Of a stretch of 64,000 nucleotides of DNA, positions 1 through 64,000 are shown in pieces (position 1 is the first letter of the stretch; each line of letters starts with the position of its first letter). The stretch is from Eutreptiella sp. 'Long Island Sound 2002'. Taxonomy: Eukaryota; Protista; Euglenida. The position numbers and the translations under genes were made by a program. The notes beneath the pieces are model-generated. The model saw only the letters and a program-made list of their open reading frames with translations, had not been told where the DNA came from and made no database searches. The DNA is taken from NCBI GenBank assembly GCA_964036045.1, contig OZ038379.1, positions 14,260,001-14,324,000 of the forward strand, read 5' to 3'.

Positions 1-2
1 CA

Positions 3-3000
3 GAGGGAATGATCAGCGAGGGCAACATCAGCTTCGACCTTTCGGTGACAACCTTTGAATCCTCATTGGTGAGCGATGGCAAGGATGCCTTCATGGACAG
101 CATCAACGCCACGGTTGAATTTGGATCTGGTTTCCATGCTGGTGCAGTGAAAGCGGAGACCCCTGAGTCCTCAGAGGAGGTCGCCACCCGGCGGCTGCTG
201 CAAACGGATGCGGAGCTGCTTCAGTTCACCAAGCATCTGTGCGGTGGCAAGGGCTTCCTGTCCCGGGGCAACATCAGCATGGTGGCTGGTGCTGACACCA
301 CCTTCCGGGGCCCATTGAACCACACTGGCATGGGTATTGTTGAGCTCGCGGCTCTGGCCCGTTGCCTGTTCACCGGCCTTTATGATGACGTTGCAGATGG
401 CGTGGGTCGAGAGCTGTTGGCAGTGAAGCCAGACTTCATGAAGGGACGTGCCGGCCTTGTGGAGCATCGCGTTGGTGGTGCGGGTATGAAGAGCGCCGGT
501 AACATCACCTACGACATGGCTGTGACCACACATGAAGGGTCTTTGATCAGCGATGGTGAGGAGGCGTTCATGAACAGCATCAACGCCACGGTGGTGTTCA
601 CATCCATGCGCAATGCTGTCAAGATGGCGTCTGACATGGAGGAGTCAGGCTTTGCCGAGCGCCGCCTGCTGCAGACGGAAGACGGCAAGGACGTCATTAA
701 CCATCTGTGCGGTGGTTTGGGCTTCCACTCCGAGGGCAACATCAGCATTGAGGATGGAGCTTACACCACGTTCCAGGGACCACTGAACCACACTGGCAAG
801 GGTATCATGGAGATGAGTGCCGAAGGGCAGTGCCTGTTCACTGGTAAGTACGACAAGATGGTGGACGAGATGGGCCGAGAGTTGATGGCAGCGGGTCCAG
901 ACTTCCGCAAGGGACGTGCTGGTTTCACTGAGCATTACGTTGGAGCTGAGGGCTTTAGGAGTGCTGGTAACATCACCTATGACATGGCTGTGACGACGCA
1001 CGCAGGGTCATTGATCAGCGATGGTCAGACCGCATTCCTGGAGAGCCGCAACTCCTCCGTCATCTTTGCCTCCCAGGGCCACGACGACAACTCTGACGAT
1101 GATGTTACACCTTATGATACTCGCCGTTTGTTGCAGGCTGATGGCTTCTCAAAGCTTGTGGCCGAGTACACCCGCCACCTGTGTGGTGGTGTGGGCTTCC
1201 TGTCCATGGGCAACATCACCATTACGGATGGGGCTGACACTACGTTCCAGGGACCACTTAACCACACGGATCAGGGTCTCATTGAACTGACGGCTCGGGC
1301 ACGTGCGATGTTCACCGGGAAGTACGACGATGATGAGTCCACAGCTCAGGCCCTGGGCCATGTGCTGATGCAGAAGCCGGACTTCCTCAGCGGACGTGGT
1401 GGGCTCACGAAGCATCGTGTTGCGGCGTGGGGCATGAAGAGCGCAGGCAACATCAGCTACGACAGCGCTGTGACGACTTTCGAAGGACCGTTGACCAGTG
1501 ATGGGGCCACGGCGTTCATGAACAGCACCAACGCCGTGGTTGAGTTTTCATCGCTCTTCATGCTCGCCAAGATCGCCTTTGGGGATGCTGATGAATCCGA
1601 GTTCGGACGACGGCGGCTTCTCCAGTCGGATGATGGGCAGACATACACTCACCATATGTGCGGCGGTTTGGGCTTCCTGTCCCAGGGCAATATCAGCATT
1701 GGTGATGGAGCCGATACCACATTCCAGGGCCCCTTGAACCACACCGGCAAGGGTATTATGGAGATGACCTCTGCTGGACGTTGTCTGTTCACCGGTAAGT
1801 ATGACAAGATGGTGGACAAGACGGGCCGTGAGTTGATGGCTGCGGGTCCAGACTTCCTGAAGGGACGTGATGGTTTCACCGAGCATTACGTTGGAGGCGA
1901 GGGCTTCAGGAGTGCTGGTAATATCACCCATGACATGGCTGTGACCACATTCGAGGGATCTTTGGTCAACGATGGCGAGACTGCGTATATGAAGAGCCGC
2001 AATGCCACGGTGGTGTTTGGCTCTCTTGCCCGCACCGGTAAGGCATCTGACGTGGATGAAACTACCTCGGAACTGGGCAAGCGCCGTTTGCTGGCGACTG
2101 AGGATGGCGAGGACTTCACCGCTCATGTGGTCGGAGGTCTTGGTTTCTTGTCCGAGGGTAACATCAGCATCGTCACTGGTGCCGATACCACATTCCAGGG
2201 CCCATTGAACCAGACTGGCCTGGGTATCATTAAAATGACTGCTCTGGCACGTGCCTTGTTCACTGGTAAATATGGGCAGAAGAAGGTGGGCCGCGAGCTG
2301 ATGGAAGAAAAGCCAGACTTCGCCAAGGGACGTGCAGGAATGGTGAAGCACCGTGTTGCTGCAGAGGGAATGATCAGCGAGGGCAACATCAGCTTCGACC
2401 TTTCGGTGACAACCTTTGAATCCTCATTGGTGAGCGATGGCAAGGATGCCTTCATGGACAGCATCAACGCCACGGTTGAATTTGGATCTGGTTTCCATGC
2501 TGGTGCAGTGAAAGCGGAGACCCCTGAGTCCTCAGAGGAGGTCGCCACCCGGCGGCTGCTGCAAACGGATGCGGAGCTGCTTCAGTTCACCAAGCATCTG
2601 TGCGGTGGCAAGGGCTTCCTGTCCCGGGGCAACATCAGCATGGTGGCTGGTGCTGACACCACCTTCCGGGGCCCATTGAACCACACTGGCATGGGTATTG
2701 TTGAGCTCGCGGCTCTGGCCCGTTGCCTGTTCACCGGCCTTTATGATGACGTTGCAGATGGCGTGGGTAGAGAGCTGTTGGCAGTGAAGCCAGACTTCAT
2801 GAAGGGACGTGCCGGCCTTGTGGAGCATCGCGTTGGTGGTGCGGGTATGAAGAGCGCCGGTAACATCACCTACGACATGGCTGTGACCACACATGAAGGG
2901 TCTTTGATCAGCGATGGTGAGGAGGCGTTCATGAACAGCATCAACGCCACGGTGGTGTTCACATCCATGCGCAATGCTGTCAAGATGGCGTCTGACATGG

Positions 3001-6000
3001 AGGAGTCAGGCTTTGCCGAGCGCCGCCTGCTGCAGACGGAAGACGGCAAGGACGTCATTAACCATCTGTGCGGTGGTTTGGGCTTCCACTCCGAGGGCAA
3101 CATCAGCATTGAGGATGGAGCTTACACCACGTTCCAGGGACCACTGAACCACACTGGCAAGGGTATCATGGAGATGAGTGCCGAAGGGCAGTGCCTGTTC
3201 ACTGGTAAGTACGACAAGATGGTGGACGAGATGGGCCGAGAGTTGATGGCAGCGGGTCCAGACTTCCGCAAGGGACGTGCTGGTTTCACTGAGCATTACG
3301 TTGGAGCTGAGGGCTTTAGGAGTGCTGGTAACATCACCTATGACATGGCTGTGACGACGCACGCAGGGTCATTGATCAGCGATGGTCAGACCGCATTCCT
3401 GGAGAGCCGCAACTCCTCCGTCATCTTTGCCTCCCAGGGCCACGACGACAACTCTGACGATGATGTTACACCTTATGATACTCGCCGTTTGTTGCAGGCT
3501 GATGGCTTCTCAAAGCTTGTGGCCGAGTACACCCGCCACCTGTGTGGTGGTGTGGGCTTCCTGTCCATGGGCAACATCACCATTACGGATGGGGCTGACA
3601 CTACGTTCCAGGGACCACTTAACCACACGGATCAGGGTCTCATTGAATTGACGGCTCGGGCACGTGCGATGTTCACCGGGAAGTACAACGATGATGAGTC
3701 CACGGCTCAGGCCCTGGGCCATGTGCTGATGCAGAAGCCGGACTTCCTCAGCGGACGTGGTGGGCTCACGAAGCATCGTGTTGCGGCGTGGGGCATGAAG
3801 AGCGCAGGCAACATCAGCTACGACAGCGCTGTGACGACTTTCGAAGGACCGTTGACCAGTGATGGGGCCACGGCGTTCATGAACAGCACCAACGCCGTGG
3901 TTGAGTTTTCATCGCTCTTCATGCTCGCCAAGATCGCCTTGGCGGACTCCGTTGACGCCGATTTCTCGCAGCGCAGACTGCTGCAGCACGAAGATGGCAC
4001 CACGTCGATGGGCATGACCACGCATCTGTGCGGTGGTCTGGGATTCTACTCCGAGGGCAACATCAGTATTGCCTCCGGTGCGGATACCATCTTTCAGGGC
4101 CCCTTGAACCACACCGGGAAGGGCATCGTGGAGATGGCCTCTAAGGCCCGGGCGCTGTTCACTGGGAAGTACGATGATGACGAGTACACTTCGCAGAGCC
4201 TCGGTCACACGCTCATGGAGAAGCCCGACTTCTCGAAGGGCCGCGCCGGCTTCACGGAGCACCGGGTCGCTGGAATGGGAATGGACAGCGCCGGCAACAT
4301 CAGCGTCGTTTATTCTGTGACCACCTTCGAGGGGTCGTGCGTCAGTGAGGGCGACGAGGCGTTCATGGCCAGTGAGAACGGCACCGTCGTGTTCAGCTCG
4401 GCCCGGCACGACGCCGGCACCCTCGCCAGTGCAGAGGACTTGCAGGCGGAGCTGGGCAAGCGCCGGCTGCTGCAGACTGACGATGGCTCATCGGTGATGT
4501 CTGGCAACTTCACCAACCATTTGGTTGGCGGGCGTGGCTTCTTGTCCATGGGCAACATCACCATTGCCCCAGGGGCGGACACCACGTTCCAGGGGCCGCT
4601 GAACCACACCGGCCACGGTATCATCAGGATGACCGCCGACGCCCGTGCCTTGTTCACCGGGGCCTACGAGCGGCTGGTCCCGGCGGTGCCCCGCGAGCTG
4701 CACCGCCGCCGACCGCGCCGTCCCCGTCCTCCCCGTCGCGACGACGATGGGCCGGAGGCAAACGCCACTGAGAGCCGGGCCGCTCGCCAGCTCATGCAGG
4801 AGGTGGAGCTTAGCGTGGACTTCTCCAAGGGCCCCGCGGGTTTCGTGAACCACACCATTGCGGCGTACGGGATGATCAATGCCGGAAACGTGAGCTTCGA
4901 CCTGTCCGTCACGACGTTTTTGTCGTCATTGGTGAGCGATGGCCTGGAAGCGTTCATGGACAGCATCAACGCCACCGTTGTGTTTGGCTCCCGGCAGAGC
5001 GCCTCGGGGGCGGATTACGGGGACGATGCTCTAGCCTCCGAGTCCCGCCGCCGGTTGCTGCAGACTGATACTGAACTTGCCGAGTTCACCAAGCACATGT
5101 GCGGTGGCAAGGGCTTCCTGTCTCAAGGCAACATCAGCATGGTGGCTGGTGCTGACACCACCTTCCGGGGCCCATTGAACCACACTGGCATGGGTATTGT
5201 TGAGCTGGCGGCTCAGGCTCGTTGCCTGTTCACCGGCCTTTATGATGACGTTGCAGATGGCGTGGGTAGAGAGCTGTTGGCAGTGAAGCCAGACTTCATG
5301 AAGGGACGTGCCGGCCTTGTGGAGCATCGCGTTGGTGGTGCGGGTATGAAGAGCGCCGGTAACATCACCTACGACATGGCTGTAACCACACATGAAGGGC
5401 CGTTGATCAGTGACGGCGCAGACGCATTCATGAAGAGCATCAACGCCACGGTGGTGTTCACATCCATGCGCAATGCTGTGAAGATGGCATCTGACATGGA
5501 GGACACTGCGTCCGAATTGGGTCAGCGCCGTCTGCTGCAGACGGAAGACGGAATGGAAGTCACCAATCATCTGTGCGGTGGCAAGGGTTTCTTCTCCGAG
5601 GGTAACGTCAGCATTGAAGATGGAGCCTACATCACCTTCCAGGGCCCCTTGAACCACACCGGCAAGGGTATTATGGAGATGACCTCTGCTGGACGTTGTC
5701 TGTTCACCGGTAAGTATGACAAGATGGTGGATACGATGGGCCGTGAGTTGATGGCTGCGGGTCCAGACTTCCTGAAGGGACGTGATGGTTTCACCGAGCA
5801 TTACGTTGGAGGCGAGGGCTTCAGGAGTGCTGGTAATATCACCCATGACATGGCTGTGACCACATTCGAGGGATCTTTGGTCAACGATGGCGAGACTGCG
5901 TACATGAAGAGCCGCAATGCCACGGTGGTGTTTGGCTCCAAGGGCGTGGCGTCTGACGTGGATGAAACTACCTCGGAACTGGGCAAGCGCCGTTTGCTGG

Positions 6001-9000
6001 CGACTGAGGATGGCGAGGACTTCACCGCTCATGTGGTCGGAGGTCTTGGTTTCTTGTCCGAGGGTAACATCAGCATCGTCACTGGTGCCGATACCACATT
6101 CCAGGGCCCATTGAACCAGACTGGCCTGGGTATCATTAAAATGACTGCTCTGGCACGTGCCTTGTTCACTGGTAAATATGAGCAGAAGAAGGTGGGCCGC
6201 GAGCTGATGGAAGAAAAGCCAGACTTCGCCAAGGGACGTGCAGGAATGGTGAAGCACCGTGTTGCTGCAGAGGGAATGATCAGCGAGGGCAACATCAGCT
6301 TCGACCTTTCGGTGACAACCTTTGAATCCTCATTGGTGAGCGATGGCAAGGATGCCTTCATGGACAGCATCAACGCCACGGTTGAATTTGGATCTGGTTT
6401 CCATGCTGGTGCAATGAAAGCGGAGACCCCTGAGTCCTCAGAGGAGGTCGCCACCCGGCGGCTGCTGCAAACGGATGCGGAGCTGCTTCAGTTCACCAAG
6501 CATCTGTGCGGTGGCAAGGGCTTCCTGTCCCAAGGCAACATCAGCATGGTGGCTGGTGCTGACACCACCTTCCGGGGCCCATTGAACCACACTGGCATGG
6601 GTATTGTTGAGCTCGCGGCTCTGGCCCGTTGCCTGTTCACCGGCCTTTATGATGACGTTGCAGATGGCGTGGGCAGAGAGCTGTTGGCAGTGAAGCCAGA
6701 CTTCATGAAGGGACGTGCCGGCCTTGTGGAGCATCGCGTTGGTGGTGCGGGTATGAAGAGCGCCGGTAACATCACCTACGACATGGCTGTGACCACACAT
6801 GAAGGGTCTTTGATCAGCGATGGTGAGGAGGCGTTCATGAACAGCATCAACGCCACGGTGGTGTTCACATCCATGCGCAATGCTGTCAAGATGGCGTCTG
6901 ACATGGAGGAGTCAGGCTTTGCCGAGCGCCGCCTGCTGCAGACGGAAGACGGCAAGGACGTCATTAACCATCTGTGCGGTGGTTTGGGCTTCCACTCCGA
7001 GGGCAACATCAGCATTGAGGATGGAGCTTACACCACGTTCCAGGGACCACTGAACCACACTGGCAAGGGTATCATGGAGATGAGTGCCGAAGGGCAGTGC
7101 CTGTTCACTGGTAAGTACGACAAGATGGTGGACGAGATGGGCCGAGAGTTGATGGCAGCGGGTCCAGACTTCCGCAAGGGACGTGCTGGTTTCACTGAGC
7201 ATTACGTTGGAGCTGAGGGCTTTAGGAGTGCTGGTAACATCACCTATGACATGGCTGTGACGACGCACGCAGGGTCATTGATCAGCGATGGGGACCGTGC
7301 CTTCATGAACAGCACCAACGCAGCAGTAGTGTTCAGCTCCAAGCGCAATGCGGGCCAAACGGTTTCCGAATATGCCGCAGAAACTGGACTAGGCCAGCGT
7401 CGCCTGCTGATGGCCGAAGATGGAAGCGAGGTCACGAATCATTTGTGTGGTGGTTTGGGCTTCTACTCCGAGGGCAACATCAGCATTGAGGATCGAGCTT
7501 ACACCACGTTCCAGGGACCACTGAACCAGACTGGCCAGGGCATGTTTACGGTGACAGAAGAGGCGGCTGCCAGGTTCACTGGCAAATACGACAAGAAAGA
7601 TTCCGCAGGTCGTGAGTTGATGGCAATGCCAGATTTCTTGAAAGATCGCGCCTCATTGGTTCAGCACATCATTGCCGCATGGGGCACACGCAGCGCAGGC
7701 AATATGAGCTTCGACTTGTCGGTGACCACATTTGCAGCCTCCATGATCAGCGATGGTAAGAAGGCACACATGGACAGCACGAATGCCACTGTTGTGTTCT
7801 CCTCGTACTCAAGTGGAGGGGACTCAACATCTGGGGTCGATGCTGCCTCCTCTTCCCGCCGGCTGTTGCAGGCTGACGAGGACCTCACCCAGCATATCGT
7901 TGGTGGTCTCGGATTCCTTTCTAAGGGCAATATTAGCATTTTGGCTGGAGCTGACACCGTGTTTGAGGGCCGGTTGAACCACACTGGTCTGGGTCGCGTG
8001 GACCTCGAGGCTGGTGCACGTGCGCTGTTCACTGGTTTCTACGGCGATTGGGTTGCGGACATGGGCAAGAAGCTACTTGCTGCCAGACCTGACTTTATGA
8101 ACGGACGTGCTGGTTTGACGGCGCACTTTATCGGAGGTGAGGGTGTGAAGAGCGCCGGTAACATCACCTACGACATGGCTGTGACCACACATGAAGGGTC
8201 GTTGATCAGTGATGGTGAGGAGGCGTTCATGAACAGCATCAACGCCACGGTGGTGTTCACATCCATGCGCAATGCTGCCAAGATGGCGTCTGACATGGAG
8301 GAGTCAGGCTTTGCCGAGCGCCGCCTGCTGCAGACGGAAGACGGCAAGGACGTCATTAACCATCTGTGCGGTGGTTTGGGCTTCCACTCCGAGGGCAACA
8401 TCAGCATTGAGGATGGAGCTTACACCACGTTCCAGGGACCGCTGAACCACACTGGCAAGGGTATCATGGAGATGAGTGCCGAAGGGCAGTGCCTGTTCAC
8501 TGGTAAGTACGACAAGATGGTGGACGAGATGGGCCGAGAGTTGATGGCAGCGGGTCCAGACTTCCGCAAGGGACGTGCTGGTTTCACTGAGCATTACGTT
8601 GGAGCTGAGGGCTTTAGGAGTGCTGGTAACATCACCTATGACATGGCTGTGACGACGCACGCAGGGTCATTGATCAGCGATGGGGACCGTGCCTTCATGA
8701 ACAGCACCAACGCAGCAGTAGTGTTCAGCTCCAAGCGCAATGCGGGCCAAATGGTTTCCGAATATGCCGCAGAAACTGGACTAGGCCAGCGTCGCCTGCT
8801 GATGGCCGAAGATGGAAGCGAGGTCACGAATCATTTGTGTGGTGGTTTGGGCTTCTACTCCGAGGGCAACATCAGCATTGAGGATGGAGCTTACACCACG
8901 TTCCAGGGACCACTGAACCAGACTGGCCAGGGCATGTTTACGGTGACAGAAGAGGCGGCTGCCAGGTTCACTGGCAAATACGACAAGAAAGATTCCGCAG

Positions 9001-12000
9001 GTCGTGAGTTGATGGCAATGCCAGATTTCTTGAAAGATCGCGCCTCATTGGTTCAGCACATCATTGCCGCATGGGGCACACGCAGCGCAGGCAATATGAG
9101 CTTCGACTTGTCGGTGACCACATTTGCAGCCTCCATGATCAGCGATGGTAAGAAGGCACACATGGACAGCACGAATGCCACTGTTGTGTTCTCCTCGTAC
9201 TCAAGTGGAGGGGACTCAACATCTGGGGTCGATGCTGCCTCCTCTTCCCGCCGGCTGTTGCAGGCTGACGAGGACCTCACCCAGCATATCGTTGGTGGTC
9301 TCGGATTCCTTTCTAAGGGCAATATTAGCATTTTGGCTGGAGCTGACACCGTGTTTGAGGGCCGGTTGAACCACACTGGTCTGGGTCGCGTGGACCTCGA
9401 GGCTGGTGCACGTGCGCTGTTCACTGGTTTCTACGGCGATTGGGTTGCGGACATGGGCAAGAAGCTACTTGCTGCCAGACCTGACTTTATGAACGGACGT
9501 GCTGGTTTGACGGCGCACTTTATCGGAGGTGAGGGTGTGAAGAGCGCCGGTAACATCACCTACGACATGGCTGTGACCACACATGAAGGGCCATTGATCA
9601 GCGATGGTGAGGAGGCGTTCATGGACAGCATCAACGCCACCGTTGTGCTGGGTTCCATCCTCACTGCCGACCGCATGGTGTCTGACATGGAGGAGTCAGG
9701 CTTTGCCGAGCGCCGTCTGCTGCAGACGGAGGATGGCAAGGAAGTTTACGTGACCAAGCATCTGTTCGGCGGACGTGGCTTCCGCTCCATGGGGAATGTT
9801 AGCATTGCAGACGGGGCCGACACCACATTCTTTGGCCCGTTCAACCACAGCGGATATGGCATCGTGGAGCTGGCTGCACTGGCGCACGCAATGTTCACCG
9901 GGGCTTACGATGGTGAGGACTGGTTGGCGGACGTAGTGGGCCCTGTGGAGCACACTGTGGGCGCGCTTGGTTTGTCTAGCGCAGGCAACATCACATTCAA
10001 GACAGCGGTGACGCGGTTCGCCGGGTCACTGTGGAGCTACGGGGAGTTCTCGCACCTTCTGAGCACTGATGCCAAGGTGGTGTTTGCTTCCGGGCTGCCT
10101 GCCAGCTCCCGTGATGCGGATGACCAGGAAATGTCCAGCTCCCGCAAGGTGCTGCAGATGGAGGACGAGTGTGCGCCGGATTCCACAAACCACTTGGTGG
10201 CAGGTCTTGGATTCCTGTCCATGGGCAACGTCAGCATCGAAGCTGGTGCTGACACTGTGTTCCAGGGTCCCCTGACGCACATGGGCAAGGGTATCATCGA
10301 CATGACCGCTTGTGCCCATGCCAAGTTTGCTGGGGCTCTTGAGGAGTTCACGCAGCACTATGTGGGCGGGTCTGGTATGACCAGCGCCGGGAACATCACG
10401 TTCGAGACATCAGTGACCAATTTCGTGGCCGCGTTGCGCAGCTACGGAGCTCGATCATTCATGCAGAGCGACAAGGCAATGGTGATGTTCTCCTCCATGC
10501 TGCCCGACGGCTGTGCGGCCGAATACGAGGCTCTGGGACTTCTTGATGCCGACGACGAGGGGATGTCGTCCGCCCGTCGGCTGCTTCAAATGCGGGAGGA
10601 ATGTGTCAGGGATTTCACGTGGACGCGGCATTTGGTGGGAGGCTACGGCTTCCTGTCCATGGGCAACATCAGCATTGGGGCCGGGGCGGACACCACGTTC
10701 CTTGGCCCTCTGGACCACAAGGGAGACGGCCTCGTGAACATGAGCGCTGGTGCGCACGCGCTGTTCACTGGGAACTTCGACGGCATGAATTGGATGCACG
10801 AGGAGGAGGCCCTGACGAAGCACCGCATCGCAGGCCAGGGTATGCTCAGTGCCGGCAGGATCACTTTCTTGTCTGCGGTGACCACGTTCTTTGGCACCCT
10901 GTTCAGCCACGGTGCAGAGGCATTCATGAACAGCACAGGCGCCAAGGTGGTTTTCGGGTCGCAACACGAGGCCTTTGCGGATGCCTTCTTCGGCTCGATG
11001 GAGGGTGGCCAAGGATGGACCAAGCACTACGTCGGGGGGCGGGGCTTCGCGTCCCAGGGCAACATCAGCGTGGCCATGGGGGCCGAAACCACAATGGAGG
11101 GCCCTCTGAGGCATACCGGAGAGGGCTCAGTGGACATTGAGGACCTCGGAAAGCTGCTGTTCACTGGTGCCTACGACCTGCTGCCCGATTTCTTCAGCGG
11201 CACCGATGGTCTTATCAAGCACCACATTGCCGGTGCCGGGGTGAACAGCGCAGGCAACATCAGCTGCAGCGGCGCTGTGACCATTTTCGAAGGGGGATTG
11301 CAGAGTCAGGGAGGCAATGCTGTCTTGCAGAGCAGGGAATGCGCGATGGTGTTTGCTTCCGGGCTGCCTGCCAGCTCCCGTGATGCGGATGACCAGGAAA
11401 TGTCCAGCTCCCGCAAGGTGCTGCAGATGGAGGACGAGTGTGCGCCGGATTCCACAAACCATTTGTTGGCAGGTCTTGGATTCCTGTCCATGGGCAACGT
11501 CAGCATCGAAGCTGGTGCTGACACTGTGTTCCAGGGTCCCCTGACGCACATGGGCAAGGGTATCATCGACATGACCGCTTGTGCCCATGCCAAGTTTGCT
11601 GGGGCTCTTGAGGAGTTCACGCAGCACTATGTGGGCGGGTCTGGTATGACCAGCGCCGGGAACATCACGTTCGAGACATCAGTGACCAATTTCGTGGCCG
11701 CGTTGCGCAGCTACGGAGCTCGATCATTCATGCAGAGCGACAAGGCAATGGTGATGTTCTCCTCCATGCTGCCCGACGGCTGTGCGGCCGAATACGAGGC
11801 TCTGGGACTTCTTGATGCCGACGACGAGGGGATGTCGTCCGCCCGTCGGCTGCTTCAAATGCGGGAGGAATGTGTCAGGGATTTCACGTGGACGCGGCAT
11901 TTGGTGGGAGGCTACGGCTTCCTGTCCATGGGCAACATCAGCATTGGGGCCGGGGCGGACACCACGTTCCTTGGCCCTCTGGACCACAAGGGAGACGGCC

Positions 12001-15000
12001 TCGTGAACATGAGCGCTGGTGCGCACGCGCTGTTCACTGGGAACTTCGACGGCATGAATTGGATGCACGAGGAGGAGGCCCTGACGAAGCACCGCATCGC
12101 AGGCCAGGGTATGCTCAGTGCCGGTAACATCACCGTCGACACCGCCGTGACCCATTTTGCAGGGGCTCTGTGGAGCTATGGCCCGTTGGCCTTCCTGAAG
12201 AGCAACATGGCCAAGGTCGTGCTAGGGTCCGTCCTGCCGAAGGACTGTGTTGATGAGTTCGCTGAACTCGCTCGGGCCGACATGGAGGAGGAGATGTCCA
12301 GCGCCCGCCGGCTGCTGCAGGTGCAGGACAAATGTGTGGCGTACACCCAGCACCTGATCGGCGGCCTCGGCTTTCTCTCGATGGGCAACGTCAGCGTGGA
12401 CGCCGGGGCCGATGCCACCTTCGAGGGGCCGTTCGACCACCAGGGCCCCGGCATCGTCAACGTCAGCGCGGGCGGGCACGCGAGGCTCACCGGCAACTAC
12501 GGCGACGCTGTCATCGACTGGAAGCAGGGCGCTGAGGCCCTCGTGAAGCACTTCATCGGGGCCATGGGTCTGGCCAGCGCCGGCAATCTGTCGTTCGTGA
12601 CCTCCGTCACCGAGTTCATGGGGCCGCTTCTGAGCCATGGGCTGCAGGCGTACCTGCAGAGCGAGGACGCGATAGTGGTGCTGGGCTGCGGGGAGGAGGA
12701 TCCGATGATGCAGGCGCTCGTGAGCGACGAGGACCGTGTGAAACACCGAATCGGCGGCCTGGGATGGAGGTCCATGGGCAACATCAGCGTCCGAGGCGGC
12801 GCAGACGTCACGTTGGAGGGCCCTCTGACCCACGAGGGCGAGGGGCTGATCACGCTGGCGGAGCGGGCCTTGATGATGATCACCGGCCGGTACAACGACC
12901 TGCCCGACTCATTCCTGTCGATGGAGGACTTTGTGGAGCACAGCGTCGCGGGGTTGGGTATGAACAGCTCCGGCGACGTCACCGTCGACTGGGCCAAGAT
13001 GGTGTTCGCCGGGCCGCTGTGGAGCGACGGCGTGGGGGCGTTCCTGCAGAGCCGCAACGCGGTGGTGGAGTTTGGCGCCGGGCTGCCCCGGAGCTGCGCG
13101 GACGAGTTTGCGGCGTTCTCCATCGTCCGCGGCGACGACGAGCGGGGGTCGAGCGCGCGGCAGCTCCTGCAGATCCGCGACGAGTGCGTCAGCGACCTCG
13201 TGCGGCACTTCGTCGGGGGCCGCGGGTTCCACTCCATGGGCAACCTCAGCATTGAGGTCGGGGCCGAGACCACGTTCTCGGGCCCGCTCAACCACAGCGG
13301 CCAGGGCTTCTTCCGCACGGCCGCCGGGGGACACGCGGTTTTCGGCGGCGACTACTTCGGGGACGACTGGCTGACAGACGCCCTGTCGCTCGTGCAGCAC
13401 CTCGTCGCTGGCGGCGGCATGCACAGCGCCGGCAACGTCACGTTCCAGACCTCCCGGACGCGGTTCGCCGCCCCGTTGGTGAGTCGCGGTGCCCTCGCGT
13501 ACCTGTTCAGCAGCGACGCCGCCGTCGAGTTCGCGTCGCCACTGCCCGAGGACTGCGTGCTGGAGTTCACGGAGTTGTTCTCCCGCCCGATGCCAATGTC
13601 GGACGCCTCCTTCCCCGGCGACGAGGAGTTCTCCTACGCCCGCCGGCTCCTGCAGACGCGGGGTGACTGCATCCGGGAGGCCACCAAACACGTTATCGAC
13701 GGCCTTGGCTTCTTGTCCCGCGGCAACATCAGCATTGCCCCCGGCGCCGAGACCACATTCCGCGGCCCTCTGACCCACATGGGCACCGGCTACGTCACCC
13801 TGACCCCCGGCGCGCACGCGCGGTTCGCCGGCTCCGAGGACGAGGATGACCGCGAGGACTGGTACCCGGGACTGCCCGGGGCCGTGTGGCACACCATCGC
13901 CGGGCGCGGCATGTCCAGCGGCGGCAACATCTCGTTCCAGACCTCCACGACCACGTTCGAGGGCCCGCTGTGGAGCGAGGGCCTGCTGCGCAGCGTCAAC
14001 GCGCTGGTCACGCTGGCCTCGATGCTGCCGGACGACTGCGTCGAGGCGCTGGCCAGCGTCGGGGACATGGAGGACATGGACGACGCCGCGGCAAAGATGG
14101 GCCAAATTGGGGCCGAGTGCTTCGAGGGGATCGAACACTTCATCGGCGGCCTCGGGTTCGAATCCCGGGGCAACCTCAGCATCGGCGTCGGAGGGCGCGC
14201 CCAGTTCCAGGGCCCGCTCTCCCACGAGGGCGACGGCCTCGTCGACGTGCTGGTCGGCGCCGCGGCACTGTTCGCGGAGGGCGACTTCCCCGTGGCCCAC
14301 TTCGTCGGGGGCCGCGGCATGCGGAACCGCGGCAACGTCACCATCGGCGCCGCGAACATGACGTTCCAGGGGCCGCTGCACAGCGCCGGGGTCGCGGCCG
14401 TTCTGGAGTCCCTCGAGGGCGCGTGGGTGCACTTTGCCGGGCAGACCCGGGACGTGCTCGCGCTCCTCGACGACTTCGCTCCTCGACGACTCTACGACTT
14501 CTCCTTTGACCTGCCGGACGAGGCTTTCACGCACCACCGCGTGGGAGGCCGGGGCTTCCGCAGCCACGGCAACTTGACCTGCGGGAGCGGCGCGGCCCTG
14601 ACCGTCGACGGCGCGCTCCGGCACTACGGCGACTACCTCGCGACCGCGAACGCGTCGCGGCTGGTGCTCTCCGGCTCCGGCGTCGGGGAGGTCGTCCGCC
14701 ACGTCGTGTTCGGGCGGCGCTTCGAGAACAGCGGGAACTCGACCTTCGAGAACTCCAACACAACGGTCCGGTCCATCCTCCAGAGCACCGGCAAACTCTT
14801 CGTGTCCCGCACCGGCGTCCTCACCATCACTGACCCCTGCGACGACACCGTCGACACCGGCGACGACGCCACGCTTGGCGCCCGGCAGCTGCTGCAGACG
14901 GACTGCACCGCGGACCCGCACACCATCGCCGGATCCGGCCTCGCGTTCGAGGGCGCGGTCACCTTCGACTCCGGGTCTGAGACGCTCGCGACCGGGCCCG

Positions 15001-15347
15001 TCGAGGGCTCTGGGCCGATGAGCGTCAAGGGGAAGCTGACGTTGAGCGGCACGAACGTGGAGCACAAACTGACGGGACCGACCGAAGTGAGTGGGCGGTT
15101 GGCAGTGGGTGAGGACACGAAGTTCGTGTTGGAGGCGGTGCTGACTCTGCAGCCTGGCGCCGTCTTCGAGCTGCTGTTCGGCGAGGAGACGACCGGGGCC
15201 GTGCTGGTGATGGGTCACGCGCGGAAGCTGCTGCAGACGTCGGCGGCGGTGCAGGCCCAGGCCACGGTGGAGAGCATTGCCGCGGGCACTGATGCCAGCA
15301 ATCCGGCCATCGTGGACATCAGCCTGACGACGGTGCCCACCCTGCAG
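3..15347 (+). CDS. Giant exon (5' end outside window) of a very large modular secreted-type glycoprotein / putative polyprotein: ~33 beta-solenoid-like modules separated by RxLL-type loops
   Basis: Stop-free frame from nt 3 to 15347. The ATG at 9 is internal, as the same EGMISEG context recurs at 2364. Repeats HxxGGxGFxSxGNISIxxGAxTTFxGPLNHTG and HxVxxxGMxSAGNITxxxxVTTFxGxLxSDG, with many N-x-S/T sequons. Ends CAG|GTGCGG (phase 0), followed by non-coding CT-rich DNA. Confidence 0.93.
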
Positions 15348-15359
15348 GTGCGGTGTTTC

Positions 15360-15760
15360 AGCCTCCTTAGCCCTCCTCTGTCCTCTCTAGCACTCTGCAG
15401 CCCTTTTCAACTCTCCCAATCATCCCTCTATACCCAATCCTTCCCCACTACCCTGTCTCTACAACCCTCTTCAATCCTCTCCAATCCTCCAAGACCCCGT
15501 TCAACGTTATCCAATCCTCTGCTATTCCTCTCTATTCTTGTGCGTCCTTTCCACTCCTCCTTCATCCTCTCCAGTCATTGCCATTCCATTCCAATCCTCT
15601 GCATTCCTTTCCATTCCGCTCCAGCTGTTTTTCCCGCTCTTCGCTGCTCCACGATCATCCCCCTCTCCAGATCCTCTCCATTCCTTATACGCAGCCATTT
15701 TCCACCCTCTTCATCACCAGGTTTTCTCCAGCTGTTAATATCCCACTGCAACCCTGTCCA
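15360..15760 (+). repeat. Pyrimidine (CT)-rich low-complexity stretch at the start of intron 1
   Basis: Abrupt switch from GC-rich codons to a C/T-dominated sequence right after the GT donor at 15348; the translation becomes S/P/L/F low-complexity. Confidence 0.8.
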
Positions 15761-15810
15761 ATCAGGAGAGATACAAATAATATCATCTCCGATGATGACG
15801 TTATGTAAAT

Positions 15811-15951
15811 CTGAGTACCGCAGTCCGGAAAACTGAGTGTGTACTCAGTTTAATGGTGTTATCATTATTCTCGTAAATAATATTTGTCATTATTCTCGTA
15901 AATAATTATAATAACCCGAGTATACTCAGTCTCACACCGTTCTGTACTCAG
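15811..15951. mobile_element. Small AT-rich MITE-like palindromic element in intron 1
   Basis: Terminal inverted CTGAGTAC...GTACTCAG; internal 9-bp hairpin AAACTGAGT-gtgt-ACTCAGTTT (15830-15851); TCATTATTCTCGTAAATAAT present twice. Confidence 0.45.
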
Positions 15952-16091
15952 TTTCCCCCTGTCCAATTCTCTACAACACTCTAAAGCTTCGTTATGTTCA
16001 GATTCATTAGCTTTCATGTGTCAAGCTGTTGGACTGTCTGACCTTCGAAAACTATGCCACTGTTCCCACATGTGCCCCCATCTTTCGGCAG

Positions 16092-16273
16092 GAGCCCCCT
16101 CTTGAGGTGACTGCACAGACCTGCGACCAAATCATCAATCTGGCCAATGTCGAGATGAAGGTCGGCCTGAGCTCCGCAGTGCGGGACGAAATTTTGGCAG
16201 TGTCCCCGTACACGGGACGCAGCAAAGTACCACTCGTGTACTGTGGTGCCACCACGAGCTCTTCAGTGCGCAA
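16092..16273 (+). CDS. Exon 2 (in-window numbering) of giant gene: EPPLEVTAQTCDQIINLANVEMK...TTSSSVRK
   Basis: CAG acceptor at 16091 in phase 0 matches the exon 1 donor; AA|GTATGT donor in phase 2 matches the next exon. Confidence 0.75.
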
Positions 16274-17097
16274 GTATGTGTACCAGTGTGGACTCATGCA
16301 TGCGCTTGGACTCACACCTACCCCCTTGTCTTTGGCGTGCGTGTATGCGTGCACTGCGGGGCCCTCCATGACCGCCAGGGTGGACGCCCACAGGGAGTGC
16401 ACAGCGCTCATCGAGGGGGGGGGGGCTTGGGGAGGGGTTTTGCCACACGTAAAGTACAGGCATCACGTTGGTCAGTCCATAGCCATAGCAAGCTCGCCCT
16501 TGCGCAGGGAAGGGGTGCATGATGCGGGGCTGCAGGGCGCGGTAGGGCACAAGCATGCACTGTGCATGGTCTTTTCGTGTCGTGTCGTGCTGAGAGGGAG
16601 GCCGCTATGAGCTTGATGAAAATGTTGGGCGTCGCATACACACACACCGTAGTCCTTCGCCCTTTGTTCGACAGTCGAGTGCCTCTGAGTGAAACAAGCC
16701 CTGCTGGACGGCTTGTTGAACATTGTGAGTCCTTGGGAGGCTCTGTGCACACTTTTGGCCCTCCAGCCACATCCTGTCCGGCATCGCACATGCATGATTT
16801 TGTTTGCCCATGCCGAGTGTGCACAGCTTTGGCAACCCACACTCCACATTCCCAACTGCACGAAGAAGTTTTGTCTGCTTTGTGCCACATGTGCATATCC
16901 GCTTTGCGCATACAGTATTGATGCCCCCCCCCCCCCTCGGGCTCAGTGCTCGGGCTCCAGGTCCACAGACCCCCAGCCCAGGGGATGCAGAGCACAGTCC
17001 ACGAGCAGCATGCACCCTCCCACCACGCAGGCAGGCTGCTGCCACGCAACCTCAATTCTGGCTTTCACTCAGCCTCCTGCCCCATCCCGCTACACAG

Positions 17098-17270
17098 GTT
17101 GATGAGCATCGCAGATGCTGGCGGTCTCTACATTTACACCACGACGTCGGCGGGTGTGGAGGTGAACATTTCCGCGGAGTTCTCCCTTGAAGTGGTCAAT
17201 GGGTACATCCAGCTGTCCAACACCGGTCGCGTGTTCGACCTCACAACAGGGATCCTGTCCACTGTGTCCG
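17098..17270 (+). CDS. Exon 3: LMSIADAGGLYIYTTTSAGVEVNISAEF...TGILSTVS
   Basis: Pyrimidine tract plus CAG acceptor in phase 2 (AA|G = Lys); G|GTATTC donor in phase 1; protein-like, GC3-rich. Confidence 0.8.
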
Positions 17271-17898
17271 GTATTCATCCTCCCGCCTCCTTCATCCCCC
17301 CCAGTCCATCCAAAGGCACATTCTGCCGCCGCCATCTGTTCGTTCGTTTTCAGGATTTCGTCTGTGTTGGCCTGACAGTCCATTTTTGTTAAGTGCTTGC
17401 CAACCAAAGGCAGATGGTGCCTGATAAAATTGAGCATTGATCAATAAGAAAGGCCCCCTTGTAGGACATGAGCAGATTGCGGGCGAATGAGGGATGGTAG
17501 GACACGGACAGCGTGCAGGCTAAAAGCACAATAACAGCTTGCAGGCCACCTTCTCAGCATATTGAATGAAATGACTCTGTGACATCAAGCAATATCTCCA
17601 ACCAGAGCCACAACCCTCCACAACCCACGCCCTGTGCTATGCCCCCTATTTCCCCATTTCCCCCCCTTCCCCCACATTTCCCCCATTTTCCAAAACTCCA
17701 AAATCCTGGTTTGGTGAGTTGGTGAGTTCGGTGGCGGTTAGTGCGGATCCTTGCGAGAGGGGGCTGCTGCTGTGGTGCCTGCGGTTCACAGTGCCATGGA
17801 GGGAAAATTTCACATGGCTGGGGGAGGTTTGTGAGACCGAGTACATATTCCCCCCCTTTTCCTGTGCATCCCAACCCGCAAGTGCAACATACTGCCAG

Positions 17899-18051
17899 GG
17901 GGCAGTCAAGGAGCAACAAGCCAAGAAGAAGCGCGGGGCGCCTTAGCCCCACTGGAGGCTACCGGAAGTCCACAGCGGAAGTGGCAAAGTACAATGCCGT
18001 TCAAAAGGCAACGTTCGAGCTTGTGGTGGTGCAATAGCGTTTTCAGTACAG
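17899..18051 (+). CDS. Possible symmetric (phase 1/1) exon GSQGATSQEEARG...NSVFST
   Basis: CCAG acceptor and CAG|GTGGGC donor enclose an open frame; it can be skipped without breaking the frame, so it is not required. Confidence 0.35.
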
Positions 18052-18472
18052 GTGGGCTCCCGGATCGTCCCGGGCGTCTGCACACACTGGGTAGGCTGGC
18101 AGGGGTATTGTCCCTGATGGACTTGCACATCTGCAGCCCCTTTCCCGCTGTGGTTTGGACACAGACAAAATGGCAAACCACCAGAACGATGTTGCTTCTA
18201 CAGGGGGGGGGGTCTGAGCTGCAGTTGCCAGGGCCAGGGCCAGGGCCAGGGGTGGGGGAGGCTGGTGGGAAAGTTGATCGTGTTAGTGCTGTGCTTGCAT
18301 GTTGCACGGTTGCCATGCTGCCTCTATGCCACCCCTGGCACGGGCCCTGGGTACGGCACAGGGGGTAGACCAATCAACGAGCAGATACGCCACAGGAACA
18401 GCTGTTGGCCCGTGCCCCGCATCGGCTGATGTGCTGGACCCTGCTTCCCCATACTCCATTGCATTTTCACAG

Positions 18473-18675
18473 AAAACATTGGAAATGGCTTCGAGGTGTT
18501 GTCCCGGCTGCTGGCGCCCTACAAGTATTTGCAGCAGTACAACCTCACCAACATCTACAACATCCCGAATCTCACCTTCGCCTTGATGAACGGCAGGAGC
18601 AACGCCACGCGCCGCCTCAATGCCACCAAGGACACTGCCATTGACATCCCCCCCACGTGGAAGCAGGCCCCCGGG
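18473..18675 (+). CDS. Exon 4: ENIGNGFEVLSRLLAPYKYLQQYNLTNIYNIPNLTF...WKQAPG
   Basis: TTTTCACAG acceptor in phase 1; GGG|GTATGG donor in phase 0; N-glycosylation sequons; high GC3. Confidence 0.85.
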
Positions 18676-18883
18676 GTATGGCATGTAAGACGGTTGGTTT
18701 CCCGTTTTGCGCAGGGGCTGTGCCTTGGGTTCAGGCTTTGGGTCGGACTGTGGCATGGATGACGTGCGTGCGGCACTTGGCTTGGGTTTTGGTGATGGTA
18801 AGGGTTCGGATTGTTGGTGCGTGGCGTTGTATTGGGGTCCCGGCTGACCTCCAGGTAGGCACGCCTTTGTTGCTGGTCTGCAG

Positions 18884-18983
18884 GTTGACAAGTCTGTGGT
18901 GTCGGTTGTGTCGGCACAAAACATCGGCATGATCGGCGAGACGCTGTCCAACTCCTACGGAGTGCAGACCAGTTCCATTGTCG
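18884..18983 (+). CDS. Exon 5: VDKSVVSVVSAQNIGMIGETLSNSYGVQTSSIV
   Basis: CTGCAG acceptor in phase 0; G|GTATGT donor in phase 1. Confidence 0.8.
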
Positions 18984-19288
18984 GTATGTTTGGCATGGTT
19001 GCCCTCCTGGTGCTCCGGCAGATCGCAAGCCGCCCGATCACGTGCGATTTCTGCCCATGTCCGAATGCCCCGATGCCTCCATGCCTTTGACTCCTGCAGC
19101 ACATCGTTCCTATCCTGGTCGCTCTCTACTCCTCCGCGCCCCCCTCACACCCCCCCCCCCCCGTGCCTTCAGCTTTTCATGCCCCTGCCCCCCCCCTTGC
19201 GGCCCAAGCCCATACTTCGTCTCCCCAAACAGGGAGACAGGCCCTGTCTTCAACTCGCAGGCCCTCCGAGCAAAGAGGACGTGACCAG

Positions 19289-19444
19289 TGGGTTGTCTCT
19301 TCTCTGACAGGCTCAACAATGATAGTTGCGTCGTCTCAACGGTGGGGGGAATCTCTGGGGGTAGGCCACCATGGGGCAACCTCTCGGTTTCCGAGCGTAG
19401 TTTCAAATGGTGGCCCATGGTGATGGTGGTGCAGAAGGTGTACG
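19289..19444 (+). CDS. Probable exon 6, boundaries uncertain: (V)GCLFSDRLNNDSCVVSTVGGISG(GRPPWGNLSVSERSFKWWPMVMVVQKVY)
   Basis: Open protein-like frame; phase-1 acceptor at 19288 and phase-1 donors at 19361 (GTAGGC) or 19445 (GTGTAC) fit the flanking exons; a stronger acceptor at 19310 is phase 2. Confidence 0.45.
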
Positions 19445-19571
19445 GTGTACGTCGTGTCAGATGTGTTTTGCTTTTCATGTCTCCCTGAGACGGCAGGGGG
19501 TACGTCGCCATTTTGATTCCCCCGGTATCATGCTCTCCTCCATCCCATCCCGAGCATTGCAAAGGTATGTA

Positions 19572-19810
19572 CAGGGGGGGGGGGGGGGGTTTCGCGGCAG
19601 TTTAATTTTGCGTGGGAAATTTCGCGTTTCGAATTGACCGCGAAATTTCCCACCGAAATTCAGGGGTTTCCGAAATTCTCGCACACCAGCAGTACACACT
19701 GTGGACTCTGGCGGGGGGTGATACACTCAACCCAGGGGGCTCCGCGAAATTTCCCACAGTGAAATTTACCACCGCGAATTTGACTTGGCGCGAAACCCCC
19801 CCCCCCCCTG
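19572..19810. mobile_element. Tc1/mariner-type MITE with poly-G/poly-C TIRs and TA target duplication
   Basis: TA|CA-G16-TTTCGCG ... CGCGAAA-C13-TG|TA; several internal copies of CGCGAAATTTCCC in both orientations. Confidence 0.8.
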
Positions 19811-20375
19811 TACGTTTGGTACCCCCCCCCCCTGCCATCAAAAGGTGAAGTATGTGGTACGTACACCTGGAAGTACCAACCGGCATACTCGAGTCTTCCC
19901 CCCCCCCCCCCCTCCCACTCCCGGGCGGTTGGGGGGGGAGTCGCGTATCAACCCCAGACATCGTCTCGCTGTCGTGTAGGCACTCTGAGAACACGCGCAT
20001 GTTCTTTCCGGGGCGTTTATTCCCCATGTTGTCCCACTGCACGCTTTGTACCCGGTGTTGGCAGGAGGCCCTTGCGAAGTGAGGTCCTGTGGATCTAAGG
20101 GCGGAAAAGGTTTGCGTACCTAAAGTCGGACGCAAATTTTTTTCTGCCCCTTTAATGAGTTCCATTTTTTGTCTCTGATGTGGGTGGGTAGGTTCCGGTG
20201 GAATGCATCCCCCTCCCCCCCCCGGGGGGGGGGGGGGTTCGAGCCATCGTGTTGGTATTTTCTATGCTCAAACGAAAGGGAGTGGGACCAATCGGGACCA
20301 CAGAGTACTGGGGCACAATCTGTTTTGATGTGTTTTCCGCACGAGGGAACGCCCCGCGCCATCGCACGCGTGCAG

Positions 20376-20667
20376 GTGACGTGATGTCCATCGAGCGCCA
20401 CGACAGCACCGGCGCCATCATCACCAACGCGCCCTTCACGTACAACCTCTACGCGCCGGGCGTGACCGGGATGCTGCAGGTGTACCGGTGGCCCGCCGGG
20501 GGCCGGGCGGCGCGCAGCGTTGTGGCCGAGGGGGGCACAGTCACCCGCTGTGCCAGTGCGGCGTGCGGCGGGCCCGGGTGGTGGACCGTGACCGCCGTGG
20601 GCACGTCCGTGTTCGCGGCCGTCGCGAACACCAACAACTTCATCACGTCCGTGTTCCCCAACGACCG
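20376..20667 (+). CDS. Exon 7: DVMSIERHDSTGAIITNAPFTYNLYAPG...TSVFPNDR
   Basis: TGCAG acceptor in phase 1; CG|GTATGT donor in phase 2; very GC-rich coding-like sequence. Confidence 0.85.
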
Positions 20668-21184
20668 GTATGTCCGCGGCCCGTGTTCCGGGGGGTTGCC
20701 GTTGCTGCCGACGCCCGTGTTCAGAGCCGCCGCTGGTGCTCGTCCCTCGTGCGTGTGTCGAAACATTGTGTGGCGCCCGCCGAACACGTTGTCGCGCTCG
20801 CCGGGCAGAACCAGGGCCTCAACCCTCGACTCTCTTCGCTGGTTCGTGTGGATGGTGTTGGGGGCGGTGGTTCAGAGATGATGGCGTGCGGGGGTTTGGG
20901 ACATTTTTTGGTTTTGGGCGTATTGATGTACATTATTGTACATTGGGTAGGGGGTTGCCTGATGATGGAGGGTAGAGCAGGTCTGAACTGCGGTGATGGC
21001 CTCTTGTAGGCGATGTGAACTCCACGACGCTGAGCAACCGGTGGAGGGGGGCCAACGGCGTGTGAGTGTACAAGGGGTCGAATCCAATCCGGGCCACCGT
21101 CGGTCAATCGATTTCGCAGCGAGAGAGCCGTGCACGCAGGACACACGCCCTCAACGCCTCGTGGACTGTCTGTGTGTTTTTCAG

Positions 21185-21372
21185 GTACTCCGTGAGCGCC
21201 GTCACGGTGCAGGTGGACCTCAACGTCACGGATGTCAATGCGCTGGTGTTGAACCTCCCACACGCCTTCAGGCTGCACGCCTGCGAACAGGGCCAAGAGG
21301 CCTCCTGCGTGTCCAACAGCACCCTCACTTACGAGAACGGCACCGAGATCCCGCACAATGCCAGCGTTGCAG
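21185..21372 (+). CDS. Exon 8: YSVSAVTVQVDLNVTDVNALVLNLPH...IPHNASVA
   Basis: TTTTTCAG acceptor in phase 2 (CG|G = Arg); G|GTCCTG donor in phase 1. Confidence 0.85.
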
Positions 21373-22495
21373 GTCCTGCCCCCCCCGTCTCTTGTACATC
21401 AGCGCCCTCCCCTGCCCAACGCACACAGCACAAGCAAGAGGAGGGCTGTACGTATACGTACATATCTGAGCAAGCGACACCGGCGTGGGACTTGGGTGTT
21501 GACAGCCCATTCTCCCCCGTCATTGCACGCAACAGAGTCGCCCCTCGTCTCGTGTCCAGGCACTGAGGCGTGATGAGTGAGGCCACATGCCCGAGCACGA
21601 GAAAGAGCCTCATGCCACTAGTTTCTGCAGGGGTTCGGGTGTCTGGATGTCTGATGAGGAAGGCCTGGTCTTTATCCGAAACTCGCGCTTGCTGTACATT
21701 CTGTATGCACGAATCTGTTCTTCTTGCACAAACAGCGAAGGGGTTGGCTGTGTGCCGAGTGTCTGTATTGGCTGGACCCCCTCCCCTTCCCCTTCCCCCG
21801 CGGGCAAAACGCCTGGAACTGGAGCGCGCCATTGACGTGCGGAGGGGTGGGGGGGGGGGGCGGCAAAAAAAGAAGGTTCGGAAAACGATTTTGTTGATAT
21901 TGTGACCAGCCACAATGCTGAGATATCACATGTAAAGCCTGTTGAGGAGCCCGTGCGTGCGTGTGTGTGTGTGTGTATGTGTGTGTTTCGCATTTTGAGC
22001 GTTGGGTGTTTGGGAGGTGCCCAAGGGACCGATGACACTCCGCACTATGGCATGTTATGACGATAATCCTGTTGAAAAAGGTCCACGTGGATGCGGGGGT
22101 TACCACCAAATCATGCACCCATGGAGGGTCCAGGATCCCCCCCCCCCCCCGCGCTTACCCACAGACCCACAGAGGGTCAGAATGAGCAGTGGCGAGAGGC
22201 CAATAGGCGCCGCCAAAGGCAAACAATCCAACACCGAGGCCGTGTGCCACCCACCCCCCCCCCCCCCCCCCCCGGTTACTGACCTACCCACTGATGGGCA
22301 ACACTTGGTGACCTGGACACAGTCTGGGGGGGGTGTCTGAATGTGCAGCCCGTACGGTGCTTGGCCCCTCATTGCACCCACCGCGTTTCACCCCCCGCGC
22401 ATGGGCGTTGATGATCTGTGCTCTCCCCGTGCCCTGCACGCATCCACACGCCTGACACCCACACCACACGCCTGACACCCCACCCCACACCACAG

Positions 22496-22653
22496 GTAAC
22501 AATGTGACGTACCACTTGGCCCAGAGCATGTCCCACGAGGGATTCGTAAATGTGCGGACCAACGGGATCCGCCTGCCAAATGAGTGCGGGGATGCCTCAT
22601 ATTCTGTGACCGCAAAGTTCTGTACCGCTATGGGCAGTGCCATCGTCTGCGAG
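22496..22653 (+). CDS. Exon 9: NNVTYHLAQSMSHEGFVNVRTNGIRLPNECG...GSAIVCE
   Basis: CACAG acceptor in phase 1; GAG|GTGTGT donor in phase 0. Confidence 0.8.
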
Positions 22654-22949
22654 GTGTGTTTTGTGCCGTTGTATACCACCCCGCCGTCAGTGGGACGAGC
22701 ATTCTAACCCCCCCCCCCCCAGTGTATATACATTCAGGTGTCATGCCAGCCCCCACCCCCCCGGCCGATGGTGAGGCGAGGCATGTTGCCCTCCTCTGTG
22801 TGGACCTGACACGGAGCAGTGCAGAGCAGAGCAGTGCAACAGTGTGGGCAGCCTGCTCAGCTACCCCTGACAACTAACCTCTCGCAGCTTTTTGAACCCT
22901 CCCCCTTCACCTCCAACCAAAGGGTGGGCAATCCTCAAAAGACGGGCAC

Positions 22950-23145
22950 GTATGTGCACCCGGAAGTACCAACTGGTTTACTCGTTCAGCCTTTATGGCT
23001 GCCCCCCCGCCCCCCCTTCTTCCATTGGGAGGAGCATTCTATTCTCAGTCCCCCCCCCCCTCCATTTTCACACTCCAGTTGCAATCTGATAGCTCTTGGT
23101 CGGTGGCTCTGTGAAACAAGTCTACCAAAGGTTCCACCTTCACCT
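22950..23145 (+). mobile_element. Short dispersed repeat starting GTAYGT(G/A)CACCYGGAAGT (copy 2 of 3)
   Basis: 5' block shared with 19857-19883 and 23737-23763; 3' block TTGCAATC...AAGTCTACCAAAGGTTCCACCT shared with 23906-23977. Confidence 0.65.
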
Positions 23146-23233
23146 TCGCCAGCTCACCTTCAGTAGGGTGTACCCCTCCCTTTTCGCACTCTTCTCCAAT
23201 TCACACATCAAATGTGCTGGTGAGCAGGGAAGT

Positions 23234-23391
23234 ATTAGAATGGCCGTACACCTTAGGAGGAAGGGGGCCCTCCAGACCGAAGTGACCATAGTGGGAAAAA
23301 ACGAAATTTACAACACGGAAAATCTTGTTGGGCCATTTTGGGTAGACAATTTTTTTGGTTCTAGACCTTCCCCCCCCCCCCCCCTTCTAAT
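23234..23391. mobile_element. MITE-like intronic repeat (ATTAGAA...TTCTAAT termini, poly-C near the end)
   Basis: 7-bp terminal inverted repeat and a C-run next to the right end. Confidence 0.4.
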
Positions 23392-23564
23392 TGTCTGACT
23401 AACTGTAGTCAGACATGATGTTCTGTTTTCTGTTTCAGACACCGTGTGTGTGTTGAGGTTTCGACAGGTTTGGCATAGAGAATAAAGATGCACTCATGCC
23501 TGACTGTGGAGGGCATTGCCTCTGGTTTGCATTGGTCTGTTTTTTTAATACTTCCCTCGTGGAG

Positions 23565-23736
23565 AGCACCCTCCAAATCTTCACGGCTGGGAATGACCGA
23601 AAGAAAGTGAAGGCCGCCAGCGTTGGCAATGGGCCAGGCCACGGGGTCAAAAGCAGCACCTGTGAGCAGAGGGACAACTGTCCCACACAACCGTCTCACT
23701 CTCATGTGGACAACTTCCTCCTGAAAACCCAGACCA
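23565..23736 (+). CDS. Candidate further exon STLQIFTAGNDRKK...LLKTQT
   Basis: Only open frame here, with about 70% GC3 by manual count; ends at a GTACGT donor, but the acceptor is an unusual GAG. Confidence 0.25.
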
Positions 23737-23977
23737 GTACGTGCACCTGGAAGTCCCAACTGGCACACACACCCAGCCTTTAGCCCCCCTCCCCCTAATG
23801 TACGAGGCTCTCCCTCTGAAAGTGTGTTTGCAGTGCGTTTGTCACACACCAATTCGCATGGTTTCCCCTTCCCACTCCTCGTTGAAGTTATGTGCCTTGG
23901 AGTGGTTGCAATCCAGCAGCTGTTGGTGGTTGGCGGTGTTACACAGGGTAAGTCTACCAAAGGTTCCACCTCCACCT
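23737..23977 (+). mobile_element. Short dispersed repeat (copy 3 of 3)
   Basis: Same 5' and 3' blocks as 22950-23145. Confidence 0.65.
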
Positions 23978-25239
23978 ACCGCTTAACGCACCTCAGCTCG
24001 GTTGCAACCCCAATGCGCCCCACCGCAACTGGGCCTTGATCAACACCTGCAGACACACAACGGGGGGGGGGGTATCAGACGCGGTGCGCGCGCGGTGCGG
24101 GTTCTGGGGTTGTTCCGTATCCGCAACCATCCACGGCCCAGGGAAAATGGTAACGCTTCAGAGGCCACCAGGTACCATCCAGAACTCCTCCCCTGGTACA
24201 CCGTTTCGTAGAGAAGTTGTTGGGGATTGATCGGCATGGATCGTGGATCGGAGGTCCAAACCCCGTAGTCCCTACATCCCGCTGGTGCTGTTTCAACCTC
24301 AAAAAGTTTGAATACCGACAACCTCAAGGCGCATTCATGCAGATGTTACACGGAGACACCAAAGCAACACGTTCGAAACATCATTCCGGACGCACTAATC
24401 CGCCAAAAATGACCCAACGCAAAGAGGTGGTGAGCTTTCAATCATCGCGGGGTGTGAGTGTGGCTTACAAGTTTGAAGAGACTCTTGGGAGGTGAATGCG
24501 TGGCGGAGACGCCAAAGAATCTCCTGCCCCACCACAAATCGGGTCAACCCCTCGCATTAACGTACGAAAACGGACAATCCGCATGCTCAGAGTGAGAATT
24601 TTGGTGGAAAAAACGCACCATGCGGGGACCTTGACCACCACCCAAGTGTTGCCTAGACTGGACACATGCTTTCGTGTGCACCATGCCTACTCTTCTTCTC
24701 ATAGCCCCCCAACCCGGATGGGACTCATTTATGGATGAATTTAAATGAATTGGCACCACACCATCGGCACCACACGTAGTACATGTTGTCTATTGGGAAA
24801 CAATAAATCTTTCTAGGCAAAGAATCCCAAATATCTTGCAAAGACGTTTCCCAAGCCGATCGTGGGTGAGCAAGTCCGACGTCGGTACGGCGTGATTTGC
24901 GGGTATTCTAATATGTTCCTCTGATAGCCAAAGGCATCAATCATCTAGAAATTGAAGTTCTTTCTAACTATCCACGTGACTATTCTCCATATCGCCGGGT
25001 GCTAGTCGGTCAGGCAAGTAGGAGCGCAAGAAAGCCACACAGTCTACGAAGCTCAAATTAGGCTTGAGAGAGTCAAGCAACCCAAATCAGGGCTTACTAG
25101 GTTGTCAAGTATGTGTGTGTGTGGGGGTCAATAGAGCCCCAAAAATCTGGAGGGCGGGGGTTGGGGGTTGGGAAAAGGGCTCATTTGACACACATCATTC
25201 TTGCATGGAGAAGAGGCACCACTATGTCTCTTGTCCATG

Positions 25240-28200
25240 TCTCCCGACACTAGGGAACCCCGAGAAGGTAGGGGTTATGTGGCCACTTTGATCTTTCCCC
25301 ATAATGGGGACCCCCAAGAAGGCAGGGGTGACATAGCCACTTTTGATTATGTGCCCTCTTCCAGGGACCCACAAGAACACGGATGAGCTAGCGATAACAG
25401 CCACTTGTGGGCCCCCAAGAAGGCAGGGGTGGTTGAGCCATGTCTGATTTTGTGCCCTCTTTTGGGGACCCCGAGAACGAAGGCGTTGCGTAGCAATTCC
25501 GCCCAATTGTGGGCCCCCGAGAAGGCAGGGGTGATGTAGCTAGTTCTGATTTCATGCTCTCTTTTGGGGACTCCCGAGAAAATAGGCGTTGTGTAGCAAT
25601 GCCGCCCACTTGTTGGCCCCCAAGAAGGCAGGGCTGCTATAGCCACTTCCGATTTTGTCTGCTTCTCTCGGGACTCCCGAGAACGAAGGGGTTACGTAGC
25701 AATTCTCCCCTATTCTGGCCCCCGAGAAGGCATGGATGATGTAGCCATTTCTGATTTTGTCCCTTCTTCTGGGAATCCCCGAGAATGCAAGGGTTACGTT
25801 GCAATTCCGCCTAATTTCGGAACCCCGAGAAGGCAAGGGTGATGCAGCCACTTGTCATTTTGTCCTCTTTGTTTGTGACCCCCGAGAACGCCGGGAATTA
25901 TGTAGCAATTCCGCCCTCTTGTGGCCCTTTGAGAAGGCATGGGTGATGTAGCCACTTCTGATTTTGTCCTCTTTTTTCGGGACCCCTGAGAACGCCACGG
26001 ATTATGTCGCAATTCTGCCCTCTTGTGGGCCAATGGGAAGGCATGGGTGATGTAGCCACTTCTGATTTTGTGCCCTCTTCTGGGGGGGCCTTAGAACACA
26101 GAGGTTAAACAATTCCACTCACTTGTGGGCCCCCGAGAAGGCACAGGTGATGTAACCAATTCTGATTTGTCCCTCTTTTTGGGGACCCTCGGACGGCAGA
26201 GGTGATTTGGCAATTTTGGTTGGTGCCCTTTTTCCAGATCATGAGTAGGTTTGGGCTTATGTAGGCACATCGATTGCTCCCAATTTTGGGGACCCGCGAA
26301 GGCAAGGGACATGTAGCCACATTGATTTTCACCACTTTGGGGTCTCCGCAAGGAAAGGCTTATGCGGGCACCTTGATTGCTCACCATTTTGGCCACCCCG
26401 AGAACACAGACATTATGTCGCAACATTGATTGCTCCCCATTTCAACGATCCCCGGAAGGCATAGGTGATGTGGCCACATTGCTCCGAGAGGGAAGGGGTT
26501 ATGTAGCCATATTGATTGCTCCCCTCTTTCGCAGCCCTGGGAATGGCAAGGTGACTTAACCACCATAATTGCTCGCAATTTGGAGGACCACAAGAGGGAA
26601 CGGACTACGTAGCCACACTGCTGGCCCCCTACTTTGGGATGCTTAGAAATCAACGGTTAGGTTGGCACATTGATTGTGTTTAACTTTGGGGACTCTGAAA
26701 AGGTTGGGGTTACATAGCTTCATTGATTGCTCCACTTTTTGGGGATACCGAGCAAGCAATCGTTACATAGCCACATTCGTGAGTTGACTTTGCCACATTG
26801 ATTGCTCCCCATTTTGGGGACCCCAAGAAGGAAGGAACTATGCAGCCATGATGCTTGCTCCCCACTTTGGGGATTCTCAGACGTCAACGGACAGGGAATC
26901 ACGTTGATTGTTTCGCATTTTTGTGACCGTGAGAACGTAGTGTTGATGCAGCCTCATTCACTGCTTCGCAGTTTAGGGATCCTCAAGAGGTATTTGTTAT
27001 GCAGGCACCTATATTTCTCCCCTCTTTGGGAATATCGCAAAGACAAAAATTATGTAGCCTCATTCATTATAGCACATTTTGTGGACTCCACCAAGGCACG
27101 GTTGTATAGGCCCTTCGTATCGTGCCCACATCGCCACAATAGGTGAAGGCAGTGGATTATGTGCCCATTATGGTTGTTCCCCGCTTTGGGGATTGTGAGA
27201 TGGCAAGGTTCTGTACCCACATGGATTGCTCACCACGTTGGGGAACTTGAGAAGGCACGCGTCATGTATCCACAATGATTGCTCACCAAATTGGGGACTG
27301 TGTGAAGGCACAAGTTCTTTACCCAAATTGGCTCCTCTCACATTGGTGCCCGCGACAAGGTAGTGGTTATGTAGCTGTATTGATTGCTCCCCGCTTTGGC
27401 GACCTCCAGGAGGTTATATAGGCACATTCATTGCTCCTTGCTGGGGCATCCATCGATGTAGCCACATTGATTGCTCACCACGTTGGAAACTCTCCCAAGC
27501 CAATGGTTATGTAGCCAAGTTGCATGGTCTCACATTGGCGCCTGTGAGAAGCCAATGGTTATGTAGCCATAATGATTTCCCCCCGCTTTGGGGACCTCGA
27601 GAAGGCAGCGGTTGTGTAGCAACATTGATTCCTCACCACGTTGAGGACCCCGCGAAGGAAGCAGTCGTGTGACCACATTTATTGCTCACCACGTTGGGAA
27701 CTCAAGGGTCGTGTGGCTAGAATGACTGCTCTCACACTAGGGCCCACCAGAAGGCAAAGGTTTTGTGACCGTATTGATTGCTCCCCGCTTCGGCGATCTT
27801 GAGAAGGCAGCAGTGATGCAGCTACATTGATTGCCTACCACGTTGGCGACCCCGACAAGGCAGCGGTTATGTAGCCACATTGATTGCCCAGGATGTTGGG
27901 GGAACCGGGAAGGAAAGGGTTATGTAGCCGGATTGATTCCTCTCAGATTGCGGCGTGCGAGAAGGCGGTTAATTTGTAGCAGTATCGATTGCTCCGCGCT
28001 TTGAGGATCTCGAGATGGCAGCGGTAAGGAAGACCCATAGATTGCTCTCCTCTTTGGGGAATCTGCAAAGGTAAGGTTTTGCAGCTGCATTGTTTGCTCA
28101 ACACTTTGGAGATGGCGAGCAGGGAGAGCTCATTTAGCTAGATTCATTACTCCTAGCTTTGGGGACCCTAAGATGGCAGCGATTATGTAGCCATATTGAT

Positions 28201-31200
28201 TGCTCACCATGTTGGGGACTCTCTCAAGGCGGTGGTTATGTAGCCATGATGATTGTTTCGCATGTTCTGGGCGTCGACAAGGCAGCGGTTATGTAGCCAC
28301 ATTGATTGCTCACCACGCCGGGAACCCGTTTAGGCAAGGGTTGTGTGGCCACAAACACTGCTCCCACATTGGGGCCCGCGAGAAGGCAGTTGTTTGAAAC
28401 CACCCTATTGATTGCTTTCCGCCTTGGGGACCCCGAGACGGCAGTGGTTATTAGCCACATTAATTGCGCATCCCCTTGAGGACTCTACAAAGAGGGGGTT
28501 TACGTAGGCCCATCGATTGCTCACCACGTTAGAGACACTAATAAGGCATGGGTAATGTAGCGACATTGATTGCTGACCATCTTGGGAACACGGAGAAGCC
28601 AAGGGTTATGTAGCCATAGTCATTGCTCTCACATTGGGGGCCGCGAGAAGGCAGCTTTCCTGTAGCTGCATTGATTGCTCCCTGCTTTGGGGACCTCGAC
28701 AAGGCAACGGTTAGGAATGCACATTGATAGCTCTCACTTCTAGGGAAGTTGCAAAGCTGTCATTTCGGAGCCGCATTGGTTGCTCAACACTTTGGTGACA
28801 CTCAGAAGGGACTAGATACATTGCTTTTAGCTTTGGTGACCCCGAGGAGGCATTGATGGTGTCGCCATGTTGATTGCTCCACTCTTTGCGGATAGCAAGA
28901 AGGCGGTCGTTACGTCATGACTTTGATTTGTCCACTCTTTGGGGATCTTGCAAAGACAGGAGTTATGTAGCCACATTTACTGCTCCCCCTTTTGGAGACC
29001 CCGAGAAGGGTGAGCTGCCTTAGGCACGTCCATTGGTCCCCACTATAGGGGGCCCACCAAGGAAAAGACTATCTAGCCACGTTGCTTACTCCCCACTTTG
29101 GGGATCGTGGGAAAGCAACCGCTAGGTAGGTGCATTCATTGTGTCCCATCGTGCGGACTCCAAGAAGGCGTTTGTTATCTAGCCAATTTAATTGCTACAC
29201 ATTTGCGGATCGCAAGAAGGTAGTCATGATGTTTCCACACCGATTGCCCTGCACTTTGGGGTTCCCGCTAGGCCAGGAGCTGTAGAGCCCCGCTTATTGC
29301 TCCCTACGTTGGGGCTTCTATAAGGTATGGGTTTTGTAGCCACATTGGTTGCCCACCATGTCGGGGACCCCGAAAAGGCAGGGGTTTTGTAGCCAAATTG
29401 ATTGCTCTCACATTGGGCCTTGTGAGAAGTCAGCGTTTATGTAGGTGTATTGATCGCTCGCTGCCATGGGGACATGGAGAATGCAGCAATTATATAGCCG
29501 CATTCATTGCTCACCACGATCAGGACCTGGAGAAGGCATGGGTAATTTGTCCACATTGATTGCCCACCACGTTGGGACCCCGAGAGGGTAGGGTTTACGT
29601 TAGCCACGTTGATTGCTCACCACGTTGCGAGACCTAAGAAGGCAGGGGCTAAGTGGCCATATTCATTGCTCTCACATGCAGGCCCGCGAGAAGGAAGTGG
29701 TATTGTAGCCGTATTGCTTGCTTCCCGCTTTGGGGACCCTCAATAAAAGCCTCGGTTATGTGGCCAATTGGATTGCTTCACTCTACGAAGGCGGGGGTTA
29801 TGCAGCCAAATTAATCACATTGGGATTTTGGACAATGCAGGGGATATGTGGCGGTATTGATTGCTTCTTGGGGACCCCAAGAAGGCATTGGTTATGTAGC
29901 CACCTTCAATCCGCACCACGTTGTGAACCACCAGAACGCAACTGTCATCTGGCCGTATTGATTGTTCACCACGTTGCGGCCCCGAGAAGGCAATCACCAT
30001 GGAGCCGAATGGATTGTTCGGGCCCACGAGAGGGCAGTGGTTTTTTAGATGTGTTCATTGCTTCCCGCTTTGGGGACCTAGTGATGGCTGCGGTGAGGAG
30101 ATATTAGTTAGAAAATCTTCCAAGTTACATTTTCGCAGCCACATTGACAGCTCAACGCTTTGGTGACACTGAGGAGGGAGAGCTCATTTATCTAGATTCG
30201 TTACCATGAGCTTTCGGGACTCTGAGAAGTAGTGGTTATGTTGCCATGTTGATTGATCCACTCTCTGGGGTTATCCAGAAGGAAATTTTTTATCCACCAA
30301 TTTAGGATCTGGCAAAGGAAAGAGTTATGTAGCCACATTTAGTGCTCTCCCCCTTGGAGACTCTCGGAGGGCAGGGTGGCCAATTCAATTGTTCCACATT
30401 TCCACACACATCGTCAGAAGGTCGTCTTAATGTTAGCACGTTGATTGCCCCGCATGTTGGGTTGCCCGCCATTGCAGTCAAGTTGGCTGCATACCCTCTA
30501 CCTTCGCAGAGTTACCTAACACAATGAGCAATCGATGTGGCTACATATCCCCCGCTTTCGTAGAGTCCCCATCGGGGAGCAACAAATATAGCTACATCAC
30601 CGTCACCTTCGTGAGGTGCCCGGTGGGGAGCAACCAATACGGCTACAAAATGATTGCCTTCTAGCGGACTGCAACGTGATAGCATTGAATCTCGCTATAC
30701 AACGAGGGCCCCAACATGGTGACGAATCAACGTGGATGCACGAACAATGCCTTCACGCAGGGCCGAATGTGACAGCAATCAATTTGACTACATAGCGCCA
30801 GCCATCTCGGGGTCCTCAACGTGCTAAGCATTCAATGTGGCTACATAGCTGCCGCCTTCGTAGAGTGCCCATGGTGGAGAGAAATCCTATTGGCTCAACC
30901 CCGTGAAAGTGCGGTGGTTTGTAGCGGCATTGATCGCTGCCACCTTCAGGGACCTCGAAAAGGCAGCGGCTATGTGGCACATGGAATGCGCACCAAGTTC
31001 GGGACCCGGAGAACAACGTTTATGGAGCCACAATGATTGCTCACCATGTTGGGGACCCCGCAAAGACATGGTTCATGTAGCCACATTGAGAGCTCACTCT
31101 GTTGGGGACATTGCCCACCATGTTCTAGACAGCAAGAAGGCAGGGGTGATATAGCTACATTGATTGCTCTCACATTTGGCCCCCCAATCAGGCCATGGTT

Positions 31201-34200
31201 TTGCAGCCGTCTTGATTCCTCCATCATTTGGGCCCTCGAGCAGGCAGCGTTTCTGTGGCCGCATTGATTGCTCACCCCTTTGGGTGCTCTACAAACACGG
31301 GTGTTATGTAGCCAAATTCATTGCTCACCACGTTGCAATGACTGAAATGAATGGGGACAGTGAGAAGGCAAGGATGATGTTGCCACATTGATTGCCGCAC
31401 ATCAGGGCCCGCGAGGAGGCCGTCGTTTTGTAGCCGTTTTGATTGCTCTTTTTTTGGAGACCTTGAGAAGGCGACGGTTGTGTAGCCACATCGAATGCTC
31501 CCCACTTATGGGACTACCCCGCAGTAGGCGTTATGTAGCCACTTTTATTGCTCCCCATTTTTCCGACTCCCCCGCAGCACGTGTCCAGCAGCCACTTAGA
31601 TTGCTCCCCGGTTTCTAAACCCTGACGCCATAGAGGTTATGTGGCCACATTAATTTCACCCCACTTCGACGATGCCAGCAAGGCCGAGGTGATGTAGCCA
31701 CGTTGATCGTCCCCACGTTGGTGACCTCGAGAACGTTGGAGTCAGGTAGCCACATTCATCCCCACGTTGAGCACCCGGGAAGTGTGAGTTGACTTTGCCA
31801 AATTGATGCCTCTCCAATTCGGGGACCCCAAGAAGAAAGGAACTATGCAGGCATGTTGCTTTCTCCCCTCTTTGGGGATCCTCACATCTCAACGGTTAGG
31901 GGGTCAGGTCGATTCATTCGCAGTGTTGTGATTGTGAGAATGCAGTGGTTATGCACCCTCATTCATTGCTCCACATTTTGGGGATCCTCAAAAGGTATTT
32001 GTTATGTAGGCACTTATATTTCTCCGCACTTTGGGGATCTTGCATAGGCCAAAATTGTGTAGCCTCATTCATTACTGCAGATTTTCTGGGCTCCGAGAAG
32101 GCAGGGTCATATAGGCCCTTCGTATCGTGCCCACACTGCCGCGATGGTGAACACAGTTGATTATGTGGCCATAATGGTTCTTCCCCGCTTTGGGGTTTCT
32201 GAGCTGGCAACGTCAGTTACCCACATTGATTGCTCACCACGTTAGGGAACGTGAGAAGGCAAGTGCCAGGCGCTCAGCACATTGGGGACTCTTTGGCGGC
32301 ACGGGTTATTTACCCAAATTGACTCCATTCACATTTGTTGCCGCGACAAGGCAATGGTTACGTAGGTGTATTGGTTGCCCCCCACTTTGGCGCCCTCCAG
32401 AAGACAGCGGTTATGTAGCCACATTGCTTGCTCACGACGTTGGAACCGCTGCGAAGGCAAAGGTTATGTAGCCGGATTGCATGCTCTCACATTGGCGCCC
32501 GCGAGAAGCCAATGGTTATGTAGCCAGATTGATTGCGCCTCGTTCTGGGGACCACCGCAAGGCAACGGTTATGTAGCAACATTGATTCCTCACCACCTTG
32601 GGGACCCTAGAAGGCGGCAGTCATGTGGCCACATTCATTGCGTACCTTGAGCATTGAAAAACAATGCCGTTTGTGACCCGTGTTCAAAAATTTTAACTTC
32701 TATTGCTGTTAGGCCTAGTTTTCATGAACACTTGTTGGGGGCATTTCGAGGGGGAGTTTATTTTTTGGGCGGGTGAGCAACTTGGGCCGTCCAAGTGGAA
32801 GGGCGAGCTAACTTCGGCAAATTCATTGCTCCCCCCGTTTGGGACCCCAACAACAAAGAGACTATGTGCCCGTATTCCTGGGGCCTACTTTCTCGATCCT
32901 TGGACATCACGTCTTTGGTGGCTTCATTGACTATGTCGCATTTTCGGGACTCCGAGATTGCAAGGCCACGTTTGTTGTTCCCCGCTTTGGAGATCATCAA
33001 GGCTATCCATCAAGGCATGGGTTATGTATCCACGTTTTTGACGCCAATTTCCTGCATCTTGCGCAAGCGGGGCTTATGTAGCCACATTGATTGCTCACTA
33101 CGTTGGGCACTCTATGAATTTAGGGGTTATGTAGCCACATTCATTGCTCTCACATTGGGGCCCACATGCATGAACTGGGCCTATAGCCACATTCATTACT
33201 CCCTGCTTTGGGGATGCCAAGAAAGTGGTTGGTATGTAGCCATGTTGATTGCTCTCAGCTTTGGGGATTTTGAGAAGGCAAGGTTAGATAGCCATCTTGG
33301 TTGATCAACATTTTCATGACCATAAGAAGGCAGAGTTGATTTGGCAATTTTGGTTGGTGCCCTTTTTCCAGATCATGAGTAGGTTTGGGCTTATGTAGGC
33401 ACATCAATTGCTCCCAATTTTGGGGACCCGCGAAGGCAAGGGATATGTAGCCACATTGATTTTCACCACTTTGGGGTCTCCGCAAGGAAAGGCTTATGCA
33501 GGCACCTTGATTGCTCACCACTTTGGCCATCCCGAGAACACAGACATTATGTCGCCACATTGATTGCTCCCCATTTCAACGATCCCCGGAAGGCATAGGT
33601 GATGTGGCCACATTGCTCCGAGAGGGAAGGGGTTATGTAGCCATGTTGATTGCTCCCCTCTTTCGCAGCCCCGGGAATGGCAAGGTGACTTGGCCACCAT
33701 GATTGCTCGCAACTTGGAGGACCCCAAGATGGACTGGACTACGTAGCCACACTGCTGGCCCCCGACTTTGGGATGCTTAGAAATCAGCGGTTAGGTAGCC
33801 ACGTTGATTGTGTTTTATTTTGCGTATTCTGAGAAGGCTGGGGTGAAATAGCCACGTCGATTGCTTCATTCTTTGGTGATACCGATCAAGCAGTCGTTAC
33901 ATTGCCACATTGATTGCCCACCATGTTCGGTACGCCGAGTAGGCAGGGGTGATGTAGCCACATTGATTGCCGTCACATTCGGGCCCACAATGAGGCCATG
34001 GTTTTGCAGCCGTCTTGATTCCTCCATCATTCGGGATCTCCACTAGGCAATCTTTCCGTCGCCACATTGATTGCCCACCCCTTTGGGCGCTCTGCGAAGG
34101 CGGGGGGTTGTGTAGCCAAATTCATTGCTCACCATGTTGGGCACAATGCGAAGGCAAGGTTGATTTGGCCACATTGATTGCTCTCAAACTGGGGCCCGCG

Positions 34201-35960
34201 AGAAGGCCGTGGTTTGGTAGCCGTTTTGATTGCTCTCTTTTTGGGCACCTCGAGAAGGCATGGGTTATGTACACACATTGATTGTGCTCCCCTTTGGGGA
34301 TTGTACCAAGGCGGTGGTTTTTTTAGGCACATTGATTGGTCACCACATGGTTGACCTCGAGAACACGTGCGGCCACGTTGATTGCTCACCATGTTGGGGC
34401 CCGGCAGATTGTAGGGGTGACGTAACCACATTGGTTGCTGTCACATTGCGGCCGCCGAGAAGGTATTGATTTTGAAGTTGTTTTGATTGCTTGCCTCTTT
34501 GGGGGCACCCAGAAAGCATTGGTCATGTAGCCACATTGACCGCTCTCCACCTTAGGCACTCTGCGTAGGCGGCATTTATGTCGCCACATTGATTGCTCAC
34601 TACGTTGTGGACCCAGAGAAGGCAGGGGTTATGTAGCCACATTGCTCGCTCTCACATTTGGGCCCCCCGGAAGGCCATGATTTTCTCGTAGTCTCATTTG
34701 CTCCTTCTTTGGGGACCTCGAGAAGGCAGTGGTTGTGTAGCCGCATCGATTGCTCCCAATATCTAGGACTCCCCTGCAGCACGCATTATGTAGCCACTTT
34801 GATTTCTCCCCACTTTGTAAACTCTTCGGCCACAGAGGTTATGTGGCCATATTAATTTCACCCCACTTCGGCGATTCCGGGAAGGCACAAGTGATGTAGC
34901 CACATTGATCGTCCCCACTTTGGTAACCTAGCGAACGTCGTAGTCCCTCCCCATTTCAGCTATCCTCGGAGGGCATAGGTGATGTGGCCACATTGCTCCG
35001 ACAAGGAAGGGGTTATGTAGCCATATTGATTGCTCCCCACTTGGGCCCCGGGAGCAAGCTGACGTAGCCACCATGATTGCTCCCAACTTGCAGGACACCA
35101 CAAAGAAAGGGACTACCTAGCCGCATTGCTTGCCCCCTACTTTAAGGATGCTAAGAAGTCAACAGTTAGTTAGCCACATTGGTTGTATCCTGTTTTGGGC
35201 ACTCCGAGAAGGCCGGGGTTAAAAAGCCACAATAAGTGCTCCACCCTTTGGGGGTACCGAGCAAGCAGTCGTTACGCGGCCACATTCATTGCTCATCATG
35301 TTCGGTACACCGCAAACAGACATGTGATATAACCACAGTGTTTGCTCTCACATTCAAGCCCGCACCTAGACCATGGTGTTGTAGCCGTATTGAACCCTAC
35401 ATCATTCGGGACCTCGAGCAGGCAGCGGTTCTTTAGCCACATTTTTTGCTCTCACATTGGCGCCCGCGAGAAGCCAATGGTTATGTAGCCAGATTGACTG
35501 CCCCCGGTTTTGAGGACCAGTAGAAGGCAAGGGTTATGTAGCAACATTGATTCCTCACCATGTTGGGCACCCCAGAAGGCGGCAGTCATGTGGCCACATT
35601 CATTGCGTACTTTGAGTATTGAAAAACAATGCCGTTTGTGACCTGTGTTCAAAAATTTTAACTTTTATTGCTTTTAGGCCCACTTTTCATGACACTTGTT
35701 GGGGGCATTTCGAGGGGGAGTTTATTTTTTGGGCGGGCGAGCAACTTGGGCCGTCCAAGTGGAAGGGCGAGCTAACTTCCGCAAATTCATCGCTCCCCCC
35801 GCTTGGGACCCCAACAACAAAGAGACTACGTGCTCGTATCCCTCGGACCCCACTTTCTCGATCCTTAGACATCACGTCTTAGGTGGCTTCATTGACTATG
35901 CTCCATTTTAGGGACTCTGAGATTGCAAGGCCACGTTTGTTGCTCCCCGCTTTGGAGATC
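25240..35960 (+). repeat. Degenerate 52-53 bp satellite array (core TATGTAGCCACATTGATTGCTC)
   Basis: Core recurs every 52-53 nt (27458, 27511, 27563, 27616, 27669...); three recurring monomer variants; nested block duplications. Confidence 0.92.
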
Positions 35961-38296
35961 TTTAGTTTCCGTAGAAACTGAAGTTTAATTCGTTCCCTGG
36001 AGCTGCCGTTGATAGTGTGTTTATGCAGCATCTATATGTTTCCTTTCCGCGCTTAGTCGATTTTGGTAATCGAAATGGAGGGTGCACCGCATGGATTAGA
36101 CGCACTGATCAAATTCTCCACAGATCACCACGAGAAGAGGTCGGAAAATGTAGGCAAAAAGCAGGTGCTGGACGTGGCCCATTTGGAGTGGAAAAGGATC
36201 AATCAGAGTCGCGGTTGGGTGGCTCGGATCCAGCATGCGGTTCAGCAGGTGGTGCCTGCGGGGCATGATGTCAGGGAGTTGTGGAATTTGCTAGCTGCAT
36301 ACGAGCTATACACAGGGACGCCGTTCAACGTGCCTCCATGCAGACTGTAGAGGGCGGTCTTCAAGCCACTGTCATCACTCACCTCACGCAAAGGATCAAT
36401 ACCTAGTTTGTCATAGCTCCTCCTGTTGTTCCTTGCCTTCTTTCCATAGGTGCCCCCCCCTCCTACTTCTCCTTCCACTCCCGCGGCTATTGCCGCTCAC
36501 ACCGGGCGACCAGCCTAGTGGAGCGACAACCCTCGTGTTGCAGTACGGCGCCACCAGCCACAACCAGCACCCCAGCAAAACGAGGAAGGCGGCCCACAGA
36601 CCGCACTCAGCCAGCTCAGCCCCACTAGGCGGCGCCATTGGGAACCGCCGTGTGTCTTGGACCTTTGAAACCACCCAGTGCCCAACCCCCAAGACACTAT
36701 GAGCTCCATGCAGGCTGTAGAGGACAATCTTCAGGCCAATGTCATCAGTCATCCAACGGATGAGTACCTAGTCCGTCTTAGCTCCTCTTGTTGTTCCTTG
36801 CCTTCTTTCCACAACCGCTCCCGCTCCTCTTGTCTCTCCTTCTATCTCGGCGGCTACTGCCGCAACCCAGGGCAAGGCTCACATAGCGCAACCAGCCTGG
36901 CCGAGCCGCCAACCTTTGTGTTGCAGTAGGGCGCCAGCAACACAAGGACGACGGCCCGCAGGCCGCACTCAACCGGCCGAGCCCCACTAGGCGGCACCAC
37001 TTGGAAACCCCATATGTCTTGGACCATTGAAGCCACACGCCGCCCAACGCCCATGACACTACTAGCTCCATGCGGACTGTACGGGACAATCTTCAGGCCA
37101 GTGTCATCGGTCACCTCACACAACCAGATCAATGAGTAGTCTGTCACATGCCAAAGGTGAAGCCCTCGTTTGTACTATATGCCCTACTTCTTGAACCTGG
37201 CGGTTGCCTGAGAGCTCACATTACACTCTTTGAACTTGTTGAGCCCCAGGGAAAAAAAATGCGTAGTCTGTCATAGCTCCTCTTTTTGTTGCTTCATCTC
37301 TTTCCGCAGCCGCTCCCGCTCCTCCTGCTTCTCCTTTTGCTCCCGCGGCTGCTGCCGCGGCTATGAAGGCAAGGCTCACCTAGCGCAACCAGCCTAGCCA
37401 AGCCGCCAATCTTCATGGTGCAGTAAGGCGCCACCAGCCACAGCAAGCAGCCCAGCAGCACAAGGAAGGCGGCCCACGGGCCACACGGCTCTTCAACACA
37501 AGAACTCAAGCTGCATGTGGTGCATACCAACCACGTGTGGCAATTTTGACTAGGTTGCAAACCTGTTTTGGGCAAGGAAAAAAGCTGTCTGTTTTTGGCC
37601 CAATAAGGAGGTGAAGAATTAGGAGTGCACCACTTGGTGCCTATGCCCCACGCCAGCATTGGGGATTTTTTGGCTCAAAACTTGGATTTGGCAAGGCCAC
37701 CAGCTCAGCTCTAGTATGGCTAGAGTATAGTATACCATGAAGCGCTAGGAAGTAATAGTGACCAAAACAGAAAGGTGACGTGGTTGCTTGCCAGCAATAT
37801 TACGACACCCCTCTCTCCTTAAACCTAGCTGAAAACAAGCCACAACAAGCGAACAACAAGCAACACTTCTCCGTTCTATCTTGGCCATTACTCCATCCCC
37901 ACACATCACGCTCTATTGTACTCTAGCCATCTTCTACATTGACACATGGCCTGCCCAGAACCAAAGGTGGAGCCCAAAACTCACCAGTGGCGGCCCGGGG
38001 TGTAGGCACCAAGTAGGGAGGTGCCATCCCAAATCTGCGCAATTTAGGGCCCAAATCAGGCGTTTTTTTTGCCCAAATCAGCCCCAAAGTGCATTCTAAA
38101 ACAGCCAAAGGCTTGCTTTCCCCGCCAGCGATGCATCCATTGGTGCAACACCACACACGTGTACCTCAGCAAGGGACGTGGTACCCGAGCAGTGGCACAG
38201 CCAACTGGTGAAGGACTCAGGCAGATGAAAGGAAGGGCGGCAATCATCAAGCACAGCTGTTGCTGATGTGCACACCTGTTGCTCATGTGCATGGTT

Positions 38297-38482
38297 CAAC
38301 GCAACGAATACAATGCCAAATATGGCAGGCCTGCAATCCACAACGGGATGGGCTTGTGAATCCAATTGAACCATGGACTGATATGCAGAGTTGGTGAGGG
38401 AGGACAGATACGACTCCCCTTCAGCCGATAGAATGGCTGGGTCCAAGTTGAAGACCTTGCCCTGGACAATGAACTGCAGCAC
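38297..38482 (-). pseudogene. BTB/POZ (KCTD/T1-type)-like domain fragment
   Basis: VLQFIVQGKVFNLDPAILSAEGESYLSSL...PVVDCRPAIFGIVFVAL resembles the T1/KCTD pattern V.LNVGG..F.T....L....S.L..L...F.DRDP..F..IL.YL (alignment by eye). Confidence 0.55.
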
Positions 38483-40800
38483 CTTTGCATCTTCACAGAC
38501 ACATGCGACATCAACTCCCCTGCAAGGACGTAAAAGCTGCCGCTGGAGGGCTCTGCATAGCACAGGGCGCACAAAGCAGGTTCGGCACGCACGCACAACG
38601 AATATCCAGCAGCTGCCTAGCAGCCAAGCATAGCGACTTTCCGCATGGTAGGCACAACACCGCATGCTAATAGGGAAACAAAACAGGGAACAAATTAATG
38701 GATCACATGACACAAGACGCATGACACCACACAGAGTCTGATGGATCCAAATCCTTATCTTCTTGGTCATATCTTGTGGTGCAACGTATGCAGTGACATG
38801 TGGGGTTGTTCCCATGCTATGTGCATTTTCTCTCTGAAAGACGATGATAGCCCCATGATAACCCTAGACAACTCCCCTGAAGCCTGGAGCGTAAACCCCT
38901 ACCAGGTCAACCCCCCCTCTCCCTCCTGCGCCGCCTATGAGAGGCAAAAACTTATTTGGGGGGACGGTAAATAATAGGCCCGGTTCATGATTTACCCGTT
39001 GAGAACACTCCATATGATCACCGATTCGCTGCAAGCTGTACCACAGGTCCATAGCACAAAAAAAGGAGCCCACCCAATTCTTGTGTGCCAATATGACAGA
39101 TACAGCTGATACCTTAGAACCAATGGCGGCAAACATGATGTCGTCACCCAAAGACATGTCCCTTGGAACCATTTGGTCACAGGTAATCTATGTAGTCCTA
39201 GTGTGTGCAGCTATTCACCGGTCATCTCAAACACCCCCTTTTTCCTACTTGAGGGCCAGATAGAGTGACAACAGCGACTGAAACTTTAATATATGGCAAC
39301 CGGCCGGGTCACCATGTCAAACAGGTGTTGTGCATGCATCAAAATCAAAAATGCTGAGCCCAAGGTGCGTCCTGTTTGCAGGTTACCGCAGACTTCTGCA
39401 TACAGTGCACCCAGCCATATTGTGTATTGGCGGCAGCGGCAGCGGTATAGCAGTACTGACAGCTACCATGCACCGCTTCTAGAGGCGATCCTGCAGCCCA
39501 GAGCTCTTGGTGGTTGCTGCAGTCAAACTAAATTCAGTGGGCATGCATCACAAGGCTGGCACACAACAACATCTAACAAAAGATAACAAGTTACCTCACT
39601 TCTATTTGTCAATTGGTGTCATATGCTCGGACTGGGCTTCTCCAAGACCTTTTTAGGGTCTCTTGCGCAGGCGCTGTTCGAAATGTAATTGACCAATGGT
39701 TGGTACTCTCATGCTGCTCTGTCTCCCAAAAGGCATCGACAAAGGGACCAAGCCAAGGAAATGCCACTTTGATTGCAACTTTGAATTGCTGGGCATTATC
39801 AGAAGTAGCAAATGCCGCCATCGCTTTTCTCGCACCTATACTTGCTAGTTGTCCTTTATACTTAATGAAGCAGAGGGTTAACTCCTGCCACCTTGCCCTT
39901 TGGAGGGCTGTCGAAATACACCTCCAGCCCTACCACAGGCATTGTGTCGGACTTCGCCATCACTACCAAATGATTTGGTGCAGGTGCCCCCCAGTGCTCC
40001 AAATCGTTACGGTCGAACGGCTTCATAGGTGAGGAGAACATAAAGCTTGCGGTTCTACGCTGCAATGAAGTGATGCAACGAAATAGCCTTGTTTCAATCG
40101 CTAAAAAGCGAGCAATGCCTGATTGCAACGAGACAATACTTTTGGGGATTTGGCATCATCCTCCTGATCATCTTCTTTGCGTTCACGCTTCCTTGTTTGT
40201 ATTTGCTGTGGCGCATGCTGCCAACAATGCACCTCATTCTTCACCCAGCGGCTCCGGACATGTTCGCCACATTGTGGACAAGGATGATCGGCCGTTTTCG
40301 CATCGGGCTGCTTGTTAACCTGAATAAGAGTGAATGGAGCCTGCAGAAGACTAACCTTGTTTAACGCACAAATCAAACCCAAGACCGACCCAGCTCCGAG
40401 GGCATGTTTAAGTTGAGTGGGTGCTATTCTTGACGGCAAGTGTGCAAGTGTTTGGGAAGTGCACTCTTCAAGAGGATGCCTAGTACGTCATGCAATCCCC
40501 ACACAGCACAACTAAAAATGGTATTTCGTAGGAAGCAAGAACGTGACAACATGCATGCTGCCCCCACTCGTCAGCTGCACTCCGGAACCAAAATTAAACC
40601 GTTGCACATTCACACATGGCCGTTATGAAATGTCCAATCTTCAATGAGAACCTGTGTAACAACCGCCTCCTTCACTTTGGCTTTCGCAAGAATGGTGCAT
40701 CCTGTTTTTTGCCATCTGCTGCCGCAAATTGTTGACCAATGTGAAACATAAGAACCTCCAAGCGACACATTTGGGGTAGGTGGTCCATAAAAATGGACCT

Positions 40801-40971
40801 CTGTTCTGTTCTGTTCTGTTTTGTTCTGTTCTGTTCCGTTCTATTCTGTTCTGTTCTGTTCGGTTCGGTGTGGTTCGGTTTGGTTCGGTTTTGTTCTTAT
40901 CTGATTTGTTCTATTCTGTTCTGTTGTGTTGTGTTTCTTTCTGTTTAGTTTTGTTTAGTTCTGTTCTATTT
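40801..40971 (+). repeat. (GTTCT/GTTCG)n degenerate microsatellite tail
   Basis: Pentamer repeats; other copies at 48220-48390 and 63031-63292. Confidence 0.95.
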
Positions 40972-43459
40972 CACACAAGGAAAGGCTTATGCAGGCACCT
41001 TGATTGCTCACCACTTTGGCCATCCCGAGAACACAGACATTATGTCGCCATATTGATTGCTTCCCATTTCAACGATCCGTGGAAGGCATAGGTGATGTTG
41101 CCACATTGCTCCGAGAGGGAAGGGGTTATGTAGCCATTTTGATTGCTCCCCTCTTTCGCAGCCCCGGGAATGGCAAGCTGACTTGGCCACCATGATTGCA
41201 TGCAACTTGGAGGACCCCAAGATGGAATGGTCTACGTAGCCACACTGCTGGCCCCCGAGTTTGGGATGCTTAGAAAGCAACGGTTAGGTAGCCACATTGA
41301 TTGGGTTTTAATTTGGGTATTCTGAGAAGGCTGGGGTGAAATAGCCACGTCGATTGCTTCATTCTTTGGTGATACCGATCAAGCAGTCGTTACGTTGCCA
41401 CATTGATTGCCCACCATGTTCGGTACGCCGAGTAGGCAGGGGTGATGTAGCCGCATTGATTGCCGTCACATTCGGGCCTACAATGAGGCCATGGTTTTGC
41501 AGCCGTCTTGATTAATCCATCATTCGGCATCTCCACTAGGCAATCTTTCCGTCGCCACATTGATTGCCCACCCCTTTGGGCGCTCTGCGAAGGCGGGGGG
41601 TTATGTAGCCAAATTCATTGCTCACCATGTTGGGGACAATGCGAAGGCAAGGTTGATTTGGCCACATTGATTGCTCTCAAACTGGGGCCCGCGAGAAGGC
41701 CGTGGTTTGGTAGCCGTTTTGATTGCTCTCTTTTTGGGCACCTCGAGAAGGCATGGGTTATGTACACACATTGATTGTGCTCCCCTTTGGGGATTGTACC
41801 AAGGCGGTGGTTTTTTTAGGCACATTGATTGGTCACCACATGGTTGACCTCGAGAACACATGGTTATGCGGCCACGTTGATTGCTCACCATGTTGGGGCC
41901 CGGCAGATTGTAGGGGTGACGTAACCACATTGGTTGCTGTCACATTGCGGCCGCCGAGAAGGTATTGATTTTGAAGTTGTTTTGATTTCTTGCCTCTTTG
42001 GGGGCACCCAGAAAGCATTGGTCATGTAGCCACATTGACCGCTCTCCACCTTAGGCACTCTGCGTAGGCGGCATTTATGTCGCCACATTGATTGCTCACT
42101 ACGTTGTGGACCCGGAGAAGGCAGGGGTTATGTAGCCACATTGCTCGCTCTCACATTTGGGCCCCCCGGAAGGCCATGATTTTCTCGTAGTCTCATTTGC
42201 TCCTTCTTTGGGGACCTCGAGAAGGCAGTGGTTGTGTAGCCGCATCAATTGCTCCCAATATCTAGGACTCCCCTGCAGCGCGCATTATGTAGCCACTTTG
42301 ATTTCTCCCCACTTTGTAAACTCTTCGGCCACAGAGGTTATGTGGCCATATTAATTTCACCCCACTTCGGCGATTCCGGGAAGGCACAAGTGATGTAGCC
42401 ACATTGATCGTCCCCACTTTGGTAACCTAGAGAACGTCGTAGTCCCTCCCCATTTCAGCTATCCTCGGAGGGCATAGGTGATGTGGCCACATTGCTCCGA
42501 CAAGGAAGGGGTTATGTAGCCATATTGATTGCTCCCCACTTGGGCCCCGGGAGCAAGCTGACGTAGCCACCATGATTGCTCCCAACTTGCAGGACACCAC
42601 AAAGAAAGGGACTACCTAGCCGCATTGCTTGCCCCCTACGTTAAGGATGCTAAGAAGTCAACAGTTAGTTAGCCACATTGGTTGTATCCTGTTTTGGGCA
42701 CTCCGAGAAGGCCGGGGTTAAAAAGCCACAATAAGTGCTGCACCCTTTGGGGGTACCGAGCAAGCAGTCGTTACGCGGCCACATTCATTGCTCATCATGT
42801 TCGGTACACCGCAAAGAGACATGTGATATAACCACAGTGTTTGCTCTCACATTCAAGCCCGCACCTAGACCATGGTGTTGTAGCCGTATTGAACCCTACA
42901 TCATTCGGGACCTCAAGCAGGCAGCGGTTCTTTAGCCACATTTTTTGCTCTCACATTGGCGCCCGCGAGAAGCCAATGGTTATGTAGCCAGATTGACTGC
43001 CCCCGGTTTTGAGGACCAGTAGAAGGCAAGGGTTATGTAGCAACATTGATTCCTCACCATGTTGGGCACCCCAGAAGGCGGCAGTCATGTGGCCACAGTC
43101 ATTGCGTACTTTGAGTATTGAAAAACAATGCCGTTTGTGACCTATGTTCAAAAATTTTAACTTTTATTGCTTTTAGGCCCAGTTTTCATGACACTTGTTG
43201 GGGGCATTTCGAGGGGGAGTTTATTTTTTGGGCGGGCGATTAACTTGGGCCGTCCAAGTGGAAGGGCGAGCTAACTTCGGCAAATTCATTGCTCCCCCCG
43301 CTTGGGACCCCTACAACAAAAAGACTACGTGCTCGTATCCCTCGGGCCCCACTTTCTCCATCCTTAGACATCACGTCTTAGGTGGCTTCATTGACTATGT
43401 CCCATTTTAGGGACTCTGAGATTGCAAGGCCACGTTTGTTGCTCCCCGCTTTGGAGATC
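40972..43459 (+). repeat. Satellite block, copy of ~33480-35960
   Basis: Colinear with 33.5-36 kb (offset ~7.49-7.50 kb) and with 48391-50878 (offset 7419). Confidence 0.9.
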
Positions 43460-43789
43460 TTTAGTTTCCGTAGAAACTGAAGTTTAATTCGTTCCCTGGA
43501 GCTGCAGTCGATAGTGTGTTTATGCAGCATCTATATGTTCCCTTTCGGCGCTTAGTCGATTTTGGTAATCGAAATGGAGGGTGCACCGCATGGATTAGAC
43601 GCACTGATCAAATTCTCCACAGATCACCAGGAGAAGTGGTCAAAAAATGTAGGCAAAAAGCAGGTGCTGGACATGGCCCATTTGGAGTGGAAAAGGATCA
43701 ATCAGAGTCACGGTTGGGTGGCTCGGATCCAGCATGCGGTTCAGCAGGTGGTGCCTGCGGGGCATGATGTCAGGGAGTTGTGGTATTTG

Positions 43790-46378
43790 CAGCCATGGTA
43801 GGGGGGGGCTTCTTCAAATCGGAGAGCCCAAGTTTTGCCTTGAGTGCAGCGGACAATGCACTCACGTCAGGGTCTTCATCACCTGCACACAGGACCCGGG
43901 AAAGCAGCTCCATTGTCTCATCGAGACCAAGCTTAGGGGCTGCCATACGTGGGGGCAAACCTCGCTCCACGCATGAGGGTTCAGGAGCCACCCCCTTTGG
44001 GGAGGGTACTGGCTCCAGGCACTCGGGCTCCTTCGGCTCCTTCGAAGGTGTAGGTTCTCTGGAAATCTAGTCAGGTTTCCAGTCTGACGAATGGGCCGAC
44101 GCCAACGCATCCAATTCGCCGTACGGTATCTCGAATATCTCGTCCAAGGGGAGGGTCCCAATGTACAATATGTACAGTGCCCAAGGGGGGGGGTCCCAAT
44201 GTACGATATGTACAGTGCCCAAGGGGGGGGGGTCCCAATGTACGATATGTACAGTGCCCAAGGGGGGGGGGGTCCCAATGTACGATATGTACAGTGCCCA
44301 AGGGGTGGGGTCCCAATGTACCATATGTATATTGCCCAAGGGGAGAGTCCAAACGTACGATATGTACAGTGCCCAAGAGGAGGGTCCCAATGTACGATAT
44401 GTACAGTGCCCAAGGTGTGGGGTCCCAATGTACCATATGTACAATGCCCAAGGGGGGGGGTCCCAATGTACGATATGTACAGTGCCCAAGGGGAGGGTCC
44501 GAATGTACGATATGTACAGTGCCCAAGGGGGGGGGGTCCCAATGTACGATATGTACAGTGCCCAAGGGGGGGGGTCCCAATGTACGATATGTACAGTGCC
44601 CAAGGGGGGGGGGTCCCAATGTAAGATATGTACAGTGCCCAAGGGGGGGGGTCCCAATTTAAGATATCTACAGTGCCCAAGGGGGGGGGGGTCCCAATGT
44701 ACGATATGTACAGTGCCTAAGGGGAGGGTCCCAATGTAAGATATGTACAGTGCCCAAGGGGGGGGGGTCCCAATGTAAGATATCTACAGTGCCCAAGGGG
44801 GGGGGTCCCAATGTACGATATGTACAGTGCCTAAGGGGAGGGTCCCAATGTAAGATATGTACAGTGCCCAAGGGGGGGGTCCCGCTGTACAATATGGGCA
44901 GTGTCCAAGGGGGGGGTCCCAATGTACGATACGTACAGTGCCCAAGGGGAGGGTCCCAATGTACGAGGAGGAAGAGGAGGAGACGCGGCTCAATCCGGCG
45001 CGCATGACCTTCCCCATGGTGCCTACTGGCTCACCCCCCGGGACACCCCTGTTTAGCGGGCTGGGGGATGCTGGTCTCCCTGTGTACCTGAAACCGGCTT
45101 AAGCATCATGGCGGGGCCTCTCCCCCATTTGAGCCTCTTCCTTGTAGTGTGGCGGGCCCCCGGACCTTGTCCCCACGTACCGCACTGGAGGTCCGTACCG
45201 TAGTACCCAGGTCAGGTTGCTTGGGGGCATGTTTTTTGTTGGCGTGTTGCGACGCCGCGCTTATACCAGAGGGCCAACCGGTTGTGTGTGTGGTCAGGAC
45301 CGTGGTGGACGTCAATAGTGACCCCTGGATGCCACAAGCAGCATAATTTTACATCAAAAATGTCTGTTGACAGAGTGGGAACACAACTGCACAGCAGTGC
45401 ACCCCATTACAACCCAACAACCTTGATTCAACTGCCCTTTTTACTGCTGCTGCCAGGAATCCATTGATTCGGGCTAAGGATTCGGGCGCATTCGTGGAAT
45501 CCGAGTCCTTGAAACAGGGGGCCGGGAATGCTTTTCATCCTTCAGTCATGTGTACTTTTTGGACGTACAAAAAATTGCTTTGTGCCGAGTTTGCATGTGA
45601 GAAATGGGCATGCAAACCCGAGGCTCAACCTCACCCTTCGCCGCAGCAACGCACCTGTTGTTCCCTGCTCCGGCTGCTGGGATGCTTGTGCTCCGACGAC
45701 CTTTTCTGTTGTTTCCTGCTCCAATCGGCTCTTTTCGATGCACTGCTCGCTCGCTGGGACCTGTCCGAACTGTGGCTGCTGTGATGCTCGTGCTCCGACG
45801 ACCTTTTCTGCACCTGCAAGAGAGACGGCCAAATGAGGCACATCAGTGTGCACCAAACGAGGCACGCAATTCCATTACGTCTACGCACCCGCCATCATTT
45901 GCTTCCCAGCGGCTAGTCCGCCCCAAGTAGCCCCGAACATCGGTCCCAAAGCTGCATCTTTCCCTTTTCCTTTCATTGTTGTGCTTCTCCAGGCTTTGAC
46001 CTTGGCATTGGCCACTTCGAACCCTAGAATAGGCGTGGTTTCGGACGGGGGCAATGAGGACACGACCGAAGCTAAGGCGGTTGCCACGGGGTCCTTGTCC
46101 TCGAGGCGCGTGAGATTCGCCCGCATTAAGCCAGGCACCTTAGCGCCCGGCCGGACTTCTTCTGTATATATTTTTGTATTCTCTTCCGCCCCTCTTGGTT
46201 CTGCATGTCCTCCCAGAGGACCAGTATCACGGGGTACACCACTTGTAGATGAAGGTCCAGCCTTCACATCATCAGTTTTTGATCTGGTGCTTGTGATCGG
46301 TACGGTTTTGGCAGACATCTCCACAGTTCAGAATACAAGTGTTTCTTGGTGTTCTTCGTGTTTTGCTTTAGTCTTCTA
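43790..46378 (-). pseudogene. Duplicate of the gag-b internal region
   Basis: Copy of 51209-53810. Confidence 0.5.
44146..44964 (+). repeat. G-rich 37-40 bp minisatellite (AA-Gn-TCCCAATGTACGATATGTACAGTGCCC), ~21 units
   Basis: Tandem units with a variable G-run; identical 21-bp seed at both ends. Confidence 0.95.
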
Positions 46379-46386
46379 GGGCCCGT

Positions 46387-46397
46387 CTCTGCTACCA
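46387..46397 (-). promoter_or_regulatory. PBS (tRNA-iMet), duplicated copy
   Basis: TGGTAGCAGAG on the minus strand. Confidence 0.75.
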
Positions 46398-47132
46398 GAA
46401 AAGGTTTCTGGTTTGCCCACACTTGTGCTTGTTCCTTGTATTTGTTTTAGAAAACCTTGCTGATTTTCACCAAGTCAAAATAAGGTCCACACAGAGATAA
46501 AGTAGAGCAAGTCCGGATCGATGAAATTAGGATAAATCCTTCCACAATCAAAACATGTGCAACAAAGAGGGGCTGCACAAAGACAATGCAGGCTCAAATA
46601 CAATGCTTCAGTCACATACGGACAAAACAAATGATTCTGTAGAGAAAACTGACATAAGTCTGGCCACAAAGATAGACCCAAGCACCTCATGTGCACCTTT
46701 TGACATGCAATGGAGTTGGTTAGGAATCTGGGGCAAGTAGGTTGGGCCAGACACACGATATGGCTTGGCCTCCATGGCCAAGCAACTGAATTCAGAATCC
46801 GTTAAAAGGTAGCCCCACCATAAGTAGGTGAAACAATTGAGTATAGGGGTCCAGAGGTGGGAGACCACTAGGCTTAACCTGCAAGGCCCAAGGCGTGAGG
46901 TGCCTATTTTATTTCGGTATAACCTCCATGAAGGAAGATACCTCCGCCCACTTAAGTGGTAGGGGTGAATTTCATGGGGGGCTAGGGTTATAACCCTAGT
47001 TGCTTTGAAAAATGTTCTTAAAACTTCAAAAAAAGTGATAAAGTGTTAGCCTACACAACTTCCCAAGGTTTAGGGGGGGCTTCGCCTGGATCAAGTACCC
47101 CAAGAAAGACATGGTAGTGACTTTTTCTTACT
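46398..47132 (-). mobile_element. LTR-like repeat (duplicate of 53830-54564)
   Basis: Adjacent to the PBS at 46387-46397; homologous to 56295-57026. Confidence 0.7.
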
Positions 47133-48390
47133 TTTTGGACCCTCGCGACTCACCACTATTAGGGGTGGGGTTGGCACCTCTCCCCAAGTGATTGCAACTT
47201 TGAATTGCTGGGCATTATCAGAAGTAGCAAATGCCGCCATCGCTTTTCTCACACCTGTACTTGATATTTGTCCTTTATACTTAATGAAGCAGAGGGTCAA
47301 CTCCTGCCACCTTGCCCTTTGGAGGGCTGTCGAAATACACCTCCAGCCCTACCACAGGCATTGTGTCGGACTTCGCCATCACTACCAAATGATTTGGTGC
47401 AGGTGCCCCCCAGTGCTCCAAATCGTTACGGTCGAACGGCTTCATATCCGAGGAGAACATAAAGCTTGCGGTTCTACGCTGCAATGAAGTGATGCAACGA
47501 AATAGCCTTGTTTCAATCGCTAAAAAGCGAGCAATGCCTGATTGCAACGAGACACTACTTTTGGGGATTTGGCATCATCCTCCTGATCATCTTCTTTGCG
47601 TTCACGCTTCCTTGTTTGTATTTGCTGTGGCGCATGCTGCCAACAATGCACCTCATTCTTCACCCAGCGGCTCCGGACATGTTCGCCACATTGTGGACAA
47701 GGATGATCGGCCGTTTTCGCATTGGGCTGCTTGTTAACCTGAATAAGAGTGAATGGAGCCCGCAGAAGACTAACCTTGTTTAACGCACAAATCAAACCCA
47801 AGCCCGACCCAGCTCCCAGGGCATGTTTAAGTTGAGTGGGTGCAATTCTTGACGGCAAGTGTGCAAGTGTTTGGGAAGTGCACTCTTCAAGAGGATGCCT
47901 AGTACGTCATGCAATCCCCACACAGCACAACTAAAAATGGTATTTCGTAGGAAGCAAGAACGTGACAACATGCATGCTGCCCCCACTCGTCAGCTGCACT
48001 CCGGAACCAAAATTAAACCGTTGCACATTCACACATGGCCGTTATGAAATGTCCAATCTTCAATGAGAACCTGTGTAACAACCGCCTCCTTCACTTTGGC
48101 TTTCGCAAGAATGGTGCATCCTGTTTTTTGCCATCTGCTGCCGCAAATTGTTGACCAATGTGAAACATAAGAACCTCCAAGCGACACATTTGGGGTAGGT
48201 GGTCCATAAAAATGGACCTCTGTTCTGTTCTGTTCTGTTTTGTTCTGTTCTGTTCCGTTCTATTCTGTTCTGTTCTGTTCGGTTCGGTGTGGTTCGGTTT
48301 GGTTCGGTTTTGTTCTTATCTGATTTGTTCTATTCTGTTCTGTTGTGTTGTGTTTCTTTCTGTTTAGTTTTGTTTAGTTCTGTTCTATTT

Positions 48391-50878
48391 CACACAAGGA
48401 AAGGCTTATGCAGGCACCTTGATTGCTCACCACTTTGGCCATCCCGAGAACACAGACATTATGTCGCCATATTGATTGCTTCCCATTTCAACGATCCGTG
48501 GAAGGCATAGGTGATGTTGCCACATTGCTCCGAGAGGGAAGGGGTTATGTAGCCATTTTGATTGCTCCCCTCTTTCGCAGCCCCGGGAATGGCAAGCTGA
48601 CTTGGCCACCATGATTGCATGCAACTTGGAGGACCCCAAGATGGAATGGTCTACGTAGCCACACTGCTGGCCCCCGAGTTTGGGATGCTTAGAAAGCAAC
48701 GGTTAGGTAGCCACATTGATTGGGTTTTAATTTGGGTATTCTGAGAAGGCTGGGGTGAAATAGCCACGTCGATTGCTTCATTCTTTGGTGATACCGATCA
48801 AGCAGTCGTTACGTTGCCACATTGATTGCCCACCATGTTCGGTACGCCGAGTAGGCAGGGGTGATGTAGCCGCATTGATTGCCGTCACATTCGGGCCTAC
48901 AATGAGGCCATGGTTTTGCAGCCGTCTTGATTAATCCATCATTCGGCATCTCCACTAGGCAATCTTTCCGTCGCCACATTGATTGCCCACCCCTTTGGGC
49001 GCTCTGCGAAGGCGGGGGGTTATGTAGCCAAATTCATTGCTCACCATGTTGGGGACAATGCGAAGGCAAGGTTGATTTGGCCACATTGATTGCTCTCAAA
49101 CTGGGGCCCGCGAGAAGGCCGTGGTTTGGTAGCCGTTTTGATTGCTCTCTTTTTGGGCACCTCGAGAAGGCATGGGTTATGTACACACATTGATTGTGCT
49201 CCCCTTTGGGGATTGTACCAAGGCGGTGGTTTTTTTAGGCACATTGATTGGTCACCACATGGTTGACCTCGAGAACACATGGTTATGCGGCCACGTTGAT
49301 TGCTCACCATGTTGGGGCCCGGCAGATTGTAGGGGTGACGTAACCACATTGGTTGCTGTCACATTGCGGCCGCCGAGAAGGTATTGATTTTGAAGTTGTT
49401 TTGATTGCTTGCCTCTTTGGGGGCACCCAGAAAGCATTGGTCATGTAGCCACATTGACCGCTCTCCACCTTAGGCACTCTGCGTAGGCGGCATTTATGTT
49501 GCCACATTGATTGCTCACTACGTTGTGGACCCGGAGAAGGCAGGGGTTATGTAGCCACATTGCTCGCTCTCACATTTGGGCCCCCCGGAAGGCCATGATT
49601 TTCTCGTAGTCTCATTTGCTCCTTCTTTGGGGACCTCGAGAAGGCAGTGGTTGTGTAGCCGCATCGATTGCTCCCAATATCTAGGACTCCCCTGCAGCAC
49701 GCATTATGTAGCCACTTTGATTTCTCCCCACTTTGTAAACTCTTCGGCCACAGAGGTTATGTGGCCATATTAATTTCACCCCACTTCGGCGATTCCGGGA
49801 AGGCACAAGTGATGTAGCCACATTGATCGTCCCCACTTTGGTAACCTAGAGAACGTCGTAGTCCCTCCCCATTTCAGCTATCCTCGGAGGGCATAGGTGA
49901 TGTGGCCACATTGCTCCGACAAGGAAGGGGTTATGTAGCCATATTGATTGCTCCCCACTTGGGCCCCGGGAGCAAGCTGACGTAGCCACCATGATTGCTC
50001 CCAACTTGCAGGACACCACAAAGAAAGGGACTACCTAGCCGCATTGCTTGCCCCCTACTTTAAGGATGCTAAGAAGTCAACGGTTAGTTAGCCACATTGG
50101 TTGTATCCTGTTTTGGGCACTCCGAGAAGGCCGGGGTTAAAAAGCCACAATAAGTGCTCCACCCTTTGGGGGTACCGAGCAAGCAGTCGTTACGCGGCCA
50201 CATTCATTGCTCATCATGTTCGGTACACCGCAAACAGACATGTGATATAACCACAGTGTTTGCTCTCACATTCAAGCCCGCACCTAGACCATGGTGTTGT
50301 AGCCGTATTGAACCCTACATCATTCGGGACCTCGAGCAGGCAGCGGTTCTTTAGCCACATTTTTTGCTCTCACATTGGCGCCCGCGAGAAGCCAATGGTT
50401 ATGTAGCCAGATTGACTGCCCCCGGTTTTGAGGACCAGTAGAAGGCAAGGGTTATGTAGCAACATTGATTCCTCACCATGTTGGGCACCCCAGAAGGCGG
50501 CAGTCATGTGGCCACATTCATTGCGTACTTTGAGTATTGAAAAACAATGCCGTTTGTGACCTATGTTCAAAAATTTTAACTTTTATTGCTTTTAGGCCCA
50601 GTTTTCATGACACTTGTTGGGGGCATTTCGAGGGGGAGTTTATTTTTTGGGCGGGCGAGCAACTTGGGCCGTCCAAGTGGAAGGGCGAGCTAACTTCGGC
50701 AAATTCATTGCTCCCCCCGCTTGCGACCCCAACAACAAAAAGACTACGTGCTCGTATCCCTCGGGCCCCACTTTCTCCATCCTTAGACATCACGTCTTAG
50801 GTGGCTTCATTGACTATGTCCCATTTTAGGGACTCTGAGATTGCAAGGCCACGTTTGTTGCTCCCCGCTTTGGAGATC
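48391..50878 (+). repeat. Satellite block within the second copy of the 7.42 kb duplication
   Basis: Near-identical to 40972-43459 at offset 7419. Confidence 0.9.
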
Positions 50879-51208
50879 TTTAGTTTCCGTAGAAACTGAA
50901 GTTTAATTCGTTCCCTGGAGCTGCCGTCGATAGTGTGTTTATGCAGCATCTATATGTTCCCTTTCAGCGCTTAGTCGATTTTGGTAATCGAAATGGAGGG
51001 TGCACCGCATGGATTAGACGCACTGATCAAATTCTCCACAGATCACCAGGAGAAGTGGTCAAAAAATGTAGGCAAAAAGCAGGTGCTGGACATGGCCCAT
51101 TTGGAGTGGAAAAGGATCAATCAGAGTCACGGTTGGGTGGCTCGGATCCAGCATGCGGTTCAGCAGGTGGTGCCTGCGGGGCATGATGTCAGGGAGTTGT
51201 GGTATTTG

Positions 51209-53810
51209 CAGCCATGGTAGGGGGGGGCTTCTTCAAATCGGAGAGCCCAAGTTTTGCCTTGAGTGCAGCGGACAATGCACTCACGTCAGGGTCTTCATCA
51301 CCTGCACACAGGACCCGGGAAAGCAGCTCCATTGTCTCATCGAGACCAAGCTTAGGGGCTGCCATACGTGGGGGCAAACCTCGCTCCACGCATGAGGGTT
51401 CAGGAGCCACCCCCTTTGGGGAGGGTACTGGCTCCAGGCACTCGGGCTCCTTCGGCTCCTTCGAAGGTGTAGGTTCTCTGGAAATCTAGTCAGGTTCCCA
51501 GTCTGACGAATGGGCCGACGCCAACGCATCCAATTCGCCGTACGGTATCTCGAATATCTCGTCCAAGGGGAGGGTCCCAATGTACAATATGTACAGTGCC
51601 CAAGGGGGGGGGGGGTCCCAATGTACGATATGTACAGTGCCCAAGGGGGGGGGTCCCAATGTACGATATGTACAGTGCCCAAGGGGTGGGGTCCCAATGT
51701 ACCATATGTACATTGCCCAAGGGGAGAGTCCAAACGTACGATATGTACAGTGCCCAAGAGGAGGGTCCCAATGTACGATATGTACAGTGCCCAAGGTGTG
51801 GGGTCCCAATGTACCATATGTACAGTGCCCAAGGGGGGGGGTCCCAATGTACGATATGTACAGTGCCCAAGGGGAGGGTCCGAATGTACGATATGTACAG
51901 TGCCCAAGGGGGGGGGGGGTCCCAATGTACGATATGTACAGTGCCCAAGGGGGGGGGGTCCCAATGTACGATATGTACAGTGCCCAAGGGGGGGGGTCCC
52001 AATGTAAGATATGTACAGTGCCCAAGGGGGGGGGTCCCAATGTAAGATATCTACAGTGCCCAAGGGGGGGGGGTCCCAATGTACGATATGTACAGTGCCT
52101 AAGGGGAGGGTCCCAATGTAAGATATGTACAGTGGCCAAGGGGGGGGGGGGGGGTCCCAATGTAAGATATCTACAGTGCCCAAGGGGGGGGGTCCCAATG
52201 TACGATATGTACAGTGCCTAAGGGGAGGGTCCCAATGTAACATATGTACAGTGCCCAAGGGGGGCGTCCCGCTGTACAATATGTACAGTGCCTGCCCAAG
52301 GGGGGGGTCCCGTTGTACAATATGGACAGTGTCCAAGGGGGGGGTCCCAATGTACGATACGTACAGTGCCCAAGGGGAGGGTCCCAATGTACGAGGAGGA
52401 AGAGGAGGAGACGCGGCTCAATCCGGCGCGCATGACCTTCCCCATGGTGCCTACTGGCTCACCCCCCGGGACACCCCTGTTTAGCGGGCTGCGATGGGGG
52501 ATGCTGGTCTCCCTGTGGACCTGAAACCGGCTTAAGCATCATGGCGGGGCCTCTCCCCCATTTGAGCCTCTTCCTTGTAGTGTGGCGGGCCCCCGGACCT
52601 TGTCCCCACGTACCGCACTGGAGGTCCGTACCGTAGTACCCAGGTCAGGTTGCTTGGGGGCATGTTTTTTGTTGGCGTGTTGCGACGCCGCGCTTATACC
52701 AGAGGGCCAACCGGTTGTGTGTGTGGTCAGGACCGTGGTGGACGTCAATAGTGACCCCTGGATGCCACAAGCAGCATAATTTTACATCAAAAATGTCTGT
52801 TGACAGAGTGGGAACACAATTGCACAGCAGTGCTTCCCATTACAACCCAACAACCTTGATTCAACTGCCTTTTTTACTGCTGCTGCCAGGAATCCATTGA
52901 TTCGGGCTAAGGATTCGGGCGCATTCGTGGAATCCGAGTCCTTGAAACAGGGGGCCGGGAATGCTTTTCATCCTTAGTCATGTGTACTTTTTGGACGTAC
53001 AAAAAATTGCTTTGTGCCGAGTTTGCATGTGAGAAATGGGCATGCAAACCCGAGGCTCAACCTCACCCTTCGCCGCAGCAACGCACCTGTTGTTCCCTGC
53101 TCCGGCTGCTGGGATGCTTGTGCTCCGACGACCTTTTCTGTTGTTTCCTGCTCCAATCGGCTCTTTTCGATGCACTGCTCGCTCGCTGGGACCTGTCCGA
53201 ACTGTGGCTGCTGTGATGCTCGTGCTCCGACGACCTTTTCTGCACCTGCAAGAGAGACGGCCAAATGAGGCACATCAGTGTGCACCAAACGAGGCACGCA
53301 ATTCCATTACGTCTACGCACCCGCCATCATTTGCTTCCCAGCGGCTAGTCCGCCCCAAGTAGCCCCGAACATCGGTCCCAAAGCTGCATCTTTCCCTTTT
53401 CCTTTCATTGTTGTGCTTCTCCAGGCTTTGACCTTGGCATTGGCCACTTCGAACCCTAGAATAGGCGTGGTTTCGGACGGGGGCAATGAGGACACGACGG
53501 AAGCTAAGGCGGTTGCCACGGGGTCCTTGTCCTCGAGGCGCGTGAGATTCGCCCGCATTAAGCCAGGCACCTTAGCGCCCGGCCGGACTTCTTCTGTATA
53601 TATTTTTGTATTCTCTTCCGCCCCTCTTGGTTCTGCCTGTCCTCCCAGAGGACCAGTATCACGGGGTACACCACTTGTAGATGAAGGTCCAGCCTTCACA
53701 TCATCAGTTTTTGATCTGGTGCCTGTGATCGGTACGGTTTTGGCAGACATCTCCACAGTTCAGAATACAAGTGTTTCTTGGTGTTCTTCGTGTTTTGCTT
53801 TAGTCTTCTA
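51209..53810 (-). pseudogene. Decayed gag-like internal region (gag-b) interrupted by the minisatellite
   Basis: Follows the PBS; contains TMELLSRVL...SALSAALKAKLGL, similar to gag-a TAELLAKLL-SGALSEAVRAKLGI. Confidence 0.5.
51565..52392 (+). repeat. Same G-rich minisatellite, second copy
   Basis: Same order of variant units with local copy-number and G-run differences. Confidence 0.95.
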
Positions 53811-53818
53811 GGGCCCGT

Positions 53819-53829
53819 CTCTGCTACCA
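53819..53829 (-). promoter_or_regulatory. Primer-binding site complementary to the initiator tRNA-Met 3' end
   Basis: TGGTAGCAGAG is the complement of ...CUCUGCUACCA, directly after the LTR. Confidence 0.75.
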
Positions 53830-54564
53830 GAAAAGGTTTCTGGTTTGCCCACACTTGTGCTTGTTCCTTGTATTTGTTTTAGAAAACCTTGCTGATTTTC
53901 ACCAAGTCAAAATAAGGTCCACACAGAGATAAAGTAGAGCAAGTCCGGATCGATGAAATTAGGATAAATCCTTCCACAATCAAAACATGTGCAACAAAGA
54001 GGGGCTGCACAAAGACAATGCAGGCTCAAATACAATGCTTCAGTCACATACGGACAAAACAAATGATTCTGTAGAGAAAACTGACATAAGTCTGGCCACA
54101 AAGATAGACCCAAGCACCTCATGTGCACCTTTTGACATGCAATGGAGTTGGTTAGGAATCTGGGGCAAGTAGGTTGGGCCAGACACACGATATGGCTTGG
54201 CCAGCATGGCCAAGCAACTGAATTCAGAATCCGTTAAAAGGTAGCCCCACCATAAGTAGGTGAAACAATTGAGTATAGGGGTCCAGAGGTGGGAGACCAC
54301 TAGGCTTAACCTGCAAGGCCCAAGGCGTGAGGTGCCTATTTTATTTCGGTATAACCTCCATGAAGGAAGATACCTCCGCCCACTTAAGTGGTAGGGGTGA
54401 ATTTCATGGGGGGCTAGGGTTATAACCCTAGTTACTTTGAAAAATGTTCTTAAAACTTCAAAAAGAGTGATAAAGTGTTAGCCTACACAACTTCCCAAGG
54501 TTTAGGGGGGGCTTCGCCTGGATCACGTACCCCAAGAAAGACATGGTAGTGACTTTTTCTTACT
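53830..54564 (-). mobile_element. LTR-like repeat (LTR-b)
   Basis: About 500 bp align well with 56520-57026; immediately followed on the minus strand by the PBS TGGTAGCAGAG. Confidence 0.75.
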
Positions 54565-56223
54565 TTTTGGACCCTCGCGACTCACCACTATTAGGGGTGG
54601 GGTTGGCACCTCTCCCCAAGTGCCTCTTGAGGTATTTTTACATATGGGAGTCGTTCTCCCTCTCCACAGCCAGCTCAATGAGCAGGTCCACCAGGTCATC
54701 GTACGTATGAGTACGCCGCTTCCTCTCGGAAGTAGACCTGCAATCCTCCCACGTACGAGGGGGGATTTTACCCACAAGCCACAGGTGAGGTTCAGTGGGT
54801 CCCCCACGTTCATCCTGGAGAACAAATACTCCAGGTTGCCCACATAATTAGAGATACGCGCAGCGGGAGGGAATTCAGGGAGCATAGGAAGCTCCGCAAT
54901 CTGTGTGCGAACACTGAGATCCGTCTCATAGACGGGGAATGTTTTCTCCAATCGTTGGAGAACCTCAGCCCAAGTCAAACAGGTTTTTACAATTTCTTTA
55001 ACCTGTTTTTGCAGAAATTTCTTTTTACATGAACGCTTCAGAAGCGAACATTTAGTCGTCACATCCACGTGAGATTGGCCGATCAGTAGAAGAAATTCAG
55101 CAAATTCCTCCGCCCATTCTGGCAGTTTTTTTGGATCGAACTCCGGCAGTTCTAGCTGGATATTCGCTGGGGCAATAGGTTTCACTCTTCACTCTCCCCA
55201 CCCCCTGAGGTTGGATCCGAAGGGAGGGGAAACTTGCCAGCGAGTGGTGCCAAAGCCGTTAGTCCCCTCTTCTCGGCCTCGGTCACTAGGACATCCTGTA
55301 GCTCAGCGATGGGAACTGTTCGGGAACGAGGGTGAAAGGGACTTGGGGCAAGTGACCTTGGGTAGGAGCCTGGAAACCCTTGCTCTCTTGACATCGTCGG
55401 CGAGTGAGGTCAGACCTGCAGAAGGTGAGGCCATCGCCGGTTTTGCTAAGGGTTCAGTGATACCCAACTTGGCTCTTACAGCCTCAGACAGGGCTCCAGA
55501 TAACAGTTTGGCCAGCAGTTCTGCCGTACAGTTGAGAGCACCATCAGCTGGCCCTGGGGTACGAGAACCCCTGACTGTGGGGTATGGGTATTCGTAGGCT
55601 TGGCACGCTTCTGGTGTTCTCGTTGCTGTGGGAGGTTCTAGTCGCCACGTAGGCTCTTCGCATAGTGGCACAGTGAACCTCGAGCGTCTAGGCAGGGAGG
55701 CTGCGTCCGCCACGTCGGTCGGGGGACCCGAGTAGTAGTACCAGTCCATGTCAGTCTGGGGAGGAGACCCTATTGCGTCGATGGGCTCTTCGCCATCCTC
55801 TCCTCGTAGTGACTGGTGATAGTCCCTGTGTAGCATGTACTGATCCATGCGCCTCTTCAGGTCATCGTGCTCTTCAACGCTAGTGGACGACGAGGCAGGA
55901 CATACCGAACGGGTGAGGGAGACTGCAACGCGCCTGCGAAGGTGCTCCAAACTGTCACCATGGGCCGCTAAGGCCTCAGTGGTTAATGGTACTCCGGGCG
56001 CTCCTAGTGCAGGTCTAGGCGCCACTGTTTCAAGTTCTCTGGGCGCTTCTTTGTCCGCCCTTCTCTGATGTCGTGGATCTTCTTGAGACCCAAATGCGAC
56101 CCCAACTCTGAGTCTAGGCTGAGTGAGGTTGAGCCCAGTCGCCAGCTGTACATTCCTGATGGGATATGTTCTTGGTGACATTGTCACCGATGGGAGGGAC
56201 ATGTTCTTCAGCTGATTTTCCAT
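54565..56223 (-). pseudogene. gag: Retrotransposon gag-like ORF with frameshifts and stops (gag-a)
   Basis: ATG 60 nt after the PBS. LPEFDPKKLPEWAEEFAEFL...KCSLL...TWAEVLQRLEKTFP resembles retrotransposon Gag capsid; continues by frameshift into EPHLWLVGKIPP...DLVDLLIELAVERE; no pol follows. Confidence 0.65.
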
Positions 56224-56282
56224 TTTGGATTGTGTATTGCTCAGTTTTGTTCAGGGTCGGTTCGAAAGGTACTCAAGGGAAG

Positions 56283-56294
56283 CCTCTGCTACCG
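56283..56294 (-). promoter_or_regulatory. PBS (tRNA-iMet) with one mismatch
   Basis: CGGTAGCAGAGG on the minus strand, between LTR-a and the gag ATG at 56223. Confidence 0.65.
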
Positions 56295-57026
56295 GAAAGA
56301 ATATCCTCAATTATTGCCCTAAAGGTTTTGATGAAATCCTGCAGGTTTTGTAGTTGAAAAATAGGACCACAACAGCAAGTAGAGCATGAAAAGGATAAGG
56401 ATCGAGTCACTGAATAGTTTTGAAATCCAATGTATCACACAAGGGTTGCAGATAACAACAAGTGTAGTGTATAGACAGAAGCAAGTCTAAATACAATGCA
56501 TTCAACAAAATAGATGATTTTAAAAGAGAAAACTGACATAAATCTGGCCTCAAAGATAGTCCCAAGCACCTCATGTGCACCTTTTGACATGCAATGCAGT
56601 TAGTTAGGCATCTGGGGCAGGTAGGTTGGGCCAGACACACGATATGGCTTGGCTAGCATGGCCAAGCAATTGAATTCAGAATCAGTTAAAAGGTAGGCCC
56701 ACAATCAGTAGGTGAAACAATTGAGTATAGGGGTCCTGAGGTGGGAGACCACTAGGCTTAACCTGCAAGGCCCAAGGCATGAAATGCCTATTTTATTTCG
56801 GTATAACCTCCATGAAGGAAGATACCTCCGCTCACTTGAGTGGTAGGGGTGAACTTCATGGGGGGGCTAGGGTTATAACCCTAGTTACCTCGAAAAATGT
56901 ACTTAGAGCTTCAAAAAGAGTGATAAAAATGATTAAGTGTTAGTCTTCATTACTTCCCAAGGATTAGGGGCGGCTTGGCCTGGATCAAGTACCCCAAGAA
57001 AGACATGGTAGTGACTTTTTCTTACT
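56295..57026 (-). mobile_element. LTR-like repeat (LTR-a)
   Basis: Direct repeat of LTR-b with a shared boundary CTTACT; followed on the minus strand by a PBS variant and a gag-like ORF. Confidence 0.75.
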
Positions 57027-60000
57027 ACGGGTGCAGCGTCTAATTGCGTTGACGAGAGAACACTTCCAAGTAGCTTCCAAGGTGCCCAAGGCGGTGAAGG
57101 CTGCCAAGCGACATATTTGGCGTAGTTGCTGGGATTTCTTGGGGCCGAGAACCAAAAACGATGAGAGACGCCATAGATGGATACAGAAGTCCCCATGGCG
57201 GAGACGGCAAGGCATTGCGGCTGAACATGCCTTGTTTCGCATTTATTTCCATGAGGGTAACTTCCGCTTAGGGGAGAAATATGGGCAGATCCTGTTGCAC
57301 CGCATGCCAACCCATGCTGGGAATGCCGGTTGGACCCCACCCCCAAATGTGCCTCATTTTGGGGCATCTAAATTGTGCACGCACAACAGAGGGCAAGAGC
57401 ACGCTTCTAGTAACGAGCCTACCATGGGAAAGAGCACAGCAGCAAGCACGTGTGCATCTCCGTGACCAAACCCAAAAGGGACTCATTACTACTAACGTAC
57501 AACTTGCCCACTACTCCGCCACTGGTAACCAAAGGGCGTGGACACCGGAGGAGTTTCATACCATAAGAGTGCTCATGCAAAGGTGCCAAGAACTAGGCAG
57601 GAGGCCGAACCAATACTTGTAGCGGTGCCAACGTGAATTGTATGTTTTATGTTCCAACAATGGTGTACGTCATCACATGGATGCAATTCCCCCACTTTGC
57701 CGCTTTTAAATAGCCGTTGTTTGTCATTGTGTGTGTCTTCCTTCCGTTGCGCCGAAGGCGCGAAAGAAAATTTTTTATGATACGGTTAAGGCTAAGGTTA
57801 TGCTCCCCCCTTAGTGTTTGACTCACCAAGACCCTTTGCAGAAAAAGCCGAAGGTGGGCTTTTGCCGAAAAGGGCCGAAGATGGTGGAGGCCGTGCCGTT
57901 AGACCATTAAATGTGATAGGGGTCCTAAATGTACTAGTACACTGCCAACCCAATGTGCCACTCAAAGTGACACTAATCTAATCAAACCATTTCAACCAGT
58001 TCTTCTGTACCTTCAGCATGGGACAAATCCTCGAGATGCAAGGAAAAGCGCTGTTGACCAAGTTAAGTTTGCACAACAGGTACCCTATCACATTTAGGCA
58101 ATAGGGTGGTATATCACCCTATCCGCGCCTGTGATAGATTGTGCTTGACAATTTTTTTTGCTTCCCTTTCTTACGAGCAGGTGTGAATGCTTTTGTCGGC
58201 TGCGAAGCATTGGTGGAACACGGCTTGTTGTGCCCATGTTTCCGGCGGCACGGTCAACACCAATTATTTTTGGGTCCTCTTCCAAAATCCGGGGCTGGTT
58301 GCAGCCACAGGTGCTTGGCCAGGCACAGTTGCGGGTTCCCGGACCGGTTATAGTAAACGCCACAAGTAACAGAGGTTAACCATGTACTCATTCTTCAACC
58401 GATCATTCAATGCTCAACACACAGCAAGAAATCAAGGCACTGCACCTCCCAGCATCAACATGTTGCCTCCACCGCCGTCATTCCTGACCGTCGAGTCCAC
58501 TGACGCTCACATTAGTGTAACAGAACAGCCTGGAGACAACCGAACGACGACAGCGACAGACAAAAGCACATGCAAACGACAGAACCGCTTTATCATCACA
58601 ACAGTGAAGTAATATATGCGTCACGGATTTCGAAAGCATCCGGACACCAGAATAACAAACAACACTGTAGAGGGCGGTCTTCAAGCCACTGTCATCAGTC
58701 ACCTCACGCAACGGATCAATACCTAGTTTGTCATAGCTCCTCCTGTTGTTCCTTGCCTTCTTTCCATAGGCGCCCCCGCTCCTTCTACTTCTCTTTCTAC
58801 TCCCGCGGCTATTGCCGCTCACACCTCGCGACCAGCCTAGTGGAGCGACAACCCTCGTGTTGCAGTACGGCGCCACCAGCCACAACCAGCACCCCAGCAA
58901 AACGAGGAAGGTGGCCCACGGACCGCACTCAGCCAGCTCCGCCCCACTAGGCGGCGCCATTGGGAACCGCCGTGTGTCTTGGACCTTTGCAACCACCCAT
59001 TGCCCAACCCCCAAGACACTATGAGCTCCTTGCAGGCTGTAGAGGACAATCTTCAGGCCAATGTCATCAGTCATCCAACGGATGAGTACCTAGTCTGTCT
59101 TAGCTTCTCCTGTTGTTCCTTGCCTTCTTTCCACAACCGCTCCCGCTCCTCTTGTCTCTCCTTCTATCTCGGCGGCTACTGCCGCAACCCAGGGCAAGGC
59201 TCACATAGCGCAACCAGCCTGGCCGAGCCGCCAACCTTTGTGTTGCAGTAGGGCGCCAGCAACACAAGGACGACGGCCCGCAGGCTGCACTCAACCAGCC
59301 GAGCCCCACTAGGCGGCACCACTTGGAAACCCCATATGTCTTGGACCATTGAAGCCACACGCCGCCCAACGCCCATGACACTACTAGCTCCATGCGGACT
59401 GTACGGGACAATCTTCAGGCCAGTGTCATCGGTCACCTCACACAACCAGATCAATGAGTGGTCTCCCGTAGCTCCTCTTTTTGTTGCTTCACTTCTTTCC
59501 GCAGCCGCTCCCGCTCCTCCTGCTTGTCCTTCTGCTCCCGCGGCTGCTGCCGCGGCTGAAGGCAAGGCTCACCTAGCGCAACCAGCCTAGCCAAGCCGCC
59601 AATCTTCATGGTGCAGTAAGGCGCCACCAGCTACAGCAAGTAGCCCAGCAGCACAAGGAAGGCGGCCCACGGGCCACACGGCTCTTCAACACAGGAACTC
59701 AAGCTGCATGTGGAGCATACCAACCACGTGTGGCAATTTTGAATAGGTTGCAAACCTGTTTTGGGCAAGGAAAAAAGCTGGCTGTTTTTGGCCCAATAAG
59801 GAGGTGAAGAATTAGGAGTGCACCAACTGGTGCCTATGCCCCACGCCAGCATCGGGGATTTTTTGGCTCAAAACTTGGATTGGGCAAGGCCGACAGCTCA
59901 GCTCTAGTATGGCTAGAGTATAGTGTATACCATGAAGCGCTAGGAAGGAATAGTGACCAAAACAGAAAGGTGACGTGGTTGCTTGCTAGTAATATTACCA

Positions 60001-60493
60001 TACCCCTCTCCCCTTAAACCTAGCTAACAACAAGCAACAACAAGCGAGCAACAAGCAACACTTCTCCGTTCTATCTTGGCCATTACTCCATCCCCACACA
60101 TCACGCTCTATTGTACTGTAGCCATTTTCTACATTGACACGTGGCCTGCCCGGAACCAAAGGTGGAGCCCAAAACTCACCAGTGGCGGCCCGGGGTGTAG
60201 GCACCAAGTAAGGAGGGGCCACCCCAAATCTGCGCAATTTAGGGCCCAAATCAGGCGTTTTTTTTTTGCCCAAATCAGCCCCAAAGTGCATTCTAAAACA
60301 GCCAAAGGCTTGCTTTCCCCGCCAGCGATGCATCCATTGGTGCAACACCACACACGTGTACCTCAGCAAGGGACGTGGTACCCGAGCAGTGGCACAGCCA
60401 ACTGGTGAAGGACTCAGGCAGATGAAAGGAAGGGCGGCAATCATCAAGCACAGCTGTTGCTGATGTGCACACCTGTTGCTCATGTGCATGGTT

Positions 60494-60679
60494 CAACGCA
60501 ACGAATACAATGCCAAATATGGCAGGCCTGCAATCCACAACGGGATGGGCTTGTGAATCCAATTGAACCATGGACTGATATGCAGATTTGGTGAGGGAGG
60601 ACAGATACGACTCCCCTTCAGCTGACAGAATGGTTGGGTCCAAGTTGAAGACCTTGCCCTGGACAATGAACTGCAGCAC
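60494..60679 (-). pseudogene. BTB/POZ-like domain fragment, second copy
   Basis: Same peptide as 38297-38482 with a few substitutions. Confidence 0.55.
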
Positions 60680-63030
60680 CTTTGCATCTTCACAGACACA
60701 TGCGACATCAACTCCCCTGCAAGGACGTAAAAGCTGCCGCTGGAGGGCTCTGCATAGCACAGGGCGCACAAAGCAGGTTCGGCACGCACGCACAACGAAT
60801 ATCCAGCAGCTGCCTAGCAGCCAAGCATAGCGACTTTCCGCATGGTAGGCACAACACCGCATGCTAATAGGGAAACAAAACAGGGAACAAATTAATGGAT
60901 CACATGACACAAGACGCATGACACCACACAGAGTCTGATGGATCCAAATCCTTATCTTCCTGGTCATATCTTGTGGTGCAACGTATGCAGTGACATGTGG
61001 GGTTGTTCCCATGCTATGTGCATTTTCTCTCTGAAAGACGATGATAGCCCCATGATAACCCTAGACAACTACCCTGAAGCCTGGAGCGTAAACCCCTACC
61101 AGGTCAACCCCCCCTCTCCCTCCTGCGCCGCCTATGAGAGGCAAAAACTTATTTGGGGGGACGGTAAATAATAGGCCTGGTTCATGATTTACCCGTTGAG
61201 AACACTCCATATGATTATAGATTCCCTGCAAGCTGTACCACAGGTCCATAGCACAAAAAAAGGAGCCCACCCAATTCTTGTGTGACAATATGACAGATAC
61301 AGCTGATACCTTAGAACCAATGGCGGCAAACATGATGTCGTCACCCAAAGACATGTCCCTTGGAACCATTTGGTCACAGGTAATCTATGTAGTCCTAGTG
61401 TGTGCAGCTATTCACCGGTCATCTCAAACACCCCCTTTTTCCTACTTGAGGGCCAGATAGAGTGACAACAGCGACTGAAACTTTAATATATGGCAACCGG
61501 CCGGGTCACCATGTCAAACAGGTGTTGTGCATGCATCAAAATCAAAAATGCTGAGCCCAAGGTGCGTCCTGTTTGCAGGTTACCGCAGACTTCTGCATAC
61601 AGTGCACCGAGCCATATTGTGTATTGGCGGCAGCGGCAGCGGTATAGCAGTACTGACAGCTACCATGCACCGCTTCTAGAGGCGATCCTGCAGCCCAGAG
61701 CTCTTGGTGGTTGCTGCAGTCAAACTAAATTCAGTGGGCATGCATCACAAGGCTGGCACACAACAACATCTAACGAAAGATAACAAGTTACCTCACTTCT
61801 ATTTGTCAATTGGTGTCATATGCTCGGACTGGGCTTCTCCAAGACCTTTTTAGGGTCTCTTGCGCAGGCGCTGTCCGAAATGTAATTGACCAATGGTTGG
61901 TACTCTCATGCTCTTCTGTCTCCCAGAAGGCATCGACAAAGGGACCAAGCTCAAGAAATGCCACTTTGATTGCAACTTTGAATTGCATGAATTGCATAGG
62001 CATTATTCGAAACAGCAAATGCGGCCATCGCTTTTCTCGCACCTATACTTGCTAGTTGTCCTTTATACTTAATGAAGCAGACCTTTGCAAGAACATTCTC
62101 AACTGGGTCAAGTCCTGCCACCTTGCCCTTTGGAGGGCTGTCGAAATACACCTCCAGCCCTACCACAGCCATTGTGTCGGACTTCGCCATCACTACCAAA
62201 TGATTTGGTGCTTGTGCCCCCCAGTGCTCCAAATCGTTACGGTGGAACGGCTTCATAGGTGAGGAGAACATAACGCTTGCGGTTCTACGCTGCAATGAAG
62301 TGATGCAACGAAATAGCCTTGTTTCAATTGCTAAAAAGCGAGCAATGCCTGATTGCAACGAGACAATACTTTTGGGGATTTGGCATCATCCTCCTGATCA
62401 TCTTCTTTGCGTTCACGCTTCCTTGTTTGTGTTTGCTGTGGCGCATGCTGCCAACAATGCACCTCATTCTTCACCCAGCGGCTCCGGACATGTTCGCCAC
62501 ATTGTGGACAAGGATGATCGGCCGTTTTCGCATCGGGCTGCTTGTTAACCTGAATAAGAGTGAATGGAGCCCGCAGAAGACTAACCTTGTTTAACGCACA
62601 AATCAAACCCAAGCCCGACCCAGCTCCCAGCGCATGTTTAAGTTGAGTGGGTGCAATTCTTGACGGCAAGTGTGCAAGTGTTTGGGAAGTGCACTCTTCA
62701 AGAGGATGCCTAGTACGTCATGCAATCCCCACACCGCACAACTAAAAATGGTATTTCGTAGGAAGCAAGAACGTGACAACATGCATGCTGCCCCCACTCA
62801 TCAGCTGCACTCCGGAACCAAAATTAAATCGTTGCACATTCACACATGGCCGTTATGAAATGTCCAATCTTCAATGAGAACCTGTGTAACAACCGCCTCC
62901 TTCACTTTGGCTTTCGCAAGAATGGTGCATCCTGTTTTTTGCCATCTGCTGCCGCAAATTGTTGACCAATGTGAAACATAAGAACCTCCAAGCGACACAT
63001 TTGGGGTAGGTGGTCCATAAAAATGGACCT

Positions 63031-63292
63031 GTGTTCTGTTCTGTTCTGTTTTGTTCTGTTCTGTTCCGTTCTATTCTGTTCTGTTCTGCTCGGTTCGGTG
63101 TGGTTCGGTTTGGTTCGGTTTTGTTCTTATCTGATTTGTTCTATTCTGTTCTGTTGTGTTGTGTTTCTTTCTGTTTAGTTTTGTTTAGTTCTGTTCTATT
63201 TTGTTTAGTTGTGTTTTGTTCTGTTCTGTTTTGTTCTGCTCTGTTCTTTTCCGTTTCTGTTCTGTTGTGTTTGTTCTGTTCTGTTTCGTTTT
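63031..63292 (+). repeat. (GTTCT)n degenerate microsatellite tail, longer copy
   Basis: Identical start to 40801 copy but about 90 bp longer. Confidence 0.95.
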
Positions 63293-63468
63293 GACTCCGG
63301 CTTTTGAGAGCCCTGCACTTATCCATCCCACCACGCACGGTACCTATGTGGTTTCACATTACCCAGGACTGTCCTTGGGAGGGGGCACAACAATGATTCA
63401 CACATCTGCGGCGGTTCGAATTGCTGCTGCTACTATCATATTGTGCGATCATATTGTTTTTCTTGCCC

Positions 63469-63485
63469 TAGGGTTAGGGTTAGGG
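63469..63485 (+). repeat. Short interstitial telomeric-type repeat (TTAGGG, about 3 units)
   Basis: TAGGGTTAGGGTTAGGG. Confidence 0.5.
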
Positions 63486-64000
63486 CAAAAAGTGACAAAC
63501 ACACACACCTTGCACAACCCACAGCATTCAAGGTTTGGCCGAAGGAGTGCCGCTTTTCTGCGCCCTGATCCACACACACTAGCATTTGCCACACCACACC
63601 TTACGATGCCACACTCCCTGCTCTTCATATATGCCTATTGGTTTATGTTGTGGTGCCCCCTAAAGGCTCCCCTCCCTTCTTTTGGTTCCGATCCCCAGCC
63701 TTCCTAATCTAACCGCAGCAAGTCAGCGGAACTGACGCTCCCTGTGGAGGGGCAACATTCCTATAGATGAGCTGACCAATGTTGGTCCTTTGGAGGTGGC
63801 ATGGGAGGGGCGGCCGTTTAACTCCAGGGTGGGGAGCGGGGGCAGTTTGGGCCTCAACGGGCTGGACCCAAAAGTCATACTGAGATGGCCTGGAGCTAAC
63901 GCGGACCCCAAATTAGGAGAAAAAATGAGAATGGGATTTTGGGATGAGCATGATGAGGCAATTTGGAAAAGCCATCTCTTGCCTTCTGGCTGACGCCTAA

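Follow-up and report, generated by a model that had tools for sequence, protein, structure and literature searches.

The window analyzed here, a 64,000-nucleotide stretch of DNA from a species of Eutreptiella, opens within a very long repetitive coding region, and raises the question of why a short Arg- and Leu-containing motif recurs along it, and whether that motif marks sites at which the product is cut. Frame 3 of the plus strand (on which all of the features below lie) is open from the left edge of the window through position 15836, and the giant-exon ORF extends past that edge, which places the N-terminus, and with it any signal peptide, beyond the window. The 3' part of the giant exon (3..15347) has 5115 codons, with 29 complete repeat modules and one partial module; its end at 15347, as proposed in the initial annotation, coincides with a GT..AG junction at which RNA contigs are spliced. 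These spliced metatranscriptome contigs match the gene at 100% identity, reflecting both transcription and splicing. What the window holds is the 3' third of this giant euglenid gene, which is expressed and belongs to a small lineage-restricted family.

The initial annotation listed 30 sites of the form R-[RKQ]-[LV]-L, and all 30 are present at the codons it gave, in one open frame. They comprise 25 RRLL, two RKVL, two RQLL, and one RKLL, followed by Gln at 26 of the 30 sites, Ala at two, and Met at two. RRLLQ is encoded at 189..203, 660..674, 1122..1136, 1611..1625, 2550..2564, 3021..3035, 3483..3497, 3972..3986, 4461..4475, 5049..5063, 5526..5540, 6456..6470, 6927..6941, 7857..7871, 8319..8333, 9249..9263, 9711..9725, 10575..10589, 11844..11858, 12306..12320, and 13641..13655, RRLLA at 2082..2096 and 5988..6002, RRLLM at 7398..7412 and 8790..8804, RKVLQ at 10143..10157 and 11412..11426, and RQLLQ at 13158..13172 and 14883..14897; the last motif is RKLLQ at 15222..15236, with the exon end 42 codons on. 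Only 0.29 sites are expected from composition (in 2000 shuffles the mean was 0.30 and the highest count 4) compared with the 30 found. Recent block duplications reduce these 30 to 19 distinct DNA contexts. Among tetrapeptides, RRLL ranks second in frequency, behind the core motif GNIS. The motifs are 144 to 196 aa apart, with three longer gaps of 279, 284, and 414 aa, which arise because four C-terminal inter-module linkers lack the motif. Fifteen weaker second sites are located in mid-module linkers (408..9017): 14 are R-E-L-[LM]-[AE], at 408, 876, 1827, 2292, 2769, 3237, 5268, 5742, 6198, 6675, 7143, 7611, 8535, and 9003, and one is RQLMQ, at 4785.

The modules themselves, typically of about 155 aa, are 38 to 100% identical to one another. 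Twenty 'young' modules of 153 to 196 aa occupy 189..9710, several of them being 94 to 100% identical through block duplication, and each is composed of two homologous three-coil beta-helix halves of about 50 aa separated by the mid-module linker, with the consensus H-L-C-G-G-x-G-F-x-S-x-G-N-I-S... for half A and H-x-V-G-G-x-G-M-x-S-A-G-N-I-T... for half B. Older, more diverged modules (9711..14882) are 38 to 57% identical to the young ones and have short mid-module linkers. The last giant-exon segment (14883..15347) is beta-rich, is not a standard module, and carries the last two motifs. N-glycosylation sequons (N-x-S/T) are 4.7-fold enriched (117 observed and 25 expected), with four per module at fixed positions, and the product is therefore probably a secretory-pathway glycoprotein; the initial proposal of glycosylated subunits thus gains sequence support for its glycosylation part. 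Cys pairs bracket eight of the C-terminal loops, including those at motif sites 10575, 11412 (where the upstream Cys sits in the preceding strand), 11844, 12306, 13158, 13641, and 14883, and site 10143 has a downstream Cys only. Together, the sequon enrichment and Cys pairs suggest a luminal protein.

Two AlphaFold2 models, built from alignments of only 18 to 20 paralogous rows, have pTM values of 0.74 and 0.77, with pLDDT of about 90 in the helix halves, and predict a continuous right-handed beta-helix in which modules are stacked uninterrupted across the linkers. Foldseek retrieved beta-helix proteins from the PDB and AFDB clusters, but with nonsignificant E-values and TM scores below 0.3, which arise because long loops spoil global superposition; it took VIA-align to settle the fold. 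VIA-align gave Z scores of 17 to 20 (up to 20.4) over 250 to 350 residues with EtpA, EspP, pertactin, TibA, and Ag43, in alignments covering model residues 1-520. A feature search of the ESM Atlas yielded weak leads (scores of ≤0.73) to bacterial hemagglutinin and S-layer-like clusters. The models and structural alignments agree with the beta-solenoid originally proposed, and point to a product that forms a right-handed beta-helix rod of great length. EtpA and FHA are two-partner-secretion adhesins, and pertactin, Ag43, TibA, and EspP are autotransporter passengers; the euglenid protein shares their long, narrow parallel beta-helix, but with only 8 to 13% identity and without a Pfam match, and it differs in being encoded by a eukaryotic, intron-containing gene and in having periodic extruded acidic loops with a conserved motif.

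The linkers, both inter-module and mid-module, are low-confidence loops in the models. Those bearing the motif have pLDDT values below 50 in both (28 to 48 over the motif itself), so that the motif is predicted to lie in a flexible loop outside the fold core; its burial there is what the initial annotation had named as counting against processing. Modules persist at the four motif-less C-terminal linkers, and the fold therefore does not need the motif. The loop preceding the motif is about 25 residues long and freely variable in length and sequence; its last 20 residues have 20.8% Asp plus Glu and 15.2% Ser, where the whole sequence has 12.6% and 7.8%, and carry a net charge of about -3. Across 34 nonredundant linkers from the window and its relatives, the motif carries 3 to 4 bits of information, compared with 0 to 1 bit over the approximately 25 columns on its N-terminal side, and the conservation of the +1 Gln is close to that of the Arg and Leu residues. 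Loop composition and low column conservation thus agree with the earlier description of a motif at the end of a variable, acidic, Ser-rich loop.

What is the motif for? The explanation we favor, to which we assign somewhat less than an even chance, is that the product is a beta-helix rod whose acidic, Ser-rich loops end in R-[RKQ]-[LV]-L-Q as a putative endoprotease site of the S1P/SKI-1 or diatom RXL type. As predicted, a flexible loop of about 25 residues would leave the helix after each module and end in the motif, with a weaker copy in the mid-module linker. A secretory-pathway endoprotease would recognize the motif as P4 Arg, P2 Leu or Val, and P1 Leu, and the putative cut would fall between Leu and Gln. 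The new N-terminal Gln could then cyclize to pyroglutamate, and the RRLL left at the C-terminus might be trimmed off, as in silaffins. Such cuts could free 16-kDa bricks, or could leave a nicked rod whose modules remain stacked, and disulfide-linked at the Cys-bracketed loops. Because the helix is predicted to be continuous across the linkers and Cys pairs bracket loops, where they would hold cut chains together, cleavage at the motif may nick the rod without releasing the 15- to 20-kDa subunits originally envisaged.

Several known systems bear on this. Euglena plastid polyproteins (LHCPII and the RuBisCO small subunit) have several mature units in one chain that is cut at decapeptide linkers; they come from the same kind of organism, but their linkers and units differ from those here, the units being known plastid proteins rather than a novel beta-helix module with sequons. 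Substrates of S1P/SKI-1 (MBTPS1; SBT6.1 in plants) include the tetrapeptides RRLL and RKLL, identical to the motif described here, and share its pattern of P4 Arg, hydrophobic P2, and P1 Leu; the sequence also fits the RRLL/RKLL motifs published as subtilase processing sites in the pro-regions of pectin methylesterases from plants. The S1P consensus noted initially is matched at all 30 sites, at the level of the recognition tetrapeptide, and a polyprotein is plausible. However, known S1P/SKI-1 substrates have one or two sites, compared with dozens of putative ones here, and the Gln at +1, which matches the putative P residues in conservation, is not required by S1P specificity. SKI-1-like subtilases are widespread in eukaryotes (PMC6713707), and the E. 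gracilis exoproteome includes an extracellular subtilisin-related peptidase (PMC10038220). The diatom silaffin Sil1p, silacidins, cingulins, and frustulins are secretory repeat precursors in which R-x-(x)-L ends each repeat unit (RRIL and RRNL in Sil1p), with an endoprotease cutting at the site and the tail then being trimmed (PMC4557024), although as of 2017 that enzyme had yet to be identified (PMC5525289). The same placement, with R-x-(x)-L closing every repeat unit on its C-terminal side, is apparent in this sequence, and by analogy diatom RXL sites would be a closer precedent than the PEXEL/TEXEL motifs, one that the initial annotation missed. Nonetheless, the units in diatoms are unstructured peptides, short and rich in Lys and Ser, and the euglenid units are folded beta-helix modules of 155 aa. 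Diatoms are stramenopiles, not euglenids, and their precursors have no sequence homology to this protein, in which cleavage is putative.

A fuller version of the cleavage model, which we regard as possible but rather doubtful, is that extracellular or extrusome/flagellar-hair material in euglenids is built from precursors of >12,000 residues, with a Golgi protease of the diatom RXL type or an S1P orthologue making about 80 to 160 R-x-L-L/Q cuts (the slash marking the cut) to yield pyroGlu-capped, N-glycosylated stacking bricks of 8 to 17 kDa. A role in an extrusome, wall, or mucus is speculation.

An uncleaved motif could instead serve for docking or cross-linking, as a tag repeated at ~3-nm intervals on a giant rod that stays whole. 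It would be either a transglutaminase Gln donor, through which rods are cross-linked into a sheath, wall, or hair, or the site at which a lectin or partner protein binds. Leu-Leu-Gln resembles known transglutaminase Q-tags, the +1 Gln is strongly conserved (26/30), the motif lies in exposed flexible loops of a continuous helix, the Cys-bracketed loops resemble display loops, and the nearest folds are giant beta-helix adhesins that remain intact. We consider this unlikely on balance, however, as RRLL is still kept at the four sites where Ala or Met replaces the Gln, the invariant Arg, Leu/Val, and Leu fit a protease subsite pattern well, and no transglutaminase or partner is known here. Less probable again, and distinctly unlikely, is a structural role, in which the motif would form a short amphipathic helix or turn, packed against the coil that follows or bringing one rod into contact with another, that AlphaFold misses with so shallow an alignment (18 to 20 paralogous rows only). 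Weak helices do appear at the motif in each AlphaFold2 model (H58-62 in one, H60-66 and H215-218 in the other), but the same alignment gives high confidence to the flanking coils (pLDDT of 90) and not to the motif, modules persist where the motif is lost, and the preceding loop varies freely in length and sequence.

PEXEL in Plasmodium and TEXEL in Toxoplasma act once, near the N-terminus and just after the signal sequence. The R-x-L-x-Q string is shared, and RRLLQ fits R-x-L-x-[EQD] at 26 of the 30 sites, but an export signal cut after R-x-L by an ER aspartyl protease is very improbable here: the analogy drawn in the initial annotation fails because those motifs act at a single N-terminal-proximal site, whereas there are 30 internal copies over 5115 residues with none near an N-terminus, position 4 is an invariant Leu that PEXEL does not need, and position 5 is Ala or Met at four sites. 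Least credible of all is a functionless motif, either carried along by tandem duplication and concerted evolution or reflecting a DNA- or RNA-level signal (CTGCAG resembling a splice acceptor), which could draw on the near identity of several modules and on a paralogue in which one intron falls exactly after RRLLQ (CAG/GT ... CAG/ATG), but is already disfavored by the codon, conservation, and paralogue sequences. As the initial annotation had remarked, the motif is kept despite divergence around it, being retained between modules of only 38 to 50% identity with the adjacent loop scrambled, and also in a 63%-identical paralogue. Synonymous codons are used for Arg (CGC, CGG, CGT, and AGA), with the residue kept, as well as for Leu (CTG, CTC, CTT, and TTG) and Gln (CAG and CAA), and CAA removes the AG; a role for the CTGCAG string in RNA or DNA is rejected on these variants. 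Judged from these comparisons, selection acts on the motif as protein sequence.

That paralogous ORF is 12,631 aa long (63% identical in DNA), has RRLLQ at 18/18 module borders, and often has R-x-L-L-[QE] in the mid-module linker. Relatives P0001, P0005-P0010, and P0021 keep the motif, and in two relatives Cys replaces the P4 Arg (C-R-L-L-Q). In the JGI relatives P0013, P0017, and P0031 the domains are followed by R-R-L-x-[DG]. Orthologues with modules but no motif had been foreseen as evidence against a conserved processing site; the deep paralogue and the relatives P0001, P0005-P0010, and P0021 carry it. An apparent signal peptide in P0003 before "Q-MEDG" was rejected as intron read-through, the DNA showing a ...TTGCAG/ATGGAA acceptor, and the upstream ORF P0006 ends ...CTGCTGCAG/GTGTCT, with an intron just after RRLLQ. 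The family has only 20 clusters among 1.84 billion proteins, and a Pfam scan of three window segments and six relatives matched no family at the gathering cutoff, including Chlamydia Pmp, hemagglutinin, and other beta-helix repeats. With the C-terminal 900 unique residues as query, no full-length giant relative was found, and a five-module query matched only one unnamed ENA ORF; the family is therefore unannotated in public protein sets. Literature searches on RRLL/RRLLQ in Euglena, Euglena secretory polyproteins, and a euglenid site-1 protease returned nothing on this protein.

Should the sites be cut, no polyprotein-type precursor described so far would come close to this one in size, and none before it would have released folded beta-helix modules in place of peptides or enzymes. 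Euglenids would join diatoms and plants as organisms with RXL/S1P-type repeat processing, and dozens of near-identical natural substrates would be available for identifying the protease, still unknown in diatoms. Were the modules indeed stacking bricks, they would represent a new way to build a polymer, and the search for the RXL protease could turn to a second lineage, independent of diatoms. If the sites are uncut, these are unannotated, lineage-restricted giant eukaryotic beta-helix proteins, encoded in single ORFs of >12,600 aa with a periodic linear motif, and the family merits proteomic and localization study even so. The cleavage claim is directly testable on existing Euglena proteome data.

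Beyond 15347 the gene continues through at least five small GT..AG exons defined by the spliced RNA contigs. Intron 1 (15348..16091, GT..AG) is followed by exons of 182 nt (16092..16273), in which the frame remains open, 173 nt (17098..17270), 203 nt (18473..18675), which encodes ...SNATRRLNATKD..., and 100 nt (18884..18983). For the last of these the donor GT is put at 18984-18985, giving the same mRNA as the computed cut at 18985. The RNA contig reaches 152 nt past this exon, and the start of the next exon is at 20376..20407, with its acceptor AG at 20374-20375. Intron 1 also contains a CT-rich 10-bp microsatellite, at 15510-15623.

The motif R-[RKQ]-[LV]-L lies in plus-strand frame 3, which has no stop codon between the window's left edge and position 15836, and the codon positions listed in the initial annotation encode it in 30/30 cases: as RRLL at 25 sites, RKVL and RQLL at two each, and RKLL at one, followed by Gln at 26/30 and by Ala or Met at 2/30 each. 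The protein's own composition predicts 0.29 sites, and shuffled versions (n=2000) gave a mean of 0.30 and a maximum of 4; RRLL ranks second among the protein's tetrapeptides, after the core motif GNIS. Successive sites are 144 to 196 residues apart, with the exception of three intervals spanning two or three units towards the C-terminus, which arise because four C-terminal linkers lack the motif. The loop before the motif is acidic and Ser-rich, as had been proposed, with 20.8% D+E versus 12.6%, and 15.2% Ser versus 7.8%, in the 20 preceding residues, whose net charge is about -3. Because block duplications leave several modules 94 to 100% identical, the 30 sites lie in only 19 different DNA contexts.

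A module is ~155 aa long and is made up of two ~50-residue halves whose homology is clear. The consensus of half A is T-x-H-L-C-G-G-x-G-F-x-S-x-G-N-I-S...G-A-D-T-T-F-x-G-P-L-N-H-T-G-x-G...A-L-F-T-G, and that of half B is E-H-x-V-G-G-x-G-M-x-S-A-G-N-I-T...V-T-T-F-E-G-x-L-x-S-D-G...N-A-T-V-V-F-x-S. RRLLQ terminates the variable acidic loop that forms the B-to-A linker, and the A-to-B (mid-module) linker often has a weaker copy (R-E-L-[LM] 14 times and RQLMQ once in the window; R-x-L-L-[QE] in the paralogue described below), which suggests an ancestral unit of one half plus one motif. The mid-module linker of module 10 (window 4740-4830) carries a 40-aa Arg/Pro-rich insertion (RRRPRRPRPPRRDDDGPEANATESRAARQLMQ) terminating in RQLMQ. 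N-x-S/T sequons occur 117 times, against an expectation of 25, and each module has four at fixed positions, an excess compatible with a secretory-pathway glycoprotein, or alternatively with structural Asn residues. Seven window loops are bracketed by cysteines, C-x(20-28)-RRLLQ-x(2-3)-C, with the upstream Cys further away in an eighth, and relatives also have this Cys-pair arrangement around motif loops. We note near-exact duplication of multi-module blocks at window 189-9710; modules 1, 6, and 14 are mutually 99-100% identical, modules 2 and 7 are 99-100% identical, and identity is 99% within each of the pairs 5/13, 15/18, 16/19, and 22/24. Such identity points either to segmental duplication that took place recently in the exon or to uncertain assembly of a long repeat; the check for even DNA depth covered 13.6-17.7 kb.

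The predicted structure bears out the earlier description of a beta-solenoid, and specifically a right-handed beta-helix, with the motifs in or at the edge of low-confidence linkers rather than buried. An AlphaFold2 model covering three and a half of the young modules (536 residues; paralogue alignment of 18 rows) has a pTM of 0.74, with pLDDT ~90 in the helix halves and <50 in both linker types, and its motifs (residues 63-67, 220-224, and 374-378) fall inside low-confidence segments. A second model, of 500 residues of older, Cys-bracketed modules, has a pTM of 0.77, with motifs (63-67 and 217-221) in or bordering segments with pLDDT <50. Foldseek gave no significant match and listed beta-helix proteins alone; VIA-align gave Z scores of 16-20 to EtpA, EspP, pertactin, TibA, UpaB, and Ag43 over 250-350 aligned residues. 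The VIA-align matches span model residues 1-520, and the modules are therefore predicted to stack as a single continuous right-handed beta-helix, from which the linkers are excursions.

A module profile search of 1.84 billion representative proteins recovered 20 clusters only; no Pfam family matches any of these relatives, and none has a name in any source. As expected from the initial annotation, the motif is retained: the close relatives P0001-P0011 and P0021 keep R-R-L-L-Q at module borders (C-R-L-L-Q in two cases), and one of them leads to a paralogue, a single 12,631-residue ORF on a 1.06 Mb ENA contig (L001; ERZ25074135, ctg10392) that is only ~63% identical in DNA to the window array. 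In the 2792 paralogue residues read, RRLLQ is present at 18/18 module borders, together with seven mid-module R-x-L-L-[QEA] sites. Upstream of this ORF (L001 1-12566) are smaller module-bearing exons split by GT..AG introns at varying positions, exactly after RRLLQ (one intron), after H-L-V-G-G, and after T-T-F-Q; the contrast between this exon-split 5' part and the intron-free 3' part suggests intron loss, or within-exon expansion by duplication. Distant JGI-metagenome relatives (P0012, P0013, P0017, and P0031) have the helix half-module in common and are type-I membrane proteins in which R-R-L-x-[DG] follows the domains. In P0024/P0028 (ENA contig, 393,914 bp) the gene call joins two family modules to a long unrelated Cys/His-rich, transposon-like ORF, probably an element inserted in or beside another family member. 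The literature searched held no paper linking RRLL or RRLLQ to Euglena and no description of this family. Precedents exist both for giant beta-helix surface proteins and for repeat precursors processed at RXL/S1P-type sites; what is new is the combination of folded beta-helix modules and dozens to >100 sites, in euglenids, in single ORFs of >12,600 aa.

We tentatively favor reading the motif, from its sequence and by analogy, as a cleavage site of an S1P/SKI-1-type or diatom-RXL-type protease. The invariant Arg, Leu/Val, and Leu match the P4, P2, and P1 subsites of S1P/SKI-1-type subtilases, and RRLL and RKLL, the same tetrapeptides as in the window, are processing motifs in the pro-regions of plant pectin methylesterases. 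In diatom silaffin, RRIL/RRNL is removed from each unit (PMC4557024), by a protease still unknown as of 2017 (PMC5525289). Cutting would occur between Leu and Gln, and the new N-terminal Gln could be capped as pyroglutamate on each cut unit, which would explain the conserved Gln. Because the helix is continuous across linkers and Cys pairs bracket eight of the loops, cuts may nick the rod and release nothing, and the term "polyprotein" is therefore of limited application. An uncleaved display tag, with the Gln perhaps serving as a transglutaminase donor, is a less probable but credible alternative. A structural loop is rather unlikely: in a conservation profile of 34 non-redundant linkers (window plus relatives), the five motif columns hold 4, 3, 3, 4, and 3 bits, the level of the best structural columns, whereas the ~25 preceding columns hold 0-1 bit, and modules lacking the motif still align and are predicted to fold. 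Codons at the motif vary while the residues do not (Arg CGC, CGG, CGT, and AGA; Leu CTG, CTC, CTT, and TTG; Gln CAG and CAA), and what is constrained is thus the protein sequence rather than the CTGCAG string. Taken together, the codon variation, bit profile, and predicted folding of motif-less modules are typical of a short linear motif located within a disordered loop, and differ from what a fold determinant would give. A PEXEL-type export signal, the analogy drawn initially, is very improbable, as the motif is wrongly positioned. That the motif has no function, or is a nucleic-acid signal, is hardly tenable given the synonymous codons, the 3-4 bit columns beside a 0-1 bit loop, and a paralogue so divergent in DNA.

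Contigs of two estuary metatranscriptomes match the window gene at 100% identity and connect its exons across GT..AG introns at plus-strand positions 15347/16092, 16273/17098, 17270/18473, 18675/18884, and 18983/20376, with the reading frame open across all five, which shows that the gene is transcribed and spliced. Position 15347, the previously proposed end point, does mark the end of an exon, the long ORF call up to 15836 being read-through into intron 1, and the protein extends further via at least five small non-repeat exons, in which (~270 aa seen) no domain was identified. Exon 18473-18675 encodes ...SNATRRLNATKD..., with an R-R-L-N string between two sequons, and intron 1 includes a CT-rich 10-bp microsatellite of 11 copies (window 15510-15623). 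Spliced transcripts 100% identical to the gene occur in estuary metatranscriptome runs X1-X4, and the organism, or a strain very close to it, was therefore active in those field samples. Coverage in the likely DNA run is even at ~37x over 13600-17724, which is therefore single copy. Within intron 3, at window 17540-17750, lies a short, MITE-like, high-copy repeat, where many contigs terminate and their depth in the likely DNA run climbs from ~37 to ~2400.
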